Assembly: GCA_963701095.1 (NCBI GenBank)
Contig: OY969564.1
Location: forward strand, 736,001 to 800,000
Direction of reading: 5' to 3'
Source of the DNA: an uncultured Methanoregulaceae archaeon
GTDB taxonomy: Archaea; Halobacteriota; Methanomicrobia; Methanomicrobiales; Methanospirillaceae
Length of the DNA: 64,000 bases
Positions within the stretch are counted from its first letter, which is position 1. Every line of letters starts with the position of its first letter. A program made the position numbers and the translations under genes. Shown one piece after another: positions 1-64,000 of the stretch. The notes below the pieces were generated by a model that saw only the letters and a program-made list of their open reading frames with translations, ran no database searches and was not told where the DNA came from.

Positions 1-12
1 CGGAAATTGGGA

Positions 13-1395
13 TTATGGAACACTATCATGTTTCGTTCTCAAGTATCGTGAAAATGCCTTTTTTACAATCTCGGAAAATGTCGGGTAGGGATATATTGTC
101 CCGGCAATCTGTTTCACAGAGATATGGTCCTGCATCGCCATGGTCAGGTTTTGGATGTATTCTCCTGAACCGGTCCCGATTGCATGTGCACCGACAATGC
201 GATCATCACCGGTAAGAATAATTTTAAGAAAAACCTTGGTCGAATTTTCCGTCCTTAACCGACCAAACACAGTGTCAAGGTGAAGGACATGGACGTCCCC
301 GAATTTCTGCCGTGCTTCATCTTCCGTGAAACCAACATGGGCAAGCTCCGGCTCGGTAAAAATGACCCAGGGCATAATTCCATCGGAAATGGTCTTCTTC
401 TCGCTGTTTACGATGTTATTAACTGCAATGCCGGCATAAAACGATGCAGCCTGCGTGAAAAGATATTTTCCGATGACATCGCCGCATGCGTAAATATTGT
501 CTGCAGTCGTCATCAGTTCATCATTGACGACGATTCCTCCTTTTCCGTATGCAACCCCTGCATGTTCAAGAAGAAGGTCTTCGATATTGGGCTTCCTCCC
601 GGTGGCTATTACGACAGATTCCAAAACAAGTTCATGTTCCGATCCGTTTCTTGTGTAGCGGGCAATAATTCGTGAATTTTCCCGTTTAAATTTCAGGACG
701 GTGCTGTTATCAAGGAAGTGTACACCATCAGCCTGGAGAATTTTTTTCATTTCTTCGGCGATCGCGTGATCTTCATTCCGGAGTATTCTGTCTGACCGCA
801 TCATTATGTAGACTTCAGAGCCTAATCTCCGGAGCGCCTGTCCAAGTTCGATTCCGATCGGACCGGCGCCCAGAATGAGCGTGCTCACCGGGAGGGTTTT
901 CTGGTCCCAGAAATTTTTATTGGTGAGGTACGGGATGTCTTCTAATCCATCTATGGGGGGAACCACGGCAGAAGAGCCCGTGCAGATGATAAAATATTTA
1001 GAAAACAGTTCATTCCCATTCACGGAAAGGATATTTTTTGATACAAAGTGATTTTTCCCGAAATAGACATCAATGCCCAGTTTCTGGTAGGCTTCTGCGT
1101 TCTCGTACTGAGTAATGGAGCTGATAACACTCCGTACATGGCCCATCACTTTTCCCAGGTCAGGTGTACCGGCGTGGCACACCGGGAGCCCGTACTGTGC
1201 GGCATTCTTCATGGTATAATAGATGTTTGCAGAATGGAGGAAGGTCTTACTCGGGATACATCCTGAATGGAGACATTCTCCACCAATCAGGGCTCGTTCG
1301 ATTAAAGCAGTCCTGGCACCCGACCGGTTTGCGGCTGAGGCTGCAACAAGACCGGCTGAACCTGCGCCGATGACACAGATGTCATATTCTTTCAT
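13..1395 (-). CDS. Pyridine nucleotide-disulfide oxidoreductase (Lpd/MerA-like)
   Basis: GAGSAG FAD motif, GGECLHSGC redox disulfide, GAGPIG NAD motif, C-terminal YPYPT; no MerA C-terminal CC. Confidence 0.85.
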   Translation of the reverse strand: MKEYDICVIGAGSAGLVAASAANRSGARTALIERALIGGECLHSGCIPSKTFLHSANIYYTMKNAAQYGLPVCHAGTPDLGKVMGHVRSVISSITQYENAEAYQKLGIDVYFGKNHFVSKNILSVNGNELFSKYFIICTGSSAVVPPIDGLEDIPYLTNKNFWDQKTLPVSTLILGAGPIGIELGQALRRLGSEVYIMMRSDRILRNEDHAIAEEMKKILQADGVHFLDNSTVLKFKRENSRIIARYTRNGSEHELVLESVVIATGRKPNIEDLLLEHAGVAYGKGGIVVNDELMTTADNIYACGDVIGKYLFTQAASFYAGIAVNNIVNSEKKTISDGIMPWVIFTEPELAHVGFTEDEARQKFGDVHVLHLDTVFGRLRTENSTKVFLKIILTGDDRIVGAHAIGTGSGEYIQNLTMAMQDHISVKQIAGTIYPYPTFSEIVKKAFSRYLRTKHDSVP

Positions 1396-1665
1396 ACATC
1401 CATACCCGCTGGTATTTTTTCATAGAGGGATTAAGATTAAAATACCTTTAGTACGCACCATGAAAATATTCGCATTCGTTTTTTCCGAGCACAAAGAGTT
1501 AAAATTGCCACTCCAGGACATATTATCTGAAATAAACTTCTACGTCGGTGAGCCTGTGTTGGCGTAATTTTATTTTTTTCTGTGAATGATCGTCGATATT
1601 TTTTCTCAGAAAGGGATGCTCCTTATTTTAATTTTTTAAAGGAAAAAATAGGGGAAAAAGAGAGA

Positions 1666-2457
1666 TCACTTCTGGTTTTGTTTCAGCTCCTCAACGCGAA
1701 TTGACGGATTGCGGTACCGGGCACGTTTTTCTGTTTCTTTACCGGCTTGGATCGCCTTTACCGGGCAGATATGGATACAGCCGCAGCAGAGCTCGCACTG
1801 GTGTTTCCAGACCGGCTTTCCTTCCAGGATCACGATGTTATCGGCGGGACAGATTGCCGCACAGGTCCCGCAGGATGTACAGCGATCACTGACAGTGAAA
1901 TGGCGGTCGGCATCGTGGATATGGGATATATGTTTGATATAGAAATGGTTGTACAGCAACCGCAAAAAAAATGAACGGGGAATCTTCTCCTGTTCACTGC
2001 GGGATATTTTTCCGGTAATATCTGAAATTTTTTTATCGGCGGTGATGAAAATGCCTTTTTGTTTTTCTTCCGATGGAGGACTGTACATCAGGACATAGTT
2101 GCCTGGCATCTTTACCCCGAATCCTGCATCCAGTCCGCGATGGGAGTGTTCTTTGAGAATATCATCGAGCTGCTGTAGTGATGTAGATACGCCAAAACCT
2201 CCCAGCGTAACAACCGCAAAAACATATTGCGACTGTGACAGGTTGATACGCCTGGCAAACGATCCCACCATGGCAGGAAGACCAAGGAAATAGACCGGGC
2301 AGATTATACCCACACGTCCTTTGCCAGGATTTATTTCCTCCATATCCTTTACCGATGCAATAGATACAATTCTGCAATCGCCAGCCGCTGCGGCGATCTT
2401 TTTCGCAACAGCGAGGGAATTACCGGTGCCGGTGAAATAATAGATAACCGTCTCCAT
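1666..2457 (-). CDS. EFR1-family ferrodoxin (flavodoxin-like + 2x4Fe-4S)
   Basis: YYFTGTGNS start, CTSCGTCAAICP and CELCCGCIHICP. Confidence 0.85.
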   Translation of the reverse strand: METVIYYFTGTGNSLAVAKKIAAAAGDCRIVSIASVKDMEEINPGKGRVGIICPVYFLGLPAMVGSFARRINLSQSQYVFAVVTLGGFGVSTSLQQLDDILKEHSHRGLDAGFGVKMPGNYVLMYSPPSEEKQKGIFITADKKISDITGKISRSEQEKIPRSFFLRLLYNHFYIKHISHIHDADRHFTVSDRCTSCGTCAAICPADNIVILEGKPVWKHQCELCCGCIHICPVKAIQAGKETEKRARYRNPSIRVEELKQNQK

Positions 2458-2531
2458 GAGATATGCTCCCATTTTTCATTTTGGAGAATTATCATTGTAA
2501 CCCTACAAAGTCGTTGTGGAACAACCGTCCT

Positions 2532-4530
2532 TCAGGTAACACCGGTAATATCTATAAGAAAAGCAACAGAGCGTTTTGTCCCCGGGATGATATCAATCGT
2601 CAGGGCAATATTCCGGATGTCACCGGATCGGGTTCTGAGCCGGAAAGTATAGTGTTTCATGGGTTTTACGTTGGTAAGCCGGCGCAACCGGTGCTGGGCG
2701 AGCATCCAGTCGAGGTCTTCCGGGACTACCATCTCCGTCCATTTCATCTTTCCTTCAATTTCAGCCCTGGAATAGCCGCAGAGTCGTTCGAACTCGGCGT
2801 TCGCAAGAAAGATAGATGTATCGTCCTCGATAAGTACTGTTGGGCTTCCGGTATATTCAAAAATAGTCCGGTATGTTTCCTCCGACACCCGGAGAGCCGC
2901 CTCAGTCTTTTTCAATTCTTCGTACTGCTGCCTGAGTTCTTCCTCTGCAATCGTGATCCGATCTACCGCTGACCTGAGGGCAGTCTCGGACCGTTTCCTG
3001 GGAGTGATATCGCGGAACGTTCCTTCGACACCCTGGAAGGTTCCTTGTGCATCATAGAATTTATGGCTGCTTGTCGAAACCTCCACGAGGCTGCCATCCT
3101 TCTTTTTTAAGGTAACCTCCCGATCGACAATCATGCCGTTCTGGTTTATTTCTGCAAGGAGCTTTTCACGTTCACGAGGATCTTGATAAATGGTACGTGC
3201 AATATCCTTGCCGTAAAGCTCATCAAGTGAATCGTACCCGAAAACCCTGAGGGCGGAAGGGCTTGCCAGGATAAGTTTTCCGGTGGCATCTGCGCGGTAA
3301 TAAACGTCCTGAATATTTTCCAGGATGTCACGATATTTCTTCTCGCTTTCCCGCATGGCCTCGAGGACCTCCTTAGTATCGGTTATATCCTGTATCGATC
3401 CGTGACTCTGGTAAAAAGAGTCACCGTTGGACCTGGTTGCACTGATCCGGACGATGATATATCGTATTTCACTGTCTCTTCTCACCAGCCGGTGTTCCCG
3501 GTACAGAGCCGTAAAGGGTTTTGATCCTTTTGCAATTTCTTCCTCGATACTGGAAAACACGGTCTGGTCATCCGGATGAATAAAAGTGCAGACATATACA
3601 TCGGCCGGCATCAGGTAACCCCCTTCCCGTTCCGCGGTTGTCCCAAGAAGTCTGGTAGAGCCGGTCGTTGAAGGTGAAAAGTCCTGTTTTTTGGTCATAC
3701 TCCCAGTATGCCATACGGGCAAGATCCATTGCTTCATGGAGCAGGAACTGGCTTTTCCTGAGTTCTTCCTCCCGGTGTATACGATCGGTGATGTCCCTTC
3801 CGACTGACTGAAACTCACGGACACGACCGGATGCACCAAAGATTGCCCGATCGCTCCACTGCTGCCACCTGATTTCGCCGCCCGGCGTCGTAATTGCATG
3901 CTCCAGGACCGCTTCAGGATGTTCCGGTGTGAGGCTTGCAAGGTGCTTTCGTATCACACATTCATCTTCATGCGTTGTTACCGGGTGGAACCGGGTCCCG
4001 AGAATTTCCTTTGATGTCTTTTGGAAATAGCGGCAATATGCTTCGTTAACAAAAATATGCGTTCCGTCAGGAAGAAAACGAGTGATCAGTTCAGTCTGGC
4101 TTTCAACGACGGCCTTGTACCGGTCCTCGCTCTCCCGCAACGCCCTTACTGCTTTCCGGCGTTCGATTGCGTTTGTTATCCGGTGGTTGAGGTCGGCAAA
4201 CTGCGCAGTCGGGTCCCCCCCTTTCTGGACATAGGAATCAACGTCATTATTGATGGCTTCGATAACGATTTCTTCCCTGCCCCGGCCTGTAAAGAGAATG
4301 AAGGGGAGTTCCGGGTATGTTGCACGGACGCATTTAAGGAGGGCGATACCATCCATCTCTGGCATCTGGTAGTCTGAGATAATGCAATCGAACGATTTCT
4401 CCGATAATTTTTCGATCGCTTCCTTTGCTGTGAGCGTTGTTTCCACGCAAAGGGACCCGGGTTTTTCAAGAAACAACTTCCCAATTTCAAGGAGGGTTGG
4501 TTCGTCGTCGACGTAAAGCACTGTGAACAT
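2532..4530 (-). pseudogene. REC + multi-PAS signalling protein, split by a frameshift near 3650; no kinase domain
   Basis: ORF 3568-4530 has REC (VDDE, SDYQMP) and PAS; PAS domains continue in the frame of ORF 2532-3941. May be an assembly indel. Confidence 0.7.
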
Positions 4531-4633
4531 GCGGGTGGAGTAAATGAAGTAATTATTATTTGTTCTCAGGGTTTTTAATCAAACGGTTGTAACACAACTT
4601 TCCCACGTCGGGTACTGATGAAGTTTATAGTTT

Positions 4634-5359
4634 ATGTTAACCCGCAAATTTTATCTGCACCGAAATGGAGAACACCCGCGTATGGGTGAGATCCTTGACA
4701 ATCCACGGTTACGGGAAAAGCAGTTTGTCTTTGCTGACCGGCATGATGCAGGGAGACAACTCGGGGCATTGCTCAAAACCGTACCGGGTCTTCTTGACCC
4801 GGTCGTCCTTGCCATTCCCGCTGGGGGCGTTCCGGTCGGCCTGGAGGTCGCACGAGCGTTTTCAGCCAAACTGTCGCTTGCCATAGTAAGGAAGATCCGC
4901 ATTCCCGGCAACACCGAGTCCGGGTTTGGGGCAGTCACCTGGGACGGACAGGTAGTGATCAACGAAGAACTCCTTGCTGCTCTTCGTCTTTCGGCACGGG
5001 AAGTCGAACATGCCGTTGCCGAAACCAGGCAAAATGTCCAGGAACGTATTGGCCGGTTTATGGCAGATAAGCATGTTCCATTTCTCAGAGGAAAGACCGT
5101 GATCCTGACCGACGACGGACTTGCATCAGGCTACACGATGCTTGCCGCGATCCAAAGCATCCGTCAAAAGAACCCGTCCCGGATCATTGGAGCAGTACCG
5201 ACTGCCTCACTGTCAGCCGCACAACGGGTTGCCACTCATGCAGATCTGGTTGTATCCCCCAATATCCGGAGCAGCCGTATGTTTGCCGTCGCCGATGCCT
5301 ACGAAGACTGGTACGATCTTAATGACGATCAAGTTCTCAGGGAGCTTGGCGGGATATGA
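4634..5359 (+). CDS. Phosphoribosyltransferase family protein
   Basis: FADRHDAGRQL, VILTDDGLASGYT PRPP motif; likely start 4682. Confidence 0.85.
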   Translation: MLTRKFYLHRNGEHPRMGEILDNPRLREKQFVFADRHDAGRQLGALLKTVPGLLDPVVLAIPAGGVPVGLEVARAFSAKLSLAIVRKIRIPGNTESGFGAVTWDGQVVINEELLAALRLSAREVEHAVAETRQNVQERIGRFMADKHVPFLRGKTVILTDDGLASGYTMLAAIQSIRQKNPSRIIGAVPTASLSAAQRVATHADLVVSPNIRSSRMFAVADAYEDWYDLNDDQVLRELGGI

Positions 5360-5398
5360 CAAAAAATCCTATTTGTTCTCTTCAGATGAGGTTCCGGC

Positions 5399-5920
5399 AT
5401 GGACATCCGCTATGAACACATACCGGAAGAATTGATAAGACTTCACCGCTGGGTCGTATGGAAGTACCAGGGGCGGGGCGCCAAACTGACGAAACCGCCG
5501 TATGGCCCGATACCCAAAAAAACACGGTATGCACTGGTCAACATCCCTTCGACATGGGGGAGTTTCGATGATGCAAAAGCCTCTTTACAGGCCGGCGGGT
5601 TTGACGGTATTGGCTTTGTCCTCGGGGACGGGATTTTCGGGATTGATTTCGATCACGCCACGGACGAGATGGTAAAAGAAGCTCTGTCCCTTGGTTCCTA
5701 CACGGAATGGAGCCCGTCCGGTCTGGGGGTTCATGTGATCGGGCGGTCCGGGCTCAATCTGAAAGGCCGGAAAAAGGGCTCGATCGAATTCTATATGCAG
5801 GGACGGTATTTTACGGTCACCGGGATGATCGTTGACAGATCTCAACCGGACGTGCGGGATGTTCCTGATAATCGTATGTTAGACTTCTTCCGGCGGCATT
5901 TTGCAGATGATACGATGTGA
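5399..5920 (+). CDS. Stand-alone primase-polymerase (NrS-1-like/AEP) N-terminal domain
   Basis: RWVVWK, TWGSFDDA, GIGFVL..GIDFD, YTEWSPSGLGVH, IEFY..GRYFTVTG. Confidence 0.75.
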   Translation: MDIRYEHIPEELIRLHRWVVWKYQGRGAKLTKPPYGPIPKKTRYALVNIPSTWGSFDDAKASLQAGGFDGIGFVLGDGIFGIDFDHATDEMVKEALSLGSYTEWSPSGLGVHVIGRSGLNLKGRKKGSIEFYMQGRYFTVTGMIVDRSQPDVRDVPDNRMLDFFRRHFADDTM

Positions 5921-6001
5921 TCTCCCCATCCCGGGAGTTTAGCTGAGTTCAAGAGATATTTTTTTACGCCGTTGAGGTAATTCCGTCTTTATCAAAAATC
6001 A

Positions 6002-6916
6002 TTAAACCAGGGACATCAGAATCGGGATCGTTGCAAGGCACAGCATCGTGGAGAGAAAGACCCCCTGCGAGGCAAGTGTAGAGTCCACTTTGTATTCCTC
6101 AGAGAGCAGGACCGAGTTTGATGCGACCGGCATCGCAATCAGGAGCACAGCCACACCAAGAAGGAGTTTATCGGCAACAAAGGGTGATAGCGCGATATAG
6201 GCAATAACCGGGAAGATAACAAGCCGGAACGTAGTTATCAGTTTTACCCGCCAGTCACCGGCGAGCTGTGAAACCGGAAGTGTTGCAAGCAGTGCACCGA
6301 CGACAAGCATAGCAAGCGGCGTCGTAGTCGAGCCGACCAGATCGAGACCCGCATTTACCTGAGCAGGGAGCATGAATCCTGCAAGAAAGAGGGAGAGGCC
6401 GAGGACCGATGCCACAAGTCCCGGAGAAAGCATGACTGTTAAATCAAACTTTCCGGGTCGGCCCTGGGCGAGCAGCCAGACTCCCATAGTAAAGACCAGG
6501 AGGTTGAAAGGTAGGTTAAACAGGATCACGTAGAAAAGCGAACCGGTACCAAGGACTGCTGAAGCAACCGGGAGTCCCATGAACATAGTATTGGGAAACA
6601 CCAGCATGAACTGGTATACCCCTTTCTCGGTCGGCGTTGACGGGAGGAAGTGGCAGATGAGGATACTGACCAGAAATGCAACGATGTAGTATCCACCGGC
6701 GACAAGAAGCATATTGTTTACGATACTCATCGTCGCAACAGTTCGGGATACCTGCATGCTACTTATAGTTATTGCCGGTATTGCGATATTGACAAGGATA
6801 CGTGAAATCAGGTGGACGCGGTCGTGGTTGAGAATACCAACTTTCTGTGCGATATACCCTATCCCGATGATCACAAAGAGGGATATGATTGCGAGAAAAA
6901 CAGTAAGGATCTCCAT
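6002..6916 (-). CDS. AEC (auxin efflux carrier) family transporter
   Basis: Multi-TM protein with FPNTMFMGLP and AMPVA motifs. Confidence 0.85.
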   Translation of the reverse strand: MEILTVFLAIISLFVIIGIGYIAQKVGILNHDRVHLISRILVNIAIPAITISSMQVSRTVATMSIVNNMLLVAGGYYIVAFLVSILICHFLPSTPTEKGVYQFMLVFPNTMFMGLPVASAVLGTGSLFYVILFNLPFNLLVFTMGVWLLAQGRPGKFDLTVMLSPGLVASVLGLSLFLAGFMLPAQVNAGLDLVGSTTTPLAMLVVGALLATLPVSQLAGDWRVKLITTFRLVIFPVIAYIALSPFVADKLLLGVAVLLIAMPVASNSVLLSEEYKVDSTLASQGVFLSTMLCLATIPILMSLV

Positions 6917-7167
6917 AAAAGATGTTCCACATGCGGGGTGAAGCGATTGGATATCATCAATCGCTCCTCTATTTTTGTTTTGTTATCGCGTGTGGCCTCC
7001 TTTGTCGTTAAGGATCAGATCTAAAAAATCCTGAAATGGTGGTACAGGTATTGTTAAACGAAGAGATATAGTTTAAGAACACCTTCCCCGTTGAGATATA
7101 AGGTTCAGACGAAAAAAACCGGAAGTATGCCAATCTTTTTATTCACACCATTGGATCTACAAAAATA

Positions 7168-8344
7168 ATGAACCGGGCAGCATCTCTCTCAATGGCACAG
7201 GACCTCATGAAGGACTTTGCAGCACAGACCGGGCTGAACCCGGCCGGTTCCCGTCTAAAACGCTATCTCTGGACAGACGCATTTGCCGTCTGTAACTATC
7301 TGGGTTTCTTTGAAACAACGGGTAATACTGCTTATCGTGACCTGGCACTGCGTCTCGTTGATCAGGTGCACCATACGCTGGGCAGGTTTCGGGACGACGA
7401 TCCACGGACAGGCTGGATAAGCGGGCTTTCCCCGGCAGAAGGATCCCTGCACCCAACTGCAGGAGGTCTCAGGATTGGAAAGATCCTACCCGAACGAATG
7501 CCCGGCGAACCCATTGACGAACAACAGGAATGGGACCGGGACGGACAGTATTTCCATTACCTGACAAAATGGATGCATGCCCTCAAGTGCACAAGCAGGG
7601 TAACGGGGAACAAGGATTATCTTTTGTGGGCTGTTGAGCTGGCATACACTGCGAACGCCCGGTTTACCTTCTTTCCTCCGGGGAGCCGAAAGAAAAGAAT
7701 GTACTGGAAAATGAGCGTAGACCTTACCCGCCCCCTTGTTTTTTCGATGGGGCAGCACGATCCTCTTGACGGATTTGTTAGCTACAACGAGCTGCAGGTC
7801 AGCTGCGTACAAATACCCCGGAGATATTCCCACAAAAGTCCTTGCCGCTGAGATCGCCGACATAATCGGGATATGCAAGGGTATGAGCATGGCAACCGAT
7901 GATCCGCTCGGTATTGGGGGTTTACTGTGTGATGCTTTACAGGTAGCCTCTGTTGCTGGCCATGGAGGACCGGTATATTCCAGTCTTCTGGAAACCGTCT
8001 TTGATGCAGCACTCAATGGTCTTGAGAAGGTTGCGGGATCCGGCCTTCTGAACGCTCCTGCCCGGTACCGGCTTGCGTTCCGGGAACTCGGCCTTTCAAT
8101 AGGTCTTGCGGCATTCGAAAGACTATCCTTAAAAATCCGTGAAAATCCGGCATTAACCAAAAAGAAAGATTCCCTTGAACCTGCGATACAGGCAATCCTT
8201 GGCTATCTCCCGGTCCGTGAACAGATCGAAGGGTTCTGGCTCGAGGACGCAAACCGGAAGACCGAAACCTGGAAGGATCACCAGGAGATCAACGGAGTGA
8301 TGCTTGCTACAAGCCTTGCACCGGACGGGTTTTTAACCGGTTAA
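7168..8344 (+). pseudogene. Conserved hypothetical protein split by a frameshift near 7800
   Basis: RYLWTDAFAVCN / DRDGQYFHYLTKWM in ORF 7168-7851; RYRLAFRELGLSIG / INGVMLATSL in ORF 7736-8344. Confidence 0.7.
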
Positions 8345-8379
8345 TACTTCTGTAACCTAATCCGGTTTTACCATCACAT

Positions 8380-9750
8380 TCATCTGTTTTTCCTTTCTTC
8401 GGGAAAACGAAACGCCCCTTTTGGTACGACCATCTCAAAGCGGGCACCCGCCCCGAAAGTCCCGGTTTCCCGGATGACAATACCGGTGATCTCCAGGATC
8501 TCTTTTGCAAGGAAAAGACCATTTGTTTTGACTTTCTGGAATTCGGGAGAAAATATCTGGCTTTTTATATCATCAGGAATGCCTACACCGTCGTCTTCAA
8601 AGGAGATTGTTACAGATTCCGGTCCCATGATATATTCTAACCTCATCCGGGTGGCCTTTTTCCCGTGGATAATGGTGTTATCGGCAAGAACCATCAGGAC
8701 CTGCTCAAGGAGTGGATCGGCAAAGATCTCAAGGTTTTCCAGAGCGGCCTCATGTGTTAGGGTGAGGGAATCCAGGTGGGAGATGGCCATGAGAAACACC
8801 CGGTTGACGTCCTGCCATACCGGGGGCCTGAGGCCAAGATTCTGATAGGTCTGAGCAAATTTCAGAGACTGCGAAATCTTGTTTAAAAGTTCTTCTTCTT
8901 TTGTGAAAACCGACCGGACAGCATTGTCGGTAACCCGGTCTTTTACGAACTGCTGGAATCCCCAGAGGGTAAATACCTCGTTCTGGATCTCGTTGAAGGT
9001 AATATGATTCAGGAGATGCAGTTTTTTCTTTGCCTGATCAAGAGCCTTTTGCTCCTGCATATTCGTGCTGATATCACGTACTACAAGGACGGCGCTTTCG
9101 ATGTTTCCGGAATTATCAAAGACCGGGTCTAAGGTGATATAAAGCCACCCGGTTCCATTCCGCATCGGGACCTCCACGGTTTCCCGGTGTTTACTTTTCA
9201 GCATCGCTTGAAGCGGAGAGGCTCCTGCAGGACATTCAGCACCATGAATTAATTCAACATAGGTACTGCACCTCGCCTGCTTGGCAGTGATCCCTAAAAG
9301 ATTTTCTACCCGCCGGTTTGTTCTGAGGATCCGGCCGTCCGGCGAGATCAGGCATATCCAGTCTGTTATTGCGTTATAGGTCGTTTCCCATTCAGATTTG
9401 CTCCGTGAGAGGGCTTCGTTCTGTTTCCACAGTTCATGTTGCCGGGCCAGAAGCTCTTCATTGGTTTTACGAATCATTTCATTTTTATCCTCCAACCGGC
9501 GGGAAAAATTCCGGATGAGGAGGAAAAGCAGAAAAGCAGTGACCAGAACAAAAACGGTCCCTTTTATGGACTGGTACGTGGCGTATTGCGTTACATTGGG
9601 GACAACCTGGAGGAGGATCCAGTCCGAACAGAAAATCCAGATGAGGCCAAAAACGAGATAAATAAAACATATCTTCACCGGATCAAGGGTAACGATCTGA
9701 CCAAGGCGCCGGGAAATGCTCTTTTGTGCGGGTGAAGTATCTGGTTCCAT
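8380..9750 (-). CDS. Membrane PAS sensor histidine kinase-like protein (degenerate H-box)
   Basis: 2 TM, PAS, HATPase (FEDDGVG, GARFE); H-box reads ITFNEIQN. Confidence 0.8.
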   Translation of the reverse strand: MEPDTSPAQKSISRRLGQIVTLDPVKICFIYLVFGLIWIFCSDWILLQVVPNVTQYATYQSIKGTVFVLVTAFLLFLLIRNFSRRLEDKNEMIRKTNEELLARQHELWKQNEALSRSKSEWETTYNAITDWICLISPDGRILRTNRRVENLLGITAKQARCSTYVELIHGAECPAGASPLQAMLKSKHRETVEVPMRNGTGWLYITLDPVFDNSGNIESAVLVVRDISTNMQEQKALDQAKKKLHLLNHITFNEIQNEVFTLWGFQQFVKDRVTDNAVRSVFTKEEELLNKISQSLKFAQTYQNLGLRPPVWQDVNRVFLMAISHLDSLTLTHEAALENLEIFADPLLEQVLMVLADNTIIHGKKATRMRLEYIMGPESVTISFEDDGVGIPDDIKSQIFSPEFQKVKTNGLFLAKEILEITGIVIRETGTFGAGARFEMVVPKGAFRFPEERKNR

Positions 9751-9899
9751 GTCCCAATACCCCTACTGGTACATCTGAACTGAATAATAGGTGAATAATA
9801 CCTGATGCCACTTATATAATACTATTGCTATTTTTTTCAGGGTTTTCTTTTTCTTTTTGAGACTTTTGCACATGTTAACGTATGTCTCACCCGACAACT

Positions 9900-10047
9900 A
9901 TGAAAAGAAAGTTCGGAGAATGTCTGAAAGCACGTAAATTCAAAGCACAGATCAAAGAACTCGCGATCAAATTAATCGTCTACAACATCTTGAAAATTAT
10001 TTGCGTGATTTTTATCCAGATTTGTTACTGATGAATTCTTCAGAGCC
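9900..10047 (+). mobile_element. IS5-family transposase 3' remnant with probable terminal inverted repeat
   Basis: 9900-10031 translates MKRKFGECLKARKFKAQIKELAIKLIVYN, a DDE transposase C-terminal pattern, followed by GAATTCTTCAGAGCC. Confidence 0.65.
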
Positions 10048-10103
10048 GTAGCACTCACATTTATATATTCACCTGCAAAATTCATCCTTACTCATCCGAT
10101 CAG

Positions 10104-10457
10104 GTGAAGAAGTTGCAGATCTGCCACACCATATCACAGGGAGTTATCATTGTAACCCCTACTGAATGGCTCGACACCGCCTCCTCCGAGGAGTTTTTGA
10201 AGTACTGCACAGCCTTACCTGCAGGCCCGGTTATCCTAGATCTTTCGAACCTGACCTATATAAGCAGCATCGGCCTCAGGGCATTGCGTCAGTTTGAGAA
10301 GGGACGGAGAGAACAGGGAACAATGGTTGTTATTGCAGGGAGCAGAGGATTTGTCAATTCAGTGATCCGTATGAGTGGATTTGACCAGCTCTTCCTGATG
10401 TACCCCACTGCGGCCGATGCAATTCAGGTCATTGGAAAACCCGACAGCCTTCATTAA
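10104..10457 (+). CDS. STAS domain protein
   Basis: LDTASS, ILDLSNLTYISSIGLR, SGFD. Confidence 0.85.
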   Translation: MKKLQICHTISQGVIIVTPTEWLDTASSEEFLKYCTALPAGPVILDLSNLTYISSIGLRALRQFEKGRREQGTMVVIAGSRGFVNSVIRMSGFDQLFLMYPTAADAIQVIGKPDSLH

Positions 10458-10652
10458 TGCCATAAAAATGATTAAACCCATCGTATTCGTTTCTTTCAAA
10501 TTATCCATTCCGTGTTATCAGCATCCCGATACCTATCGCCAAAATACTAAACTTTCGTTATTCAATGTAACAAAGTAAGTATACACCGTACTTTAGATCT
10601 TTTGGTCAATCGGATCAAATCTTTCCTTGAAAAAATGATTTCTGCAGGCCCG

Positions 10653-11144
10653 TTATATCATGGTATCCAGAATAACCTGAGTCTTTCCGTCAGAAAAATG
10701 TCCGGTTGCAACAACATGATTTGTATTATCCAGGCTTCTTATAGGGAGTGTCATACTTGTTCCCACAGGAACAGGGAGACCTGTGAATGGGCCCATCTGT
10801 CCGATTTTCTGATCATTGACGGTTACTGTAATAAATTGAACATTTGCCGCTCCTGGCCCACCGTTATACCAAACCACCGTTGCCGGCTTTGACACCCCTC
10901 CGGGACTGGATGCTGTAGACTCATTTATCGACATTCCAACCGAATAAAATGGATTAATTGTTTGGGTACTCTGAGTAGGATTATAGTTCTGGCTGTTGGA
11001 TGGCCCCGATGTCTGCGAAGCTGAGGCCACATTCCCGCCGGATTGAGACGGAGCATTACTACCGGAAGATTGAACGCATCCGACACAAACTATTCCCACA
11101 AAAAGAGCCAACAAGAGAAACACAACAAGGCAGGACTTCGTCAT
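10653..11144 (-). CDS. Secreted/lipoprotein with Ser/Gln linker and small beta domain
   Basis: Hydrophobic signal ending VGC, low-complexity linker, VVATGHFSDGKTQVILDT. Confidence 0.65.
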   Translation of the reverse strand: MTKSCLVVFLLLALFVGIVCVGCVQSSGSNAPSQSGGNVASASQTSGPSNSQNYNPTQSTQTINPFYSVGMSINESTASSPGGVSKPATVVWYNGGPGAANVQFITVTVNDQKIGQMGPFTGLPVPVGTSMTLPIRSLDNTNHVVATGHFSDGKTQVILDTMI

Positions 11145-11347
11145 AGTTAATAAAAGGGATTTGCCGGTATTTATAATTTAAAATTTGATATTCCCCTTTA
11201 GAAAAATCTCACCTCGCACCAGAATGGGTGCATTTGGTGCACTTCATGCCTGCTTACATTCCTTTATGGGTCTGATATGTGCGCGGTGCAAAGTCTCCAT
11301 GACCGTTGGGGCACAACCGGGGTTTGGATTTCATATAAAATAGTATA

Positions 11348-11794
11348 TTATTTTTGAGAGGAAAACGGTAATCTTCGCCCAAGTTTTTGAGATTTGCACA
11401 TCTGCCAATGTAATGGGGCATCACTTATACTATCCATCCAGACCCACGGCTGGTAGGTGCAGCACATTTCCGGTTTCACCCTATGGATCCCGCAAAGATA
11501 TTTTTCTTTTGCAACCCGACGCAGAAACGGGCAGACGGGGACATACCCGCCAGTTTCCGGGTCACGCATTTCAAAGACCACGACACTTCCCAGATCGCCC
11601 GAGCTCAGGCTGGTGCAGGGGACCGGTGTACTCCCCTGTTCCATAAAAGCCACAAACCAGCGAAGGATATCGATTCTTTCCTGTTCCATCCAGATATACA
11701 CATTAGCGGGAGTCGGTGCTATACCGGGACCGAAAATCCGGCAACAGAGACCGCACTGTTCGCAGGGCTCATCTTCGGGCAGGGGCTCGGGCAT
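11348..11794 (-). CDS. YkgJ-family cysteine cluster protein
   Basis: CEQCGLCC, CPFL, CGIH..KPEMC..Y. Confidence 0.8.
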   Translation of the reverse strand: MPEPLPEDEPCEQCGLCCRIFGPGIAPTPANVYIWMEQERIDILRWFVAFMEQGSTPVPCTSLSSGDLGSVVVFEMRDPETGGYVPVCPFLRRVAKEKYLCGIHRVKPEMCCTYQPWVWMDSISDAPLHWQMCKSQKLGRRLPFSSQK

Positions 11795-11957
11795 GGTCGC
11801 TTCCTTCCACTATTCACCCGTGAGAAGGATAAGAGTTTTTACTGCTGATTTTGTGGACAATCCGGAGAATCAGGAAAATATCTCGCCGGAAGAATTGAGA
11901 ATAGCATATATCCCGAAACAGAAAGATTCATCATTCCGGCGGGCAAGAACCGTCCAT

Positions 11958-14175
11958 ATGACCGACGCGTTAACCTGGTACCTGTCGGGAATGAGTTTCC
12001 AGGCCGAAAACCAGCATGAAAAAGCACTTCACGCGTTTGGTGAGTCACTAACGCTCGATCCGGGAAATGCCGGGGCCTGGGTCGGCATGGGAATGGCCCA
12101 GGCACAGCTGGGTGAGTACCAGGAAGCAATCCAGTCATTTGACCGGGCACTTGCCCTTGGCGACCAAAACCCCTTTGTCTGGTACAGCCGCGGTGTTGCA
12201 TTCCACCTTCTTGGCAATGACGATGAAGCGATCCTGTCTTATAACCGGGCGCTTGCTATCGAAACATCAAACGCTCTTACCTGGACAGGGCTTGGTGATT
12301 CTTTACGCACCCTTGAACGATACGAATGTGCACGCGAAGCGTATGGAAAAGCACTTGATATTGACCCAGAGACCGTCCCGGCCCTTCTCGGCTTTGGCAT
12401 GGTCGCATTTGAGCTTGGCGAATACCAGCACGCACAGGAATACTGCCAGAAGATCCTGGCAATCTCACCGGCACACCTGGTCGCGCTTGCCCTTTCCGGT
12501 ATGTCACTTGTCGAGAGAAAATCCTACAACCAGGCCATATCTGTTTTTGACCGGGCTCTTACCGTCGATAACCAGTTTGCCCCGGCGATCTCTGGAAAAG
12601 CCCAGGCATTGTGTGAACTTGGCAGATTCAACGATGCACTCCGGCTCTTTGAACAGGTAATCCAAATCGATCCCGCTCTTCCGGATGCCTGGATTGGTAA
12701 AGGAATGGCACTTGGCAAGTTGGGCAGGCACGAAACGGCGATGACAGACTTTTGACCAGGCATTGGCACTCGATCCGGAGTGTGCAGCAGTCTGGTACGC
12801 TGAAGGACCCGTATTCCGGTTCTCCTGCAGGCTTGAAAAACGGATCCCGGGTATAACACGAATGTTACCTGCCACGCCGGGTTCAGCCGGTGATTTGGGA
12901 AGCCCTGGTGCTGAACTGTTGCGATCGGAGCAATACGAAGACGCTGTACGGGCATTCGATCAGGAAATCGAAGCAGACCGGAATTCCGCCAACCTCTGGT
13001 GCAACCGGGGTGTTGCACTTGATGCTCTGGGAAGGCATCACGAAGCGGTTATATCGTATACGAATGCGCTCAATATCGATCCCGGCATGGTGGCCGCGGG
13101 ATATAACCGGGGACTCACGGAATGCGACCTCGCCCAGTATGAGGCCGCACTCGTCTCTTTCGACAAAGCGGAAGCGCTCGAACCTGACACTGCCATGATC
13201 TGGATGGCAAAGGCACACACGTACAACAAAATGTATCTTTTTGAGGAGGAGCTCGCAGCATACGATACGGCAATTGCACGGGATCCGAATTTTTCGATTG
13301 CCTGGCACGACCGCGGCGTTGTTCTTCACCAGATGAACCAGAACCTGGAGGCACTCAAATCATTCGAACAGGCTGTTTCCATTGACCGGGGGCTTGCAGC
13401 ATCATGGTTTAACAAAGCGTGCCTGCATGGCCGGGACGGCGCGTACGGAATTGCACTGCAGGCATTTGATCTTCTGATGTCCATAGATACAAAGAACGCA
13501 CTTGCGTGGTTCTGTGAAAGCCTGGTCCTCATTAACCTGGGAAAAACAAACCAGGGAAAGAAAGCGTTCATCCGTGCCACCCAACTGGAACAGGGTTTTT
13601 CCCTCCTGAGACGCTCGTCTGGCGGAGCGATATTTTTTACGCGCAAAAACCGGCTGTTTGTACTCAGGCTGGATCGCTGGGTCCGGTCATTCCAGGATCC
13701 CTCCCTGATCTGGTTCAGGAAAGGAACCGAGCTGTTCCAGAATCAGAAGAGCCAGGAAGCCATCGACGCATTTAACCGTTCGCTCCTGCTCAACCCTGAA
13801 AACGCCCGTACCTGGTTTTATCTTGCACAGGCATGTTCCCGTCTGGGCCGGTATGTGCAGGCACTCGAGGCCTATGGTCACGCAATCGCAATTGATCCCC
13901 TCAATACAGCAGCCTGGAACAACAAAGGCCTGATTCACCGGCGGTTGCACCAGGAAAACGCCGCTATTGCTTCGTTCAGCCGTTCCCTTGCTATCGACCC
14001 ATCTTATTTTAACGGCTGGTACAATATCGGTCTTATCTTCCTTGATCGACAGGAATACGGTAAGGCCCGTGAGGCATTTGATCATGCACTTGTCCTGCGG
14101 CCGGATGATCCCCGGGCACGTAACCGGCAGAAATATGCTATGCAGGGAGAGGGAAAAGTCTCTATTGAACCGTAA
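11958..14175 (+). pseudogene. TPR repeat protein split by frameshift(s) at ~12750-12900
   Basis: Continuous TPR repeats in ORFs 11958-12755 and 12763-14175. Confidence 0.75.
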
Positions 14176-14187
14176 AATCTCTTTTGT

Positions 14188-15108
14188 TTACCCGTAATTG
14201 GTGATAAGGAGTTCATTGACGAAACCGCGCCGGGCCCCGTTGCAGTTAATCATCCGTTTTGCCGGCACCCTCCTGATAGAAAATCCGTCGTACAGATCTT
14301 CAAAAAAGGAGTCATTGGGATCGGAATTACTGAGCATAATCATCGCCCCTTTCCGGTCCAGATCCCGGAAAAAATGCGCGAGGCGTTCCTGGTCGCTATC
14401 GGAGAAACCGGCACGTGAATAGGACGTAAACGAGGATGTTGAATTGAGCGGCCGGTACGGGGGATCGAGATAAACGAATGTACTATCGTCAACAGCGCTC
14501 CTGCACCGGGTAAAATCACCACATATGATCCGGGTGTTTTTGAGCATGGCCGCAACTTTTTCCAGATTATCAAGGTCGTAGATCACCGGGTTCTTGTATC
14601 GACCAAAAGGTACATTAAACCCACCATTCCGGTTGACACGGAACAGGCCATTGTAGCAGGTATGATTAAGAAAAATGATGTGGGCAGAACGCTGTATCCA
14701 GCGGCTGGTGTAATGGCCGAAATCAACCGTTGCCCGGTTCCTGTTGAACGATTCCCGGACTGCATAATAGAACGCTTCCTTTTGCTGACTGTTTTTTTCC
14801 CGGTATGCAGACTCAAGTGTCGCAAGTTCCTCGGAAAGACGAGGAAGGGATCTGCGGATAACCCGGTAGACGATGATGAGCTCTTCGTTGACATCAGATA
14901 CTGTACTCTGCTCAAAAGAAAACAGCCGGTTTAACGAGAAAAAGACGGCACCCCCGCCGATGAACGGCTCAACATAACGGGTGATTTTTCCGTCCCGAAG
15001 AGCGGTACGTGGCAGAAACCGGGAGAACTCGTCAAGTAACTGCGATTTTCCCCCGGCCCATTTCAGGAATGGTCGGGCCCCGGAATCCCGATTACATTGT
15101 CGTGCCAT
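14188..15108 (-). CDS. dam: Dam/D12-class N6-adenine DNA methyltransferase (no adjacent endonuclease)
   Basis: PFLKWAGGK, EPFIGGG, NGLFRVN, FVYLDPPY. Confidence 0.85.
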   Translation of the reverse strand: MARQCNRDSGARPFLKWAGGKSQLLDEFSRFLPRTALRDGKITRYVEPFIGGGAVFFSLNRLFSFEQSTVSDVNEELIIVYRVIRRSLPRLSEELATLESAYREKNSQQKEAFYYAVRESFNRNRATVDFGHYTSRWIQRSAHIIFLNHTCYNGLFRVNRNGGFNVPFGRYKNPVIYDLDNLEKVAAMLKNTRIICGDFTRCRSAVDDSTFVYLDPPYRPLNSTSSFTSYSRAGFSDSDQERLAHFFRDLDRKGAMIMLSNSDPNDSFFEDLYDGFSIRRVPAKRMINCNGARRGFVNELLITNYG

Positions 15109-15277
15109 ACGGATCGAACGTACCAGTATCCTGTAAATATGACATTCATCGGTTATGATACTTCCACGAAATACCGGCCGTGAAGCTTTTCCTTTTCTCT
15201 TGATCTAAAACCTTCCCTTTTTATGCCCGCGAAACGGATGTACAGAACAAAGAACAGCATTCACCAGACGTCATACC

Positions 15278-16197
15278 ATGAGTACATTTACCCGGATCCA
15301 GAACTTCCGATCAACGATCAATTTCAGGCTTTTTTTGTTGTATCTCGCTATTGTGCTCATTATCCCGGCAATCTCAACCATCTTTGAATACCTCATTTCG
15401 GTCAATCCCGGGCTGCGTTCTGAGCTTCAGCTCGACATGGAAAACTTCCATATCTACCAGATATTTACCACGTCGTTTGTGCATCTCAATTTTGATCATT
15501 TCCTCGCAAACGTAACGGCCTACCTCTTAATCGCCATTTATGGTCTGGTTCTTGCAACGCTGATTAACCGGAAAAAGCTGTATGTAGTCCTGAGTAAGGT
15601 CATCGTCATAATATTCCTGGTCTTTGGTGCATGTTTTGCCGTGTTCAACGCGACCACCAGTTATTATGTCGGGCTTTCGGGTATTGATTCGGCACTCGCC
15701 GGGCTGCTGCTCATTTTCTGGTTGGTATACCTCGAACATACATCCCAGAAAAGGATGCGCACCTATTACGGGCTTGTGTTCTGTTGCGTGCTTGCGCTTT
15801 CTGCCGGCATCATTGCGCGATATATTATTCTGTACCATAATTATCACAACATCCCGTTACTTGCGTCGCTTGCCACAGTTATCGCTGTACTGCTGATTGC
15901 TATTTTCTGGTTTCGGCACCAGTTTATCGAACTGTACGACGTTATGCGCAGCTTTACCTGGTCTGCCAGGCTCATCACCATCGCGATTGTACTTATCTTT
16001 GCGTACTTTATCTGGAACCTGTTCCCGGAGCAGCTGGGAAATTACTCAACCGGGCGGTGAGCATCTCGCTCCATATTGCCGGCGTCATCATCGGTATCCT
16101 CGCCGGATATCTTTTCCTTGTTTACTTTGAACGGATTGCCTATTTCAAGCGGGAAAAAGAGGTCGTTTTAGAAAAACTTCCGGTTAAGGAAACCTGA
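15278..16197 (+). pseudogene. Rhomboid-like intramembrane protease, frameshift near 16055
   Basis: FVHLNFDHFLAN and GLSG; catalytic His (LHIAGVIIG) lies in a shifted frame ending 16197. Confidence 0.65.
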
Positions 16198-16206
16198 AAA
16201 AAGGGC

Positions 16207-16779
16207 TTATTCCATTCCGGCAAGTATTTCGTCGGTTGTGCGGACCCGGCCCATTCTTTTGAAAATGTAGTTTACAGCATTGTGGTGTTGTTCAGCTGAC
16301 ATCGACGACATCGCATCTTCGGCAAAAATCTGCTGGAAACCAAATTCGTAGGCAAACCGTGCCGTACTCTCGACGCCGTAATCTGTCGCTATACCGCACA
16401 GGACAATGGTGTCCATGCCCCTCCTGCGGAGCTGGAGCTCGAGATCGGTGCCGTAGAATGCTCCCCATTGTTTTTTCCCTATCACAATATCCGTGGTCGC
16501 GTGCCCGATCTCCGGGATAAACTCGGACCAGTCCGGAGGCATGGGCCCGGTGCGGGAGAACGTTTCATCGCTTTGGACCTTCAGCATCGTCTCCGGCGTT
16601 GAGACGACATGGACAAGAAAGACCGGCATCCCGTTTTTCCGGAACGCGGCTATAAGCCTAGCTGCATTCCTGACCACATCTTTTGCAGTATGGGGTTGTG
16701 TAGGCCGGGTTGCTATACCTTTCTGGAGATCGATAACCACAAGGGCAGTTGTGTTTTTACTCATTTCCAATGCCGGCAT
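16207..16779 (-). CDS. Isochorismatase family hydrolase
   Basis: ALVVIDLQ, KKQWGAF, GIATDYGVESTAR. Confidence 0.9.
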   Translation of the reverse strand: MPALEMSKNTTALVVIDLQKGIATRPTQPHTAKDVVRNAARLIAAFRKNGMPVFLVHVVSTPETMLKVQSDETFSRTGPMPPDWSEFIPEIGHATTDIVIGKKQWGAFYGTDLELQLRRRGMDTIVLCGIATDYGVESTARFAYEFGFQQIFAEDAMSSMSAEQHHNAVNYIFKRMGRVRTTDEILAGME

Positions 16780-16842
16780 CTGATGTTCACTCAGGGAAGA
16801 TAGGAGGGTGTCCGCTATTTATTGGCTGTGGTAGTGATGGTA

Positions 16843-18467
16843 TTATACCCGGCACACTTTTTTTAAGCGTTCACCAAGCCACGGGACGAAATCCTTTTTC
16901 CTTGACATGACACCGGGCAGCCGGACGGGTAATGGCTCGCCAAAAATTTCCCGAAGGAGCAGAGGATCACCTACACCATAGAGGTCGCTAGCGTTTTCAA
17001 GAACATTGGTGAACAACGCAAGCGAAAAGGAGATACCTGCAGCAGACCGGGCTTGTTCCAGTGCCGCTGCAATTGCGTCATCCCGTGCGCGGTTCCAGGC
17101 AAAAGATGGAACCATGACCTGGGCGATTTGGACACTTTTTTCCGAAAGCGTAAAAAGTTTTGAGTCCCGGGAAAGAAGGACGTCAAGGGGTACACCAGAC
17201 AGGTCCATGCCCTGTTCAAGCAGGGAAACGCCCAATTTCTCCGGGTCTTCACCGACAATCGACGCAAGATATTTTACCGCTTTTTTATCCTGGTGGGTTG
17301 TTGTTGACATCCGTAGCGACAGGGTATCGGAAAGGATACCACAGAGGAGAACACCCGCGATCTCCCGGGATGGGACAAGGCCGGCTTCCAGGAATTTCAT
17401 GGCAATAATGGTGGAAGTTGCGCCTACCGGATCGTTAAAAAACCGGATGGGCCGCAGCGTCGTGATCGCTCCCAGCCGGTGGTGGTCAATGATCTCCACA
17501 ACGTCAGCTTCTTCGATACCGGGGACTGCTTGGGAAGCTTCGTTGTGGTCGAGAAGAATAACCGGGCGGCGGACATTATCAAGTAACGTCGTCCGTGTCA
17601 GGATACCCATGAGTTTTCCCTGGCCCGATACAACACATGCTGCCCGGAACATCGAGCCGGAAACGACCTGCCGGGCGCGGGCAATAGTTTCGGTGCATGC
17701 AAGGACCGGGACATTGGTTTCCATCACTTCCCGGGCGGGGAGCGAGAGATTGATCATTTTTCCTACACCGAATGCATCCAGGTGCGTGGAAAGAACCGAA
17801 ACCCCCCGCTGCTGTGCAGCCCCGATAACCCGGTTCCCTACCGGCGCACCTTCAGCGATGATTAGAGCTGCAATCCCGGCAGAGACAAGAGCGAGTTGGG
17901 CCGGTTCGTTGTCGCCGACAACCGCGATATCTTTTTCCGTCATTTTTGCGAGGGTGACGTGCAGGGCATCGATAGCAATATAGACCCGTCCTTCAAGGAT
18001 CGGATGAGATTGTACAATGATGTGGGCACAAAGAACCGGGCAAACGTTTCTATGGGCACAGGGGTGACCGAGAGTGCGGCAAGGTGAAGGGTCCCGATAT
18101 AGGCATTAGCAAGCGCATGTTCGCCAATCATGCCGGCGGGTTTGCCTTCCGGATCCGTAATAACGACATTCCGGATCCCCTCTTTTGCCATAAGGGCAGC
18201 GACATCGACGGTGGGAATATCCTCGGGAAGGGCAAAGACCTGTTTATAGCTGATATCGGCAAGTGTCGGTTCTACTGACGGGATATAAACAGGTGCAGGC
18301 ATACTGTACCGGTCGAGCATAAACCGGGATTCACCGTTGATCTCCCCGCACCGTGCCGGGACGTACCGGCCGGGTTCAGACCGGTTTTTAAAATCCGCGT
18401 ACCCTAGAACGCTTGCGATGCTGTCGGTATCAGGCTGCCGGTGGCCGATGCAATAGATCTGGTTCAT
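16843..18467 (-). pseudogene. ppaC: Mn-dependent inorganic pyrophosphatase with CBS-DRTGG, frameshifted near 17950-18040
   Basis: GHRQPDTDS, LLDHNE, IIDHH, ILSDTL, SRKKD across two ORFs. Confidence 0.8.
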
Positions 18468-18665
18468 AGTACCTCAAAGAAGAAGAACAGCTGTTGCTGC
18501 AATACGTGCGCCGTCCGGGTTCATAAGCTCTGGGCTTGAGATTTCGTGCTGTCACCTGCCAAATCCTTTTCATGTGCCCCTTCTAACCGGATCATTACGT
18601 GTGTACCTCTATAATTGCCAAATTAACACAAGGTGACAACCGCATTTTAAAAAGGGAGATCTGAT

Positions 18666-19652
18666 ATGACCGTAGCAATTCACGCCGCTGACCTTACCCG
18701 GCGCTTCGGCGATCTCGTAGCCGTAGACCATATCAGTTTTGATATAGAACAGGGCGAGATATTCGGTCTTCTGGGCCCAAACGGCGCCGGAAAGACCACC
18801 ACCCTTTCGATGCTCTCGACGATGCTCGAACCCACTTCCGGTACTGCAACGGTTATGGGAATTGACGTAACCAAAGACCAGGACGGTGTCCGTAAAGCCA
18901 TCGGGATCGTCTTCCAGGACCAGAGCCTCGACGAAGAGCTTACCGCATGGGAGAATATGGATTTCCATGGCCGGCTCTACCGGATCCCAAAAGCCACCCG
19001 GGAACAGCGAATCGATGAGCTCCTCAACCTGGTCGAACTTTTCGACAGAAGGAACGATATTGTCAAGACATTCTCCGGCGGAATGCGGAGGCGCCTTGAG
19101 ATCGCCAGAGGCCTTTTACACCACCCGGCTGTCCTTTTCCTCGACGAACCCACGCTGGGTCTCGATCCCCAGACCAGAAACCACCTCTGGAAATATATTG
19201 AGGATCTTGCACAGGAGAAAAATATCACCATAATCCTGACCACGCATTATATGGAAGAGGCTGACCGGCTGTGCAACCGGATTGCGATCATCGATCACGG
19301 GAAAATCATTGCCCTTGACACACCTGTCAGGCTCAAGGATTCCATCGGCGGTGACGTAGTGACCATTAAATCACCGGATACGGAAAAGACAGCCGCCGTG
19401 TTTGCCGTTCCCTGGATCAACCGGATCGAAACCCATGATGACGAAGTGATCCTTACGTTGCAGAATGCTGAGCAGCGCTTGAGCATGATTGTGACCCTGC
19501 TCAACGATGAAAAGATTCCCATCACGTCTATTTCCGTCCATAAACCTACTCTCGAGGATGTCTTCCTTTCGTTTACCGGTAAAACCATCCGGGAGCAGGA
19601 TATAAGCAGAAAAGACGCTATGCGGATGCATTTCCGGATGATGAGGCACTGA
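18666..19652 (+). CDS. ABC-2 exporter ATP-binding subunit (DrrA-like)
   Basis: GPNGAGKT, FSGGM, LDEPT. Confidence 0.92.
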   Translation: MTVAIHAADLTRRFGDLVAVDHISFDIEQGEIFGLLGPNGAGKTTTLSMLSTMLEPTSGTATVMGIDVTKDQDGVRKAIGIVFQDQSLDEELTAWENMDFHGRLYRIPKATREQRIDELLNLVELFDRRNDIVKTFSGGMRRRLEIARGLLHHPAVLFLDEPTLGLDPQTRNHLWKYIEDLAQEKNITIILTTHYMEEADRLCNRIAIIDHGKIIALDTPVRLKDSIGGDVVTIKSPDTEKTAAVFAVPWINRIETHDDEVILTLQNAEQRLSMIVTLLNDEKIPITSISVHKPTLEDVFLSFTGKTIREQDISRKDAMRMHFRMMRH

Positions 19653-19654
19653 TT

Positions 19655-20404
19655 ATGGATATCGTTTACACCATCTGGCTGCGGAGCATGAAACGGTACG
19701 TCCGGTCGAAAAGCAGGATTGTGGGAAGTATTGCCATGCCTCTTTTCCTTCTGGTCTTTTTGGGCTTTGGCCTTAACTCTGTAGTGAGTGCAACATCGCT
19801 TGGCCAGCAGTACGTCATGTTTCTTGTGCCGGGGATGGTCGCGATGAGCGTGCTTTTCACCTCGGTATTTTCCGGCATCCAGATTATCTGGGACAAGCAG
19901 TTTGGGTTTTTGAAAGAGACGCTTATTGCACCGGTATCAAGGATCGAGATTATGTTTGGCATGACGGTCGGGGGTGCAACAACGGCAGTTTTCCAGGGAA
20001 TCATTCTTATGGTGCTTGCGACGCTGCTGGGCCTGCGTATCGCTAACCCGGGAGGGTTTTTTATCGCGCTTGGCTTTATGGTCCTTGTCGGGATTTCATT
20101 CACCGCATTTGGGATATCCATCGCTTCGCGGATGGAAGACATGACCGGCTTCCAGCTGATCATGAACTTCGTTGTGTTCCCGCTTTTCGGCCTTTCAGGA
20201 GCACTTTTTCCCATCAGCTCCCTTCCCGCATGGCTTGAACCCGTCACCCTTGCAGACCCCCTCACGTACGGGGTCGAGGGGATCCGGTATGGTCTGACCG
20301 GCGTTTCTCCGATCAACCCCATCATCTGTGCCGCAGTCATTGCCGGATTTGCGGTAGCTATGACAATGGCCGGTGCCTACCTGTTCCGCAAAGTGACCGT
20401 TTAG
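19655..20404 (+). CDS. ABC-2 type permease
   Basis: 6 TM, LVPG, SGALFPI, PLTY; adjacent to ATPase. Confidence 0.9.
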   Translation: MDIVYTIWLRSMKRYVRSKSRIVGSIAMPLFLLVFLGFGLNSVVSATSLGQQYVMFLVPGMVAMSVLFTSVFSGIQIIWDKQFGFLKETLIAPVSRIEIMFGMTVGGATTAVFQGIILMVLATLLGLRIANPGGFFIALGFMVLVGISFTAFGISIASRMEDMTGFQLIMNFVVFPLFGLSGALFPISSLPAWLEPVTLADPLTYGVEGIRYGLTGVSPINPIICAAVIAGFAVAMTMAGAYLFRKVTV

Positions 20405-20462
20405 GTGCACTCCCCATTTTTAGAGAGGATTTATCAGGTAATCCCGGTTAACACAAGAGCTG

Positions 20463-20834
20463 GTGAAACGCATGAGTGACGAGATCATTGTTGTCAGTAC
20501 TCCGTATCTTCCCGGTTACCGGATTACCAAAACCATTGGGTTCACATGGGGACTTATTGTACAGAGCCGGGGACTTGGCCGGAATATTACGGCAGGTCTC
20601 CGTTCACTTGCCGGCGGGGAAATCCATGAATATACCCAGCTTTTGAACCAATCCCGGGAAGAAGCACTTGCACGGCTGAAAGAGCATGCCGCATCCCTTG
20701 GAGCAAACGCCGTCATCGGTGCAGCGTTTGATTCGTCAGAGACCGGCGGTATTATGACAGAAGTGCTTGCCTACGGGACAGCAGTTGTTGTCGAAAAAGA
20801 TACGGCAACGGCAGGGCCGGTCCGGCTTGCATAA
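20463..20834 (+). CDS. YbjQ (UPF0145) family protein
   Basis: GGEIHEY, GANAVIG, AYGTAV. Confidence 0.9.
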   Translation: MKRMSDEIIVVSTPYLPGYRITKTIGFTWGLIVQSRGLGRNITAGLRSLAGGEIHEYTQLLNQSREEALARLKEHAASLGANAVIGAAFDSSETGGIMTEVLAYGTAVVVEKDTATAGPVRLA

Positions 20835-20965
20835 GAAAAAACGGGAGATAGCCCTTTTCTTTTTAAAAAAACATGAAAAAGCGAAAATAAAAGGACTATA
20901 GTATGAGACTGCACGGCATCGGTGCATTGCAGCTCGGTTCTTTTAAAAAATTCAAAAAATTATTA

Positions 20966-21934
20966 TTATTCCATCTTTTTCGTAAGGATGAACGCTGCTG
21001 CTAAAATGCCGATTATCAATACTACTGGAACGGATACTGACGGAAATTCCGGTACTGGGGGCGGCGTTGATGTTGTCGGACCGGTAGTTGGACCGGTAGT
21101 TGGAATTGTGGTAGGTGTCGGTGTTGGTGTGATGATCCCACACGCCGGTAGGCCTGTCACCGTTGCATGATCCAGAGTAATCGCAGTCTGGGCCAATAAG
21201 TCACCGCGGACTGTTCCGCCGGTTTGGACTGCAATTCCTGTCTGGTCCAGGATAACACCATTGAATTCTGAATTTGTTCCCAACGTTGTTTCACCAGCGA
21301 CCACCCAGAATACGTTCTGAGGCTGCGCTCCGCCGCTGAGGATGACATGCGTACCGGAAGCGGTGTCGAGGGTTCCCGGGATAATAAATATCCACACATC
21401 ATCAGGTCCTCCTGACAGGGTAACATCTGTCGGAATATTTACACCCGTACTCCATTGGTAGACACCAGGAAGGAGGTTTAGTCCTCCAATATCTCCGGCG
21501 CCAACGTCAGTATATGTGGCTGTTCGGCCGGAACCGTCAGTATACGCAGATTCCATGTCATTGACAGCAATAGTCAGCATACCGGGTGTTGGCGGCGAAT
21601 AGTCAGGAGCAAAAACATCTCCCGAAACCTGAGCTGATGTCGAAAATGTATTAGAGGGATCCATGGTGAGGGCAAAACCGGTTATGGCCGCTGAAGAAAT
21701 CGGGCTTACACCGATATTTCCAGTGATGGTTGAAGTTCCCGTAGTTGAAATTCCTGATTCCGCAAGAATCGTAAAATTACAGTCTGATCCTAAATTCACT
21801 GGAGAATTATCAACTAGTGCAGCTAATACCCCGGGAATTACCATGACAGTCAATAGGCAGATAAGCATTATGGTTCCCCCTACAGAGAAGAGAACATTTC
21901 TCTTTCGGGTAAGTATTCCACCTCGCCTTTTCAT
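20966..21934 (-). CDS. DUF3494 ice-binding-like protein with PEF-CTERM sorting signal
   Basis: FTILAESGIS, LLPGVY, NVFWVVAG, FNGVIL; Thr/Pro linker then VPEFP-TM-KK. Confidence 0.85.
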   Translation of the reverse strand: MKRRGGILTRKRNVLFSVGGTIMLICLLTVMVIPGVLAALVDNSPVNLGSDCNFTILAESGISTTGTSTITGNIGVSPISSAAITGFALTMDPSNTFSTSAQVSGDVFAPDYSPPTPGMLTIAVNDMESAYTDGSGRTATYTDVGAGDIGGLNLLPGVYQWSTGVNIPTDVTLSGGPDDVWIFIIPGTLDTASGTHVILSGGAQPQNVFWVVAGETTLGTNSEFNGVILDQTGIAVQTGGTVRGDLLAQTAITLDHATVTGLPACGIITPTPTPTTIPTTGPTTGPTTSTPPPVPEFPSVSVPVVLIIGILAAAFILTKKME

Positions 21935-22005
21935 GATCGTACCTCCGGATCACAGAATCTCCCGCAATCACAAACTCTGACTTACCTGCGAATTACTTGA
22001 GGGTG

Positions 22006-22067
22006 TGCAAAGCAACTCTGCTTTGCATCAACTGCCAGTCGAAGAATCACGGGTTCTGACGGCAGTT
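22006..22067 (-). promoter_or_regulatory. Two stem-loops in the probable 5' leader of the DUF3494 gene
   Basis: tgcaaagca-actc-tgctttgca (22006-22027) and aactgcc..gtc..agaa/ttct..gac..ggcagtt (22030-22067). Confidence 0.5.
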
Positions 22068-22152
22068 CACCACCAAAATGTAACCCAAAATTAAAAAATA
22101 AATTAGCCCACAACAAGTTAACGGAGCCTAACAAGGTATTATTTAAAAAAGA

Positions 22153-23373
22153 TTACTTGTTGATGTGCACGACTTTTGCCGGAGGAAATCCGTTAAAGTA
22201 CGTGGATGAAGCAATTGAATAGGCCCCGATGTTTTCTGAATAGACAAGATCACCGATCTCCAGGTCAGGAAGTTCTGCAGAGAGCGTGATCGTATCGAAG
22301 GCATCACAGGTCGGTCCGAAAACTGCCGAGATCCGTTTTGGCCCTTCTTTAAACGCGAGGACCGGATAGGTGCAATGATCGAAGACCTGGCCCGAGTAGG
22401 TATGGTACACACCATCATTAATGTAATAGCAGGGTTTACCGTCCCGGAACGCTTTGCCAACGACTTTGGCAACAAGAGTACAGGCATTTGCGACAAGGAA
22501 CCGGCCAGGCTCGGCGAGGATCTCCATGTCACACGGGAAAAGACGGGCGATTTCGGCGTTGAGTTTTACTGCCAGTTCTTCGATTGACCTGACTTCCGGG
22601 TTGTATTTCACGGGGAAACCGCCGCCAATATCGAGGATCCGGATCTTCTTACAGAGCCGGTGCTCCACTTCGTCGATGATATCGGCAGATATCTGGAGCG
22701 CGACGACGTAGTTCTCAAAATTGGTGCACTGGCTTCCCACATGGAAACTGAGGCCCTCGACGACAAGACCGAGGTCAAAAGCCGCGGCAATCAGGTCGAC
22801 GGCTTCTCCCGGGTCTGCCCCGAATTTGCTGGAAAGTTCGACCATGGACCCGGTGTTTGGGACACGAAGCCGCAGCACAAGACCGGCCTGGGGGGCATGG
22901 GCCCGGATCTTTTTTAGTTCTTCCAGATTATCGAACGTTACCAAAGGTTTGTACTGGTTAAGCTCCTCGAGGGTTTCAATGGGCTTTATCGTATTTGCAT
23001 AGATGATACGATCCCATATCCAGTCCTGGCGTTCCTTATCGGGAAGATCCTTGATAAAATTATATACAACCATGAACTCGGGCATGGAAGCGACATCAAA
23101 ACTTGCGCCCATATCCATGAGCGTTTTTACAATATCGGGATTTGAGTTCGCTTTGACAGCAAAATAAACCTGAATTTTGGGCAGGTTTTCCTTGAACTCG
23201 CGATAATTGTCACGGATCTTCTTATGATCTATAACAAAAATGGGGGTTCCTTCTTTTCGTGCTAAATCCTCGAGCATCTGACGACGTCCCCTGTCCATGT
23301 GGGAGACCGTGTCATCCTGCCTGCATGTGTTTGTTGTTGTGTTCACGTCAGTTCCTCTGCTTTGTTGGTACAT
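22153..23373 (-). CDS. Fold-type III PLP ornithine/lysine decarboxylase
   Basis: FAVKAN, FDVAS, FHVGSQ, DIGGG, EPGR, GPTCD. Confidence 0.9.
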   Translation of the reverse strand: MYQQSRGTDVNTTTNTCRQDDTVSHMDRGRRQMLEDLARKEGTPIFVIDHKKIRDNYREFKENLPKIQVYFAVKANSNPDIVKTLMDMGASFDVASMPEFMVVYNFIKDLPDKERQDWIWDRIIYANTIKPIETLEELNQYKPLVTFDNLEELKKIRAHAPQAGLVLRLRVPNTGSMVELSSKFGADPGEAVDLIAAAFDLGLVVEGLSFHVGSQCTNFENYVVALQISADIIDEVEHRLCKKIRILDIGGGFPVKYNPEVRSIEELAVKLNAEIARLFPCDMEILAEPGRFLVANACTLVAKVVGKAFRDGKPCYYINDGVYHTYSGQVFDHCTYPVLAFKEGPKRISAVFGPTCDAFDTITLSAELPDLEIGDLVYSENIGAYSIASSTYFNGFPPAKVVHINK

Positions 23374-23377
23374 TCAT

Positions 23378-24820
23378 TCATCGCACAAATAAGAAGTTTT
23401 TGAATTGCCAGACATCATCGCGGTCGTAATTGTTTTCTGGATTTTCCCGGAAATAGACCGTCCGGTTCTTAAGAGGAGTCCAGTCAAATGGCCCGGATGA
23501 GAATTCACCGAGGTAAGGCTTTGCGATGTCAAGGACAAACTGGTGAGGCAGGTCATCGGGCAGGCAGAAACCTTTCCGGGGATTTTCGATCATCCACATC
23601 ACCGCAGAAACCACGCCGAGCGCGACCTGGATGGTTGTCGCGTTCTGTCCCGGTGCAAGTTTCCGTGCTTCATCTATAGAGAGAATACTTCCGGTCCACC
23701 ATGAATTATACGGGTGACCCATAAGGAGCGCGCCGAGCATATCTGAACCCACAGAGATTTCCCGGTCGTTCATAATACGGATCTTTGGTTGGAGCTCGTA
23801 GTTCCTGCCCCGGAGTTCATGAAGGGAGGCAATAGTTGCATCACAGGGCATATACGCGTAGTTCACGGTCGGCCGGTAGATTGCCTTACCGTCGCGCCAG
23901 ACCGTCCACCGATCTGATATACCAAAAGCCTCCCCGTGCCGGATCACCATGCCTACAATCTCCTGTTCCGGCACCCATGACCGGACCCAGGTGTTGATCC
24001 CCATGTGGGGAAGCATAATCGCGTTTTTGGGGCCCGCTGCAGGGACAATGGCGTCAGGAGGCAGGGTCTTTTCATGGGTACCCCACCCGATCTCTGCCGG
24101 GGCTGTTCCTTCTTCAAGAAGACCCTCAATACACCAGGTCCCGACAAACTCGTCCACTTTTTTCGGCGACCGGGATATCTGCGTGTCGCGTTCGGAACAA
24201 TGTATGACCCGGATGCCGACTTCCATGGCAAGTTCGTTGAACTTTTGATCAGCAATCAGGGATTTAAACCGGGCAGGATCCTGTGCCTTTCCGTCTTCCA
24301 TCATCTTGTGGGCGATATCGACAAGTCCCTGTTTTGTCATATGCGAAATCAGGCCCGGATTAGCCCCATGATCGACCACACAGGTTGTGGAATCTTTCCA
24401 GTCCCGGGTAATCTCCCGCATTTTCATCTGCCGGTAATACAGGGACTTCTCTACCGGGCTTGCCGTATAGCGTTCACCGAGCGGGTCCCATGCTTCTACG
24501 GAAGTATTCACATAGAGCACGTTATGTTCGTGGCACCACTGGACAATATCGCCACAATCGATGTTCCAGGCAAGATCGATGAGGAGTCCCCCCTCTGACA
24601 GGGCATCTGAGAGGACAGCACCAAGGTTTTCCGGGGTAATCTTCCGTTTCAGGAACCGGAGACCCCGGGTCGTATATGCTTTAAGTTCAGGTGATTTTTC
24701 CTTAAAATCGACAATGGTGATGTTCTCAAGGGGGATATTGACATGCCGAAGCAGGATGGGAAGCGTGCATTTGGACACGGCGCCATAACCGATAATGAGT
24801 ACTCTGTTTTTGAAATCCAT
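23378..24820 (-). CDS. hss: Homospermidine synthase
   Basis: IIGYGAV, HGANPGLIS, SERDTQ, NATTIQV. Confidence 0.88.
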   Translation of the reverse strand: MDFKNRVLIIGYGAVSKCTLPILLRHVNIPLENITIVDFKEKSPELKAYTTRGLRFLKRKITPENLGAVLSDALSEGGLLIDLAWNIDCGDIVQWCHEHNVLYVNTSVEAWDPLGERYTASPVEKSLYYRQMKMREITRDWKDSTTCVVDHGANPGLISHMTKQGLVDIAHKMMEDGKAQDPARFKSLIADQKFNELAMEVGIRVIHCSERDTQISRSPKKVDEFVGTWCIEGLLEEGTAPAEIGWGTHEKTLPPDAIVPAAGPKNAIMLPHMGINTWVRSWVPEQEIVGMVIRHGEAFGISDRWTVWRDGKAIYRPTVNYAYMPCDATIASLHELRGRNYELQPKIRIMNDREISVGSDMLGALLMGHPYNSWWTGSILSIDEARKLAPGQNATTIQVALGVVSAVMWMIENPRKGFCLPDDLPHQFVLDIAKPYLGEFSSGPFDWTPLKNRTVYFRENPENNYDRDDVWQFKNFLFVR

Positions 24821-24977
24821 CCCTACCCTCCCGGGGTGTACATTGAATTTGTTGTATTTTAGGCTCTTGAACGTTATAAAAGAATGAGAAAATGTCCAAA
24901 CGTGTCGATTGTTTTCCCGGCAAAGAAAAAGCGGTTACTTATTTGAGGATGGTTACAATATACCGGCAGGTGATCCT

Positions 24978-25160
24978 TTGTCAAAACGGGCAGTTGACCT
25001 GGTCTTTTCTGCAACCTATATGCTCACCGATCTCCGCATGATCCTGCGCGAGACGGCTCCGGCGCACGAACTGGACGAGCATCAGCGGGCAGAAGCAGCC
25101 CGCCTGCTTGAGAATCTCGAGCGGCAGGTTGGTTCTCTGAAACAGGAGATGCTGAAATGA
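24978..25160 (+). CDS. Small helical protein coupled to pscS (SepCysE N-terminal-like)
   Basis: TTG start after AGGTGA, 60 aa, ATGA overlap with pscS. Confidence 0.6.
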   Translation: MSKRAVDLVFSATYMLTDLRMILRETAPAHELDEHQRAEAARLLENLERQVGSLKQEMLK

Positions 25161-26338
25161 AGTGCGGGAACGGGATCGAGGCCCGGCAGGTAAACGAGCT
25201 TTTTATCAATATCGATCCCATCCAGGCGGGGGGGCGCCTTACCGGTGATGCGATGAAGGCGATCATTGCATACGGAGACGGCTATTCTGTCTGCGACAAC
25301 TGCCGGAAACCAAACAGGCTCGACTGTATTGCAAAACCACCGATAGCAGAATTTCACAAAGACGTTGCAGCATGGCTCAATATGGATGCTGCCCGGATGA
25401 TGCCCGGTGCCCGACGGGGTTTTCAGGCAGTCGCCCATACCTATGTATCCAAAGGGGACCCGGTGCTCCTGACATCGCTCTCGCATTACACGGAGTTCCT
25501 TGCCGTAGAAGGAGCGCAGGGAGTTCCCTGTGAGATACCCGCAGACAACCGGCATATCGTCACCCCTGATGCAACAGCGGAAAAAATTGAGGAAGTCAGG
25601 CAGAAATTCAAAAAAGATCCTGTGCTTGCCTTAATCGACCACGTGGATTACCAGTACGGGAATCTCCATGATGTCACCGGTATTGCAAAAGTGGCCCGCC
25701 AGTACGATATCCCGGTACTCTGCAACGGCGCCTACACTGTGGGTACAATGCCGGTGGACGGAAAAGCATTAGGAGTTGATTTTGTAGTAGGATCAGGCCA
25801 TAAAAGCATGGCGGCGCCAGCGCCGTCCGGGGTCCTTGCTGCGACTGCAGAACGGGCTAAAGAGATCTTTCGCACGACCGCAATCGAAGGAGATGTGACA
25901 GGCAGGAAATTTGGTATCAAGGAACCCGAGCTGATGGGCTGCACACTGATGGGCGCGACGCTTGTCGGGATGATGGCCTCGTTTCCCCATGTTAAAGAAC
26001 GGGTAAATCATTTCGACCGGGAACTTGCCAACAACCGGGTTGTTATGGAAGCACTTCTGTCCATCGAAGGAACAAAGATTCTCTCAGAATACCCGCGAAA
26101 ACATACCCTGACCCGGATTGATACGACGGGATCTTTTGACCAGATTGCAGGAACCCACAAGAAAAAAGGATTCTATTTCTCGTCTGCGTTAAACGACAAG
26201 GGGATATTCGGGCTCATCCCCGGTGCGACCCGGATCTGGAAATTCAATACCTACGGCACGACAGAAAAACAGGCGCGGTACCTCGCCGAAGCTTTTGTCG
26301 CGGTGGCAAAAGAGAACGGGCTTCCGGTAACGCCGTAA
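25157..26338 (+). CDS. pscS: Sep-tRNA:Cys-tRNA synthase
   Basis: INIDPIQAGG, GDGYSVCDNC, GSGHKS, ELMGCT. Confidence 0.95.
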   Translation: MKCGNGIEARQVNELFINIDPIQAGGRLTGDAMKAIIAYGDGYSVCDNCRKPNRLDCIAKPPIAEFHKDVAAWLNMDAARMMPGARRGFQAVAHTYVSKGDPVLLTSLSHYTEFLAVEGAQGVPCEIPADNRHIVTPDATAEKIEEVRQKFKKDPVLALIDHVDYQYGNLHDVTGIAKVARQYDIPVLCNGAYTVGTMPVDGKALGVDFVVGSGHKSMAAPAPSGVLAATAERAKEIFRTTAIEGDVTGRKFGIKEPELMGCTLMGATLVGMMASFPHVKERVNHFDRELANNRVVMEALLSIEGTKILSEYPRKHTLTRIDTTGSFDQIAGTHKKKGFYFSSALNDKGIFGLIPGATRIWKFNTYGTTEKQARYLAEAFVAVAKENGLPVTP

Positions 26339-26375
26339 ATACCGGTCAAAACAGGGATCCAGGAAAGGTGGGCCC

Positions 26376-27857
26376 ATGCTCAAAAAATGTGATCTGACTA
26401 AAAAAACCGATACTACAACCTATGTGGAGAAGATTGCCTCCCTGCAGGTTCATCTTGGCGAGCTCCAGCGGCAACTGCGGGAGAAGAAGATCCCCGTTAT
26501 AATCCTTGTTGAAGGCTGGAACGCTTCCGGGATCACCGTGACCATCCAGGAACTTATCCGGTATCTAGACCCCCGGGGCTTTACACTCTCTTCGATTGGT
26601 TCACCGACAGCCCGCGAGAAAAGCAGGCCCCTGATGTGGCGGTTCTGGAACCGTATTCCCGTTCGGGGCAGGATCGCGATCTTTGCACGGAGCTGGTACA
26701 GCAGAACTCTGGCCGAGGAAACCGAAGGACCCGGGTGGGAACAACGCGTGGATCGGGCCATTTGTTCCATCAACCGGTTCGAGCAGGAGCTCACTGAAGA
26801 CGGGACCGTCATTATCAAGATCTTCCTTCACATCAGTAAAAAAGAGCAGAGAAAACGGCTCCTTGAGCGGGAGACCAACCCCCTGACCTCTTGGATGATC
26901 ACCAAAGGAGACTGGGATTTCCATCACGAATACGACGCTTACTTTCCGGTAATCGATGCCATTCTTGCAAAGACCAGTATGCCCTATGCACCCTGGATCG
27001 TGATAGGAGCCACGGACCAAAACTACACGATTTACACCTGTTACCAGGAAGTTATAAAAATACTCGAGCGAAAACTCGGTGACACCGGGAAGAGAAAAAA
27101 GCCGGACGCAAGGACCAGGCCCAGGTTCAGCCCGGAGATTGTCCCGGTTGTCCGTAGGAAATCGTTACCGGACGACACGCAGGAAAAAGTGGAATGGGAA
27201 AAACAGGTAGAAAACTCCCAGAAAAAGGTACGGGACTGCCAGTACCCGGCTGTTTAAACGCAATATCCCGTTAGCTATTCTCTTTGAAGGACGGGATGCG
27301 GCAGGGAAAGGCGGTGCGATAATGCGCCTCACCTATGACCTGAACCCCCGGGGGTATAGTGTCGTACCCGTGGCAGCTCCAAACGATCAGGAAAAAGAAC
27401 TTCACTACCTCTGGCGCTTTATCAGGCATTACCCGGCTGCCGGTCATATAACGATTTACGACCGGAGCTGGTATGGGAGGGTACTGGTTGAACGCGTCGA
27501 AGGTTTCTGCACAAAAACAGAGTGGAAAAGGGCCTATACTGAGATTAATGAGATCGAGGAAGAATTAGTAAACTGGGGAGGGGGCCTTTTAAAAATCTGG
27601 CTTGAAATAAGCCCCGAAGAGCAGCTCCGGCGTTTTATGCAACGAGAAAACGATCCCCTCAAACAATGGAAAATAACTGAAGAGGACTGGCGTAACCGTG
27701 AGCACTGGGAAACATACGGAGCGGTAATCGACGAAATGTTCAACAAGACAAGCACGAACTATGCACCGTGGAACGTGATAGAATCCGATAACAAGTGGTA
27801 TGCCCGGTAAAAACACTGGAAACGGTCGCGGACTACTGTGAACACCTGCTCCGATAA
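26376..27857 (+). pseudogene. Polyphosphate:AMP phosphotransferase (tandem PPK2), frameshifts near 27245 and 27805
   Basis: EGWNASG/ARSWY first domain; EGRDAAGKGG/DRSWYGRVLVERV second domain. Confidence 0.8.
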
Positions 27858-27906
27858 AACCCATCCCCCTTTTTATTATTAGTGCTTTAATTATGAGTAA
27901 CTCCAA

Positions 27907-28293
27907 ATGGAAATGATGACACGTGCATCCATTCTCATAGTTGAAGATGATGGGCTGATCGCGATGCACCTCTGTGAAACCCTGGAAAAGGCAGGTTACC
28001 ACGTAATGAACCCCGAAAATTCCGGGGAAAACGCAATCAGCCGGATTGGAAAGGGCCTTTGTCCCGATGTTATTCTTATGGATATCGGGCTTGGAGGAAA
28101 ACTCGACGGCATCCAGACGAGCCGGGAGATACGACAGATTCGTGATATTCCGGTCATATTCCTCACAGCGTATTCAAATGAAGGACGTATCGCTGAGGCA
28201 AAGAAAATTTCCCCCTACGGATACATCCTCAAACCGTGTATGGAACATGATCTGGTGGGCGCCATTGAGAAGGCTTTACACCATAATCTTTAA
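27907..28293 (+). CDS. Single-domain response regulator
   Basis: IVEDD, ILMDI, FLTAY, KP. Confidence 0.9.
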   Translation: MEMMTRASILIVEDDGLIAMHLCETLEKAGYHVMNPENSGENAISRIGKGLCPDVILMDIGLGGKLDGIQTSREIRQIRDIPVIFLTAYSNEGRIAEAKKISPYGYILKPCMEHDLVGAIEKALHHNL

Positions 28294-29483
28294 AGGATAG
28301 TCCCGTTCCGTGCGGTAACATACCTGACTTGGGAAAGGACGATCGCCAGCAGCTCATCAACACCGAGTTTTTCTTCACTTTCCCTGACCGCAAGGCCCGC
28401 TGCAGCGGTCGCCGGCATCCGAGGCACTGCCTGGCAGGCAAGGTCTCCCTGTTTTTCCATAAATGTCCCGATCTTCCGGGCAAGCGTAATCGTCTCAGCT
28501 TTGTCATAGGTGATAAGCGGCCGAAGCACCGGAACGGTCGTGGCATCAGCAATCACCGCAAGGTTTGCTAAAGTCTGGGAGGCTACCTGACCAAGATTTT
28601 CGCCGGTAAGGATTGCCTGTGCCCCCTCGCGGCCACACAGGCTTGCGGCAACCCGGAGCATAAACCGTTTGCAAAGGACACACCGCAGCCGGACCGGGAT
28701 GTGGCGTTCCTGCATCCGGTCATAGAAGGGTTCGGTATCGACAATGATCATCTGCAGATCAAAACCTGGACACCACAGCGAGAGCCGCCGGTGGTTTTCG
28801 ATCGCCGTTTCAAGAACATCACTGCCAGCCCATCTCCCGCCATCCATATGCAGGTGTGACACCTCGCAGCCCCGCTTCATAGCGAGCCACGAAGCAACCG
28901 GGGAATCGATCCCGGAAGACAAAAGGCAGAGCACCCGGCCCTGTGAACCCCACGGAAGACCCCCGGGTGCCGGTATACGCGCATCATAGACAAAACCCCC
29001 GCAGTCCCGGACTTCTGCAAAAAGCTCATACTCCGGGTTTGTAAGGTCGACAGAGAGTCCCGGGATCGCGTCATAAATAACGGAACCTATGAACTCGCCC
29101 AGCTGCTGGCTGTTCATACCAGTCTTGGTCTGTCGCTTAGCCCGCACGGCAAACCGGCAGGGTGCAAAAACATGGGAAATGGCAAGAGCGACTGCCGCAT
29201 CACGGAGAGCTTCGGGGGTCGCCTCAACCCGCATACAGACGCTTACATCCACGATACCGAAAATCCGTGCAATGATACCTGCAATCTCTTCCGGTTTTTC
29301 CCCATAGACAAAAATCCTTCCCCGGGGACTTTCGAACCGGCAGGAATGGCCGGCCGTTTCCAGTGCTTTTCGGATGTTACGGAGCAGGATACCAATAAAA
29401 TGGTACATGACGGGATCACTTTTCAGGAAAAGCTCGCCGTATCGAACCATAACAACTTTTTCCGGTTCCTGGCATCCATTCAT
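28290..29483 (-). CDS. thiI: tRNA 4-thiouridine synthase ThiI
   Basis: VRYGELFLKS, THUMP, LSSGIDSPVA, CVLCKR, LGQVASQT; start uncertain. Confidence 0.9.
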   Translation of the reverse strand: MNGCQEPEKVVMVRYGELFLKSDPVMYHFIGILLRNIRKALETAGHSCRFESPRGRIFVYGEKPEEIAGIIARIFGIVDVSVCMRVEATPEALRDAAVALAISHVFAPCRFAVRAKRQTKTGMNSQQLGEFIGSVIYDAIPGLSVDLTNPEYELFAEVRDCGGFVYDARIPAPGGLPWGSQGRVLCLLSSGIDSPVASWLAMKRGCEVSHLHMDGGRWAGSDVLETAIENHRRLSLWCPGFDLQMIIVDTEPFYDRMQERHIPVRLRCVLCKRFMLRVAASLCGREGAQAILTGENLGQVASQTLANLAVIADATTVPVLRPLITYDKAETITLARKIGTFMEKQGDLACQAVPRMPATAAAGLAVRESEEKLGVDELLAIVLSQVRYVTARNGTIL

Positions 29484-29584
29484 GGTTACCCTAGATATTG
29501 GATGGCACAAGCTGATAACCGTTAGCGGAAACGAAAACGGGAATAACGAAACCATTTAATCGGCGCAGGGAATAGTGTACTGAA

Positions 29585-30217
29585 ATGGCAAAGAAGTCGA
29601 GCAATAAAGCAGAAGAGGCACCATTGAAACTCTTCTACATTTTCTATAACCAGGAACGCTGGGACAACTGGGTAAAATCGCTGAGCGAAGCAAGTTTCGA
29701 GGTCGATACCAAGAGCGAAGAGATGCCTGAAGGGTTCCGGATACTCGATGGTTTCTCGGTCGATATCACCCTCGAGGTGCTCAAGATCATAAAGCTCTTC
29801 CAGAACAAGCGTTTCACCAGTGAAGAGGCACAGGAAAAGCTGGTACAGGTCGAAGCAATTGTCATGGCAGCCGCACCCTCTGGAGATCTTGAGGAGCTCA
29901 TTGAGATCCTCCAGCTCCCCAAGCTTGTGCTCTTTGCATCCTGCCGCAAGTACCTGGCCGGCGGGTTTGAGAAGGATATAAAAACGCTGGTGAAAAAAGG
30001 CAGGGATACCATCGATAAGGATATGGAACAGGCGCTCGAAATCGCATCAAATATCGGTGCGAGCGTGATTGATGGTGCAGCCTGCTGCGGGAAATACGTA
30101 AAAGACGATCTCGAGAACCCGACCCTGTTTGACGAATGGCTTATCGAGTGCGAGAGAATATTCGAAGCGATGGGCTCACTCAAAAATTTTGATGAGTCAA
30201 CTGGAGAAGACGATTGA
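29585..30217 (+). CDS. DUF2150-like methanogen protein
   Basis: FYNQERWDNW, IGASVIDG. Confidence 0.75.
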   Translation: MAKKSSNKAEEAPLKLFYIFYNQERWDNWVKSLSEASFEVDTKSEEMPEGFRILDGFSVDITLEVLKIIKLFQNKRFTSEEAQEKLVQVEAIVMAAAPSGDLEELIEILQLPKLVLFASCRKYLAGGFEKDIKTLVKKGRDTIDKDMEQALEIASNIGASVIDGAACCGKYVKDDLENPTLFDEWLIECERIFEAMGSLKNFDESTGEDD

Positions 30218-30666
30218 TTGCCGGGAGAGCACGGTTCCGTCACGCAAAAAAGATCGAACGACTTGCCGGCTACCGTGTGCCCGAGTTCGCCTTCTCTCCG
30301 GTGATGCTGGAGACCATCACCACGCGTTTTAATTTTGATGAACTCGATTTTTCCATCCGGGAACAGCTGTTACATTTTTTCGATGATTTTCTCCGGTGCA
30401 AATGCAAAAATTCACCGTTATGCGGCTGCCCGGAAAAAAAATTTGCAAAAAAAGTTATCGAACTGCGCGAGAACGGCCTTGACCATCGCCAGATTGCAGC
30501 ATACCTTTCCGATGAATACGGGATCGAAATCTTTCCAGCAGATGTGCTTTCGTTCCTGGAAGACTCGGTGCACGTCCTTGAAGCTATTGCAGACATTGCG
30601 TGCCTGAAAGGTGAAGAAACACTTGCCGCAAAGACCAACGAGCATATCCGGCTTATTGAGCGGTGA
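30214..30666 (+). CDS. DUF5814-like protein
   Basis: FLRCKCKNSPLCGC, YGIEIFPADVLSFLE. Confidence 0.7.
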   Translation: MIAGRARFRHAKKIERLAGYRVPEFAFSPVMLETITTRFNFDELDFSIREQLLHFFDDFLRCKCKNSPLCGCPEKKFAKKVIELRENGLDHRQIAAYLSDEYGIEIFPADVLSFLEDSVHVLEAIADIACLKGEETLAAKTNEHIRLIER

Positions 30667-31420
30667 ACCGGACACAGGAAAAAGCTCCTTTTGCTTCGGA
30701 CACTTTCTCTTGTCCAGAAAGTTTATATTACAAAATGTAATATCTACTTTACATGGAGTTGGTGAATCAACCAACACCAGCATAACCGGAGAACAACTTC
30801 CACCCGACATGCAAAAACGGAAACCTGGCGGCTCTCCGGCGGCAGGTCCTCGAGAAATCTACGAATAAGGAGATGATAGAGAAAACATGGGACTATTAAG
30901 TATAACGAACTTCCGAACGCCAGAGTTGGCAGGGATAATGCATACCAGATCGTGAACCCTTGTAAAGATCCCCGTACCAGTTTATGACCATCCCCACCCG
31001 ATGGAATAAAGCTGCACAGAAAGATTAAATCACGATCCAAAACCAGGACAAGACAAGTACCTCTTCATCAGAACCATTAATCCTGAAAAATATGTGGGAG
31101 GAAAATCTCCCGCACCTTTTTACTTTCTTTTTGCAATTGTTTGGCACTGAAAAAACTCACATGAGTCCAAACTCAAGCAAAAATGATGAATGACAATGGG
31201 TTTTTTATAATAAAACCTCTCCAATAATCAGAGGAGAGAAAGATATCTTAAATTTTGAGAGGTCATAGATATCATCTTGATTTTAAGTTCCATGCCTTTT
31301 CGGGCGCTTTACAAAAGAACGGACGGCCCCCTAGGATTTCATTTTAGAAATGGGAGAAAATGGAGAGTATCCAAATCATTTTAATCTTCTCCGGTAAGAG
31401 GGAATGTCGGTGAGATTCAG

Positions 31421-31834
31421 ATGAAATACACTCCTGAAAAAGTTTACTGGGTGATCCTGGTTGTTATCCTTGGAACATTCATCACTGTAGCTGGGTGTAC
31501 CGGTACAGCGTCGGTATCGCCATCGACCCCGACAACAACTGCATCAACACCGGCACCTGTCACAGGAGCTGTGACGGTCAATATTCAGAACTTTGCATTC
31601 AGTCCGGCAAGCATCACTATCTCCCACGGAACGACAGTGACATGGGTGAACCAAGACTCTGTTAACCACCAGATCCTCAATGATGCAGCAGGAACATTTG
31701 CTGAGGGTGCACTATTCTCAAGCGATTCTTTATTGAATGGTAAAGGTTATTCCTTCACATTCGATACGCCCGGCACCTACCCGTACCATTGCAGTATTCA
31801 CCCATATATGAAGGGAACAGTTATTGTAACCTGA
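31421..31834 (+). CDS. Cupredoxin (plastocyanin-like) lipoprotein
   Basis: Lipobox AGC, AFSP, VTWVN, YHCSIHPYM. Confidence 0.9.
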   Translation: MKYTPEKVYWVILVVILGTFITVAGCTGTASVSPSTPTTTASTPAPVTGAVTVNIQNFAFSPASITISHGTTVTWVNQDSVNHQILNDAAGTFAEGALFSSDSLLNGKGYSFTFDTPGTYPYHCSIHPYMKGTVIVT

Positions 31835-31871
31835 TTTCTTCATTAATTTTAAAATCGCAGTTTTCATCCCA

Positions 31872-32093
31872 TCAGTAGAAAAATTGCCACGTTACCAGTG
31901 TTATGTGAATAAGTGCAAAAATAAAAGTAACTCCGGCCATTCTCATATGCCATTTAAAGGGAATATGGTAGAGTCCCTTTAACACAAGAATACCCATTGT
32001 GGCTGTTATGATCAGGCAGATAAACGTAATAACCCCAAAATACAGCGCAATAGGAAGACCATAAATCACGATATGTCCAAGGGAAGTAATCAT
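31872..32093 (-). CDS. Small two-TM membrane protein
   Basis: Two hydrophobic helices with His residues. Confidence 0.6.
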   Translation of the reverse strand: MITSLGHIVIYGLPIALYFGVITFICLIITATMGILVLKGLYHIPFKWHMRMAGVTFIFALIHITLVTWQFFY

Positions 32094-32500
32094 AATTTCA
32101 TTATTACAGTAACCGGTTATATAAATAAATAATGAGAAAACATGGCTTTAGCAACCAAAATAGACCGATCTTGCTATAAGCAATTCTCTTCTCACAATGA
32201 CGGTTAATGGGTAAATCCAGTACCTTGGTGAATAGAGAGAAGGTAGCCATAGACAGAAATATACATTGCAGCCCTGAACCTTGGATTTTTTTTTAAAAGA
32301 CCGTTTCTCCGGAATATGCCGGACGTTCTACTATCACCATTCTTTACCGGCTTTATTGTATCTCCTTTTATTCGTGGACAGAGAAGCGTCAACGCGGCTG
32401 GTCAATCCGGGCGTGCTCACCGGCCAATTCATTTTCACGCCCCCCTCCATGAGTTTATGCACAGCCAATCGGAGACATTTGCCTGCAGGAGGATTTTTCC

Positions 32501-33049
32501 ATAACGAAAAAGGTAAAGGATCCATACCAGGAAATCATCGCGGAATTCGCAACAATTGGGAACATCGCCGGTCTTGATGCAGTAGCAGAAGGAACTACCT
32601 GGCAGAATTTCGAGAGGCTCGCGGGCTTCATCTTTGAGATGAACGGGTTTGCTATAACTGTCGGCACCGTCAAGACCCGGAACCGGAAGCGGAGGCAGTA
32701 CGATGTCATTGCCCGGAAGAACGACCGTACTCTTCTCGTCGAATGCAAGCAGTGGTCGGGCAGCCGCTACCGTCTCTCAGCGCTGAAGAAGGCGGTTATC
32801 CAGCACCGGGAACGGGCGCTGTTTTACGAGAGTGTTACAAACGAGAATGCTGTTCCCATCATCGTCACGCTCATAGAAGAAGAGATCCGGATTTTCGAGG
32901 GCGTCCCCTTGGTTCCGGTGCACCGGCTTAACACCTTCATCGGGGAACTTGAGAATTTTCCGGATGGGATTTCATCTGGGGAATTTGAGGATCTGGAGGA
33001 AGGGATAACAGAGCAGGCGGGGGAGGTTCAGCCGGATCCGGCGGGATGA
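32501..33049 (+). CDS. PD-(D/E)XK restriction-endonuclease-like (Mrr-type) protein
   Basis: WQNFERLAGFIFEMNGF, QYDVIA, LLVECKQW; frame is open upstream of ATG 32639 to an ATA at 32501 after AGGAGG. Confidence 0.65.
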   Translation: MTKKVKDPYQEIIAEFATIGNIAGLDAVAEGTTWQNFERLAGFIFEMNGFAITVGTVKTRNRKRRQYDVIARKNDRTLLVECKQWSGSRYRLSALKKAVIQHRERALFYESVTNENAVPIIVTLIEEEIRIFEGVPLVPVHRLNTFIGELENFPDGISSGEFEDLEEGITEQAGEVQPDPAG

Positions 33050-33104
33050 TGATCGGAAAGGAATGAATTGCAAATCCGGTAACAATATTGTGAAAGAAAG
33101 AAAC

Positions 33105-33128
33105 CGGGCGTGAAAAATTCCACGCCCG
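33105..33128. terminator. Perfect 8-bp hairpin, possible terminator
   Basis: cgggcgtg-aaaaattc-cacgcccg downstream of the nuclease gene. Confidence 0.35.
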
Positions 33129-33428
33129 ACAGAGAATTTATGTGCACAATGGATGCGATTTCTGACCGCGTTTCCCAAAACGGTCGAATTTATGTAGACT
33201 GAGTATATTTAAAAATTCTTGGTCACTTTCTATTTTTTGAGAATACGATTTTGCCTTGTCCTGTCTGATAGAAAATCCTCAAACAAACGGATAGTGCTGT
33301 AACATCTCCTCTCCACAATTTTCCTTTAAAAGATACAACCCGAATAATGCTGAAAGGGGAAAAATAAAAGACCTATCATAAAGGTTGTCCGTTAATCTTA
33401 TGCTTTGAAGAAAATCATAGAGTAGAAG

Positions 33429-33983
33429 ATGGCTGATAAAAAATACGAATCATTGAAGATCGAGAATATCGTTGCATCCGGTGTCATTGCCGATTCTATT
33501 GATCTTGTTGAGTTGTCGGAAAAGGTCAAGAACTGTGAACTCAACAAGAAACGGTTTCCCGGTGCGGTCTATCGTATAGCAGATCCTAAGATGGCGTCCC
33601 TGATCTTCTCATCGGGCAAAATAGTACTCACCGGAGGCCGCAGCATTAAGGCGGTTATGGATGGACTTGCTGTCATCACCACATCGTTACATCAGGCAGG
33701 TATTGAAACACTCAAAGAGCCCAAAGTTGCTATCACCAACATGGTCTGTTCATATGACCTCGGTAAATACATCAATCTTAACAAGGTAGTAGTCACCCTC
33801 AATGTCGAAAATATCGAGTACGAACCCGAACAGTTCCCCGGGCTTGTATACCGGATCAAGGATCCCAAGATCGTCGTTCTGATCTTCTCTTCAGGAAAGC
33901 TTATTCTCACGGGTGGCAAAAACCTTGAAGACATTAAGAAGGGGCTTGAAACTCTCGAAAAGAAGCTCGAAAGCATCTTCTAA
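33429..33983 (+). CDS. tbp: TATA-box binding protein
   Basis: Two TBP repeats: IENIVAS, FPGAVYR, IFSSGK, YEPEQFPGLVYR. Confidence 0.97.
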   Translation: MADKKYESLKIENIVASGVIADSIDLVELSEKVKNCELNKKRFPGAVYRIADPKMASLIFSSGKIVLTGGRSIKAVMDGLAVITTSLHQAGIETLKEPKVAITNMVCSYDLGKYINLNKVVVTLNVENIEYEPEQFPGLVYRIKDPKIVVLIFSSGKLILTGGKNLEDIKKGLETLEKKLESIF

Positions 33984-34417
33984 AGTAGAGGAATTATTAT
34001 TATTTTTAGTTTTGTTGATATGACAGAGAGTTCGCGATATTGGTTTGGTAGCGAATAGTGTATTCCAGGAAATGAGCTCCCCCGTTTCCCCTATCGTGGT
34101 ATATGTGATTTCATGACTGGGGAACTCAGCAAAATTTCTCTGTATTGCATTCCGTTTCAGATTTGATATTTGTATAAGGATTATTAAGCCAATCCGGCAA
34201 ATTGAAAATATTTTTATACCCCTTTATTTCCACTGGAACTTCCGCCTGTGAAGGCCTCTACCAGAATAGGTTAAGCAATCTCCGGGACCAGGAATACGAC
34301 CACCGTTTTATCCAGGGTCACGATGTCCAAGGGGATATCTTCAAATTTTTGGCGGCCGATCACTTTCACTCCCCTTATGGCCAGTCCTTTATCTCCTTGT
34401 GTGAGTGATCCGGTGTT

Positions 34418-34894
34418 ATGGAGAAAATCCCCGTCCGCAAATACCAGGTGGTCGAGGAAGCAGAAATCAACCTCGTCCTCCAGTGCAAAGACAGCCGTGA
34501 CTTTTATGAACGATACCTCAACGTGTTCCCGGATACCAAAAAAGGTCTCGATAGTATCTCAAAGATCTGGAAACGTAAAAGCGAATTTGCAAAAAAACGG
34601 CCTTTATCCATTCCTGCAAAAGAAGCCGGTGCAAAATCCACGCATGAAATAACTGCATTGATCGCCGAACAGACAAAGATCCTGAGCGAGATCTCCATTA
34701 TTACCAGAGAACAACTCGACGTAAGTCAGCATATCCTTGCAGAACTTACCCGGCAGAACCGAATCTTAACCGGACCTACCGAACACACTGCAGGGGTACC
34801 GGCAAAAGAATCTTCGCATCATGCCCCCGGGGTACTCCATCCCATGCAGGAATTAACGTCCAAGGTACAGACCCCGATCCTGGTAGGATCGTAA
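34418..34894 (+). CDS. Hypothetical protein
   Basis: 158-aa ORF with coiled-coil-like middle. Confidence 0.55.
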   Translation: MEKIPVRKYQVVEEAEINLVLQCKDSRDFYERYLNVFPDTKKGLDSISKIWKRKSEFAKKRPLSIPAKEAGAKSTHEITALIAEQTKILSEISIITREQLDVSQHILAELTRQNRILTGPTEHTAGVPAKESSHHAPGVLHPMQELTSKVQTPILVGS

Positions 34895-35225
34895 GTGCTG
34901 GTGTATCAGTGGTTAGAGACTAATTATTTTTCTGTCCGAAAATTCGCAGATACGATTGCGGACGTTGGGATCCTCTTATTTTTTAACTACCGGTACAACA
35001 ATTTTGTCATTCCCGAGAGGGCAATACGAAACCCTGGACAATTCTCTCTGCATCATCAGACACTTTGCAAAGGCCCCTCCCGTGGCAGGAGCGTATTGAT
35101 CGCAATGGCTTTCTTCGCAGAACTCCTCAAGCATATACCCCAATGAAACGAGTGAGACGTTAAATCTAATGCTGATGCTTCATTTTCGTTAGGTCGCGAC
35201 AACGCACATGCACCAACAGGAGTTG

Positions 35226-35444
35226 TCACCGGAGTTTACGGTCGCCACTCTGTTTCTGTAGAGTCATAAACTGCTCATTCCGTGGACATTCGTGCGGATT
35301 CACTCCATCCGTTGCAGGCCATTTCCCTTCTCTCGGGTTGAACCGGGCCGGGCATGACCATTCGCTTTCCTTCGACGTGGCAGGTTTTGGAACCGTCCTG
35401 ATTTTGATGTATTCACAACCTGTACAAAAATGGTATGTGCTCAT
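35226..35444 (-). CDS. Small Cys-rich hypothetical protein
   Basis: CTGC..CP..CP, AAGGAG RBS upstream. Confidence 0.55.
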   Translation of the reverse strand: MSTYHFCTGCEYIKIRTVPKPATSKESEWSCPARFNPREGKWPATDGVNPHECPRNEQFMTLQKQSGDRKLR

Positions 35445-35787
35445 ATGATCTCCTTACGTGCTGTATTCATCAGACTTGACGTGGTCTCTTTTCCGGGTGA
35501 TGATATATGCCTTCTCTATTATGCCGTAGACAGAACTATCCCCGTAATAAATTTCTTTTTGAGTAATTGTTGCATATTTCATCCCTCGTGATTCTCGCAG
35601 GAAGAACAGATTCTAAAAAAATGAAAAACAGATCCTGCGTACAACAAGCAGGTATCTATGTATACGCATCATGTATTCACCCGGTTTGGTATGAAATAAC
35701 ACACAACGGGTTATCAGGACGATTTAGCCGAAAATCTCATGAAAATCATCATATCAGCTTTTGAGTAATGAAAGGAGTTGAACAATT

Positions 35788-36012
35788 ATGCAGAACACAA
35801 AGACACACGATACAAAAACGCAGGAAACCGCCTCCGGTAAATCCGGATCCGGCATGAGTGCGCACCCGTCTACGGTGGCGCCGAAAGTGATTTCCCCTCA
35901 TTCAAAAGGCGTGAAAGCGTTAATACATGAGTCGCACAAGATCGAGTACCGAAGGGACCATCCAAAAGCAGTGGTCGGTATGAAAATCCCGTCCGCGTCT
36001 GTCCAGAAATAA
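35788..36012 (+). CDS. Small hypothetical protein
   Basis: AAGGAG RBS upstream, T-run downstream. Confidence 0.5.
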   Translation: MQNTKTHDTKTQETASGKSGSGMSAHPSTVAPKVISPHSKGVKALIHESHKIEYRRDHPKAVVGMKIPSASVQK

Positions 36013-36160
36013 TAGTCCTCAACTCACCATACAATCAACCTATACTTTTTTGTCCGCGATCGCAGAAACAGCCCGGTGTTGGGTCAAAGAGCCGTAATCT
36101 CCCGCATATGTTATCGATACAGATTAGGGAATACCAGCCGCATATGATAGTGAGCCAGGA

Positions 36161-36445
36161 TTATTTTTTTACGATATGGAGCTCCCAGACACCACGACCG
36201 AGTTTTTTGGTTTCCACGGTCATCCCGGTATCTTTTGCATAATCAGGGATATTTTTCGTAGCTGCCGGCGGGTGATCACACGTAATTACAAGTTCGTCCC
36301 CGGGTTTCATCGTCTTTGTTTCTTCTTTGACATCGAGCAAGCAATACGGGCAGACTTTTCCCCGTATATCAAGATTTTTTATAGTCATGGCAATACCAGC
36401 CTCATTTTCGTCAGTGAGCATACATTCTGATCGAAGATAAATCAA
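36161..36445 (-). CDS. TusA/SirA family sulfur carrier
   Basis: LDIRGKVCPY, CDHP; true start probably downstream (MTIKN). Confidence 0.85.
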   Translation of the reverse strand: MIYLRSECMLTDENEAGIAMTIKNLDIRGKVCPYCLLDVKEETKTMKPGDELVITCDHPPAATKNIPDYAKDTGMTVETKKLGRGVWELHIVKK

Positions 36446-36554
36446 CGTAAGGATACCATTTTCTGATCTTGAGGGTGATTATTACGATTTGGCATGAATC
36501 TTTTATAGCATACTTAAATAAAAAAACAACCCAGAATAACACGAGGAAGATAAA

Positions 36555-36929
36555 ATTAGAACTGAAACGGTAACCTATTTTACGGAAAAGGAAGAGGAAT
36601 TTTCAAATCTTCTCGTCGAGATCGGTACCAAAAAGCACATAGCAAAGGTGCTGGTATTTTTAACAAATATCCCCGAAGCAACTTCCCGTGATATCGAGCG
36701 CGGAACTGACCTTCGCCAGCCTGAGGTAAGTTTAGCGATGCAATATCTTATGGATCGGAACTGGATCGTATCCCACGAGATCAAACATGAAAGCAAGGGA
36801 CGCCCGGTTAAAATTTACGAGCTCGCAACACCTATCTCAGATATCATGGATTCCCTGGAAAAGGAGATGGAGAAAAAAGCCAACGATCAACTCAAACTTA
36901 TCAAGAAATTACGAAATTTTATCAAATGA
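36555..36929 (+). CDS. Winged-helix transcriptional regulator (methanogen TrmB/ArsR-like)
   Basis: IERGTDLRQPEVSLAM, KGRPVKIYEL; frame extends upstream to ATT at 36555. Confidence 0.75.
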   Translation: MRTETVTYFTEKEEEFSNLLVEIGTKKHIAKVLVFLTNIPEATSRDIERGTDLRQPEVSLAMQYLMDRNWIVSHEIKHESKGRPVKIYELATPISDIMDSLEKEMEKKANDQLKLIKKLRNFIK

Positions 36930-37221
36930 TCCAAAATTAAAAACACTATTTGTTCTATTTTTCTGGCTAACCAAGTTCTGTCTAGTCTTCGGCGGGTTGC
37001 ATTAAGACTTCGTCGAAGAAAATATGTCGCCACCCGCAGGCTTTACAGAGCCTTTTATCGTAATTTCATCAAATTCATTTTTTATTCTTCTCGAGAACAA
37101 CTTTTCATTGAACAAGTCAGCACCTAAGCCTGTGCTGTTGATGTATAAGACGTTTCAATTTTTGATTCTCAGGTAACACTATATCAAGTCCTTTCTTCAG
37201 ATGCAATGCCAGTGATACAAT

Positions 37222-37656
37222 ATGAACACCATCAAAAGCACAGGAAATCGTATAAAATCCAAGACCCCGGTGCCGGAAAACCTCATCAAGATCCCGGTAA
37301 AATCCTTAGACCATTCCTTCCCGGAATTTATTGACCAGGAAAGCCTCGATACGCTGAGCCGGTTTGGCGAAAAGTTCAGATTGGCAGGGATCGACGGCAA
37401 CCCGTTGGAAATTCAGGAATTAACGGTCTTTAATGCGTTTCTGGCGGACCATGTACAAACGAATAAAATCAGCTCAGTCCAGTGCATGCTGCTGTGGAGT
37501 GAATGGGTGCGGACTTTCCAGCGCCAGACTGCGGGATTTCCGAACCTGATCCAAGAAAAAGAGTTCCGCACTATTATAACGGATAAGTTTGGCGTAGCGA
37601 TTGCCAACAATGAGATCAGGGGAGAGATCTATAACGGTATAAAGTTTGTTCCGTAA
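37222..37656 (+). CDS. Hypothetical protein, winged-helix-like C-terminus
   Basis: LLWSEWV..KEFR..IYNGIKF. Confidence 0.55.
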   Translation: MNTIKSTGNRIKSKTPVPENLIKIPVKSLDHSFPEFIDQESLDTLSRFGEKFRLAGIDGNPLEIQELTVFNAFLADHVQTNKISSVQCMLLWSEWVRTFQRQTAGFPNLIQEKEFRTIITDKFGVAIANNEIRGEIYNGIKFVP

Positions 37657-37692
37657 CCAGGGATGCAGGAAACGTACGAATCCTTTTTGTGA

Positions 37693-38847
37693 ATGGAGGG
37701 GCCCTCGTTGGAGTCATTTAAGATAGCCATTTTTTGCTGGGAGTCCCTTTATGCCGAACGTGTGGGGGGCCTTGCCAGGGCCGCAACGCACATTGCTGAA
37801 ACCCTTGCACAGCGCCACGAAGTTCATTTCTTTACCCGTGGGTGGATGCCAGACCAGACGATCAATGACGTCCACTATCATTATTGCAAGCCCCAAGGCA
37901 ACAACATTGTTGAATATTGTAACAGTATGAGTCTTGCAATGGTGGACAATTTTCACCAGTTTGATCAAAACCAGAAATTTGATTGTCTCCATTTTCACGA
38001 CTGGCACGCTGTACAGGCACTTCACATCCTGCAGGACCGGAACACCATTCTTACGTATCATTCTACGGAATACGGGAGGAATGGTAACCAGTCTGGAGAC
38101 TGGTGGGAATACCGGGAGATTTCCGGCAAAGAGTGGTACGGGGGGTTGATTGCAAAACGGGTAACGGCCGTTTCTGCCGCACTTAAAAATGAGGTCATGC
38201 AGCTCTATAATGTGCCCGACGGGAAATGCGATGTGATACCAAACGGTGTCGTGCCACACCAGTTCCGTGCAGAGATTGACGCTGGTGAAGTCAAGAGAGG
38301 ATATGGGATCCACCCGTATACCCCTCTGATCCTCTTCGTCGGCAGGCTGGTTTACCAGAAAGGACCCGATCTGCTCATCGCGGCAATGAAAAACGTGTGC
38401 CAGAATTACCGGGATGCAAAATTAATCGTTGCCGGTGAAGGGAACATGCGTGCGTTTCTGGAAGAACAAACCAGGAATCTACCGGTACATTTTGTCGGGT
38501 ATATTCCCGATTCTGAGTATATTCGTCTCCTGAACGCGTGTGATCTTGTGGTTATTCCCAGCAGGAACGAGCCGTTTGGTCTTGTCCTCCTCGAAGCCTG
38601 GAGTGCCGAGAAAGGGGTAGTTGCATCTAATGTTGGCGGACTTGCTGAGAATATCGACGCATTCGTTGACGGCGTGAAGGTAGAACCTTCACCAGATGCA
38701 CTGGCATGGGGGATGAACACCGTAATCGATGATCCCTCACGGGCTATGACTCTTGGAAAATGGGGCAGGAAAAAAGTTGATCGTAGGTTCCTGTGGGGCC
38801 CGATAGGCGAAAAAATTACAGAAATGTATTCCCATGTGGTTGCGTGA
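37693..38847 (+). CDS. GT4 glycosyltransferase
   Basis: HFHDWH, FVGRLVYQKG, PSRNEPFGLVLLEAW. Confidence 0.92.
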   Translation: MEGPSLESFKIAIFCWESLYAERVGGLARAATHIAETLAQRHEVHFFTRGWMPDQTINDVHYHYCKPQGNNIVEYCNSMSLAMVDNFHQFDQNQKFDCLHFHDWHAVQALHILQDRNTILTYHSTEYGRNGNQSGDWWEYREISGKEWYGGLIAKRVTAVSAALKNEVMQLYNVPDGKCDVIPNGVVPHQFRAEIDAGEVKRGYGIHPYTPLILFVGRLVYQKGPDLLIAAMKNVCQNYRDAKLIVAGEGNMRAFLEEQTRNLPVHFVGYIPDSEYIRLLNACDLVVIPSRNEPFGLVLLEAWSAEKGVVASNVGGLAENIDAFVDGVKVEPSPDALAWGMNTVIDDPSRAMTLGKWGRKKVDRRFLWGPIGEKITEMYSHVVA

Positions 38848-38949
38848 AAATGGTGGGGCTGCTGCATCTCTAGTTGGTGAGAGACTTTTCTCTTTGAGCG
38901 GATTTATCTATCATCCGTTAACGCTCCAGAAGCAAGCCGACCATCGCGA

Positions 38950-39135
38950 ATGACTGTTAACAATATCTCCGCTACCCCTCAGACACCAACGTCAGATCCG
39001 TCTCCCACGATATCCTCTCAACCCTCTCAGGCACCTAAACCGGATCCGGTACAGGAATTTCCAAATCTTTTTGTTCCGTTCATCGCACTCCTGTTCATAA
39101 TTATTATTGTCGTTCATGTAAAAAGGAAAGGATGA
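38950..39135 (+). pseudogene. Orphan Pro/Ser linker + PEF-CTERM-like tail
   Basis: VQEFP-TM-KRK without signal peptide or ectodomain. Confidence 0.45.
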
Positions 39136-39259
39136 GCTAAATTCCCTTTTCTCCGCTATATATTCCTTTAACCATGAGAGTAAAAGGCAAATCAAAGGAC
39201 GACCGGTTAAAATTTACGAACGTGCAAAAACCCATTTTCGATATCATAGTTATAAATAA

Positions 39260-39631
39260 TTACCGGGACAAGGCATGCTCAACTTTGTCAAGTAATTCCG
39301 TATTAAGGAAGGGTTTGATAAGAATTTCGTCAGGATAAATTTGCGCCATTCGCACTACCATATTCGCAGACAGATAGCCAGTGATGAAAATCAGGGAAAT
39401 CGAATAACGTTTCCGGATTTCCCGGGCGGTTTCGATACCGTCTAGAGATCCGGCAAGACCGATATCAATAATGATAAGATCGGGTTTTGGGGAGTTTTCA
39501 AGAGCCCGGAGTGCCATCTCTCCGGATTCAACAGGGTCAACAACCCGGTATCCTGCCTTTTCCAAAGATTCAATGATATTGAGGGCAATAAGACCATCAT
39601 CTTCCACTACCAGAATTGTTTCCCCGGTCAT
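39260..39631 (-). CDS. Single-domain response regulator
   Basis: VVEDD, IIIDI, KP; overlaps kinase stop. Confidence 0.9.
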   Translation of the reverse strand: MTGETILVVEDDGLIALNIIESLEKAGYRVVDPVESGEMALRALENSPKPDLIIIDIGLAGSLDGIETAREIRKRYSISLIFITGYLSANMVVRMAQIYPDEILIKPFLNTELLDKVEHALSR

Positions 39632-42577
39632 GCGATAGTATTAGTGTCATTCAGCCGGAAGATAAACTCAGTACCTTTCTCCGTCCGGACTTCGGTTTCC
39701 GCCCGGAGCTGGTGGCGGGAAAGGAAGTTTACCAGTTTAAGGCCGAGGGATTTTGATTTAAGGGGATCAAATCCTTCATGGAATCCGCAGCCATTATCGG
39801 ACACTCTCAACACATCCTTTCTCTCTTCCTTGGCAAGCGAGACCCTAATTGTACACGGTTCTCCACGGAGAGCCATACAGTCAAACTCCGGCGGGAATGC
39901 ATACTTGAACGAATTGGTCACCAGTTCGTTAATGATCAGTCCAGCGGTGGTGGCCCGGTCGATACTCAGGGTTCCATCAACGTCGACAAATATTTTAATA
40001 TCAGAACGGACTCCGTACGATTGGGCAATCTGGTCGACGAGATTTTTCAGATAGATGCTCATATCCACATTTGAAAATTTCCCGGTCCGGTACAGGGTCT
40101 CGTGGATCAGGGCCATGCTTCGTGCCCGGTTCTGGAGATCTTTACGAAGTGTCCTGCCGCTTTCTGTATCCTCATACGAACCATCAAGACTCAGAAGCGA
40201 GATGAACGCGGTCAGGTTGTTCTTGACCCGGTGGTGAATCTCGGAGAGAAGGACCTCTTTCTCTGAAAGTGCTTCCCGGAGTGCCTCATCTGCCTTTTTG
40301 CGTTCGGTGATATCGATTCCCGTGCCAAGAACATATTCGACTGACCCGTCGGCCTTGGTCATTGCGCTGTTTGACCACTGTATGAACCTTCGGGTACCGT
40401 CTTTAGCGAGCCAGAAATTTTCATGCTCGTTCGGGAACATACCACTCGTCAATTGTGCAAATGTATCCTTAACACCCTGCATTTCTTCCGGCAGGATGAA
40501 TAAGTCCCAGAATTGCTTACCTTTCACTTCCTCAAATGAATAGCCAGTAATGGTTTCACAGGAACGATTGAAACGCACGATTCGTCCTTCCCGGTCAAGA
40601 ACGATAATCAGGCCACCAACGGTTGACAGTATACTTGTAGAGAAATCACGTTCAGTCCGCGATGCCTGCTCTGCTACCTTGCGTTCTGTAATGTCTTGGA
40701 CCATGCCGACAGAACGAATAATTTTGCCGTTATCATCCCTAACATGTTCGCATTTCTCATGGACGTACCGAATTTCACCAGAATCTTTCCGTGTAACCCG
40801 GTGCTCGATCTCGTATGAGTCCCTTCCTTCCCGTAAGGAGCCGGAATATGCAGCATCCACCGCCAACCTGTCTTCGGGATGAACCGCTTCAAGGAATGCT
40901 TCGTAGGTGGCACCGAATTCTTGAGGATGGAGCCCGAAAATACGGTAAACCTCATCAGACCATGAGAGCTGGCCGTTTACCAGATCGAGTTCCCAGCTTC
41001 CAAGATGCGCAATTTCCTGCGATCGGGCCAATCTCTCCTCACTCAGTCGAAGTGTTGCCTCAGTTTGGGAGAGTTCTTCTAAATTGTTGCGAAGATTTTG
41101 TTGAATTGCGGCAAGTTCCCTGTTGAGAGCATTGAGACTTTCGTTTTTCTGTTTGAGTACCTCTTCTGCTAGTTTCCGCCCGGAGATATCCCGGTGAATC
41201 CAAAGACGTCCGAAGGCTTTCCCGCCAAGGTATAGAGGAGCAAAATCCCGAAGTAAAACCTTTCCACTTTGAATTTTAACATCTTCGCCAAACACAGGTT
41301 TTCCCAAACGGACAATCTCCCATGTTCGAGCGATAAAATTGTCAGGATCTATGTACGAATGCCGTACTTTTTCCGTCAACTCTTTTGAGGACAGCCCAGT
41401 CAGATCAGCGGGTGAATCGTTCAGAGCTAAACAGGTCACAGAATGTTTGATTTACGAATTCCACCCGGTTCTCATTCGTAACCAGCAGAACTCCAGACTG
41501 CATATTGGAAAGGATCTGGTAAAATCGCTGGAGGGTATTTCGCATTTTCTCTTCGCCCTGTTTGCGTTCGGTAATGTCCTCGAATATTGTGGCAAATTTT
41601 CCCTGGTCCTGGGAATACGCCAATATGTGAAAATGTTTTTTCATTGGCGCAAAAAACGATTCAAACTCTTCGGATTGACCGGTTTCTGTAACCTGGCTGT
41701 ATATGTCGAAGTAAGGTGGTGTTTTAACACCGTATGCCTCCTTGCTGATTTTTCCTACAACATCTTCCCGTTTCAGTCCGAGAATCCGCTCAAACGCGGG
41801 ATTGACATCAAGGATACGGTAATCGACAGGATCGCCGGAAGTACTATAAACAATCTCATGGATTGCACTTCCTTCAGGACTCTTATTAAAGAGAATTTCA
41901 AAGTGATTTTTTGTGTCCGTTACTTCAGCATTGAGCCGCTGGTTGACCATAAAGATCAGACCGAAGGTAAGAAGGATTCCTGTAACAAAATACATCACAA
42001 ATGCCAAGGTTTGGATAAGTGTTGGCGTAAAAAGGCTGTCAATGGGTGCAAACGTAAGAACGGAGAAGGTACGAAATACAAAAAAGCATGCTTCAATAAA
42101 CAGGATCCCGGCGATGAAATGCGATGAAGCAGTTATTGACTCATGAGTTTTCCCTACCAAGACCTGAACCATTAACAACAAATAAAAAATAAAGGCAACC
42201 GACACAATTACTGTTCGGGTATTGATATCGTCAATCACATAGGTAAAATAAAAGTACAGCGCGATAAAAACAGCAAAAGCCGAGAAAACAAGACCTTTGT
42301 TCTCTTTTTTCTCTAAAAAATGCATTATCCCGATGTAGATAAAGAGGGAACCGGCTACAGTCAGAATATTTGGCAAAATTATTGCGATCAACGCGTTCTG
42401 GGTTACGTCCCTCACAAGAAATAATATAAATCCGCTCGCCGTCGTGGCACTGCCAAGAGCCCACCAGAGGATCCCGGGGTATTTTTTATTTTTGATATAA
42501 AGGAAAGCAATGATAATCATCTGAAGGACATTCGCGACGGCAACAATAACAGATAGTGTGCGAATGTCAAGAGCCAT
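39628..42577 (-). pseudogene. Membrane multi-PAS HisKA_2 histidine kinase, frameshift near 41420
   Basis: Multi-TM + PAS (41405-42577) continues into PAS + EIHHRVKNNL + HATPase (39628-41439). Confidence 0.8.
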
Positions 42578-42694
42578 TTAATTCGATCCAAATACCCATT
42601 ATTGCATCCGATAAAATAATGTTTTGCAATTTACCGGATTCTCTCCTTTGACCCCTTGGGAAACCGGAATCTGAATTTTGTATCTTTTCCATGG

Positions 42695-45600
42695 TCATGC
42701 ATGATGCTCGATATTTTTCAGCCGGAAGATAAACTCAGTTCCTTTATCCCGCTGAATTGAAATGTCGGCCATAAGCTGGTGGCGGGAAAGGAAGTTCACC
42801 AGTTTGAGACCAAGCGATTTTGACGAAAGAGGATCGAATCCTTCCCGGAATCCGCAGCCATTATCGGACACCCTCAGCACATCCTTTCCCTCTTCCCTGG
42901 CAAGCGAGACCCGAATCATACACGGTACTCCGCGTACCGCCATGCAGTCAAACTCAGGCGGGAATGCGTACTTGAACGAATTGGTCACCAGCTCATTAAT
43001 GATCAGGCCGGCTGTTGTTGCCCGGTCGATACTCAGTGTCACATCACGAACGTCAACAACGACATGGACGTCTTCACGACTCCCATAAGATTGAGCAATC
43101 TGGTCGACGAGGTTTTTCAGGTAGATCCCCATATCCACATTTGAAAATTTCCCGGTACGGTACAGGGTTTCGTGGATCAGGGCCATACTCCGGGCCCGGT
43201 TCTGAAGATCCTTACGAAGTGCCCTGCCGCTTTCTGAGTCCTCGTAAGAGCCTTCGAGACTAAGCAAAGAGATGAAAGCGGTCAGGTTGTTTTTTACCCG
43301 GTGGTGAATCTCGGAGAGAAGAACTTCTTTTTCGGTGAGGGCTTCCTTGAGATCAGCCTCGCTTTTGACTAGCTCCTGCTCACGGAGGCGGAGTTCTTCA
43401 ACGCTTTGCTGAAGTTCTTCGTGGGTCGACGAGATTTCTTCATAGGCTACCCTAAGATCATCATTTTTCTGTTTCAGCTCCTCTTCCGACTTCTTTCGTT
43501 CGGTAATGTCATTGAAACAAATCCCAACCTTTCGGCTTTCCTGTCCGCCAATCTTGAAGGCACGGACTTCGTACCACCGGTTCAATGCTCGGGCTTCATT
43601 CTCGAAATGTTCCGGTTCGCCAGTTACCGCAATTTTTCCATAAATTTCAAACCAGTGTTCTTCGTGGTCCGGAGCAAGACTGCGCATCAGTTTGCCTTGT
43701 GCATTATGCAGACCAGTCTGCCTTTCAAACGCCTCATTGATTTCAAGGAATCGATAATCAACAGGTTTTCCGGCCGAATCGATAACCACTTCGATAACGC
43801 AGAAACCTTCAATCAGCGTGTTGAACCGGGTCCGGTACTTCTCCTCATTCTCGCGGAGCGCTTCTTCGGCATTCTTCCGTTGGGTGATATCCCGGATAGA
43901 GCCATTCCGGTAAAGCGGTCGACCGGAAACATCCCTGTTCAGGGACATATGATTAGAAAACCAGCGATAAGTACCATTCTTCATCAGCCATCGGTATTCC
44001 ACTTCTGCTTCACCGGTACTTTCCAGGCTGTCCAGTGCTGATTGCATGGCAGAAATATCATCGGGATGGATTATTGACCTCGCAATCCCGGCGTCCATTG
44101 CCAGGAACTCATCGGCTGAAAAACCTGTAAGAGTCTCGGCAGACGGGCTGATATATTCGTACCTGCCGGTTTGCAGATTCTCGCGATAAATGAGATCCTT
44201 GGAACTGTCCAGGACTGATCGGAACCTTTCTTCACTATACTTTAATGCCTCCTCTGACCTCTTGCGTCTGGTGATATCCAGAACAAACGCAACACCGTTG
44301 AACCGGGCCGCATCCAGCATGGCGCCCGCAATAATAATGGGAACCCGTGAACCATCCTTGCGGATATATTCCTTTTCGAATGGTATTTTATTGACACCGA
44401 CGGATTTTAATTCCAGCATGGAATTCTCATCAAGGTGCTGGTATTCCGGGGGAGTCATATGGATCCAATCCACCCGTCCAGCCACAAGATCCTCACGCGA
44501 GTAGCCAACAAGGTCAAGGAATTTATCGTTGGCATCCGTGATTATCCCGTTCATGTTCCAGTAGATAACACCAATCAAGCCGGAATCGTAGAAACGACGG
44601 AGCTTAGCTTCGTTAATACTCAGTATTTTCTCGGCCTGCGTGAGTTCTTCGATGTTCTGGCGCAACTCTTCCTGTGCTGCGGAAAGCTCTTCATTAAGTG
44701 CATTGAGGTTTTCGTTTTTCTGCCTCAAGTGAAGGTCACTTGCTAGAAGTACATCATTGGTCTGACGCAGTTCTTCCTGGGTTGCAGTAAGTTCTTCGTT
44801 AAGTGCATTGAGGTTTTCGTTTTTTTGCATCAGGTGACGTTCACTGGCGAGAAGTTCATCATTAGTCTGGCGTAGTTCTTCCTGGGTTGCAGTAAGTTCT
44901 TCATTGAGCGCATTGAGGTTTTCGTTTTTCTGAACGAGTTCCTGCTCGGCGTGATCAAGCCTCCATCCTATTCGCTCAGAGATTCTCGCTACAACATACG
45001 CGATCAGCAGCGTAAAAACCACAAGCGAAATCGAGAGAAGAACCGCATCATGGACGTTTAACGCCGAAGCAAGCCAGACGAGCACGACATTTTCAATAAG
45101 AATAATGATGATAACGAGCGGGACGAATACCCGGAGAAGGCGGGCTCTGGTGGTATTACCGATCATGTACTTGACCGGGGCTGCATCAGGGCCAGCAGCA
45201 GTGAAAAGGGCAGCCCCGGTAAAAAACGCGGCAAGCGCTGACAGAAATGCAATCGGAATGAGTTGTGTTCCGTACAACAATGGATTACCGAAGATATAAC
45301 TCTGGATAAAGGTGAAGCTGACAACGCATTCCACAAGACCGATGATGCTGATTATATCGTGAACCTGCACGGATTTTGTTTGCGTGCCAGAAACCCATAT
45401 GAGATATATCAGTGCAATTGCCGTGAGAACTATGAGACCGGAAGCTACAGGGGAGATCGGTGTTGATGACGGTCCCATTATTATCGTCCCTAACCCGACA
45501 AGGAGAGTTTCGACGAAAAAATGACTCCCCTGGATATTGAGGACAAACTCGATGGATTCGACGACTGCGATGAGAAACAGCACGGTTTGAATAATCAACC

Positions 45601-45877
45601 TGGTGATCCGGTGAAACGGTTTTGATGCCTGGTACGCGAGAACAGATCCGAAGAAGATCCAGATAAGGGCCGCACTCAGTGCTATAGTCCGGTAAGTTTG
45701 TGTTGGATTACTGACCACAGCGATACCGAAGTGTGCAGTAACAATCCCAAGTACACCAATGAATGCAGCGAGAAAACCAAAAGCGATGGTGAGACGCCTG
45801 AGCAGGAGTTTTTCCGGCTGTACTGAAGCGGTATTAACAGACGTCTTTTTGTGAAGTGACTCAGGTTCAGTAGTCAC
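42695..45877 (-). CDS. Membrane multi-PAS HisKA_2 histidine kinase
   Basis: TM region, 3 PAS, EIHHRVKNNL, NELVTN, DNGCG. Confidence 0.9.
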   Translation of the reverse strand: MTTEPESLHKKTSVNTASVQPEKLLLRRLTIAFGFLAAFIGVLGIVTAHFGIAVVSNPTQTYRTIALSAALIWIFFGSVLAYQASKPFHRITRLIIQTVLFLIAVVESIEFVLNIQGSHFFVETLLVGLGTIIMGPSSTPISPVASGLIVLTAIALIYLIWVSGTQTKSVQVHDIISIIGLVECVVSFTFIQSYIFGNPLLYGTQLIPIAFLSALAAFFTGAALFTAAGPDAAPVKYMIGNTTRARLLRVFVPLVIIIILIENVVLVWLASALNVHDAVLLSISLVVFTLLIAYVVARISERIGWRLDHAEQELVQKNENLNALNEELTATQEELRQTNDELLASERHLMQKNENLNALNEELTATQEELRQTNDVLLASDLHLRQKNENLNALNEELSAAQEELRQNIEELTQAEKILSINEAKLRRFYDSGLIGVIYWNMNGIITDANDKFLDLVGYSREDLVAGRVDWIHMTPPEYQHLDENSMLELKSVGVNKIPFEKEYIRKDGSRVPIIIAGAMLDAARFNGVAFVLDITRRKRSEEALKYSEERFRSVLDSSKDLIYRENLQTGRYEYISPSAETLTGFSADEFLAMDAGIARSIIHPDDISAMQSALDSLESTGEAEVEYRWLMKNGTYRWFSNHMSLNRDVSGRPLYRNGSIRDITQRKNAEEALRENEEKYRTRFNTLIEGFCVIEVVIDSAGKPVDYRFLEINEAFERQTGLHNAQGKLMRSLAPDHEEHWFEIYGKIAVTGEPEHFENEARALNRWYEVRAFKIGGQESRKVGICFNDITERKKSEEELKQKNDDLRVAYEEISSTHEELQQSVEELRLREQELVKSEADLKEALTEKEVLLSEIHHRVKNNLTAFISLLSLEGSYEDSESGRALRKDLQNRARSMALIHETLYRTGKFSNVDMGIYLKNLVDQIAQSYGSREDVHVVVDVRDVTLSIDRATTAGLIINELVTNSFKYAFPPEFDCMAVRGVPCMIRVSLAREEGKDVLRVSDNGCGFREGFDPLSSKSLGLKLVNFLSRHQLMADISIQRDKGTEFIFRLKNIEHHA
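44660..44932 (-). repeat. In-frame 105-bp (35-aa) tandem repeat, ~2.6 copies
   Basis: QKNENLNALNEEL..QEELRQ three times; gcattgaggttttcgttttt recurs at 44700, 44805, 44910. Confidence 0.85.
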
Positions 45878-46033
45878 GGAATTTTTCCTGCCGCGATATT
45901 TCTTGTAGAGAATTATCTCCTAAATATTGATTCACAATATACACTAAATAATTGTCGAATTGAACAAGCGACGTAAGGGCATTAAATCAGGTCGATAATT
46001 CACAGAAGATGGATTATCCTCTTGTAGAGAATC

Positions 46034-46136
46034 ACCTTCACCCCCCTCAAGGCCGGATCCTTATCCTTTTCATTGCACCAGGGATCCGGTACTATACAAA
46101 TCAAGATCAGAAAGGGACTGGCACTCTACCCGGGAA
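46034..46136 (+). repeat. Palindromic repeat element copy 1
   Basis: ggCCGGATCCttatccttttcattgcaccagGGATCCGGtactat..aaagggactggca. Confidence 0.9.
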
Positions 46137-46361
46137 CATTCAATGCGGAAATCGCTCTGAAGTCGTCCATATCGGGAAAAAGGTCAATAATATCGAAGAT
46201 GAGCCGTTAGAGGGTGGGAACGTTCAGGAATTCAGGAACACTGAAAAAGAGCGGTTGAATATTATTGAGATGCGGCAATGTGATGCACACCGGCTGGGGA
46301 CTAATCGGGGGACGAGGTGGAGGTTAAAGAATCCAAAAAAAATGAATTATCGCCTCCTTTT

Positions 46362-47536
46362 TTAGGGTGGTGAAAGTTTAAAATTACCCATTGAAGAATA
46401 CATTGTGTCTTTTGTACTGGGAATTCCAGATAATTTTAAAATAATTGTAGTGTCTCCCCTTTCGGCTAATGCCGAATCAATCATCAAATTCATAGAGATA
46501 GATCCATCAGAAGTCCCTGATACCGACGTCTTTTCATCACCATGATCGGTGTGAGTTGTTGTGTCTTCTTGCCATGAAATTTTTAGTCCGTTCATACTTG
46601 TAGAAGAATGAGCGGTGATGTCCTCTCTTCCATTTACAAATGTACCAGTGAATAAAACCACTTGTCCCGGGAGCGTCACGGGGTTGGAGTTCTGTATCAT
46701 TTGGCCCCCCTTGTTAAAAAATTGCATAAATTCTTCCAAATCCATAGTAAAGTCACCTGTATCGCGAAAATTGTCGGTAAATCTGAACTTATAATCAGGA
46801 TTTGTGTTTTCTATATCACTTGTGTCTATTTCATACCCCCTTACCATAATAATATGCGCAGCAGTAGTACCGGATTTACACCAAAAAGAAGATATGGCCC
46901 ATTTAAAAGAAAAATATTAAACCCACCAGGATCAGTTGCATTAAAAAACGGTAAAAATTTCAAACCATAGCAGTCATATGCTGGAACAAGAATTTGGTTA
47001 TTTAAGGTAGTTTTGGCTGTAAATGCACCCATCATTGTTGTAGAAGAAACTACCCCCGCTTGGTTTATTACTTCAGGTACTGTGTAACACTTCTGATCTC
47101 GCCAGGATACCATTGTAGCTAGTGCATCGGCCCAACATAACTCGGCTTGATCATTATAAAAGCAGATATCTTTCTTGTATGTAAGCCCCAATCTAAGAAA
47201 AAAAGTACCCTCACCATTTATCTCTTTTTCAGTGTGAACATCTTGATCAAAACCAGCGGAATCTTCAACGATCTTCATATTAAAAACACAATGAAAAGCT
47301 TCCCCAAACATAAGATTTCCATTACTACTCCATGGACTTCCCGTCCCGACCGTATATATATTTAGCATGGCCTGGGACAATTGAGAAGCCCCGACCGGAG
47401 ATAATACGCTGACCATCGGAAGGCTGCCAATGCAATTCGCAATTAAAGAGAACGTAATAGATACTTTAGTTCCACTTCCTACCGTATCAGCAAAAGAAGT
47501 TAGATTTTCAGGAAAGGTTATACTATCAACAACCAT
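46362..47536 (-). pseudogene. AT-rich papain-fold (C39-like) peptidase, frameshift near 46870
   Basis: NDQAELCWADA (Q..CW) in ORF 46841-47536; shifting frame gives AHIIMVRGY leading into ORF 46362-46847. Confidence 0.55.
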
Positions 47537-47667
47537 GGATTTTACTTAATTTGAACCGTTTATATATTTTTTTATTATAGGTTCTGATAAGTTGGCGGTT
47601 GTTTTGTATTTTTTGCCGAGGTATAATATCAGTGATCACACGCGAACTTTTCAGGACCGAACCAATT

Positions 47668-47916
47668 CTATCCTTTTTGAAATATTCGCAAAAATCCAAA
47701 ATGATTATAACAAATAATTGAAACTCCAATTATACATGTAACAAATCCGACACCGGATATTATTTGTAAACCTGTATGAATTTTTGTAAGATCTCCAAAA
47801 TTGCCTATTGAAGATACATAAAAAACAGCACCTACAAGAAACCCTATGACTGCACACAGCAGACCAGATTTATCATCCACCATACAATACTGCATTTGCA
47901 TAAACAAATATAACAT
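47668..47916 (-). CDS. Small two-TM membrane protein
   Basis: Two hydrophobic helices, AT-rich. Confidence 0.45.
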   Translation of the reverse strand: MLYLFMQMQYCMVDDKSGLLCAVIGFLVGAVFYVSSIGNFGDLTKIHTGLQIISGVGFVTCIIGVSIICYNHFGFLRIFQKG

Positions 47917-47973
47917 TCTATCCCCCTACCTGCCGAGGACCATTAACCTTACACCAGCTACCGGAGAACCTTG

Positions 47974-48076
47974 ACTTTCACATCCCTCAAGGCCGGATCC
48001 TTATCCTTTTCATTGCACCAGGGATCCGGTACTATGCAGATCGAGATCCGAAAGGGACTGGCAATTTTACCCAGGA
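47974..48076 (+). repeat. Palindromic repeat element copy 2
   Basis: Identical to copy 1 over ~50 nt (ccctcaa..gtactat). Confidence 0.9.
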
Positions 48077-48137
48077 GTATCCTTACCTCCATCCCCTAAA
48101 ACATTATGGCCGGATATGTAAAGTCGAAAGGTATTTA

Positions 48138-50228
48138 GTGAATAGCCCAAGAGATTTTCTCATAGTGGCTTTGGAACCGAAGACACGGAAAAAGAAGGAT
48201 ACAACTATCCGGGAAATCGGACCTTTATTAAGGGACGATGCAGAGAAGCGTCTTAAAGGTTCCCGGAATAGTTCATCCGATCTTAAAGAGCAAGACAAAG
48301 AAAAAATCATCCATGAACTCCAGGTACACCAGATAGAGCTTGAGATGCAGAACGAGGCCCTCCGGGAAGCTCACCTCGCTCTGGAAGAGTCGTGGGATAA
48401 ATATATCGACCTTTACGAGTTTGCTCCACTTGGTTACATCACGCTCACTGACAAGGCGATTATCAGCGAAGCAAACCTTACGTGTGCTACACTTCTGGGT
48501 GTTGAACGGGAAAATCTGCGAAAAGCACGGTTCAGCAAATTTGTCGATGAGAAAGATGCTATTGAGTGGCACCAGTTTTTTAAAAAAGTGCTGAACCAGA
48601 CAGAAAAACTAAAGCATACACTCATGCTCCGTCGGCCCGACGGGTCTTTATTCTCGGCCCTGCTGGAAGGAATGCCAATCAGGGGAATTAATGGAGAACC
48701 TACCGTCAGGTTGGCAATAAGTGACATTACGGACATCAGGCACATGGTTGAGGTCCGATCCCATCTCGCAAACATCGTTGATTTTTCTAATGATGCCATA
48801 ATCGGCGAAACTCTGGATGGAATCATTACTTCGTGGAATGCAGCCGCTGAGAATATTTATGGCTACACTGCTGCAGAAGTAGTTGGTAAACCGGTTTCTA
48901 TGCTTTTAGCGCCAGGGGATCGAGATGAACTCCCAAGGATCCTTGCGATGATTCGGGTTGGAGAACACATCGACCACATGGAGACAAAGCGCAGGACAAA
49001 AGATGGCCGGATCATAGATATATCCCTGACAATCTCCCCCATTAAAAATGATGAAGGCCAGATACTGGGAGCATCGGCCATTGTCCGCGACATCACCAAA
49101 CGCAAACTGCGAGATAAGACTGCAACCTTCTTAACACAAAGCGGGTACCCAGGTTATGGGGGAGATTTCTTCAATTCGCTGGCGCGATTCCTTGCAGAAA
49201 ATCTGGACATGGATTATGTCTGTATTGATACATTCGAAGGGGATAGCTTAACCGCTCGGACGGTATCCGTATTCAATGAAGGGAATATTGACCTCAATGT
49301 ACAATATGCATTGAAGGATACTCCCTGCGGAGCAGTTGTAGGAAAAACAATCTGTTGTTTTCCCAGAGATGTCTGCCAGTTGTTCCCCAACGATGTTGCA
49401 CTTCAGGAGCTTAAGGCGGAAAGTTATATTGGCACCACCCTCTGGGGTTCTGAGGGAAAACCGATAGGTCTTATAGCGTTAATCAGTCGCAGGCCCCTGT
49501 TGAACCCCGAACCGGCACAAGCGGTGATTGAACTGGTGGCAACGCGTGCAGCCGGGGAGATGGAACTACGCCAAAAAGAAGAAGAACTCAGGAAATCCCT
49601 TGAGGAGAAAGTAGCGCTGCTCTCCGAAATTCACCATCGGGTCAAGAACAACCTTGCGTCGTTCATCGCACTGTTGTCCCTTGAAGGGAGCTATGAAGAT
49701 TCGGCTGAGGGAAAGCGCCTGAAAAGAGATCTCCAGAACAGGGCGCGGAGCATGGCTCTTATTCACGAGACGATCTACAAAACCAGGCAATTCTCGAGCG
49801 TTGAAATGGGGGTATATCTCCCAACACTGATTGAGCAGGTTGCTGCAACATACCGCTCAGATAACTTCATCCGCACTGTTGTTAACGCAGAGGGTGTCAG
49901 CCTCGATCTCGACCGCAGCACTCCCTGCGGGCTTATCGTCAACGAACTTATCACTAACGCTTTCAAATATGCGTTTCCCCCTTCATTCGATTGCAGGTCA
50001 GTTCGTCAGGAAACCTGTACGATCTGGGTATCCTTTACGTTGGAAGATGGGCATTATCTTCTCTCTGTCCGCGACAACGGGGTCGGGCTACCGGAGACAT
50101 TTGACCTGGCAACTGCGAAGTCACTGGGGCTTAAGCTCGTAAACTTCCTAGCCCACCACCAGCTCAAAGCGGATGTCGAAATATCCCGTAAGGATGGCAT
50201 AGAGTTTTTGATCCGTTTCAGAGAATAA
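48138..50228 (+). CDS. Cytoplasmic PAS-PAS-GAF HisKA_2 histidine kinase
   Basis: HELQVHQIELEMQNE, PAS, GAF (TPCGAV), EIHHRVKNNL. Confidence 0.9.
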   Translation: MNSPRDFLIVALEPKTRKKKDTTIREIGPLLRDDAEKRLKGSRNSSSDLKEQDKEKIIHELQVHQIELEMQNEALREAHLALEESWDKYIDLYEFAPLGYITLTDKAIISEANLTCATLLGVERENLRKARFSKFVDEKDAIEWHQFFKKVLNQTEKLKHTLMLRRPDGSLFSALLEGMPIRGINGEPTVRLAISDITDIRHMVEVRSHLANIVDFSNDAIIGETLDGIITSWNAAAENIYGYTAAEVVGKPVSMLLAPGDRDELPRILAMIRVGEHIDHMETKRRTKDGRIIDISLTISPIKNDEGQILGASAIVRDITKRKLRDKTATFLTQSGYPGYGGDFFNSLARFLAENLDMDYVCIDTFEGDSLTARTVSVFNEGNIDLNVQYALKDTPCGAVVGKTICCFPRDVCQLFPNDVALQELKAESYIGTTLWGSEGKPIGLIALISRRPLLNPEPAQAVIELVATRAAGEMELRQKEEELRKSLEEKVALLSEIHHRVKNNLASFIALLSLEGSYEDSAEGKRLKRDLQNRARSMALIHETIYKTRQFSSVEMGVYLPTLIEQVAATYRSDNFIRTVVNAEGVSLDLDRSTPCGLIVNELITNAFKYAFPPSFDCRSVRQETCTIWVSFTLEDGHYLLSVRDNGVGLPETFDLATAKSLGLKLVNFLAHHQLKADVEISRKDGIEFLIRFRE

Positions 50229-50230
50229 TT

Positions 50231-50311
50231 ACTTTCACCCCCCGTGTGGCCGGATCCTTATCCTCCTCAGTGCAGCTGGGATCCGGTGCTATGCTAATCA
50301 AGATCAGAAAG
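50231..50311 (+). repeat. Palindromic repeat element copy 3 (diverged loop, conserved arms)
   Basis: ggCCGGATCCttatcctcctcagtgcagctgGGATCCGGtgctATG. Confidence 0.85.
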
Positions 50312-50328
50312 CAAAAAGCGGAGGTGTC

Positions 50329-50592
50329 GTGATAGGCAGAACGTTTCCCAGTATCCGGCAGGGTGTCAACAGTACAGCAGACCGGTGGACCCGGTCAGCC
50401 CGCTGGCTCAAAAGGGAAGATCAGAAATACGGCGAACAGCTTGCAAAAATGGCAAAGATGTATTCGAGTGAAACGTTTGATGCATGCAATGATCCTCTCG
50501 AAGCTGTGGTTTTCTCCGTGCTCGTGGAGATCATCAAGCGCCAAGACAAACTGGAAGAGAAAATGAAAAATGAGAAAATTAGACACTCTTAA
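50329..50592 (+). CDS. Small helical protein resembling the PolB2-operon accessory family
   Basis: GRTFPSIRQ..DPLEAVVFSVLVE, GGAGGTG RBS; family recalled from memory. Confidence 0.6.
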   Translation: MIGRTFPSIRQGVNSTADRWTRSARWLKREDQKYGEQLAKMAKMYSSETFDACNDPLEAVVFSVLVEIIKRQDKLEEKMKNEKIRHS

Positions 50593-50605
50593 AAGGGAAT
50601 TTGAG

Positions 50606-50652
50606 AGCCTAAGGCGAGATTTGAACTCGCGACTTCCTCCTTACCAAAGAGG
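50606..50652 (-). other. att site: 3' half of tRNA-Thr(GGT)
   Basis: Reverse complement CCTCT-TTGGTAA-GGAGG AAGTC GCGAG-TTCAAAT-CTCGC CTTAGGC T gives anticodon arm, T arm and acceptor 3' strand; no D arm or 5' acceptor strand. Confidence 0.85.
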
Positions 50653-50707
50653 CATTTAGTTAGAGTTCATCCTAACATTTTTTATAGCCAAAAGTAGACT
50701 TTCTTTC

Positions 50708-51850
50708 ATGAAAGTGACCAAATCTTCCGGCAAACATCTCATTTATTTAGACTCACAGGAAATTTCTCACGCCGAAAGAGACATTATCAAAGGATTCATC
50801 GAACAACGGAATGCAATCAAGCCTACGAGCTTCAGGACCAAAGGAAAACAGGCTTATGAAAGTGTATGGATCTGCAAGATTCTTCGGGAGAACAAATCGT
50901 CGCTTGACGCCTGTACAGTTCATGATCTTCTGAAAGTAGCCGGGAATGCTGGATCGGGAGCGTTCACCAAAAACAGCCGGCAGACCAAGATCATGACGCT
51001 AAAAACCCTATCCCAATACATCCACCGGTTCCATCATCCCATAAACAATCTCGATCTACTTACCCATGATGTTAAAGCCGGTGCTGCAGAGTGCTATACC
51101 AAAAAAACACTTTCCATGAATGAGTGGAAACGGTTAATCAACACCCCCATGCCAGCCCGGGACAGAGCAATCATCGCTATGCTCTATGATGGCTATCACA
51201 GGCCAAAAGAGATCCTCTTGTTGAATTGGTCTGACCTTCACATCAATTCAGACGGGGTCGTTGAATATGAGATACGGTTTAAAACCGAGATCCCTCGCAC
51301 AATCGTACAAAAACCATGGACTACCCAAATCCTGAAAACATGGGCCCGCGAAACCGGCGCGAAAATCGGGGAGACAAATAGCCCCATATTCCCTGCTCCA
51401 GACGGCGGTCATTACGTGACAATTAATGTATTAGCTGATGTTTTTGATGATCTTAAGAAAAAGACCGGTTTTACTCATCTAATGCCATCTGTATTGAGGA
51501 ATTCGGCCATGAAGCACGATGCTGATAACGGCATGCCCGTATCCTATATCTGCTTGAGGGCTTGGGGTGTTACCTACAATAAAATGATCAACATCTACAT
51601 GAAGCCGGATAGTGCAAAAATACAGGGAGACCAACACCGGGAACGAGGAATAGAGGATACTGCTCCGATACTGGATGAAGATAGTGCAAAGCTCACCAAG
51701 GAGATCGAGATCCTGAAACAGGAAAGATCCGATGTTTTAGGGGTTGTGTCAGAACTGCAACAGGAAATGAGCCTCATTAAAAAAGTGTTGGAAGAAGTGA
51801 CTGCAAAACAAAAATCAGGGTCCCAAGGAAATCCGATTCAGACTTCTTGA
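50708..51850 (+). CDS. Tyrosine recombinase/integrase
   Basis: RDRAIIAMLYDGYHRPKEI, KT, PSVLRNS, WG, INIY; 55 bp from att. Confidence 0.85.
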   Translation: MKVTKSSGKHLIYLDSQEISHAERDIIKGFIEQRNAIKPTSFRTKGKQAYESVWICKILRENKSSLDACTVHDLLKVAGNAGSGAFTKNSRQTKIMTLKTLSQYIHRFHHPINNLDLLTHDVKAGAAECYTKKTLSMNEWKRLINTPMPARDRAIIAMLYDGYHRPKEILLLNWSDLHINSDGVVEYEIRFKTEIPRTIVQKPWTTQILKTWARETGAKIGETNSPIFPAPDGGHYVTINVLADVFDDLKKKTGFTHLMPSVLRNSAMKHDADNGMPVSYICLRAWGVTYNKMINIYMKPDSAKIQGDQHRERGIEDTAPILDEDSAKLTKEIEILKQERSDVLGVVSELQQEMSLIKKVLEEVTAKQKSGSQGNPIQTS

Positions 51851-52022
51851 TGGAATAAAATCATTTACTCAAAAAAATTGATGAAATATCGACGGATAGT
51901 TTCAAAAAATGAAACTTTTGTTAATACTTATAATGATAGCAAACCGATACTCCCATTCCATCTATAGTAAAAAACGTCTATAAATGGAAAAATCGCAAAA
52001 GTGCTTGTGAAAGAGGAGAAAA

Positions 52023-52358
52023 TTACTTTGAAACCGCGACCTCTTTCGTGCATTTCAGAACATTTTGGTATTTCTTGTCATTGGAGATGATCGTATCCAG
52101 CAACTCTTTCATCCTGTCCTTTTCCTTTGCAATCTGACTCAAAGGCTTAAGGCATACGGAACAATAATTCGCCTTTTGATCATTCAATGTGGAACATTTC
52201 GGACAAGTGATAGCCGAGGTATAGAATTCACACGCGTTCACGATCTGCGTGGTCCTGTCTGTCTTCATTTCCCATCGCTTATTTTCGATTTTATCGGCTA
52301 ATATGGCATCCATCTTTACCGTCACAGACTTCTCATTTTCATGTTTCTTAACTCGCAT
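52023..52358 (-). CDS. RHH + zinc-ribbon regulator (repressor candidate)
   Basis: SVTVKMD..RTTQIVNAC; CPKC..NYCSVC. Confidence 0.65.
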   Translation of the reverse strand: MRVKKHENEKSVTVKMDAILADKIENKRWEMKTDRTTQIVNACEFYTSAITCPKCSTLNDQKANYCSVCLKPLSQIAKEKDRMKELLDTIISNDKKYQNVLKCTKEVAVSK

Positions 52359-52443
52359 TGGTATTACCGTATTACAGTAAGACTACAATAGTATATTATA
52401 CTTACTGATTCAACCTGCAATTGTAACGCTAAAGGATGATTAC

Positions 52444-52593
52444 ATGGAACAAGAGCTTGTTTCACTGACGGTAAAGGTCCCAAAAGGGATGCTGACCAAG
52501 ATTGACAGGACCTGGAGAATACAGAGTGAATTTCACGACAGATCCGATTATGTGCGGCACGTACTCCGTAATGCAATCGAGGGTGCTCCATGA
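52444..52593 (+). CDS. 49-aa CopG-like RHH protein (not in ORF track)
   Basis: MEQELVSLTVKVPKGMLTKIDRTWRIQSEFHDRSDYVRHVLRNAIEGAP. Confidence 0.8.
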   Translation: MEQELVSLTVKVPKGMLTKIDRTWRIQSEFHDRSDYVRHVLRNAIEGAP

Positions 52594-52754
52594 CGAACGA
52601 GGAACCTATGATGGTAACGCAACGGCAGATTGACCGGATCAAATCATACGGTATCCCGGGCGCCGATGATGCACTGAAGGCCCTCATGAAACGTGGGGAA
52701 ATAGTACTTATCAAAGAAAACGGTGGCCAACGTGAACGCACGTTTACCGCTTAA
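52590..52754 (+). CDS. 54-aa hypothetical protein (not in ORF track)
   Basis: ATGA overlap with RHH gene; MTNEEPMMVTQRQIDRIK..ALMKRGEIVLIKE. Confidence 0.6.
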   Translation: MTNEEPMMVTQRQIDRIKSYGIPGADDALKALMKRGEIVLIKENGGQRERTFTA

Positions 52755-53199
52755 GAAAACCAGTGGCGCCCCAGTCCTCAGGCCGGTAAGCACGGGAACG
52801 GGGAACGCCAGTACCCAATCGGAACCGCAGAAGAAAAAGATTGGTGATGCTTGCACGCAGGGCATGTGCCCGGATTGTGGCAGCCCGCTCCGGTTTGGCA
52901 GCCGGGGAAGTGAGAATGACTATTACTGGTGCTCAAATGATGCCTGCCCGGGATTCCAGGGACCGTACCTGTTTCCACTCTATTACGTGATGCAGATACC
53001 CGATTGTCTCCCTGGAGTCATTGATAACGATTCAATTATCGCTGAACTCAAAGAAGGACACGCGATCCAGTCTCTAGCGCTCCGGTGTCCCTGCGCAAGT
53101 GATACAAACAGTATGCCCGGACTACCGGACCTGCAATGTCCCTATTGTGATGGCGACGGTAAACTCTCGTACACGCTGGAGGAGGTCGAGTTCCTGTGA
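52723..53199 (+). CDS. Zinc-finger protein
   Basis: CPDC..CSNDAC, CPC..CPYCDGDG. Confidence 0.65.
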   Translation: MANVNARLPLKKTSGAPVLRPVSTGTGNASTQSEPQKKKIGDACTQGMCPDCGSPLRFGSRGSENDYYWCSNDACPGFQGPYLFPLYYVMQIPDCLPGVIDNDSIIAELKEGHAIQSLALRCPCASDTNSMPGLPDLQCPYCDGDGKLSYTLEEVEFL

Positions 53200-53465
53200 A
53201 GTCCGTTTCTCTTGCCCCGGAAGATTCACTCCATATAATCGCGGTTTTTGGTGATCTGGTTGTTGCAGGATATTTCGAACAAGGCGTTTGGCATGACGTT
53301 ACCTTCACGAAATACTTACAGATCTGCGTAGAATCCAACACTCCACCGGAATACCTCAAGCCGGTAAAAGGGTTTTCCGGGATCCGGTTTATCGTGCCAG
53401 CCAAAGATAAGGGGGAGTTTCTGGCGACCCTGGCCATCCCGGTGTTCAATGGGGGGCGACCATGA
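53196..53465 (+). CDS. Hypothetical protein
   Basis: 4-nt overlaps at both ends. Confidence 0.6.
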   Translation: MKSVSLAPEDSLHIIAVFGDLVVAGYFEQGVWHDVTFTKYLQICVESNTPPEYLKPVKGFSGIRFIVPAKDKGEFLATLAIPVFNGGRP

Positions 53466-54306
53466 CCGAGGCCCTCACTACCCTTTCAAAGATTTTTGAG
53501 GGAAAAGAGATTCGCGTAATCGAGAAAAATGGGGAGGTATGGCTCAGGCTTGATGATCTCGCAGGTGCATGGGGGATTGATCGGACAACCCCCCAGAAGA
53601 TTATCTCACGCAATGAGGAGGTTTTTGAGGGGCTACATTTGTCTGTAGCCGTCGGGGATGTTACGTCACCCGACGTGTGGAATTGCGTGAATGAGCGGGG
53701 TCTCTACCTTATTATGGGGAAAATATCAGCTTCAAGACTCAAAAACAAGGAGTCCCGTGCCGCCATCATTCGCTTCCAACGCTGGGTACCTGAGCTGATC
53801 CAGCAGTACCGGAAAAAGGAAATCGTGCAGGCCAAACAACCGTCTCTTGATGCGGAACTCACCGAAGCGATCCATATCGCCGAGGTGTGTAAAAAATCTC
53901 CCGATCCATTTCTCTCAGCTGTTCTCGAAAAATACGGGAAAAAGCATCTCGCCGTGAAACTCGAGACCCGGCTCTTGCGGTCGTTCATGGTGAACCCGGC
54001 TGGTTCAACGTTTCCCAGCTGGTAGCGATGTGCAATGACCCACTCCTGAATGCAGAACGGCTGAATTATTACCTGTGGAACAATCCCAAAGATCCACAGC
54101 GCCGGCCGTACCAGTACCGGGATATGAATAAACTCTGGCGGTTGACATTACTTGGCCGGGAGCATGGCGAGGAATATCTCTATACCACCCCCTCAAAGCA
54201 CCAGGAGATCAGGATCCGGTGGCGGGAATCAATCCTGTATGCAAGCGGGCTCAAGCAGCAGATAGCGAACGATCAATTGGCATTACAGGGGAAAGCGGGG
54301 GCGTGA
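53462..54306 (+). pseudogene. BRO-N antirepressor-like protein, frameshift near 53970
   Basis: FEGKEIRVIEKNGEVWL, VNERGLY, RFQRWV; shifted frame (HGEPGWFNVSQL) runs into ORF 54028-54306. Confidence 0.7.
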
Positions 54307-54370
54307 CTGGCATGGGAAAACACAAGCGATTCATAGCGAAGGCTCTACCGGCCCTGTTCCGAGGTGCAAC

Positions 54371-55036
54371 ATGAGAGCACAGTATTGCCGGGAGCATATT
54401 GACAAAGTAGCTGAAGAGTGCGGCATCAGCGAAGAGTACGTTTCGGATGTAAAGAAAGCCGCCAGGTTTTGTTCAGTGGCAGGAGAATTCTCCGACTGCG
54501 CTACCAGCGCAATTCTGGCTTTGATTAACGTTTCGGATGATTTGGTGAGAGATAAAGCCATATCGTCCGTGTCAAATTCGTTGAAATCATCAAAACACCC
54601 TCTGACCGGGCAGTTCCTGAAAGAGCGAAAATTGCCAGAAAAGACTATCAAAAAGGTGATACGGAATATCGAGCGGGAAGTCCGGGGCGAGCTGACAAAG
54701 ACCTACGAGAAAGAGCGGCAACCTGCACCGGAAACACCAAAAGAACCTGAAAAAGAGCATATTGTTGAGGCACAGACCGGGTTCACGACCGCGGCAAGAA
54801 TGAATGACGGTCTTGGTAATTCCTTCACCCGGGGAAATCCGCTCAAAATCACCCCGGTTCAACTGACCAAACAACAGGCAGAATCCGTGATAACTTCCGT
54901 TGTCCGGGGTCACTGGACGGATAAAGATCGAGCCGCCCTTGACGATCTCCGCAAGAACGGCGAGCTTGGCGAGACAGATCACGATATCCTTTACAATGCA
55001 ATGTGGGCTTGCCATGATCGGTTGGAGGGTGCGTGA
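54371..55036 (+). CDS. Hypothetical protein (possible N-terminal HTH)
   Basis: GAGGTG RBS; DKVAEECGISEEYVS. Confidence 0.65.
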   Translation: MRAQYCREHIDKVAEECGISEEYVSDVKKAARFCSVAGEFSDCATSAILALINVSDDLVRDKAISSVSNSLKSSKHPLTGQFLKERKLPEKTIKKVIRNIEREVRGELTKTYEKERQPAPETPKEPEKEHIVEAQTGFTTAARMNDGLGNSFTRGNPLKITPVQLTKQQAESVITSVVRGHWTDKDRAALDDLRKNGELGETDHDILYNAMWACHDRLEGA

Positions 55037-55179
55037 TGGCCGAACACAAAAAAGGTCACAAGGGTACGGTATCGACCCTCCGCTACAACCGGCAACGGCG
55101 GAGGATAAAGAAAGGACTGGAAAAACCGATTGAGTATACTACGACAGTAGAAGAAGCAGCTCTCGCGTTGGTGATGTGA
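55036..55179 (+). CDS. 47-aa basic protein (not in ORF track)
   Basis: TGATG overlap; MAEHKKGHKGTVSTLRYNRQRRRIKKG. Confidence 0.5.
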   Translation: MAEHKKGHKGTVSTLRYNRQRRRIKKGLEKPIEYTTTVEEAALALVM

Positions 55180-55300
55180 TTTTGTCGCATCTACCTACCT
55201 ACCTCAGCGTACCGTCCGGTTATGTTATGTTATGTAACATAATCCGAAGTTCGGATTTTGGCATTAAGTCAATTTCAGAGTTCCACTCGCTACTAAGGGG

Positions 55301-55768
55301 TTGGGATCTTTGAGGAAGAACCACACCGTCAGTCTCGAAGAGGAAGATGTGCAACTTGCGCAAGCACTCGGTCTGACCAATCTTTCCGATTATGTCCGGA
55401 GTGCAATCTCGTATTTCATTTCTGGTTCAGATCGGGAACTCACCCCCTCCGAGATCCGCGAACTCTCAAAGAAACTCGCTCTGGAAAAGCGAGCAGAACT
55501 CCAAAAACAACAGAAAATCACCGGCCAGTCCGATGAAGAAAAAAAGAAGATCGAAGATCTCCGGGCAAAGCGGCTTGCAAAGATTATCGAGTCGGTGAAA
55601 ATTGAATCTTCTAGGGTCGGGTTCGACCGATTCAAACGATACCTGGACGACCCTCATGGTGACTATGTTGCGATCCAAGACGACATTATAGCAGCAGTCT
55701 CGAATAGCGCCGGTTTCCCGGTGGATCTCGCAGATGTAATCACGGCGTTCAGGCAGGTGTCGGCATGA
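55301..55768 (+). CDS. RHH-like N-terminus + coiled-coil protein
   Basis: HTVSLEEE..NLSDYVRSAI. Confidence 0.65.
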   Translation: MGSLRKNHTVSLEEEDVQLAQALGLTNLSDYVRSAISYFISGSDRELTPSEIRELSKKLALEKRAELQKQQKITGQSDEEKKKIEDLRAKRLAKIIESVKIESSRVGFDRFKRYLDDPHGDYVAIQDDIIAAVSNSAGFPVDLADVITAFRQVSA

Positions 55769-56202
55769 ATTCCAACGGTGGTCCCCGGATTAAGAACGCA
55801 AAGAAAACCGTTGTCGATAAAATCACTTTTGCGTCACGGATGGAAGCCCGGAGATATATTGAGCTCAAGAAGCTGAAAGCGGCCGGGGTCGTGACCAGGA
55901 TCGAGTGCCAACCGGCATTTGTGCTGCAACCTGCGTACCGGAAATGCTGCGACGTGAAATATGATGCCGAAATGACGCCGTTTCTCTATAAAAAAGGTAT
56001 CTGTGAGGTATGCGGGAAGAAGATGTCCGTGGTCAAGGCGATCCGGTATGTTGCCGATTTCCGTGTCACGTATGCAGATGGTCATTTTGAGGTAGAGGAA
56101 GTGAAAGGGTATGCCCAGGAAGTTTGGAAAATTAAGAAGAAAATTTTCGAATTCCGGTACCCGGAGATCACGCTTAAGGTCGTAAAGAAGGTGAGACGAT
56201 AA
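55765..56202 (+). CDS. DUF1064 family PD-(D/E)XK nuclease with Cys insertion
   Basis: KKTVVDKITFASRMEARRY, QPAFVL, YVADF, EEVKG. Confidence 0.85.
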   Translation: MNSNGGPRIKNAKKTVVDKITFASRMEARRYIELKKLKAAGVVTRIECQPAFVLQPAYRKCCDVKYDAEMTPFLYKKGICEVCGKKMSVVKAIRYVADFRVTYADGHFEVEEVKGYAQEVWKIKKKIFEFRYPEITLKVVKKVRR

Positions 56203-56338
56203 CTCATATTTGTACTAAATGCGAACTCCCGGTAACAGTTCCCGTACCGGAGACATGGTCGCGAAAATATCCGGAACTAGCGGGGTTGTGCATCTATTGT
56301 TTTGCGGAATGGCAACGGGAGCATTTAGGGGATGGAAA

Positions 56339-56548
56339 ATGAAGGACGGGGTTATACAAATACACGAAACAACGCTCCCCTATCTGGATTTTATTGAAGA
56401 GATCCTTCTTGAGGAGCTTATCAAGCAAGGCCGGGCGGAAATCATACGCAATGGGGTTACGCATGAAAAAAATTCATCCTTTGTATCCCCTCTGTCCTCT
56501 GTGGGATACCGGGGTGTCCTTGTTAATAGGGAGCGAGTAAATCCATGA
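56339..56548 (+). CDS. Small hypothetical protein
   Basis: MKDGVIQI..LEELIKQGRAEII; ATGA overlap with next gene. Confidence 0.5.
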   Translation: MKDGVIQIHETTLPYLDFIEEILLEELIKQGRAEIIRNGVTHEKNSSFVSPLSSVGYRGVLVNRERVNP

Positions 56549-56772
56549 ACAAGAAACGGGAACCGTTCTGGGGCACAACCTCTCATGCCACTCTCATCCA
56601 TTTGTTTGTATGGGACTCGGACCGCCAGAAAATGGTTCAAGCTTGTAGATTACACCAGTTGAGTCGTATATTACCAAAGCGAGTGTGGCCGGTAGAGGGG
56701 GTTTCGATCGATCATCCGGCAATTTGCCCAAGCTGCGTTAGGCGGGCTAATGTTTATCTAAACAAGCTCTAA
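56545..56772 (+). CDS. Small putative Zn-binding protein
   Basis: H..C..CPSC. Confidence 0.55.
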   Translation: MNKKREPFWGTTSHATLIHLFVWDSDRQKMVQACRLHQLSRILPKRVWPVEGVSIDHPAICPSCVRRANVYLNKL

Positions 56773-56950
56773 AATCTAGAAAGCAGTTTTGTGGGAACGC
56801 ATTGTTTTAAAAATTCTTATAATTCTTTTTCTCTTTTGACAAGTCAACAGAACTATTTAACGATTGATATAAATGTTTAAATAGGCCAATATTGGCATAA
56901 AGACAAAAAGTCTCAAAATGAGACTTACGATTTAAATCGAAAATGGTGAA

Positions 56951-58054
56951 TTGGTGATTGGCATGGAGAAAGAATTATGCGATGACAATACTTTCGAAAA
57001 AATTGAATCGGAAGAAAAGGATGAAGAAGAAGATACCGCAAGATATGAAATAATATCATATGGTGCGGATTTCACTCTTTCCGTTTACTATACTAAAATT
57101 GAAAGTGAAGAGATTCTTGTTCCAAAATTTCAAAGGCGATATGTTTGGAGTATTAAACAAGCAAGTCGGTTAATTGAGAGTTTTTTATTAGGTCTTCCTG
57201 TGCCAGGAATTTTTTTATCTAAAGAAAAGAATAGTGGAAATCTTTTAGTTATAGATGGCCAACAACGTCTCGTCACCTGCCAAAGTTTTCGTGATGGAAT
57301 CTTCCCAAATACAATTAAACCTTTTTTATTAGAAGAAGTTAAGTCTCAGTGGGTGGGAAAAAAATATACAGATTTAGATCCTGTTGATAGAAAGCGATTT
57401 GACGATTCTGTTCTCCGTGCAACAATAATTCAACAGATTAAGCCTCAAGATCAAAAAAGCATTTATCATATTTTCCAAAGACTAAATACTGGAGGAACTC
57501 CCCTATCTAACCAAGAAATTCGTAATTGCTTATACCAAGGAAAATTCAATATTTTGCTCAATGAAATGAATAATCACCCAATATGGAGAACTCTATATCG
57601 CAGTAAAGAATTTAATAAGAGGAAGAAAGATGAAGAATTAATTCTCCGTTTTTTTGCGTTATATTATAATTTTGAAAAATATACTAAACCGATGAATGAG
57701 TTCTTATCGACATATATGGAAGATACACAAATGGAGTATCCTCGTGATGAAAATCAAAAATTATTAAGTGAAATGAAGGAAATTTTCATCAGTACTATTA
57801 GTATAATAAATACAAAAATCGGCCCTCAGGCCTTCCGTCCTAAGGGCAACATCAATACTGCCGCTTTTGATTCAATAATGTATGTCGTTGCTAAAAATAA
57901 AGAGAATTTAAATGAAAAGTTGGATAAATGTGTGATTGAGTTATTTAAAGATCAAGAATACATCAAAGCCATCACAGTTGGAACAACTGATCCTGAATCA
58001 ATTAAAAAAAGAATTGAGGTAACAACAAAATATTTTGTGAAAAAAAATGAATAG
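56951..58054 (+). CDS. DUF262 (GmrS/ParB-like) domain protein
   Basis: PKFQRRYVW, LIES, VIDGQQR, IFQRLNTGG; likely start 56963. Confidence 0.9.
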   Translation: MVIGMEKELCDDNTFEKIESEEKDEEEDTARYEIISYGADFTLSVYYTKIESEEILVPKFQRRYVWSIKQASRLIESFLLGLPVPGIFLSKEKNSGNLLVIDGQQRLVTCQSFRDGIFPNTIKPFLLEEVKSQWVGKKYTDLDPVDRKRFDDSVLRATIIQQIKPQDQKSIYHIFQRLNTGGTPLSNQEIRNCLYQGKFNILLNEMNNHPIWRTLYRSKEFNKRKKDEELILRFFALYYNFEKYTKPMNEFLSTYMEDTQMEYPRDENQKLLSEMKEIFISTISIINTKIGPQAFRPKGNINTAAFDSIMYVVAKNKENLNEKLDKCVIELFKDQEYIKAITVGTTDPESIKKRIEVTTKYFVKKNE

Positions 58055-58068
58055 ACTTATATGCTCAA

Positions 58069-58515
58069 GTGAAAATTGATTTTTTAGATTTCGTTTTCAA
58101 TGAGATTGATAAAAAAATAACTGATTCTCAAGTGCAAAGCTATCTCACTCAATATTTATCGGTATTAATTTGTGGGGTCTATGAAGATATTATCGAGAAT
58201 TTGCTTTTTGAATTTGTTAAAAAAGATCCTATATCAGTAGAGACATTGAATTTTATTTTTAATTCTATCGATAAAGGATTTCGGAATCCGAATTCAGGAA
58301 ATATTAAGAGCATGATGAGGAATTTTAATCCTCCTTGGGTAGATCAATTGAATCTAGTTGTCACAAGATCAGAATGGGATGCGTTGGAAAGTGTTGTAGC
58401 GAATAAAAATAAAATTGCACATGGAGAGTCATCGACTATAACATATGTTTTAATCAAACAATACTATACAGAATCCAAGAAAGTAATAATCGCTCTGGAT
58501 TCAATAATTGTGTAA
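58069..58515 (+). CDS. HEPN domain protein (RiboL-PSP/MAE_28990-like)
   Basis: CGVYE..E helix, RNP, KNKIAHG (R/K-x4-H). Confidence 0.8.
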   Translation: MKIDFLDFVFNEIDKKITDSQVQSYLTQYLSVLICGVYEDIIENLLFEFVKKDPISVETLNFIFNSIDKGFRNPNSGNIKSMMRNFNPPWVDQLNLVVTRSEWDALESVVANKNKIAHGESSTITYVLIKQYYTESKKVIIALDSIIV

Positions 58516-58596
58516 CATCAATTAGATATTCTTAAATTATTACAGTCTTTTTCCCATCCGAATCTCAAATCGGTGACCTGCCGCACTTAATACATA

Positions 58597-59286
58597 TCAC
58601 TGACCACCATTTTTAATTTCTATGACTTCCTTTTTTGGAAGTATTTCTATTACATAAGTAGAATTTTTTCTCTTCTGACCATCTTCACTAATAGTATTTT
58701 TAGCTGATTCACATGCTATTGCTGCTTTTTCGAGTAAATCCTTGCATGTATCATTAGCATTGTAGATTGTAACTCCACAACAGATTGTAATTCCACTTAA
58801 TACCATTTTTTTAGGCTTATCTATAATAAAGTTCCATTTTTCAACATTTTCCCTAAGACGTTCTGCAAATTGTCGTCCATGTTCGACATCGATACCTAAA
58901 TGTGACACTACTAAAAATTCATCACCGCCACAATAGAATATATAATCTTTTTCACGAATATTGAACACACTTTTCATTTGTCCAATAATCTGATCTCCAA
59001 CTTCATGATTTGAATCATAAATTTGTTTAAAATTATCTATATCAATGAGTATTACAACGAATGGTTGATTTGTTATTTGCGATTCTTGAATCTGATTATT
59101 AATTACCTCAAGAATTTGTTCTTTACTTAAGAGACCAGTATGGTTATCAATTTTATACGAATCTTCATTTATTACCCCATCTATTTTTTCATCAGTTTTT
59201 CGAGCTTGAATTAACGTGATAATCGCTATAATGACCGCTATAATAATTCCAATTATGGCCCAATAAGCGGTCTCAGAAATTTCCAT
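58597..59286 (-). CDS. Single-TM GGDEF domain protein
   Basis: N-terminal TM, DNHTGLL, IDIDNFK, HEVGD, REKD (I-site), GGDEF, TICCGV. Confidence 0.88.
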   Translation of the reverse strand: MEISETAYWAIIGIIIAVIIAIITLIQARKTDEKIDGVINEDSYKIDNHTGLLSKEQILEVINNQIQESQITNQPFVVILIDIDNFKQIYDSNHEVGDQIIGQMKSVFNIREKDYIFYCGGDEFLVVSHLGIDVEHGRQFAERLRENVEKWNFIIDKPKKMVLSGITICCGVTIYNANDTCKDLLEKAAIACESAKNTISEDGQKRKNSTYVIEILPKKEVIEIKNGGQ

Positions 59287-59468
59287 TAATATATTAATTT
59301 TTACTGCACAAAATGATAAATATCTATCTCTTATAAAATTTTTCTGTCAAAATATATTAATTAAAACCAGTTCAATTCCTTCAAATCGTGCTTGAAAAAA
59401 TCTGTTTATCTGAGTCAATATCAGACGCTCTTTTGTAATGTGCCAGCATCGGCACGGAGTATTTTCTC

Positions 59469-59978
59469 ATGACAAACCCGATTGCAACGCCCACAGGGCT
59501 CTATAAGGCCGGCCCGGCCGGTGTCGGCGGCGAATACCAGACGCTCGACTCCATCAACCAGCACATCTTCCTCCTGAACCAGGAACACGTCGTTTACGGC
59601 CTCCAGTTTGCAGCGCCAGCCTCGGTGCCAACAAACAACGAAGGCGTCAAAGACAGTGTGATCATCGATATTGTCCTGGACGGCAACGACGCCCACACCA
59701 TCCACGACCCGCACCAGACCTACGCCTTCCTCTACAGCACGGACTATCCCTCGCAACAGAACGGCACATGGTACGGCTTCTTCCGGGTACCCAACAACAA
59801 CCCGTCGCTGATAGCTCCCGGCCCGCACCAGGTCACCGTCAAGGTCGCACCCCGGGCACCCCCACTTGCCGGTACCTCTTCCGCAAACCAGATCCTGCCG
59901 CCCCGGAACTTCTCCCCGGCAGCCGGTGGCGTCAGCAAAACGTTCGTCTACTGGATCACGGACGGCCCCATCCAGTGA
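59469..59978 (+). CDS. Hypothetical beta-rich protein
   Basis: GC-rich ORF with consistent third-position bias. Confidence 0.65.
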   Translation: MTNPIATPTGLYKAGPAGVGGEYQTLDSINQHIFLLNQEHVVYGLQFAAPASVPTNNEGVKDSVIIDIVLDGNDAHTIHDPHQTYAFLYSTDYPSQQNGTWYGFFRVPNNNPSLIAPGPHQVTVKVAPRAPPLAGTSSANQILPPRNFSPAAGGVSKTFVYWITDGPIQ

Positions 59979-59984
59979 GCAAAA

Positions 59985-60704
59985 ATGTCCGTCCAAACAG
60001 ACCCGGACGAAGTCCCCCAGAACGACCCGAATGCCCGGGCCGGGTACACCTTCGACCCGTACGCCGCACCGTGCCAGCAGGGAAACATCATTTCCTTTAT
60101 CCCGTTCAGCTACCGGGACGACCACATCTACCAGGACGGTTTCGATGTCGGTTTCCGTGCCCTGTCCCCTGCCGATATCCAGAAATGCCCGCCGTTCTGG
60201 ACGGATAAACAGTACGTCTGGGAAGCAGGCCAGGACGCCGGGTTCAAAGCCGGGAGGCTCTCGGATGCCGACAAAGCCCGGATATCCGCACAACCCCCGG
60301 TACTCCTCACGGTAGACCCCCGTACCGGGTACAGCATCGACCCCTGGAGCGGCCCGGAATACCTCAAAGACACGCACGATCCCCGCATCCCCTACCACAC
60401 GAAACGGCAGCAGATGGTTGCCCTTCTCGCAGCCCAGGAAGGCGCCGCTGCTCCGGATCGGGAATCCATCCCGGCCTGTCCGCCACTGTTTTCCGATGTC
60501 GAACATTACTGGGACTCTGACGCGATTGCCGGGTATGAAGCCACGCACAGCAGCACCCTCCTTCGGATGAAGGGCTTTGTGATAAACGAGTTCCTGACGA
60601 AAGCCGGGACGGGTGACTGGATGAGTATCGCGCTTAAGATCCTGTTCGGTCCGGTGGTACTGTATAGCTTTTCGACGATTCTGCACTTTGTGAACATCGC
60701 ATAA
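59985..60704 (+). CDS. Hypothetical protein with hydrophobic C-terminus
   Basis: GC-rich ORF 6 nt after previous stop. Confidence 0.65.
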   Translation: MSVQTDPDEVPQNDPNARAGYTFDPYAAPCQQGNIISFIPFSYRDDHIYQDGFDVGFRALSPADIQKCPPFWTDKQYVWEAGQDAGFKAGRLSDADKARISAQPPVLLTVDPRTGYSIDPWSGPEYLKDTHDPRIPYHTKRQQMVALLAAQEGAAAPDRESIPACPPLFSDVEHYWDSDAIAGYEATHSSTLLRMKGFVINEFLTKAGTGDWMSIALKILFGPVVLYSFSTILHFVNIA

Positions 60705-60811
60705 TCAACTCTTTCGGGCCCGTGTTTCCCTGCCGTCTGGTCGTCCACTCCGGCACGGCAGGAAAGCTCTTCCACCTTCAGAGCGCGGTTCGATCCGCCC
60801 GGGCTCATTCC

Positions 60812-60961
60812 ATGAAAAAAATACCAGAAAGCGACTGGCAGCGAGAGATCCAGCAAGGGTGCATCGACGCCCGGCCCGTCCGGGGCGGTACCAACTGCCG
60901 GCACCCGGAGGGAACCGGCTATTGTTATTTCAAAAACTGCCCGAAGGTGAAAAACCCGTGA
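60812..60961 (+). CDS. 49-aa Cys-rich protein
   Basis: C..C..C..CP; GTGA overlap with ParB gene. Confidence 0.5.
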   Translation: MKKIPESDWQREIQQGCIDARPVRGGTNCRHPEGTGYCYFKNCPKVKNP

Positions 60962-61503
60962 GCGATATGGCATTTAAGAAAATCAACATCAGCGACCTCC
61001 ACGCAGCACCCTACAACCCGAGAAAAGACCTGCAACCGGACGATCCGGAATACCAGCAGATCAAGCGGTCGATTGAAGAGTTCGGATACGTGGATCCGGT
61101 GATCATCAACCGTGACCGGACGGTAATAGGCGGCCACCAGCGGCTCAAAGTGCTCCGGGAACTCGGCCAGGAAAAGATCGCAGTCGTGGAAATCAACCTG
61201 CCCAAAAACAAGGAAAAAGCCCTCAACGTCGCCCTCAACAAGATCAGCGGTTCCTGGGACAACGAGCGGCTCGCGGTCCTGCTCGGTGAACTGAATACCG
61301 AAGGGATGCTCGCGGTCACCGGTTTTGATGAAAAAGAATTCGAGAAGTTAACAGAGCAGCTGAAAAACGAGGGTGCAGCGAACGACATCCCCCTGAAATC
61401 AGCCTTTGAAGTTATCATCGAATGTCCCAACGAAAGCGAGCAGGAACGGACGTATAACGAGCTCATGGAGGCCGGGTATAAGTGCCGCGTTTTGACTTTA
61501 TAA
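60958..61503 (+). CDS. Phage-type ParB/Srx N-terminal domain protein
   Basis: YNPRKDL, SIEEFGYVDPVI, IGGHQRL, ALNKISG. Confidence 0.85.
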   Translation: MSDMAFKKINISDLHAAPYNPRKDLQPDDPEYQQIKRSIEEFGYVDPVIINRDRTVIGGHQRLKVLRELGQEKIAVVEINLPKNKEKALNVALNKISGSWDNERLAVLLGELNTEGMLAVTGFDEKEFEKLTEQLKNEGAANDIPLKSAFEVIIECPNESEQERTYNELMEAGYKCRVLTL

Positions 61504-62558
61504 AGGAAATCACGGCAGCCGACACGTTCAAAGTCGAACAGGTCAAGGGCGCTTTTGACCTCCAGACATCCACCATCCAGGAACATTTTACCGGCGATAT
61601 TGCTATTGAGGGGAAAGACTGGAACATCGGTTTAATTGTCGGCCGGAGCGGGACGGGTAAAACCACGATTGCGAAAGAAATCTTTGCCGCTGACTATATC
61701 GAGCCGCATACGTACGGAACATCTGCCATCGTGAACGAGATGCCGGACGGTATCTCCTATGCAGATATAACCAGAATGTTTACTGCTGTGGGTTTTTCCT
61801 CGCCGCCGTCGTGGCTGAAACCTTATTCTGTCCTCTCAAACGGGGAGAAGATGCGGGTTGACCTTGCCCGGGCTTTATTGGAAGACCGCGACGTGATCGT
61901 GTTTGATGAGTATACGTCAGTGGTCGACCGGGACGTTGCCAAAGTGTGTTCGCTCGCGGTGAACAAAGCGATCCGGAACCAGGGTAAGAAGTTCATCGCC
62001 GTTTCCTGCCACGATGATATTACCGCATGGCTGCAACCTGATTGGCTCTACGATACCAATCAGCAGACGTTTTCCTTTCGGTCCGGACAACGCCCTGAAA
62101 TCAAGGTTGACGTGTTCGACGCCCACCGGAACGCCGGACTTTGGAACGTTTTTGGGAAGTATCACTATCTGAATACGGGCATCAAGAGAGGCACCGATAT
62201 TTTCATTGGCTGTATCAATAACGCCCCGGTCGCCTTCTGTGCCGTCCGGCATTTCCCTCATCCCAAGAATCCCCGGATCAAGATGGTGCACCGGCTGGTT
62301 GTCCTGCCGGACTACCAGGGCATCGGTATCGGTACCCGGTTCCTGGGCTTTGTTGCTGAGTTGTACACTAAAAGGCAGTTTACCGTCCACCTCGTTACTT
62401 CTCAGGTGTCGCTCATCAATTCCCTCAAAAAACACGGCTGGCACTTGGTTCATTACGGCCATTTAGCGAAAGTGAAGGGCGGCATGGAGCACCTGAAAAA
62501 GACCAACAGTAACCGCAGGATTACCGCGTCGTTTAAGTATGCCGGGAGATCGGTGTGA
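61482..62558 (+). CDS. ABC ATPase-GNAT acetyltransferase fusion
   Basis: GRSGTGKT, LSNGE, IVFDE, SCH; RLVVLPDYQGIGIG. Confidence 0.88.
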   Translation: MPRFDFIKEITAADTFKVEQVKGAFDLQTSTIQEHFTGDIAIEGKDWNIGLIVGRSGTGKTTIAKEIFAADYIEPHTYGTSAIVNEMPDGISYADITRMFTAVGFSSPPSWLKPYSVLSNGEKMRVDLARALLEDRDVIVFDEYTSVVDRDVAKVCSLAVNKAIRNQGKKFIAVSCHDDITAWLQPDWLYDTNQQTFSFRSGQRPEIKVDVFDAHRNAGLWNVFGKYHYLNTGIKRGTDIFIGCINNAPVAFCAVRHFPHPKNPRIKMVHRLVVLPDYQGIGIGTRFLGFVAELYTKRQFTVHLVTSQVSLINSLKKHGWHLVHYGHLAKVKGGMEHLKKTNSNRRITASFKYAGRSV

Positions 62559-62874
62559 CCACAAAGAAATCTCCCACGGATATCAAAAAATATGGCCGGA
62601 AAAAGATACCGGTGCATGCTTGACGTTCATTTTCAAGAGCATGAGTAAAGAGATGGTCATCGCCGAAGCCGCCCGGGTCATGCTCGCCATTGAAAAGAAT
62701 ACCAGTTTGTCCCTTATCATCGAACCCTGCCCGGATTCGGATCGAGAAGGGTGGTGGCAGGTGCGGGAATGCCCGATATTTCCTATACCCCGGTACAAAT
62801 CCAAACCACACCGGAAAAGCGAGCGGAAGGTGTGGCGGGATGTGGGCCGGCCGAGACTTCGCCCGACCGTTTAA
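62539..62874 (+). CDS. Hypothetical protein
   Basis: Overlaps preceding stop, same strand. Confidence 0.5.
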   Translation: MPGDRCDHKEISHGYQKIWPEKDTGACLTFIFKSMSKEMVIAEAARVMLAIEKNTSLSLIIEPCPDSDREGWWQVRECPIFPIPRYKSKPHRKSERKVWRDVGRPRLRPTV

Positions 62875-63184
62875 AAAATAGGGGAATGAGCTCTTGCAGA
62901 AATCCTCAAAAAAGCACTATGCCTCCCTTATAATCTTCGATAAATACATCTCCCCATTTATTGAAGAAAAAAAGTTTACTTCCCGTTCTTCCGGTACAGG
63001 AAAATCGCACCGCCCAAGGGGATTCTGTCAAGTTGTCAGTAGGTCTGAAATTTTTTACTTCGATGAAAAGTCACAAGCTGCCGAAGACTTGACAGAACCC
63101 AATGTGTTAACAAATCATTAAAGAAAAGTGTCATATTCGATAGATATATATATAAATGACAAATATTAACGATAGCTGATTTTA

Positions 63185-64000
63185 ATGAGCGACAATGATA
63201 CTAATGGTGGATTAATTCCTCCCGGCAGCGTTGAAGGGAACGCAGTGCAAGCCCTGCTCAATATCCTGAACAGTGCCACTTCACCGGAAATCCTGCAAGC
63301 TCAGGCAATTATGCTGCGGCGATTGGCCCTGGATGGCGATGTGGTCGCCTCGCGCATTCCGGCTCCACTGAACATTACGGAGATCGGCGGTTACATCAAC
63401 TTGGTCACGACCTTGGGAATGAATGACACCCGCACGCAGATGATCGCCAGCGTTCTGGGTGTTGCCGGTCCGAGCCAAGCATTGGGCTGGCTGCCGTCCC
63501 AGCCGACTCTGAGCTGGATCTCTATGCCCAACGACCGCCCCAGTGGACCGCTCCAGGGGACTCTTCCGGTCTCCTTTAGCATCCGGAGCGATTTCGAGCC
63601 TTCGATCTCACTTGCGCTCCAGGGAATACATGACCGCGGTTGTGCATTACCAATTCTTGCACCCACGCCCGCCCTTCCACCCTCGGGCTCCCCGCCTCCC
63701 ACGGATTTGTTGCCCCTGATCGGGCGCTCGCTCATGCTGGCGCCAACTATGGCGCTGGTGAACCCGGATTCGGATCCCCTCGCAGTGGCCCAGCTTCCGG
63801 GAGGCATTTGGCAGGTGGTATGCCGATGTTTGAGTGCCGGCCCTATAGGAGTTAATCCGGCAAATTGGTCGGCACTCGTAGGCAACTCAACCTCCTGCAC
63901 GGTATCCCCAGCGCCTGCTACGGGACGGCAGTACGTTCCTGTCGCCCCAATCTTGGCCAGTGCGGGTTTCGTACCAGCTTCTGTTGGCTACCAGCCCAAA
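63185..64000 (+). CDS. Hypothetical protein, truncated by window end
   Basis: Open frame MSDNDTNGG..LRRLALDGDVVASRIPAPLNITEIGGYINL; TATA-like tract ~63146. Confidence 0.7.
   Translation, partial: MSDNDTNGGLIPPGSVEGNAVQALLNILNSATSPEILQAQAIMLRRLALDGDVVASRIPAPLNITEIGGYINLVTTLGMNDTRTQMIASVLGVAGPSQALGWLPSQPTLSWISMPNDRPSGPLQGTLPVSFSIRSDFEPSISLALQGIHDRGCALPILAPTPALPPSGSPPPTDLLPLIGRSLMLAPTMALVNPDSDPLAVAQLPGGIWQVVCRCLSAGPIGVNPANWSALVGNSTSCTVSPAPATGRQYVPVAPILASAGFVPASVGYQPK

Follow-up and report, generated by a model that had tools for sequence, protein, structure and literature searches.

A cargo slot of a tailed archaeal provirus carries a DUF262-HEPN gene pair best filed as PD-T4-2-type and, probably as an independent cargo, a solitary GGDEF gene

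The analysed window, a stretch of 64,000 nucleotides from an uncultured Methanoregulaceae archaeon, contains the left part of a tailed-type provirus of approximately 62 kb, which ends at C1:848808. Its left attachment repeat of 49 bp (50606..50654) matches the 3' end of tRNA-Thr (C1:848760-848808) at 45 of 49 positions, and the complete tRNA-Thr GGT gene spans C1:848760-848833. The repeat is adjoined by the tyrosine integrase gene of the provirus (50708..51850, plus strand), whose top NCBIfam match was an archaeal XerA model with a score under the cut-off of that model. The terminase, capsid/head, tail, tape-measure and distal-tail genes all lie past the end of the window. Inside the provirus, an AT-rich cargo block (56773..59420) occupies a variable slot that extends from the DUF1064 gene region to a conserved gene at 59469. 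The GC content of this block is 0.304, compared to 0.479 in the left flank (50708-56772) and 0.550 in the right flank (59421-64000), and none of 991 equal-sized genome tiles (mean 0.481, sd 0.037) was as AT-rich, a contrast that is flattered by the block edges having been set by eye. The block contains a DUF262 gene, a HEPN gene and a convergent GGDEF gene. Because the GC content of the three genes is alike (0.30-0.32), they could have arrived as one block. The initial annotation had described an AT-rich interruption of a provirus with a GC-rich block to its right, in which DUF262-HEPN genes converge on a membrane GGDEF gene, and this description was upheld by the base composition, the open reading frames, their Pfam matches and a single hydrophobic helix in the GGDEF protein.

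Two sister proviruses are present in the same genome and allowed us to delimit the slot. The first one (C1, approximately 100-108 kb) shares 93% identity with window positions 54360-56206 and 79% identity with 59456-62611, and between these matching flanks it carries a DUF4238 gene (427 aa). DUF4238 is an anti-phage family; the protein of this sister provirus had no PADLOC match. The second sister (C1, approximately 2.07 Mb) carries an inverted PDC-M19-like cassette in the slot, and the IMG/VR contig L229 carries a gene for a membrane-type protein of 294 aa for which family matches are absent. The slot GC content in these three sister elements is 0.31, 0.36 and 0.31. The slot is a cargo hotspot of a family of tailed archaeal proviruses, and the proposal of defence-type cargo in a provirus hotspot is in agreement with the other AT-rich cargo found in the same slot of the sister proviruses. 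As the cargo differs in each of the four elements, gene adjacency in the window slot weighs little. Runs from four studies (X5, X6, X7 and X9) covered the flanks and were without cover for 56814-59068. A single X7 contig links 56658 to 59371, but its short side comprises 28 letters and is too weak to count. Loose contig ends at 56193 and 59456 (runs X1-X3) match a sister provirus of the same genome and, for this reason, do not constitute independent evidence.

The first gene of the block lies within an open reading frame (56951-58054, plus strand) that matched the Pfam family GmrSD_N/DUF262 with 103 bits, over the cut-off. Read from its ATG codon (56963..58054), it encodes a ParB/Srx-fold NTPase protein of 363 aa that resembles PD-T4-2A and NsnA and contains intact QRRYVW (57), DGQQR (98) and FQRLN (171) motifs. 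The upstream region (56839..56962, plus strand) is conserved with the relatives L069 and L070 and contains a TATA-like box at approximately 56865-56875, which makes it likely to be the cassette's own promoter. A sigma-70 promoter scan gave results at chance (14 versus 14.5) with a consensus that is ill-suited to an archaeon.

The second open reading frame (58069-58515, plus strand) matched the Pfam family RiboL-PSP-HEPN with 52 bits, over the cut-off, and opens at a GTG codon at 58069 in the assembled frame. However, the assembly base 58055 is missing from the short-read contigs of X1 (depth 6.3) and X2 (depth 3.85), two runs of one study that possibly represent the source sample. Without this base, the HEPN gene starts with an ATG codon at 58047 that overlaps the DUF262 stop codon, a layout also found in four relatives, and encodes a protein of approximately 155 aa (58047..58515) with the motif KNKIAH. 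Given the two short-read assemblies, the extra base and the resulting frameshift are likely an assembly error, and the DUF262 and HEPN genes are likely coupled in translation. The structural model of the HEPN protein reached a pLDDT of 94.5 and its best structural matches were mostly HEPN proteins, although with a Z score of only 7.9, an rmsd of 3.1-4.1 and 114-123 aligned positions. The Pfam match speaks for the helical fold.

The catalytic histidine is invariant in all 114 aligned HEPN proteins. In contrast, the arginine of the Rx4H motif of HEPN RNases is replaced by lysine in the window protein. The same replacement was seen for 15 of the 64 close relatives, but for none of the 50 distant ones. 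A literature search for usage of a 'KxxxxH' motif found none, and the lysine-type proteins form a new HEPN subclade, a modest addition to the family. The lysine and the frameshift at the HEPN start in the assembly could also be read as signs of decay, with an inactive HEPN protein and a block that is either passenger DNA or an addiction module serving only to stabilise the provirus. We consider such a decayed or non-defensive pair highly improbable, as the lysine form is shared by relatives with intact frames, the histidine does not vary, the extra base is missing from two short-read assemblies and the DUF262 motifs are unbroken.

The gene pair was compared with described defence systems. PD-T4-2, listed as 'DUF262, HEPN', is a validated E. 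coli anti-phage system whose prototype functions as two genes; a gene B mutant H127A has been reported and removal of the system from its native strain led to more T4 plaquing (PMC9519451). A review assigns its HEPN protein to PF18735 (PMC10952713). The comparison made use of L247, an allele of the prototype, at which no GGDEF gene was found. L247 A and the window DUF262 protein share 29% identity over 321 aa (E 2e-36). L247 B and the window HEPN protein matched only weakly in a pairwise comparison (E 2e-4), but a profile of 18 HEPN proteins from which L247 B had been left out recovered L247 B with 14.6 bits (E 9.5e-7), compared to 7.6 bits for the best of 500 shuffles. Residue H127, located in the L247 B motif RNAAAH, aligns with the window HEPN histidine. 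Both loci share a coupled DUF262 gene followed by a PF18735-type HEPN gene of comparable size (375/167 aa at L247 and 363/~155 aa in the window), a retained HEPN histidine and a position as cargo of an integrated element, with integrase, Psu and ogr genes adjoining L247. They differ in that the A proteins are only 29% identical and the B proteins remotely homologous, that the HEPN motif is RNAAAH in one and KNKIAH in the other, and that the prototype resides in an E. coli element whereas the window pair resides in an archaeal tailed provirus.

PADLOC models matched the DUF262 protein with 240 bits for Menshen NsnA and 185 bits for PD-T4-2_A (residues 15-361 of 363). The window HEPN protein did not match the PADLOC PD-T4-2_B model, which was matched by 6 of 14 scanned related HEPN proteins (E 1.7e-8 to 0.01), and automated tools would consequently not call the system. 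Since both the HEPN arginine and the PADLOC B match are missing, the window pair is filed as a variant, and sequence comparison indicates that it is best filed as an archaeal variant of the PD-T4-2 type. The novelty suggested for the locus could therefore not be maintained, as the PADLOC check and homology tie the pair to PD-T4-2. The Menshen NsnA model gave the top PADLOC score over the full length, and NsnA shares the ParB-DUF262 architecture with a C-terminal helical domain. Nevertheless, Menshen is described as requiring the NsnB ABC ATPase and NsnC after NsnA (PMC12065111). Both are missing after the window DUF262 gene, where a HEPN gene and then the convergent GGDEF gene are found instead, and Menshen identity was dropped. 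Membership in the GmrSD, BrxU and SspE group was also considered; the three window proteins gave no match to GmrSD_C (DUF1524 HNH). Operons of Ribo L-PSP-HEPN with ParB were predicted in 2013 (Anantharaman et al. 2013, PMC3710099), and the entry 'operon with ParB' names the same HEPN family and partner but is a bacterial listing, unlike the archaeal window pair with its lysine in place of arginine.

Gene neighbourhoods were analysed at 175 DUF262 loci, which comprised 15 loci representing all matches in 400 other genomes of the order, 80 metagenome loci (the best 80 of at least 518 relatives) and 80 viral loci (the best 80 of 110). A HEPN gene directly follows the DUF262 gene at 119 of these loci, at 106 of the 148 with at least 600 nt downstream and at 54 of the 58 metagenome loci among the latter. 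These counts were obtained with a HEPN profile seeded from the same loci, with all genes of a sample of 14 upheld by Pfam, and are lower bounds, as the profile at default filters misses the prototype B protein. The DUF262-HEPN pair is the unit conserved across these neighbourhoods. In contrast, a GGDEF gene was detected at none of the 175 loci, which cover the top 80 of at least 518 metagenome relatives and the top 80 among 110 viral ones, and at none of the 78 loci that contain DUF262, HEPN and at least 800 nt past the HEPN gene. At 90% identity, these 78 loci fall into 68 clusters, and at 70% into 51. The same GGDEF profiles matched 48 of 49 positive control loci; the missed control, L046, is a pattern match that lies out of frame. 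Of the relatives whose DNA extends downstream, the nearest is L070, which shares 81.7% nucleotide identity with 56839-58511 and is unrelated from the HEPN stop codon on; it is the only relative of more than 80% identity with DNA past the HEPN gene. L069 (88% protein identity) stops within the HEPN gene and is uninformative on the downstream gene. From the opposite side, DUF262 and HEPN genes were absent from both readable loci of the GGDEF clade, L065 and L068, a thin sample of two, and also from 30 further GGDEF loci, whose flanks were short.

These neighbourhoods bear on the proposal of the initial annotation that the three genes form a new nucleotide-signalling defence system. Such a trio could resemble Panoptes OptSE (PMC12657218), in which a palm-fold nucleotide synthase lies by defence genes and which offers a model for toxin restraint, so that the GGDEF product would restrain or trigger the DUF262-HEPN pair. 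The three genes are adjacent, equal in GC content and located in one slot, and mCpol synthases, structural kin of GGDEF proteins, are described as sometimes coupled to HEPN RNases (PMC12657218). No other use of cyclic dinucleotides was found in the host; the EAL, PilZ and HD_5 families were not found in its genome (86% complete), and a search for STING was uninformative as it matched none of the control genomes. However, OptS is an mCpol protein whose operon also encodes a nucleotide-binding effector (PMC12657218), whereas the window protein has a true GGDEF fold, is encoded convergently with separate upstream regions (the HEPN and GGDEF stop codons are 81 bases apart) and has neither such an effector nor a conserved linkage. 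A Pfam scan of the DUF262 and HEPN proteins for CARF, SAVED or other known nucleotide sensors found none, the PD-T4-2 prototype consists of two genes, and the cyclase itself looks impaired (see below). With a GGDEF gene at 0 of 78 informative loci, we regard a Panoptes-like trio as very improbable. The expected co-occurrence of the three families was not observed at any of the 175 DUF262 loci or the two GGDEF-clade loci, the pair matches the described PD-T4-2, and a literature search found no paper on DUF262, HEPN and GGDEF together. The locus is better accounted for by the alternative offered at the outset, namely two independent cargoes.

The GGDEF gene (58597..59286, minus strand) encodes a protein of 229 aa that matched the Pfam GGDEF family with 74 bits, over the cut-off, and is the sole GGDEF protein found in the host genome. 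A hydrophobic helix is located at approximately residues 8-28 (hydropathy 2.9) and corresponds to a helix at residues 5-36 in the structural model, which reached a pLDDT of 88 and matches solved diguanylate cyclases (E 5.7e-14 to SiaD). The class I diguanylate cyclase fold, the catalytic acids with the metal-binding aspartate, the GGDEF motif, the equivalents of D327, K332, D344 (D98) and K442, and the RxxD equivalents of the I-site are all kept. Nevertheless, two residues that are present in 20 of 21 aligned clade members are changed in the window protein: the equivalent of PleD N335 is Y90 and the equivalent of PleD R366 is Y118. A short-read contig that spans the whole gene contained zero differences. 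N335 binds guanine and is reported to be essential (PMC7288161). Owing to the loss of this guanine-binding asparagine, the protein probably has little or no cyclase activity, and an impaired or decaying enzyme is the simplest reading of its sequence. Because the clade varies at the D344 position (N in 10, D in 9, S in 1 and T in 1 of 21 members), a changed specificity is possible. A serine at this position is the mark of cGAMP-making enzymes (PMC7288161); assignment to these Hypr GGDEF proteins was considered, but the window protein has D98 instead, and serine or threonine occurs in 2 of 21 clade members. Taken together, it is quite probable that the block consists of two independent cargoes, a PD-T4-2-type DUF262-HEPN pair and a solitary GGDEF gene whose product is likely catalytically impaired.

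The origin of the GGDEF gene was analysed separately. Its best relative is 49% identical, and a quick tree placed it in a 35-row clade (SH-aLRT 98), most members of which are short transmembrane-coiled-coil-GGDEF proteins, and, within this clade, in a 10-row subclade (support 97) that includes two HD-CE fusions. One of these is an HD-CE-GGDEF-TIR protein (P0059) and the other an AAA_31-HD-CE-GGDEF protein (P0065) whose HD-CE part is 52-65% identical to HD-CE-NB-ARC-TPR proteins from four genomes of the same phylum. This observation suggests that the subclade is archaeal and related to biological conflict. The GGDEF gene might then be a one-gene conflict module independent of the pair, acting as a decoy, a sensor or a membrane effector with an altered cyclic dinucleotide. 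The two supported groupings with their fusions, the resemblance of the P0065 HD-CE part to the NB-ARC-TPR proteins, the variable base-selecting D344 position and the defence-type genes carried elsewhere in the slot are all consistent with this possibility. The two readable clade genes are also solitary and have a lower GC content than their contigs (0.34 versus 0.41 and 0.39 versus 0.49). On the other hand, the window copy lacks two residues that nearly all clade members have, an effector gene is absent next door, the neighbours of L065 are housekeeping-type genes and the GGDEF domains of the fusions have a degenerate motif themselves (GEDKF). Almost no genomic context is available, as the clade was not found when 400 further genomes of the order, 400 genomes of the phylum and 177 genomes of family f7 were searched. 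We consider the conflict module unlikely, and assign a similarly low probability to its wider form, in which membrane-anchored GGDEF proteins of an undescribed, mobile clade would have reached methanogens and their viruses in the role of a conflict module. To our knowledge, c-di-GMP has not been detected in archaea. If true, the wider form would provide an example of an archaeal virus with a cyclic-dinucleotide decoy or sensor of altered base choice, possibly tuning the lysine-type HEPN toxin encoded next to it.

Additional searches for relatives added little to the clade. A degenerate clade pattern matched no viral loci and 26 genome loci, only two of which are clade members, and scans of viral contigs with the single protein and with a GGDEF alignment recovered no relatives. 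The search for longer subclade proteins gave 32 matches, all generic multi-domain GGDEF proteins with at most 117 bits, and missed the two known fusions, so that its outcome carries no weight. The ESM Atlas returned generic GGDEF clusters only. Of 401 genomes of the order, 11 contain a member of the GGDEF family as a whole. This is in line with a description of archaeal GGDEF genes as sporadic, in part short and in part non-canonical (Sidorov et al. 2026, PMC13725321). In contrast to the archaeal proteins described there, the window protein is provirus-borne, falls into a separate clade and has no equivalent of N335. The main text of PMC13725321 contains no occurrence of 'virus', 'Methanoregula' or 'Methanomicrob', and its supplements may list relatives. 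Among the papers listed by literature searches, none dealt with the GGDEF clade of the window or with archaeal viruses that carry a GGDEF gene.

For the preferred reading of two independent cargoes, a mechanism can be outlined for the DUF262-HEPN pair. In other DUF262 systems, foreign DNA is described as being sensed and NTP binding or hydrolysis as activating a partner nuclease (PMC10952713, PMC12065111). A literature search found no paper on the mechanism of PD-T4-2, and the sensing and release steps proposed here are borrowed from these other systems rather than from PD-T4-2. A DUF262 NTPase dimer would bind a HEPN dimer and keep it inactive. Invading viral DNA may be sensed by the DUF262 protein via its ParB-type and C-terminal DNA-binding domains, and the resulting change in its nucleotide state would free the HEPN RNase, which could then cleave RNA and halt the infected cell. 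The predicted 2:2 complex of the two proteins scored 0.42 compared to 0.07 for the best control, which provides weak support: of the benchmark pairs, 116 of 157 solved ones and 2 of 215 mismatched ones passed the mark, yet the range up to 0.60 contained only 18 of the solved pairs together with both passing mismatches. The runs agreed in at least 86% of contacts and the partners reached a pLDDT of at least 81. The pair probably shields the lysogen from other viruses. The GGDEF protein would be anchored in the membrane by its one helix and likely produces little or no c-di-GMP; it may still bind nucleotide at the intact inhibitory site and likely has no role in the pair.

The analysis removes a false lead, as the locus is not a new nucleotide-signalling system. 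What is new here is modest and consists of the archaeal provirus copy, the lysine-type HEPN subclade and the rare GGDEF clade. PD-T4-2-type pairs are extended to archaeal proviruses, and their lysine-type HEPN subclade escapes the PADLOC B model. The small GGDEF clade, with its varied base-selecting residues and conflict-type fusions, is the remaining lead. The cargo slot of this provirus family is now delimited, and its contents can be mined for defence genes.

The provirus carries AT-rich genes beyond the cargo slot at 56773-59420. In L002, a stretch of the same provirus beyond the window, an AT-rich reverse transcriptase and nitrilase cassette was found at L002:13829-16907 (C1:813826-816907 on the genome's contig) and was matched by PADLOC to RT_UG5-nitrilase. 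The locus consists of two overlapping ORFs that correspond to consecutive parts of one PADLOC model, and the split may be another assembly frameshift, like the likely error at the HEPN start (58055). A second single base that is missing in the contigs of the short-read runs X1 and X2 was located at window position 56911, which is non-coding and lies upstream of the DUF262 gene.

A gene with a weak DarG-like match, two unknown genes and a proteasome-subunit-like gene (low GC) are located at L002:11242-13685 and 18168-18884. In the further stretch L003, PKD-repeat, PEGA and BacA/UppP genes were mapped between the provirus head and tail genes (L003:2301-6870, C1:822301-826870), and three AT-rich genes with a GC content of 0.24-0.31 lie within the structural region (L003:9541-11698, C1:829541-831698). 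One of these three showed a weak class II tRNA-synthetase match, and the other two had no Pfam or PADLOC match.

Just before the terminase region, all four related proviruses keep a ParB-like gene together with a gene that fuses an ABC ATPase to GNAT (window 60859-62558). An 80-bp element at window 50230-50310 has seven further copies in the genome, and the one at C1:846428 lies close to where the provirus ends on the far side.

In a related virus (IMG/VR contig L229), the same slot encodes a 294-aa membrane-type protein of low GC (L229:3411-4292) that had no match in Pfam or PADLOC and is a candidate defence gene. An IncX1 plasmid of E. coli also has a DUF262-HEPN pair, which immediately follows the replication initiator gene (L237:2420-4060, NZ_CP102858.1), and many E. 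coli and Salmonella plasmids contain similar DUF262 matches.

Both P0059 and P0065, relatives of the GGDEF protein in the window, have an HD-CE domain fused to a degenerate GGDEF (GEDKF), and one of them also contains a TIR domain. In relatives, this HD-CE domain is followed by NB-ARC-TPR instead, so the C-terminal module is interchangeable.

Follow-up and report, generated by a model that had tools for sequence, protein, structure and literature searches.

The window, a 64,000-nucleotide stretch of DNA, is part of a chromosome that is archaeal by its rRNA and belongs to a methanogen encoding McrA. We found a gene for a GGDEF protein 8 kb inside an integrated provirus of ~62 kb in this chromosome (Table 1). 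Genes of the provirus match TerS, TerL, a head decoration protein and, weakly (7.9e-06), MCP. We assigned it as a tailed (head-tail) provirus from its terminase and head genes; no tail genes were identified in it. An earlier note on this DNA had called the GGDEF protein archaeal virus-borne, and the archaeal rRNA, McrA, integrase, att repeats, terminase and head genes bear this out. A kin archaeon (G433) has a TerL with 60-62% identity together with TerS, portal and DUF1064, and the island that carries the GGDEF gene is absent from it.

Table 1. Features of the provirus and of the GGDEF gene (positions in the window unless a locus is named; residues are those of the GGDEF protein)
Feature	Position	Strand	Basis or remark
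attL core, 24 nt identical to the 3' part of tRNA-Thr(GGT)	50613..50636		exact-repeat script, alignment
Provirus integrase (tyrosine recombinase), adjoins attL	50708..51850	+	Pfam Phage_integrase 1.3e-08
Variable cargo slot with low-GC three-gene island	56193..59456		ORF GC and metagenome contig ends
DUF262/GmrSD_N protein (NsnA / PD-T4-2_A-like)	56951..58054	+	Pfam GmrSD_N 3.1e-29; low-GC island
RiboL-PSP HEPN protein, partner of the DUF262 gene	58069..58515	+	Pfam HEPN_RiboL-PSP 8.1e-14; convergent with the GGDEF gene
GGDEF gene, whole (229-aa single-pass membrane GGDEF protein)	58597..59286	-	ORF list, Pfam, AF2, Foldseek
C-terminal tail, residues 199-229	58597..58692	-	family-conserved K-N motif and extra beta strand
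GGDEF domain, residues 46-198	58693..59151	-	Pfam envelope, alignments to solved DGCs, motif table
Tyr118, codon TAT	58933..58935	-	Arg position two residues before GG (PleD R366); DosC alignment
Tyr90, codon TAT	59017..59019	-	sugar-face Asn position (PleD N335, GacA N339); DosC alignment
N-terminal TM helix, residues 5-32	59191..59274	-	AF2/DSSP helix; hydrophobic run YWAIIGIIIAVIIAIITLI
attR, full tRNA-Thr	L005 8760-8833	-	ARAGORN; 62,154 bases downstream of attL, beyond the window

The island differs in composition from the rest of the genome (GC 0.30-0.32 compared with 0.48). Metagenome contigs (X1/X2) end loosely at 56193 and 59456, and variant flanks run into other DNA. The same provirus has a second low-GC island, with a DRT RT_UG5-nitrilase. 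The GGDEF gene would be horizontally acquired cargo (a "moron") of this tailed provirus of a methanogenic archaeon.

The two other genes of the island form a pair. The DUF262 protein matched NsnA (8.6e-72) and PD-T4-2_A (4.6e-55) in PADLOC as well as phrog_2598 (3.4e-78), and had no relative among the viral contigs searched; its HEPN partner matched no PADLOC model. According to the available part of PMC12065111, an operon of the Menshen type runs from an NsnA-like DUF262 gene to that of the NsnB ATPase and then to a third gene. We did not assign the pair to Menshen (NsnABC) or PD-T4-2, as the gene that follows the NsnA-like one encodes the RiboL-PSP HEPN protein and not an NsnB ATPase. We also rejected a three-gene system made up of the GGDEF, DUF262 and HEPN genes. 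The pair occurs without a GGDEF gene in Akkermansia phage Chambord, the sister GGDEF gene (P0051, described below) occurs without the pair, and the provirus GGDEF gene is convergent to the pair. A 421-aa ORF upstream on the GGDEF strand (59421-60686, minus strand) was set aside, on a judgement of composition, as a shadow ORF of the GC-rich plus-strand genes at 59469-59978 and 59985-60704.

A bacterial fragment misjoined into an archaeal MAG might also have placed the gene here. The genome seems to come from a metagenome (every run containing the stretch is a soil or freshwater metagenome), the GC contrast between island and flanks is sharp, and the closest family relatives are bacterial. However, the island lies 8 kb within a direct repeat of tRNA-Thr and partial tRNA with an adjacent integrase, and a misjoin would not create such bounds. 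One short-read contig (58446-59485, 0 differences) spans the gene and the right junction into the GC-rich flank, and the left part of the island is covered by a second (56744-58471), with the caveat that run X1 is possibly the source sample. Stretches identical to parts of the gene and of the two flanks are present in a second study (X5). The check for chimerism that the earlier note had asked for thus revealed no obvious chimera; contig chimerism is unlikely, and we regard a misjoined bacterial fragment as a very improbable origin of the gene.

We found that the catalytic core of the GGDEF protein is intact. The Pfam GGDEF model (PF00990) matched residues 46-198 with 74.1 bits (E 1.4e-20; cut-off 23.8), and the Cas10 palm2 model gave 24 bits, below its 27-bit cut-off. 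The AF2 model (pLDDT 91.1, pTM 0.76) was matched by Foldseek to PleD (9g86/2v0n) on top, at an rmsd of 2.2-2.3 Å. There were 127 PDB matches at E <= 0.001, and the top ones were all DGCs, pointing to a palm-like GGDEF fold. The D82-I83-D84 metal site and the G120-G121-D122-E123-F124 hairpin are unchanged in the translation and in an HMM-anchored motif table. R111-E-K-D114 (RxxD) lies five residues ahead of the GG, the canonical register of the I-site, and Lys196, the Lys of the C-terminal AK motif, is kept. The DID, GGDEF and REKD motifs that the earlier note had read as intact are therefore so. It was also right that the TM helix is the sole other element: no second Pfam domain rose above its cut-off in the 229-aa protein. 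The C-terminal tail has a predicted strand (residues 210-213, AF2), and N208 is one of the family columns with 90% conservation or more. A predicted homodimer with GTP and Mg scored 0.00 against a mark of 0.42, a value that argues in neither direction on dimerisation.

In contrast to the core, the pocket that contacts the base differs from that of a canonical DGC. In a HMMER alignment to DosC (4zve), FKQIYDS-NHEVGD pairs with FKEINDTWGHNTGD, and IFYCGGDEF pairs with VFRYGGDEF. There are three changes relative to DosC: Asn to Tyr90, a one-residue gap, and Arg to Tyr118. The gap is a deletion that precedes His94 of NHEVGD (canonical GHxxGD), so the Asn-to-Tyr change with a one-residue deletion claimed earlier holds. 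The claimed loss of Arg holds as well, but its placement directly before the GG does not: Tyr118 is two residues before, and Cys119 adjoins the GG. The Watson-Crick Asp (PleD D344) is present as Asp98, and His94 is kept too. The wide-turn motif reads D47-N-H-T-G-L-L-S54-K55 in place of canonical DxLTGLxNR, again as the earlier note had it (HTGLLSK), and Lys55 replaces the cross-dimer Arg (Idiomarina R537). We derived the register of Lys55 from a 6et7 alignment and the numbering in the available text of PMC6456294.

These positions bear on substrate choice. In the parts of the two papers available, the Asn at the position of Tyr90 is one of two residues that confer GTP specificity (PMC7186502) and its sugar-face role is described for GacA N339 (PMC6456294). 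PleD R366 is among the substrate-contacting residues (PMC7186502, part of the text). The cross-dimer Arg of LTGLxNR is given as 94% conserved, and the choice between G and A as tuned by exactly the Watson-Crick and cross-dimer Arg positions (PMC6456294, same portion of the paper). We took a census of 386 regex-matched GGDEF domains among proteins and locus ORFs, in which regex non-matches were uncounted. The Asn position was N in 384/386, with one V and one Y, the Y being the provirus protein; the Arg position was R in 381/386, with two S, two A and one Y, again the provirus protein.

We also compared the protein with 21 other family members (alignment A2). Of the 26 columns with >=90% conservation among these, it matches 23, with D82, GGDEF and K196 among them. 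Two of its three departures, N90Y and R118Y, are private and affect residues that contact the base; neither tyrosine occurs in the 21 others (0/21). The third, S169C, is common to its sister P0051. The odds that both private changes fall at base contacts are 1 in 325 (calculated by hand), a post hoc figure for a finding picked for its pattern. The deletion is present in all 10 subclade members and Lys55 in most of them, and both are clade traits.

The private substitutions might be the first erosion of a recently transferred bacterial gene that is functionless in the archaeal provirus. The earlier note had named substitutions unique to this copy as a mark of such decay; the two tyrosines are private and could reflect relaxed constraint, whereas the deletion and Lys55 are clade-wide. 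The protein has the most departures from family-conserved columns (3, compared with 0-2 in the 21 others), its cluster has no other member in a set of about 15 billion proteins, and the base composition of the gene is foreign. However, the privacy of Tyr90 and Tyr118 does not imply decay, because the nearest homologue shares just 49% identity. R118Y is not a single recent slip, because every Arg codon is two or more base changes away from Tyr (TAT). An open frame of 229 codons at 31% GC is very unlikely (~1e-8 by our own arithmetic, with ~0.078 stops per codon expected) without selection or very recent arrival, 23/26 conserved columns are intact, and a second study has identical 151-nt contigs inside the gene. 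We judge a decaying passenger to be a poor candidate, well behind our preferred reading.

We found that the provirus protein belongs to an unnamed clade of short TM / coiled-coil GGDEF proteins (the P0051-P0114 set), which is rare and largely bacterial. In a domain tree (quick IQ-TREE, 61 chosen rows), the provirus protein and P0051 are sisters (SH-aLRT 98), within a 10-row subclade (SH-aLRT 99) that is nested inside a 29-row short-TM clade (SH-aLRT 98). The archaeal chromosomal GGDEF proteins of the phylum sample sit outside this clade. The provirus protein carries the clade signature, with T-I-[SC]-C-G-V, a lengthened C-terminal tail that closes on K-N-x-V, and a TM helix at the N-terminus (alignments A1 and A2). 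Across the core family the Watson-Crick position is N in 12/19, D in 6/19 and S in 1/19 (P0056), and 3/19 retain the cross-dimer Arg.

Searches of genome, viral and metagenome contigs for related loci returned nearly all ordinary multidomain DGCs and one true family locus, that of P0051 (L125). Its gene is again a single-gene low-GC island, amid a DUF4258/DUF2283 pair, a Bro-N gene and an RHS gene; a DUF86-like fragment was seen nearby by eye. In viral contigs (IMG/VR) there were 0 matches to the protein itself, to the subclade alignment or to a degenerate motif pattern of the core family. A word-based search for longer fused relatives gave 4 matches, all ordinary sensor-DGCs, and a Chloroflexota sample gave a marginal non-family match in 1 of 401 genomes (6 candidates scored per genome). 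Some relatives lie on long contigs (P0073, 122,950 bp; P0071, 150,266 bp; the P0076 cluster, up to 117 kb).

The GG(D/E)EF loop is disrupted in 4 of the 10 subclade members (GNGDEF in the sister P0051, DRDEF, and GEDKF twice), and the sugar-face Asn is lost in 3 of 10 (Y, D and H). Judged by these loop motifs, the subclade shows a tendency to lose catalysis. Two members are fusions: P0059 combines HD-CE, GGDEF and TIR, plus an Mrr-like match below cut-off, and P0065 combines a ParA-like part, HD-CE and GGDEF. (HD-CE is Pfam's name; we found no relevant paper on this domain in the literature.) Their TIR and ParA parts match the PADLOC candidates PDC-S66 and PDC-M28B, and P0051, P0055 and P0062 match no model in PADLOC-DB v2. 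Both fusions carry the degenerate GEDKF, and the domain therefore appears to have a role other than catalysis there.

The provirus protein could likewise be non-catalytic, a nucleotide-binding sensor or scaffold that uses its A-site and/or RxxD I-site to control or tether the N-terminal membrane helix. By analogy it would resemble the TM-plus-sensor effectors of nucleotide-based defence, or degenerate bacterial GGDEF receptors. Two near-universal substrate-contact residues are gone, the subclade has lost the loop and the Asn repeatedly, the degenerate domains of P0059 and P0065 are fused to TIR, HD-CE and Mrr-like effectors, and RxxD is retained in the provirus protein and P0051 only (motif table). 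In addition, the available text of PMC7159879 treats inactive cyclase-type domains of conflict systems as likely nucleotide binders. However, pure binding would not need D82, D84, G120-F124 and K196, all of which are kept. There is no nearby cyclase to supply a ligand and no other GGDEF protein in the host, and a lone TM helix whose outside tail has 6 residues (AF2) is a weak candidate for a pore. We consider a non-catalytic sensor somewhat unlikely, less so than decay.

c-di-GMP signalling has long been regarded as bacterial. Consistent with the earlier note, which had taken GGDEF proteins to be rare in archaea, we found them in 12 of 401 sampled genomes of this archaeal phylum, host included, and in 0 of 11 of the same genus. 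The host genome (completeness estimate 86%) encodes one GGDEF protein, that of the provirus, and one DAC; no EAL, PilZ or second GGDEF protein was found in it. Among 50,697 phage records, 10 have annotated DGCs, all in bacterial phages.

The provirus protein might nevertheless be an ordinary DGC that makes c-di-GMP despite both tyrosines, through which the virus would subject the host, or co-resident modules of bacterial origin, to a signal of bacterial type. Asp98, His94, GGDEF, the metal site and an RxxD in canonical register are all present, archaeal GGDEF proteins with apparent DGC activity are on record (PMC13725321, available part), and bacterial phages occasionally carry annotated DGCs. 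In contrast, the Asn credited with GTP specificity in the accessible text of PMC7186502 is a Tyr, the Arg at position 118 and the cross-dimer Arg are also replaced, the host lacks EAL, PilZ and a second GGDEF protein at its estimated completeness, and the clade is not a typical DGC clade. We think an ordinary DGC is as improbable as a decaying passenger, and classical control of lifestyle by c-di-GMP is unlikely.

Our results are most consistent, tentatively, with the notion that the cargo gene encodes a cyclase with a role in conflict, whose purine pocket has been remodelled. The protein would form a dimer that joins two NTPs, as other GGDEF enzymes do. Its pocket keeps the Watson-Crick Asp98 but has Tyr90 for Asn, and Tyr118 and Lys55 each for an Arg, and purines might be read more through stacking than through guanine-specific hydrogen bonds. 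If they are read in this way, the product would for that reason probably not be (or not only be) c-di-GMP. From its motifs, we suggest that the protein probably makes or senses something other than c-di-GMP. The product, or the consumption of NTPs, would most likely serve conflict between virus and host or between viruses (superinfection exclusion or abortive infection); alternatively, the product might feed c-di-AMP, the only cyclic-dinucleotide network of the host. As part of the same tentative reading, the clade may be fast-diversifying and tied to conflict (defence or exclusion) systems, a link suggested by two genomic contexts together with two fusion proteins. We found no partner, effector or receptor for the GGDEF protein, and among the PADLOC-DB v2 defence models it gave weak Cas10 cross-matches alone (E 0.001-0.005).

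A more specific joint reading is possible, and we hold it as unlikely in its entirety. The protein would be the first GGDEF-type signal synthase of an archaeal virus and would make an adenine-containing or mixed cyclic dinucleotide, not c-di-GMP. Its product would act as a self-contained exclusion or abortive-infection signal, or would hijack the c-di-AMP network of the host. The clade would then form a new class, that of promiscuous GGDEF enzymes drawn into immune conflicts. The clade traits that enter this description are Asn, Ser or Asp at the Watson-Crick position, loss of the cross-dimer Arg, and occasional TIR/HD/ParA fusions.

The gene is a case of a GGDEF protein carried as cargo by a methanogen provirus, in a host without visible c-di-GMP machinery, with the core intact and the base pocket remodelled. 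If the protein is active, it would show that archaeal viruses move cyclic-nucleotide enzymes between domains, and it would offer a natural Asn-to-Tyr and Arg-to-Tyr variant for the study of substrate choice by GGDEF enzymes. The rare clade of small membrane GGDEF proteins, some with TIR/HD/ParA fusions, would then be an unexplored nucleotide-signalling branch of prokaryotic immunity. If the protein is inactive, it would be a further case of a GGDEF domain turned sensor.

Several known systems resemble the provirus protein in part. GGDEF proteins of bacterial phages (PHROGs 5594, 14602, 9661, 11823 and 34213) are likewise virus-carried and are at most 32% identical to it. The cyclase modules of conflict systems (mCpol of Panoptes, the PAACC cNMP cyclase and the vWA-MoxR GGDEF) offer an analogy of action only. 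In the available descriptions, modules of the mCpol and PAACC type are small, fast-evolving nucleotide enzymes of palm or cyclase fold, found in defence islands and mobile elements, and some such conflict-system modules have lost catalysis or are joined to TIR or HD effectors. mCpol is Cas10-like and PAACC is a cNMP cyclase, families distinct from that of the provirus protein.

The first report of apparent DGC activity in GGDEF proteins of archaea dates from 2026, as the available part of PMC13725321 presents it. Those proteins (Methanocella GGDEF_MRE50 and haloarchaeal proteins with GQGDEF) are also archaeal, and several have non-canonical motifs; GQGDEF recalls the GNGDEF of the sister P0051. 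In contrast to the provirus gene, the genes described in that part of the paper are chromosomal or on plasmids. MRE50 has 810 aa and multiple domains, and the proteins from haloarchaea have a C-terminal unknown domain. The words "virus" and "prophage" have zero occurrences in the main text of PMC13725321.

The provirus protein shares with canonical DGCs (PleD, WspR and DosC; PF00990, "class I") the fold, the DxD motif, the GGDEF loop, the His and Asp of GHxxGD, the Lys of the AK motif and an RxxD in the register of the I-site. It differs from them in having Tyr for the sugar-face Asn, Tyr for Arg, Lys for the cross-dimer Arg and a deletion before the His. It also has no sensor domain and a single TM helix, and it resides in an archaeal provirus whose host lacks EAL and PilZ.

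Hypr GGDEF enzymes (GacA of Geobacter and Bd0367) likewise have altered specificity positions in an otherwise intact GGDEF enzyme. In the available portion of PMC6456294, they make 3',3'-cGAMP and are defined by Ser or Thr at the Watson-Crick position. They are described there as having GGDEF rather than GGEEF and a replaced cross-dimer Arg, and both are true of the provirus protein. The Ser or Thr is missing from the provirus protein, which has Asp98, and the family member P0056 has Ser. In the Hypr enzymes, the sugar-face Asn and the Arg before the GG are kept or, in that portion of the paper, not described as changed, whereas both are changed to Tyr in the provirus protein.

We found that the 229-residue protein consists of a transmembrane helix and a well-supported GGDEF domain. 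PF00990 covers residues 46-198 (74.1 bits, E 1.4e-20; Pfam cut-off 23.8), and the sole other Pfam match with E < 0.01, to the related Cas10 palm2 family, was sub-threshold (24 bits, cut-off 27). An AlphaFold2 model made from an 82-row input alignment (mean pLDDT 91.1, pTM 0.76) runs from a helix (5-32) through a short low-confidence linker into the GGDEF fold, with an additional strand at 210-213. The top PDB matches in Foldseek were all diguanylate cyclases, with PleD (9g86/2v0n) at an rmsd of 2.2-2.3 Å, and phmmer matched the protein to DosC (3e-15).

The protein retains the DID metal motif (82-84), GGDEF (120-124) and Lys196, and has RxxD at 111-114, the canonical I-site register. In the alignment with DosC, FKQIYDS-NHEVGD stands opposite FKEINDTWGHNTGD, and IFYCGGDEF opposite VFRYGGDEF. 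This pairing indicates that Asn is replaced by Tyr90, that one residue is lost before His, and that Arg two residues before GG is replaced by Tyr118. An earlier note, made without database searches, had described the retained DID, GGDEF and RxxD motifs, the deletion and the two substitutions, and the DosC alignment bears it out. The note placed the second Tyr before GG; the replacement of Arg stands, but the residue directly preceding GG is Cys119. Lys55 occupies the cross-dimer Arg place of LTGLxNR, in the register given by an Idiomarina alignment and the numbering in sections of PMC6456294.

Both tyrosines are rare. We counted residues in 386 GGDEF domains matched by a regular expression among the collected proteins and locus ORFs, a count that covers regex-matching sequences only. 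The Asn position held N in 384 and V in one, and the Arg position R in 381, S in two and A in two; the single Y in each case was the protein studied here. Sections of PMC6456294 assign the sugar-face hydrogen bond with the base to Asn, the Watson-Crick contact to Asp or Ser, and to the cross-dimer Arg a stacking on the base that biases towards guanine. Parts of a review (PMC7186502) attribute GTP specificity to N335 and D344 and count R366 among the substrate contacts.

Close relatives are few. A word-indexed search returned 50 proteins among 438 candidates (best non-self identity 39%). An exhaustive search of representatives returned 88,255 GGDEF proteins at E <= 0.001, of which just two reached E <= 1e-30: the query and P0051, a 260-residue protein 49% identical to it. 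Subsequent matches were short (230-320 residues), with N-terminal transmembrane segments and often a coiled coil. Shared across the family are T-I-S-C-G-V, S-K-L-G-T-D...G-Y-G-F-A-E-R-L-R, and an extended C-terminal tail that terminates in K-N-F-V. Its clusters are tiny (1-8 members) and nearly all metagenomic, the sole named member coming from Anaerolineaceae / KSB1 MAGs; look-alikes in the ESM Atlas were short bacterial GGDEF clusters, most commonly from Chloroflexota.

In a quick IQ-TREE analysis of 61 domain rows that we selected (the protein itself, 23 family members, 27 other matches and 10 archaeal chromosomal GGDEFs), P0051 was its sister (SH-aLRT 98). The two fell within a 10-row clade (99), nested in a 29-row clade of short transmembrane proteins (98) that excluded the archaeal chromosomal GGDEFs. 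Any GGDEF match was found in 12 of 401 sampled genomes of the host phylum, source genome included, and in 0/11 genomes of the same genus and 0/28 of the same family. Together with the tree placement, this absence indicates that the gene was acquired horizontally. The P0051 locus, the sole other family locus that could be read, is a single-gene low-GC insert (0.29-0.36) in ~50% GC DNA, near a DUF4258/DUF2283 pair, a Bro-N protein and an RHS-repeat protein. What looks by eye like a DUF86 fragment also lies nearby. P0051 sits among toxin-antitoxin-like genes. Its hairpin carries a one-residue insertion, G-N-G-D-E-F, which recalls the G-Q-G-D-E-F of haloarchaeal proteins in parts of PMC13725321.

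The substitutions might reflect decay of a passenger gene, a reading that we consider improbable. Of the alignment columns, 26 are conserved in 90% or more of the 21 remaining family members; the protein departs from these three times (N90Y, R118Y and S169C), the family maximum (0-2 in the others). S169C also occurs in P0051. The earlier note had treated substitutions unique to this copy as a mark of decay, and N90Y and R118Y are indeed absent from the 21 others. However, both lie at base-contact positions, and the protein retains every metal, catalytic and phosphate-contact position. The chance that two random hits fall on those two of 26 columns is 1/325, calculated by hand and post hoc for a finding picked for its pattern. 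No Arg codon can be turned into the Tyr118 codon, TAT, with fewer than two base changes, and by our own calculation the probability that a frame at 31% GC stays open by chance over 229 codons is ~1e-8. From these sequence comparisons, in which the closest homologue is only 49% identical, we argue for probable directed remodelling of the base pocket over random erosion.

The gene lies in a low-GC island of three ORFs (0.32, 0.30 and, for the GGDEF gene, 0.31), compared with 0.48 for the genome and 0.48-0.60 for the island flanks. We placed Logan metagenome contigs on positions 52000-64000. One (58446-59485) matches without a single difference across the whole GGDEF gene and the right junction, and another (56744-58471) covers the left part of the island, although run X1 may be the source sample of the genome assembly. 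Run X5, from a different study, contains identical 151-nt pieces within the gene (58827-58977, 58968-59102) as well as in each flank. These contigs and the att repeats make an assembly chimera, a concern of the earlier note, very improbable. Loose contig ends in runs X1 and X2, at 56193 (continuing behind) and 59456 (continuing before), reveal co-occurring variants whose flanks run into other DNA, so that 56193-59456 acts as a variable slot.

Judging from gene content, the DUF262 and HEPN neighbours are a unit separate from the GGDEF gene. Akkermansia phage Chambord has the same DUF262-HEPN order without any GGDEF gene. The HEPN protein had no match in PADLOC. Menshen proper was rejected for this pair because the NsnB ATPase, required in that system according to parts of PMC12065111, is missing at the locus. 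A second low-GC provirus island encodes a DRT of the RT_UG5-nitrilase type, and with the neighbour pair it makes the low-GC islands look like defence-type cargo. Its split into two ORFs is either natural or a frameshift.

Coordinates of features in the provirus and of the P0051 locus (L003 and L005, host genome downstream of the window; L125, locus of P0051; other positions, window)
Feature	Position	Strand	Remarks
attL core	50613-50636	.	24-nt exact copy of 3' part of tRNA-Thr(GGT); extends further with a few mismatches
Tyrosine integrase	50708-51850		adjoins partial tRNA copy
DUF262/GmrSD_N protein, 367 aa	56951-58054	+	Pfam 3.1e-29; PADLOC NsnA 8.6e-72, PD-T4-2_A 4.6e-55
RiboL-PSP HEPN protein, 148 aa	58069-58515	+	8.1e-14
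GGDEF gene	58597-59286	-	open frame, 229 codons
P-loop/GNAT protein	61482-62558	+	ABC/AAA-type P-loop region, C-terminal GNAT acetyltransferase domain; phrog_11143 full-length, 1.8e-89
RT_UG5-nitrilase island	L003 13826-16907 (genome 813826-816907)	-	GC 0.30; 414-aa ORF, RT part, 2.6e-106; 614-aa ORF carries nitrilase part, 5.2e-134
Proteasome/HslV-like subunit	L003 18168-18884	+	GC 0.32; Pfam Proteasome 5.2e-08
tRNA-Thr(GGT), complete gene	L005 8760-8833 (genome 848760-848833)		62,154 bases downstream of partial copy
P0051 gene	L125 2301-3083

The stretch bounded by the tRNA repeats encodes TerS, TerL and a head-decoration protein and includes a weak match to a major head protein; it also has Ant-like, DUF1064 resolvase-like and ParB-like genes and, near the right end, a family-B DNA polymerase gene. 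No tail genes were identified in the element. The best phage matches of TerL, to Synechococcus phages, reach just 48% identity. G433, a genome from the same archaeal family but a different genus, shares the module order DUF1064, TerS, TerL, portal (41%, 35%, 60-62% and 27% identity; L220/L221, G433:C1:2800001-2840000). We conclude that the element is a tailed provirus, integrated in the chromosome, from a lineage of archaeal viruses. DUF1064 and TerS are 2.4 kb apart in G433 versus 15 kb here, and the packaging-module region of G433 lacks a counterpart to the cargo island; we conclude that the stretch after DUF1064 is expandable. The ~62-kb element also holds PKD-domain, BacA, radical-SAM and flavodoxin-like genes, and its right half may therefore be mosaic. 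A ~70-nt imperfect duplicate (50231-50300 and L005 6431-6500), with two 17-nt exact cores at an equal spacing of 60,200, has one copy outside the element just before attL and the other just upstream of the polymerase gene.

The window is bases 736001-800000 of one 2.63-Mb contig that carries archaeal SSU and LSU rRNA, each best-scoring within its Rfam clan. The genome encodes McrA, and the host is thus a methanogen-type archaeon. On its left, the element is flanked by PAS/HisKA_2 kinases and a SepCysS-like gene. At an estimated completeness of 86%, we found one GGDEF gene (the one studied here), no EAL and no PilZ in the host genome; there is one DAC (c-di-AMP synthase), and no Cas10 palm save the sub-threshold cross-hit to the GGDEF gene. 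The host thus appears to offer no c-di-GMP network, an absence not proven at that completeness. A single marginal SMODS (CD-NTase-like) match (26.4 bits, 467-aa frame, genome 2482362-2482691, + strand), far from the window, may be a CBASS-like cyclase of the host.

We tentatively favor the notion that the protein is a conflict-related cargo enzyme: a GGDEF cyclase, anchored in the membrane and presumably dimeric, that has kept its chemistry and rebuilt its purine pocket with two tyrosines. The product would then be different from, or broader than, c-di-GMP. That the protein is instead a non-catalytic sensor seems rather doubtful, and that it is an ordinary diguanylate cyclase is unlikely. Our literature search found no paper describing an archaeal virus or provirus that carries a GGDEF gene, and the words 'virus' and 'prophage' are absent from the main text of a 2026 paper on archaeal GGDEFs (PMC13725321).

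Relatives of the protein also vary at the active site. The one-residue deletion is found in 10/10 members of the 10-row subclade and Lys at the cross-dimer position in 8/10, indicating that both features belong to the clade and are not particular to this copy. At the Asn position, seven members have N and one each has Y, D or H. The GG(D/E)EF loop is intact in six (one GGDEC) and disrupted in four (GNGDEF, DRDEF, and GEDKF twice). By these alignments the subclade active site is plastic. The subclade includes three longer proteins. P0059 (1066 aa) combines HD-CE, GGDEF and TIR, with a Mrr-like stretch below cut-off, and P0065 (868 aa) a ParA-like AAA_31, HD-CE and GGDEF; both carry the degenerate GEDKF. 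In the third, P0094 (391 aa), the N-terminal part is uncharacterised. Two defence candidates in PADLOC, PDC-S66 and PDC-M28B, were matched by the TIR and ParA-like parts, respectively. P0059 and P0065 are metagenomic proteins that resemble uncharacterised immune or conflict proteins.

In a table of 19 other family members, Asn occupies the Watson-Crick position in 12, Asp in six and Ser, the Hypr signature, in one (P0056). Just 3/19 retain the cross-dimer Arg, and the hairpin reads GGDEF, with Asp, in 18/19 (P0049 has H-R-R-G-D-E-F). According to sections of PMC6456294, the Watson-Crick, cross-dimer and hairpin positions decide between G and A; by these rules the family as a whole looks like diversifying GGDEF enzymes whose specificity determinants are non-canonical. 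The core-family pattern may represent an undescribed specificity class: the short transmembrane coiled-coil proteins resemble Hypr enzymes in this pattern, but differ in having mostly Asn at the Watson-Crick position.
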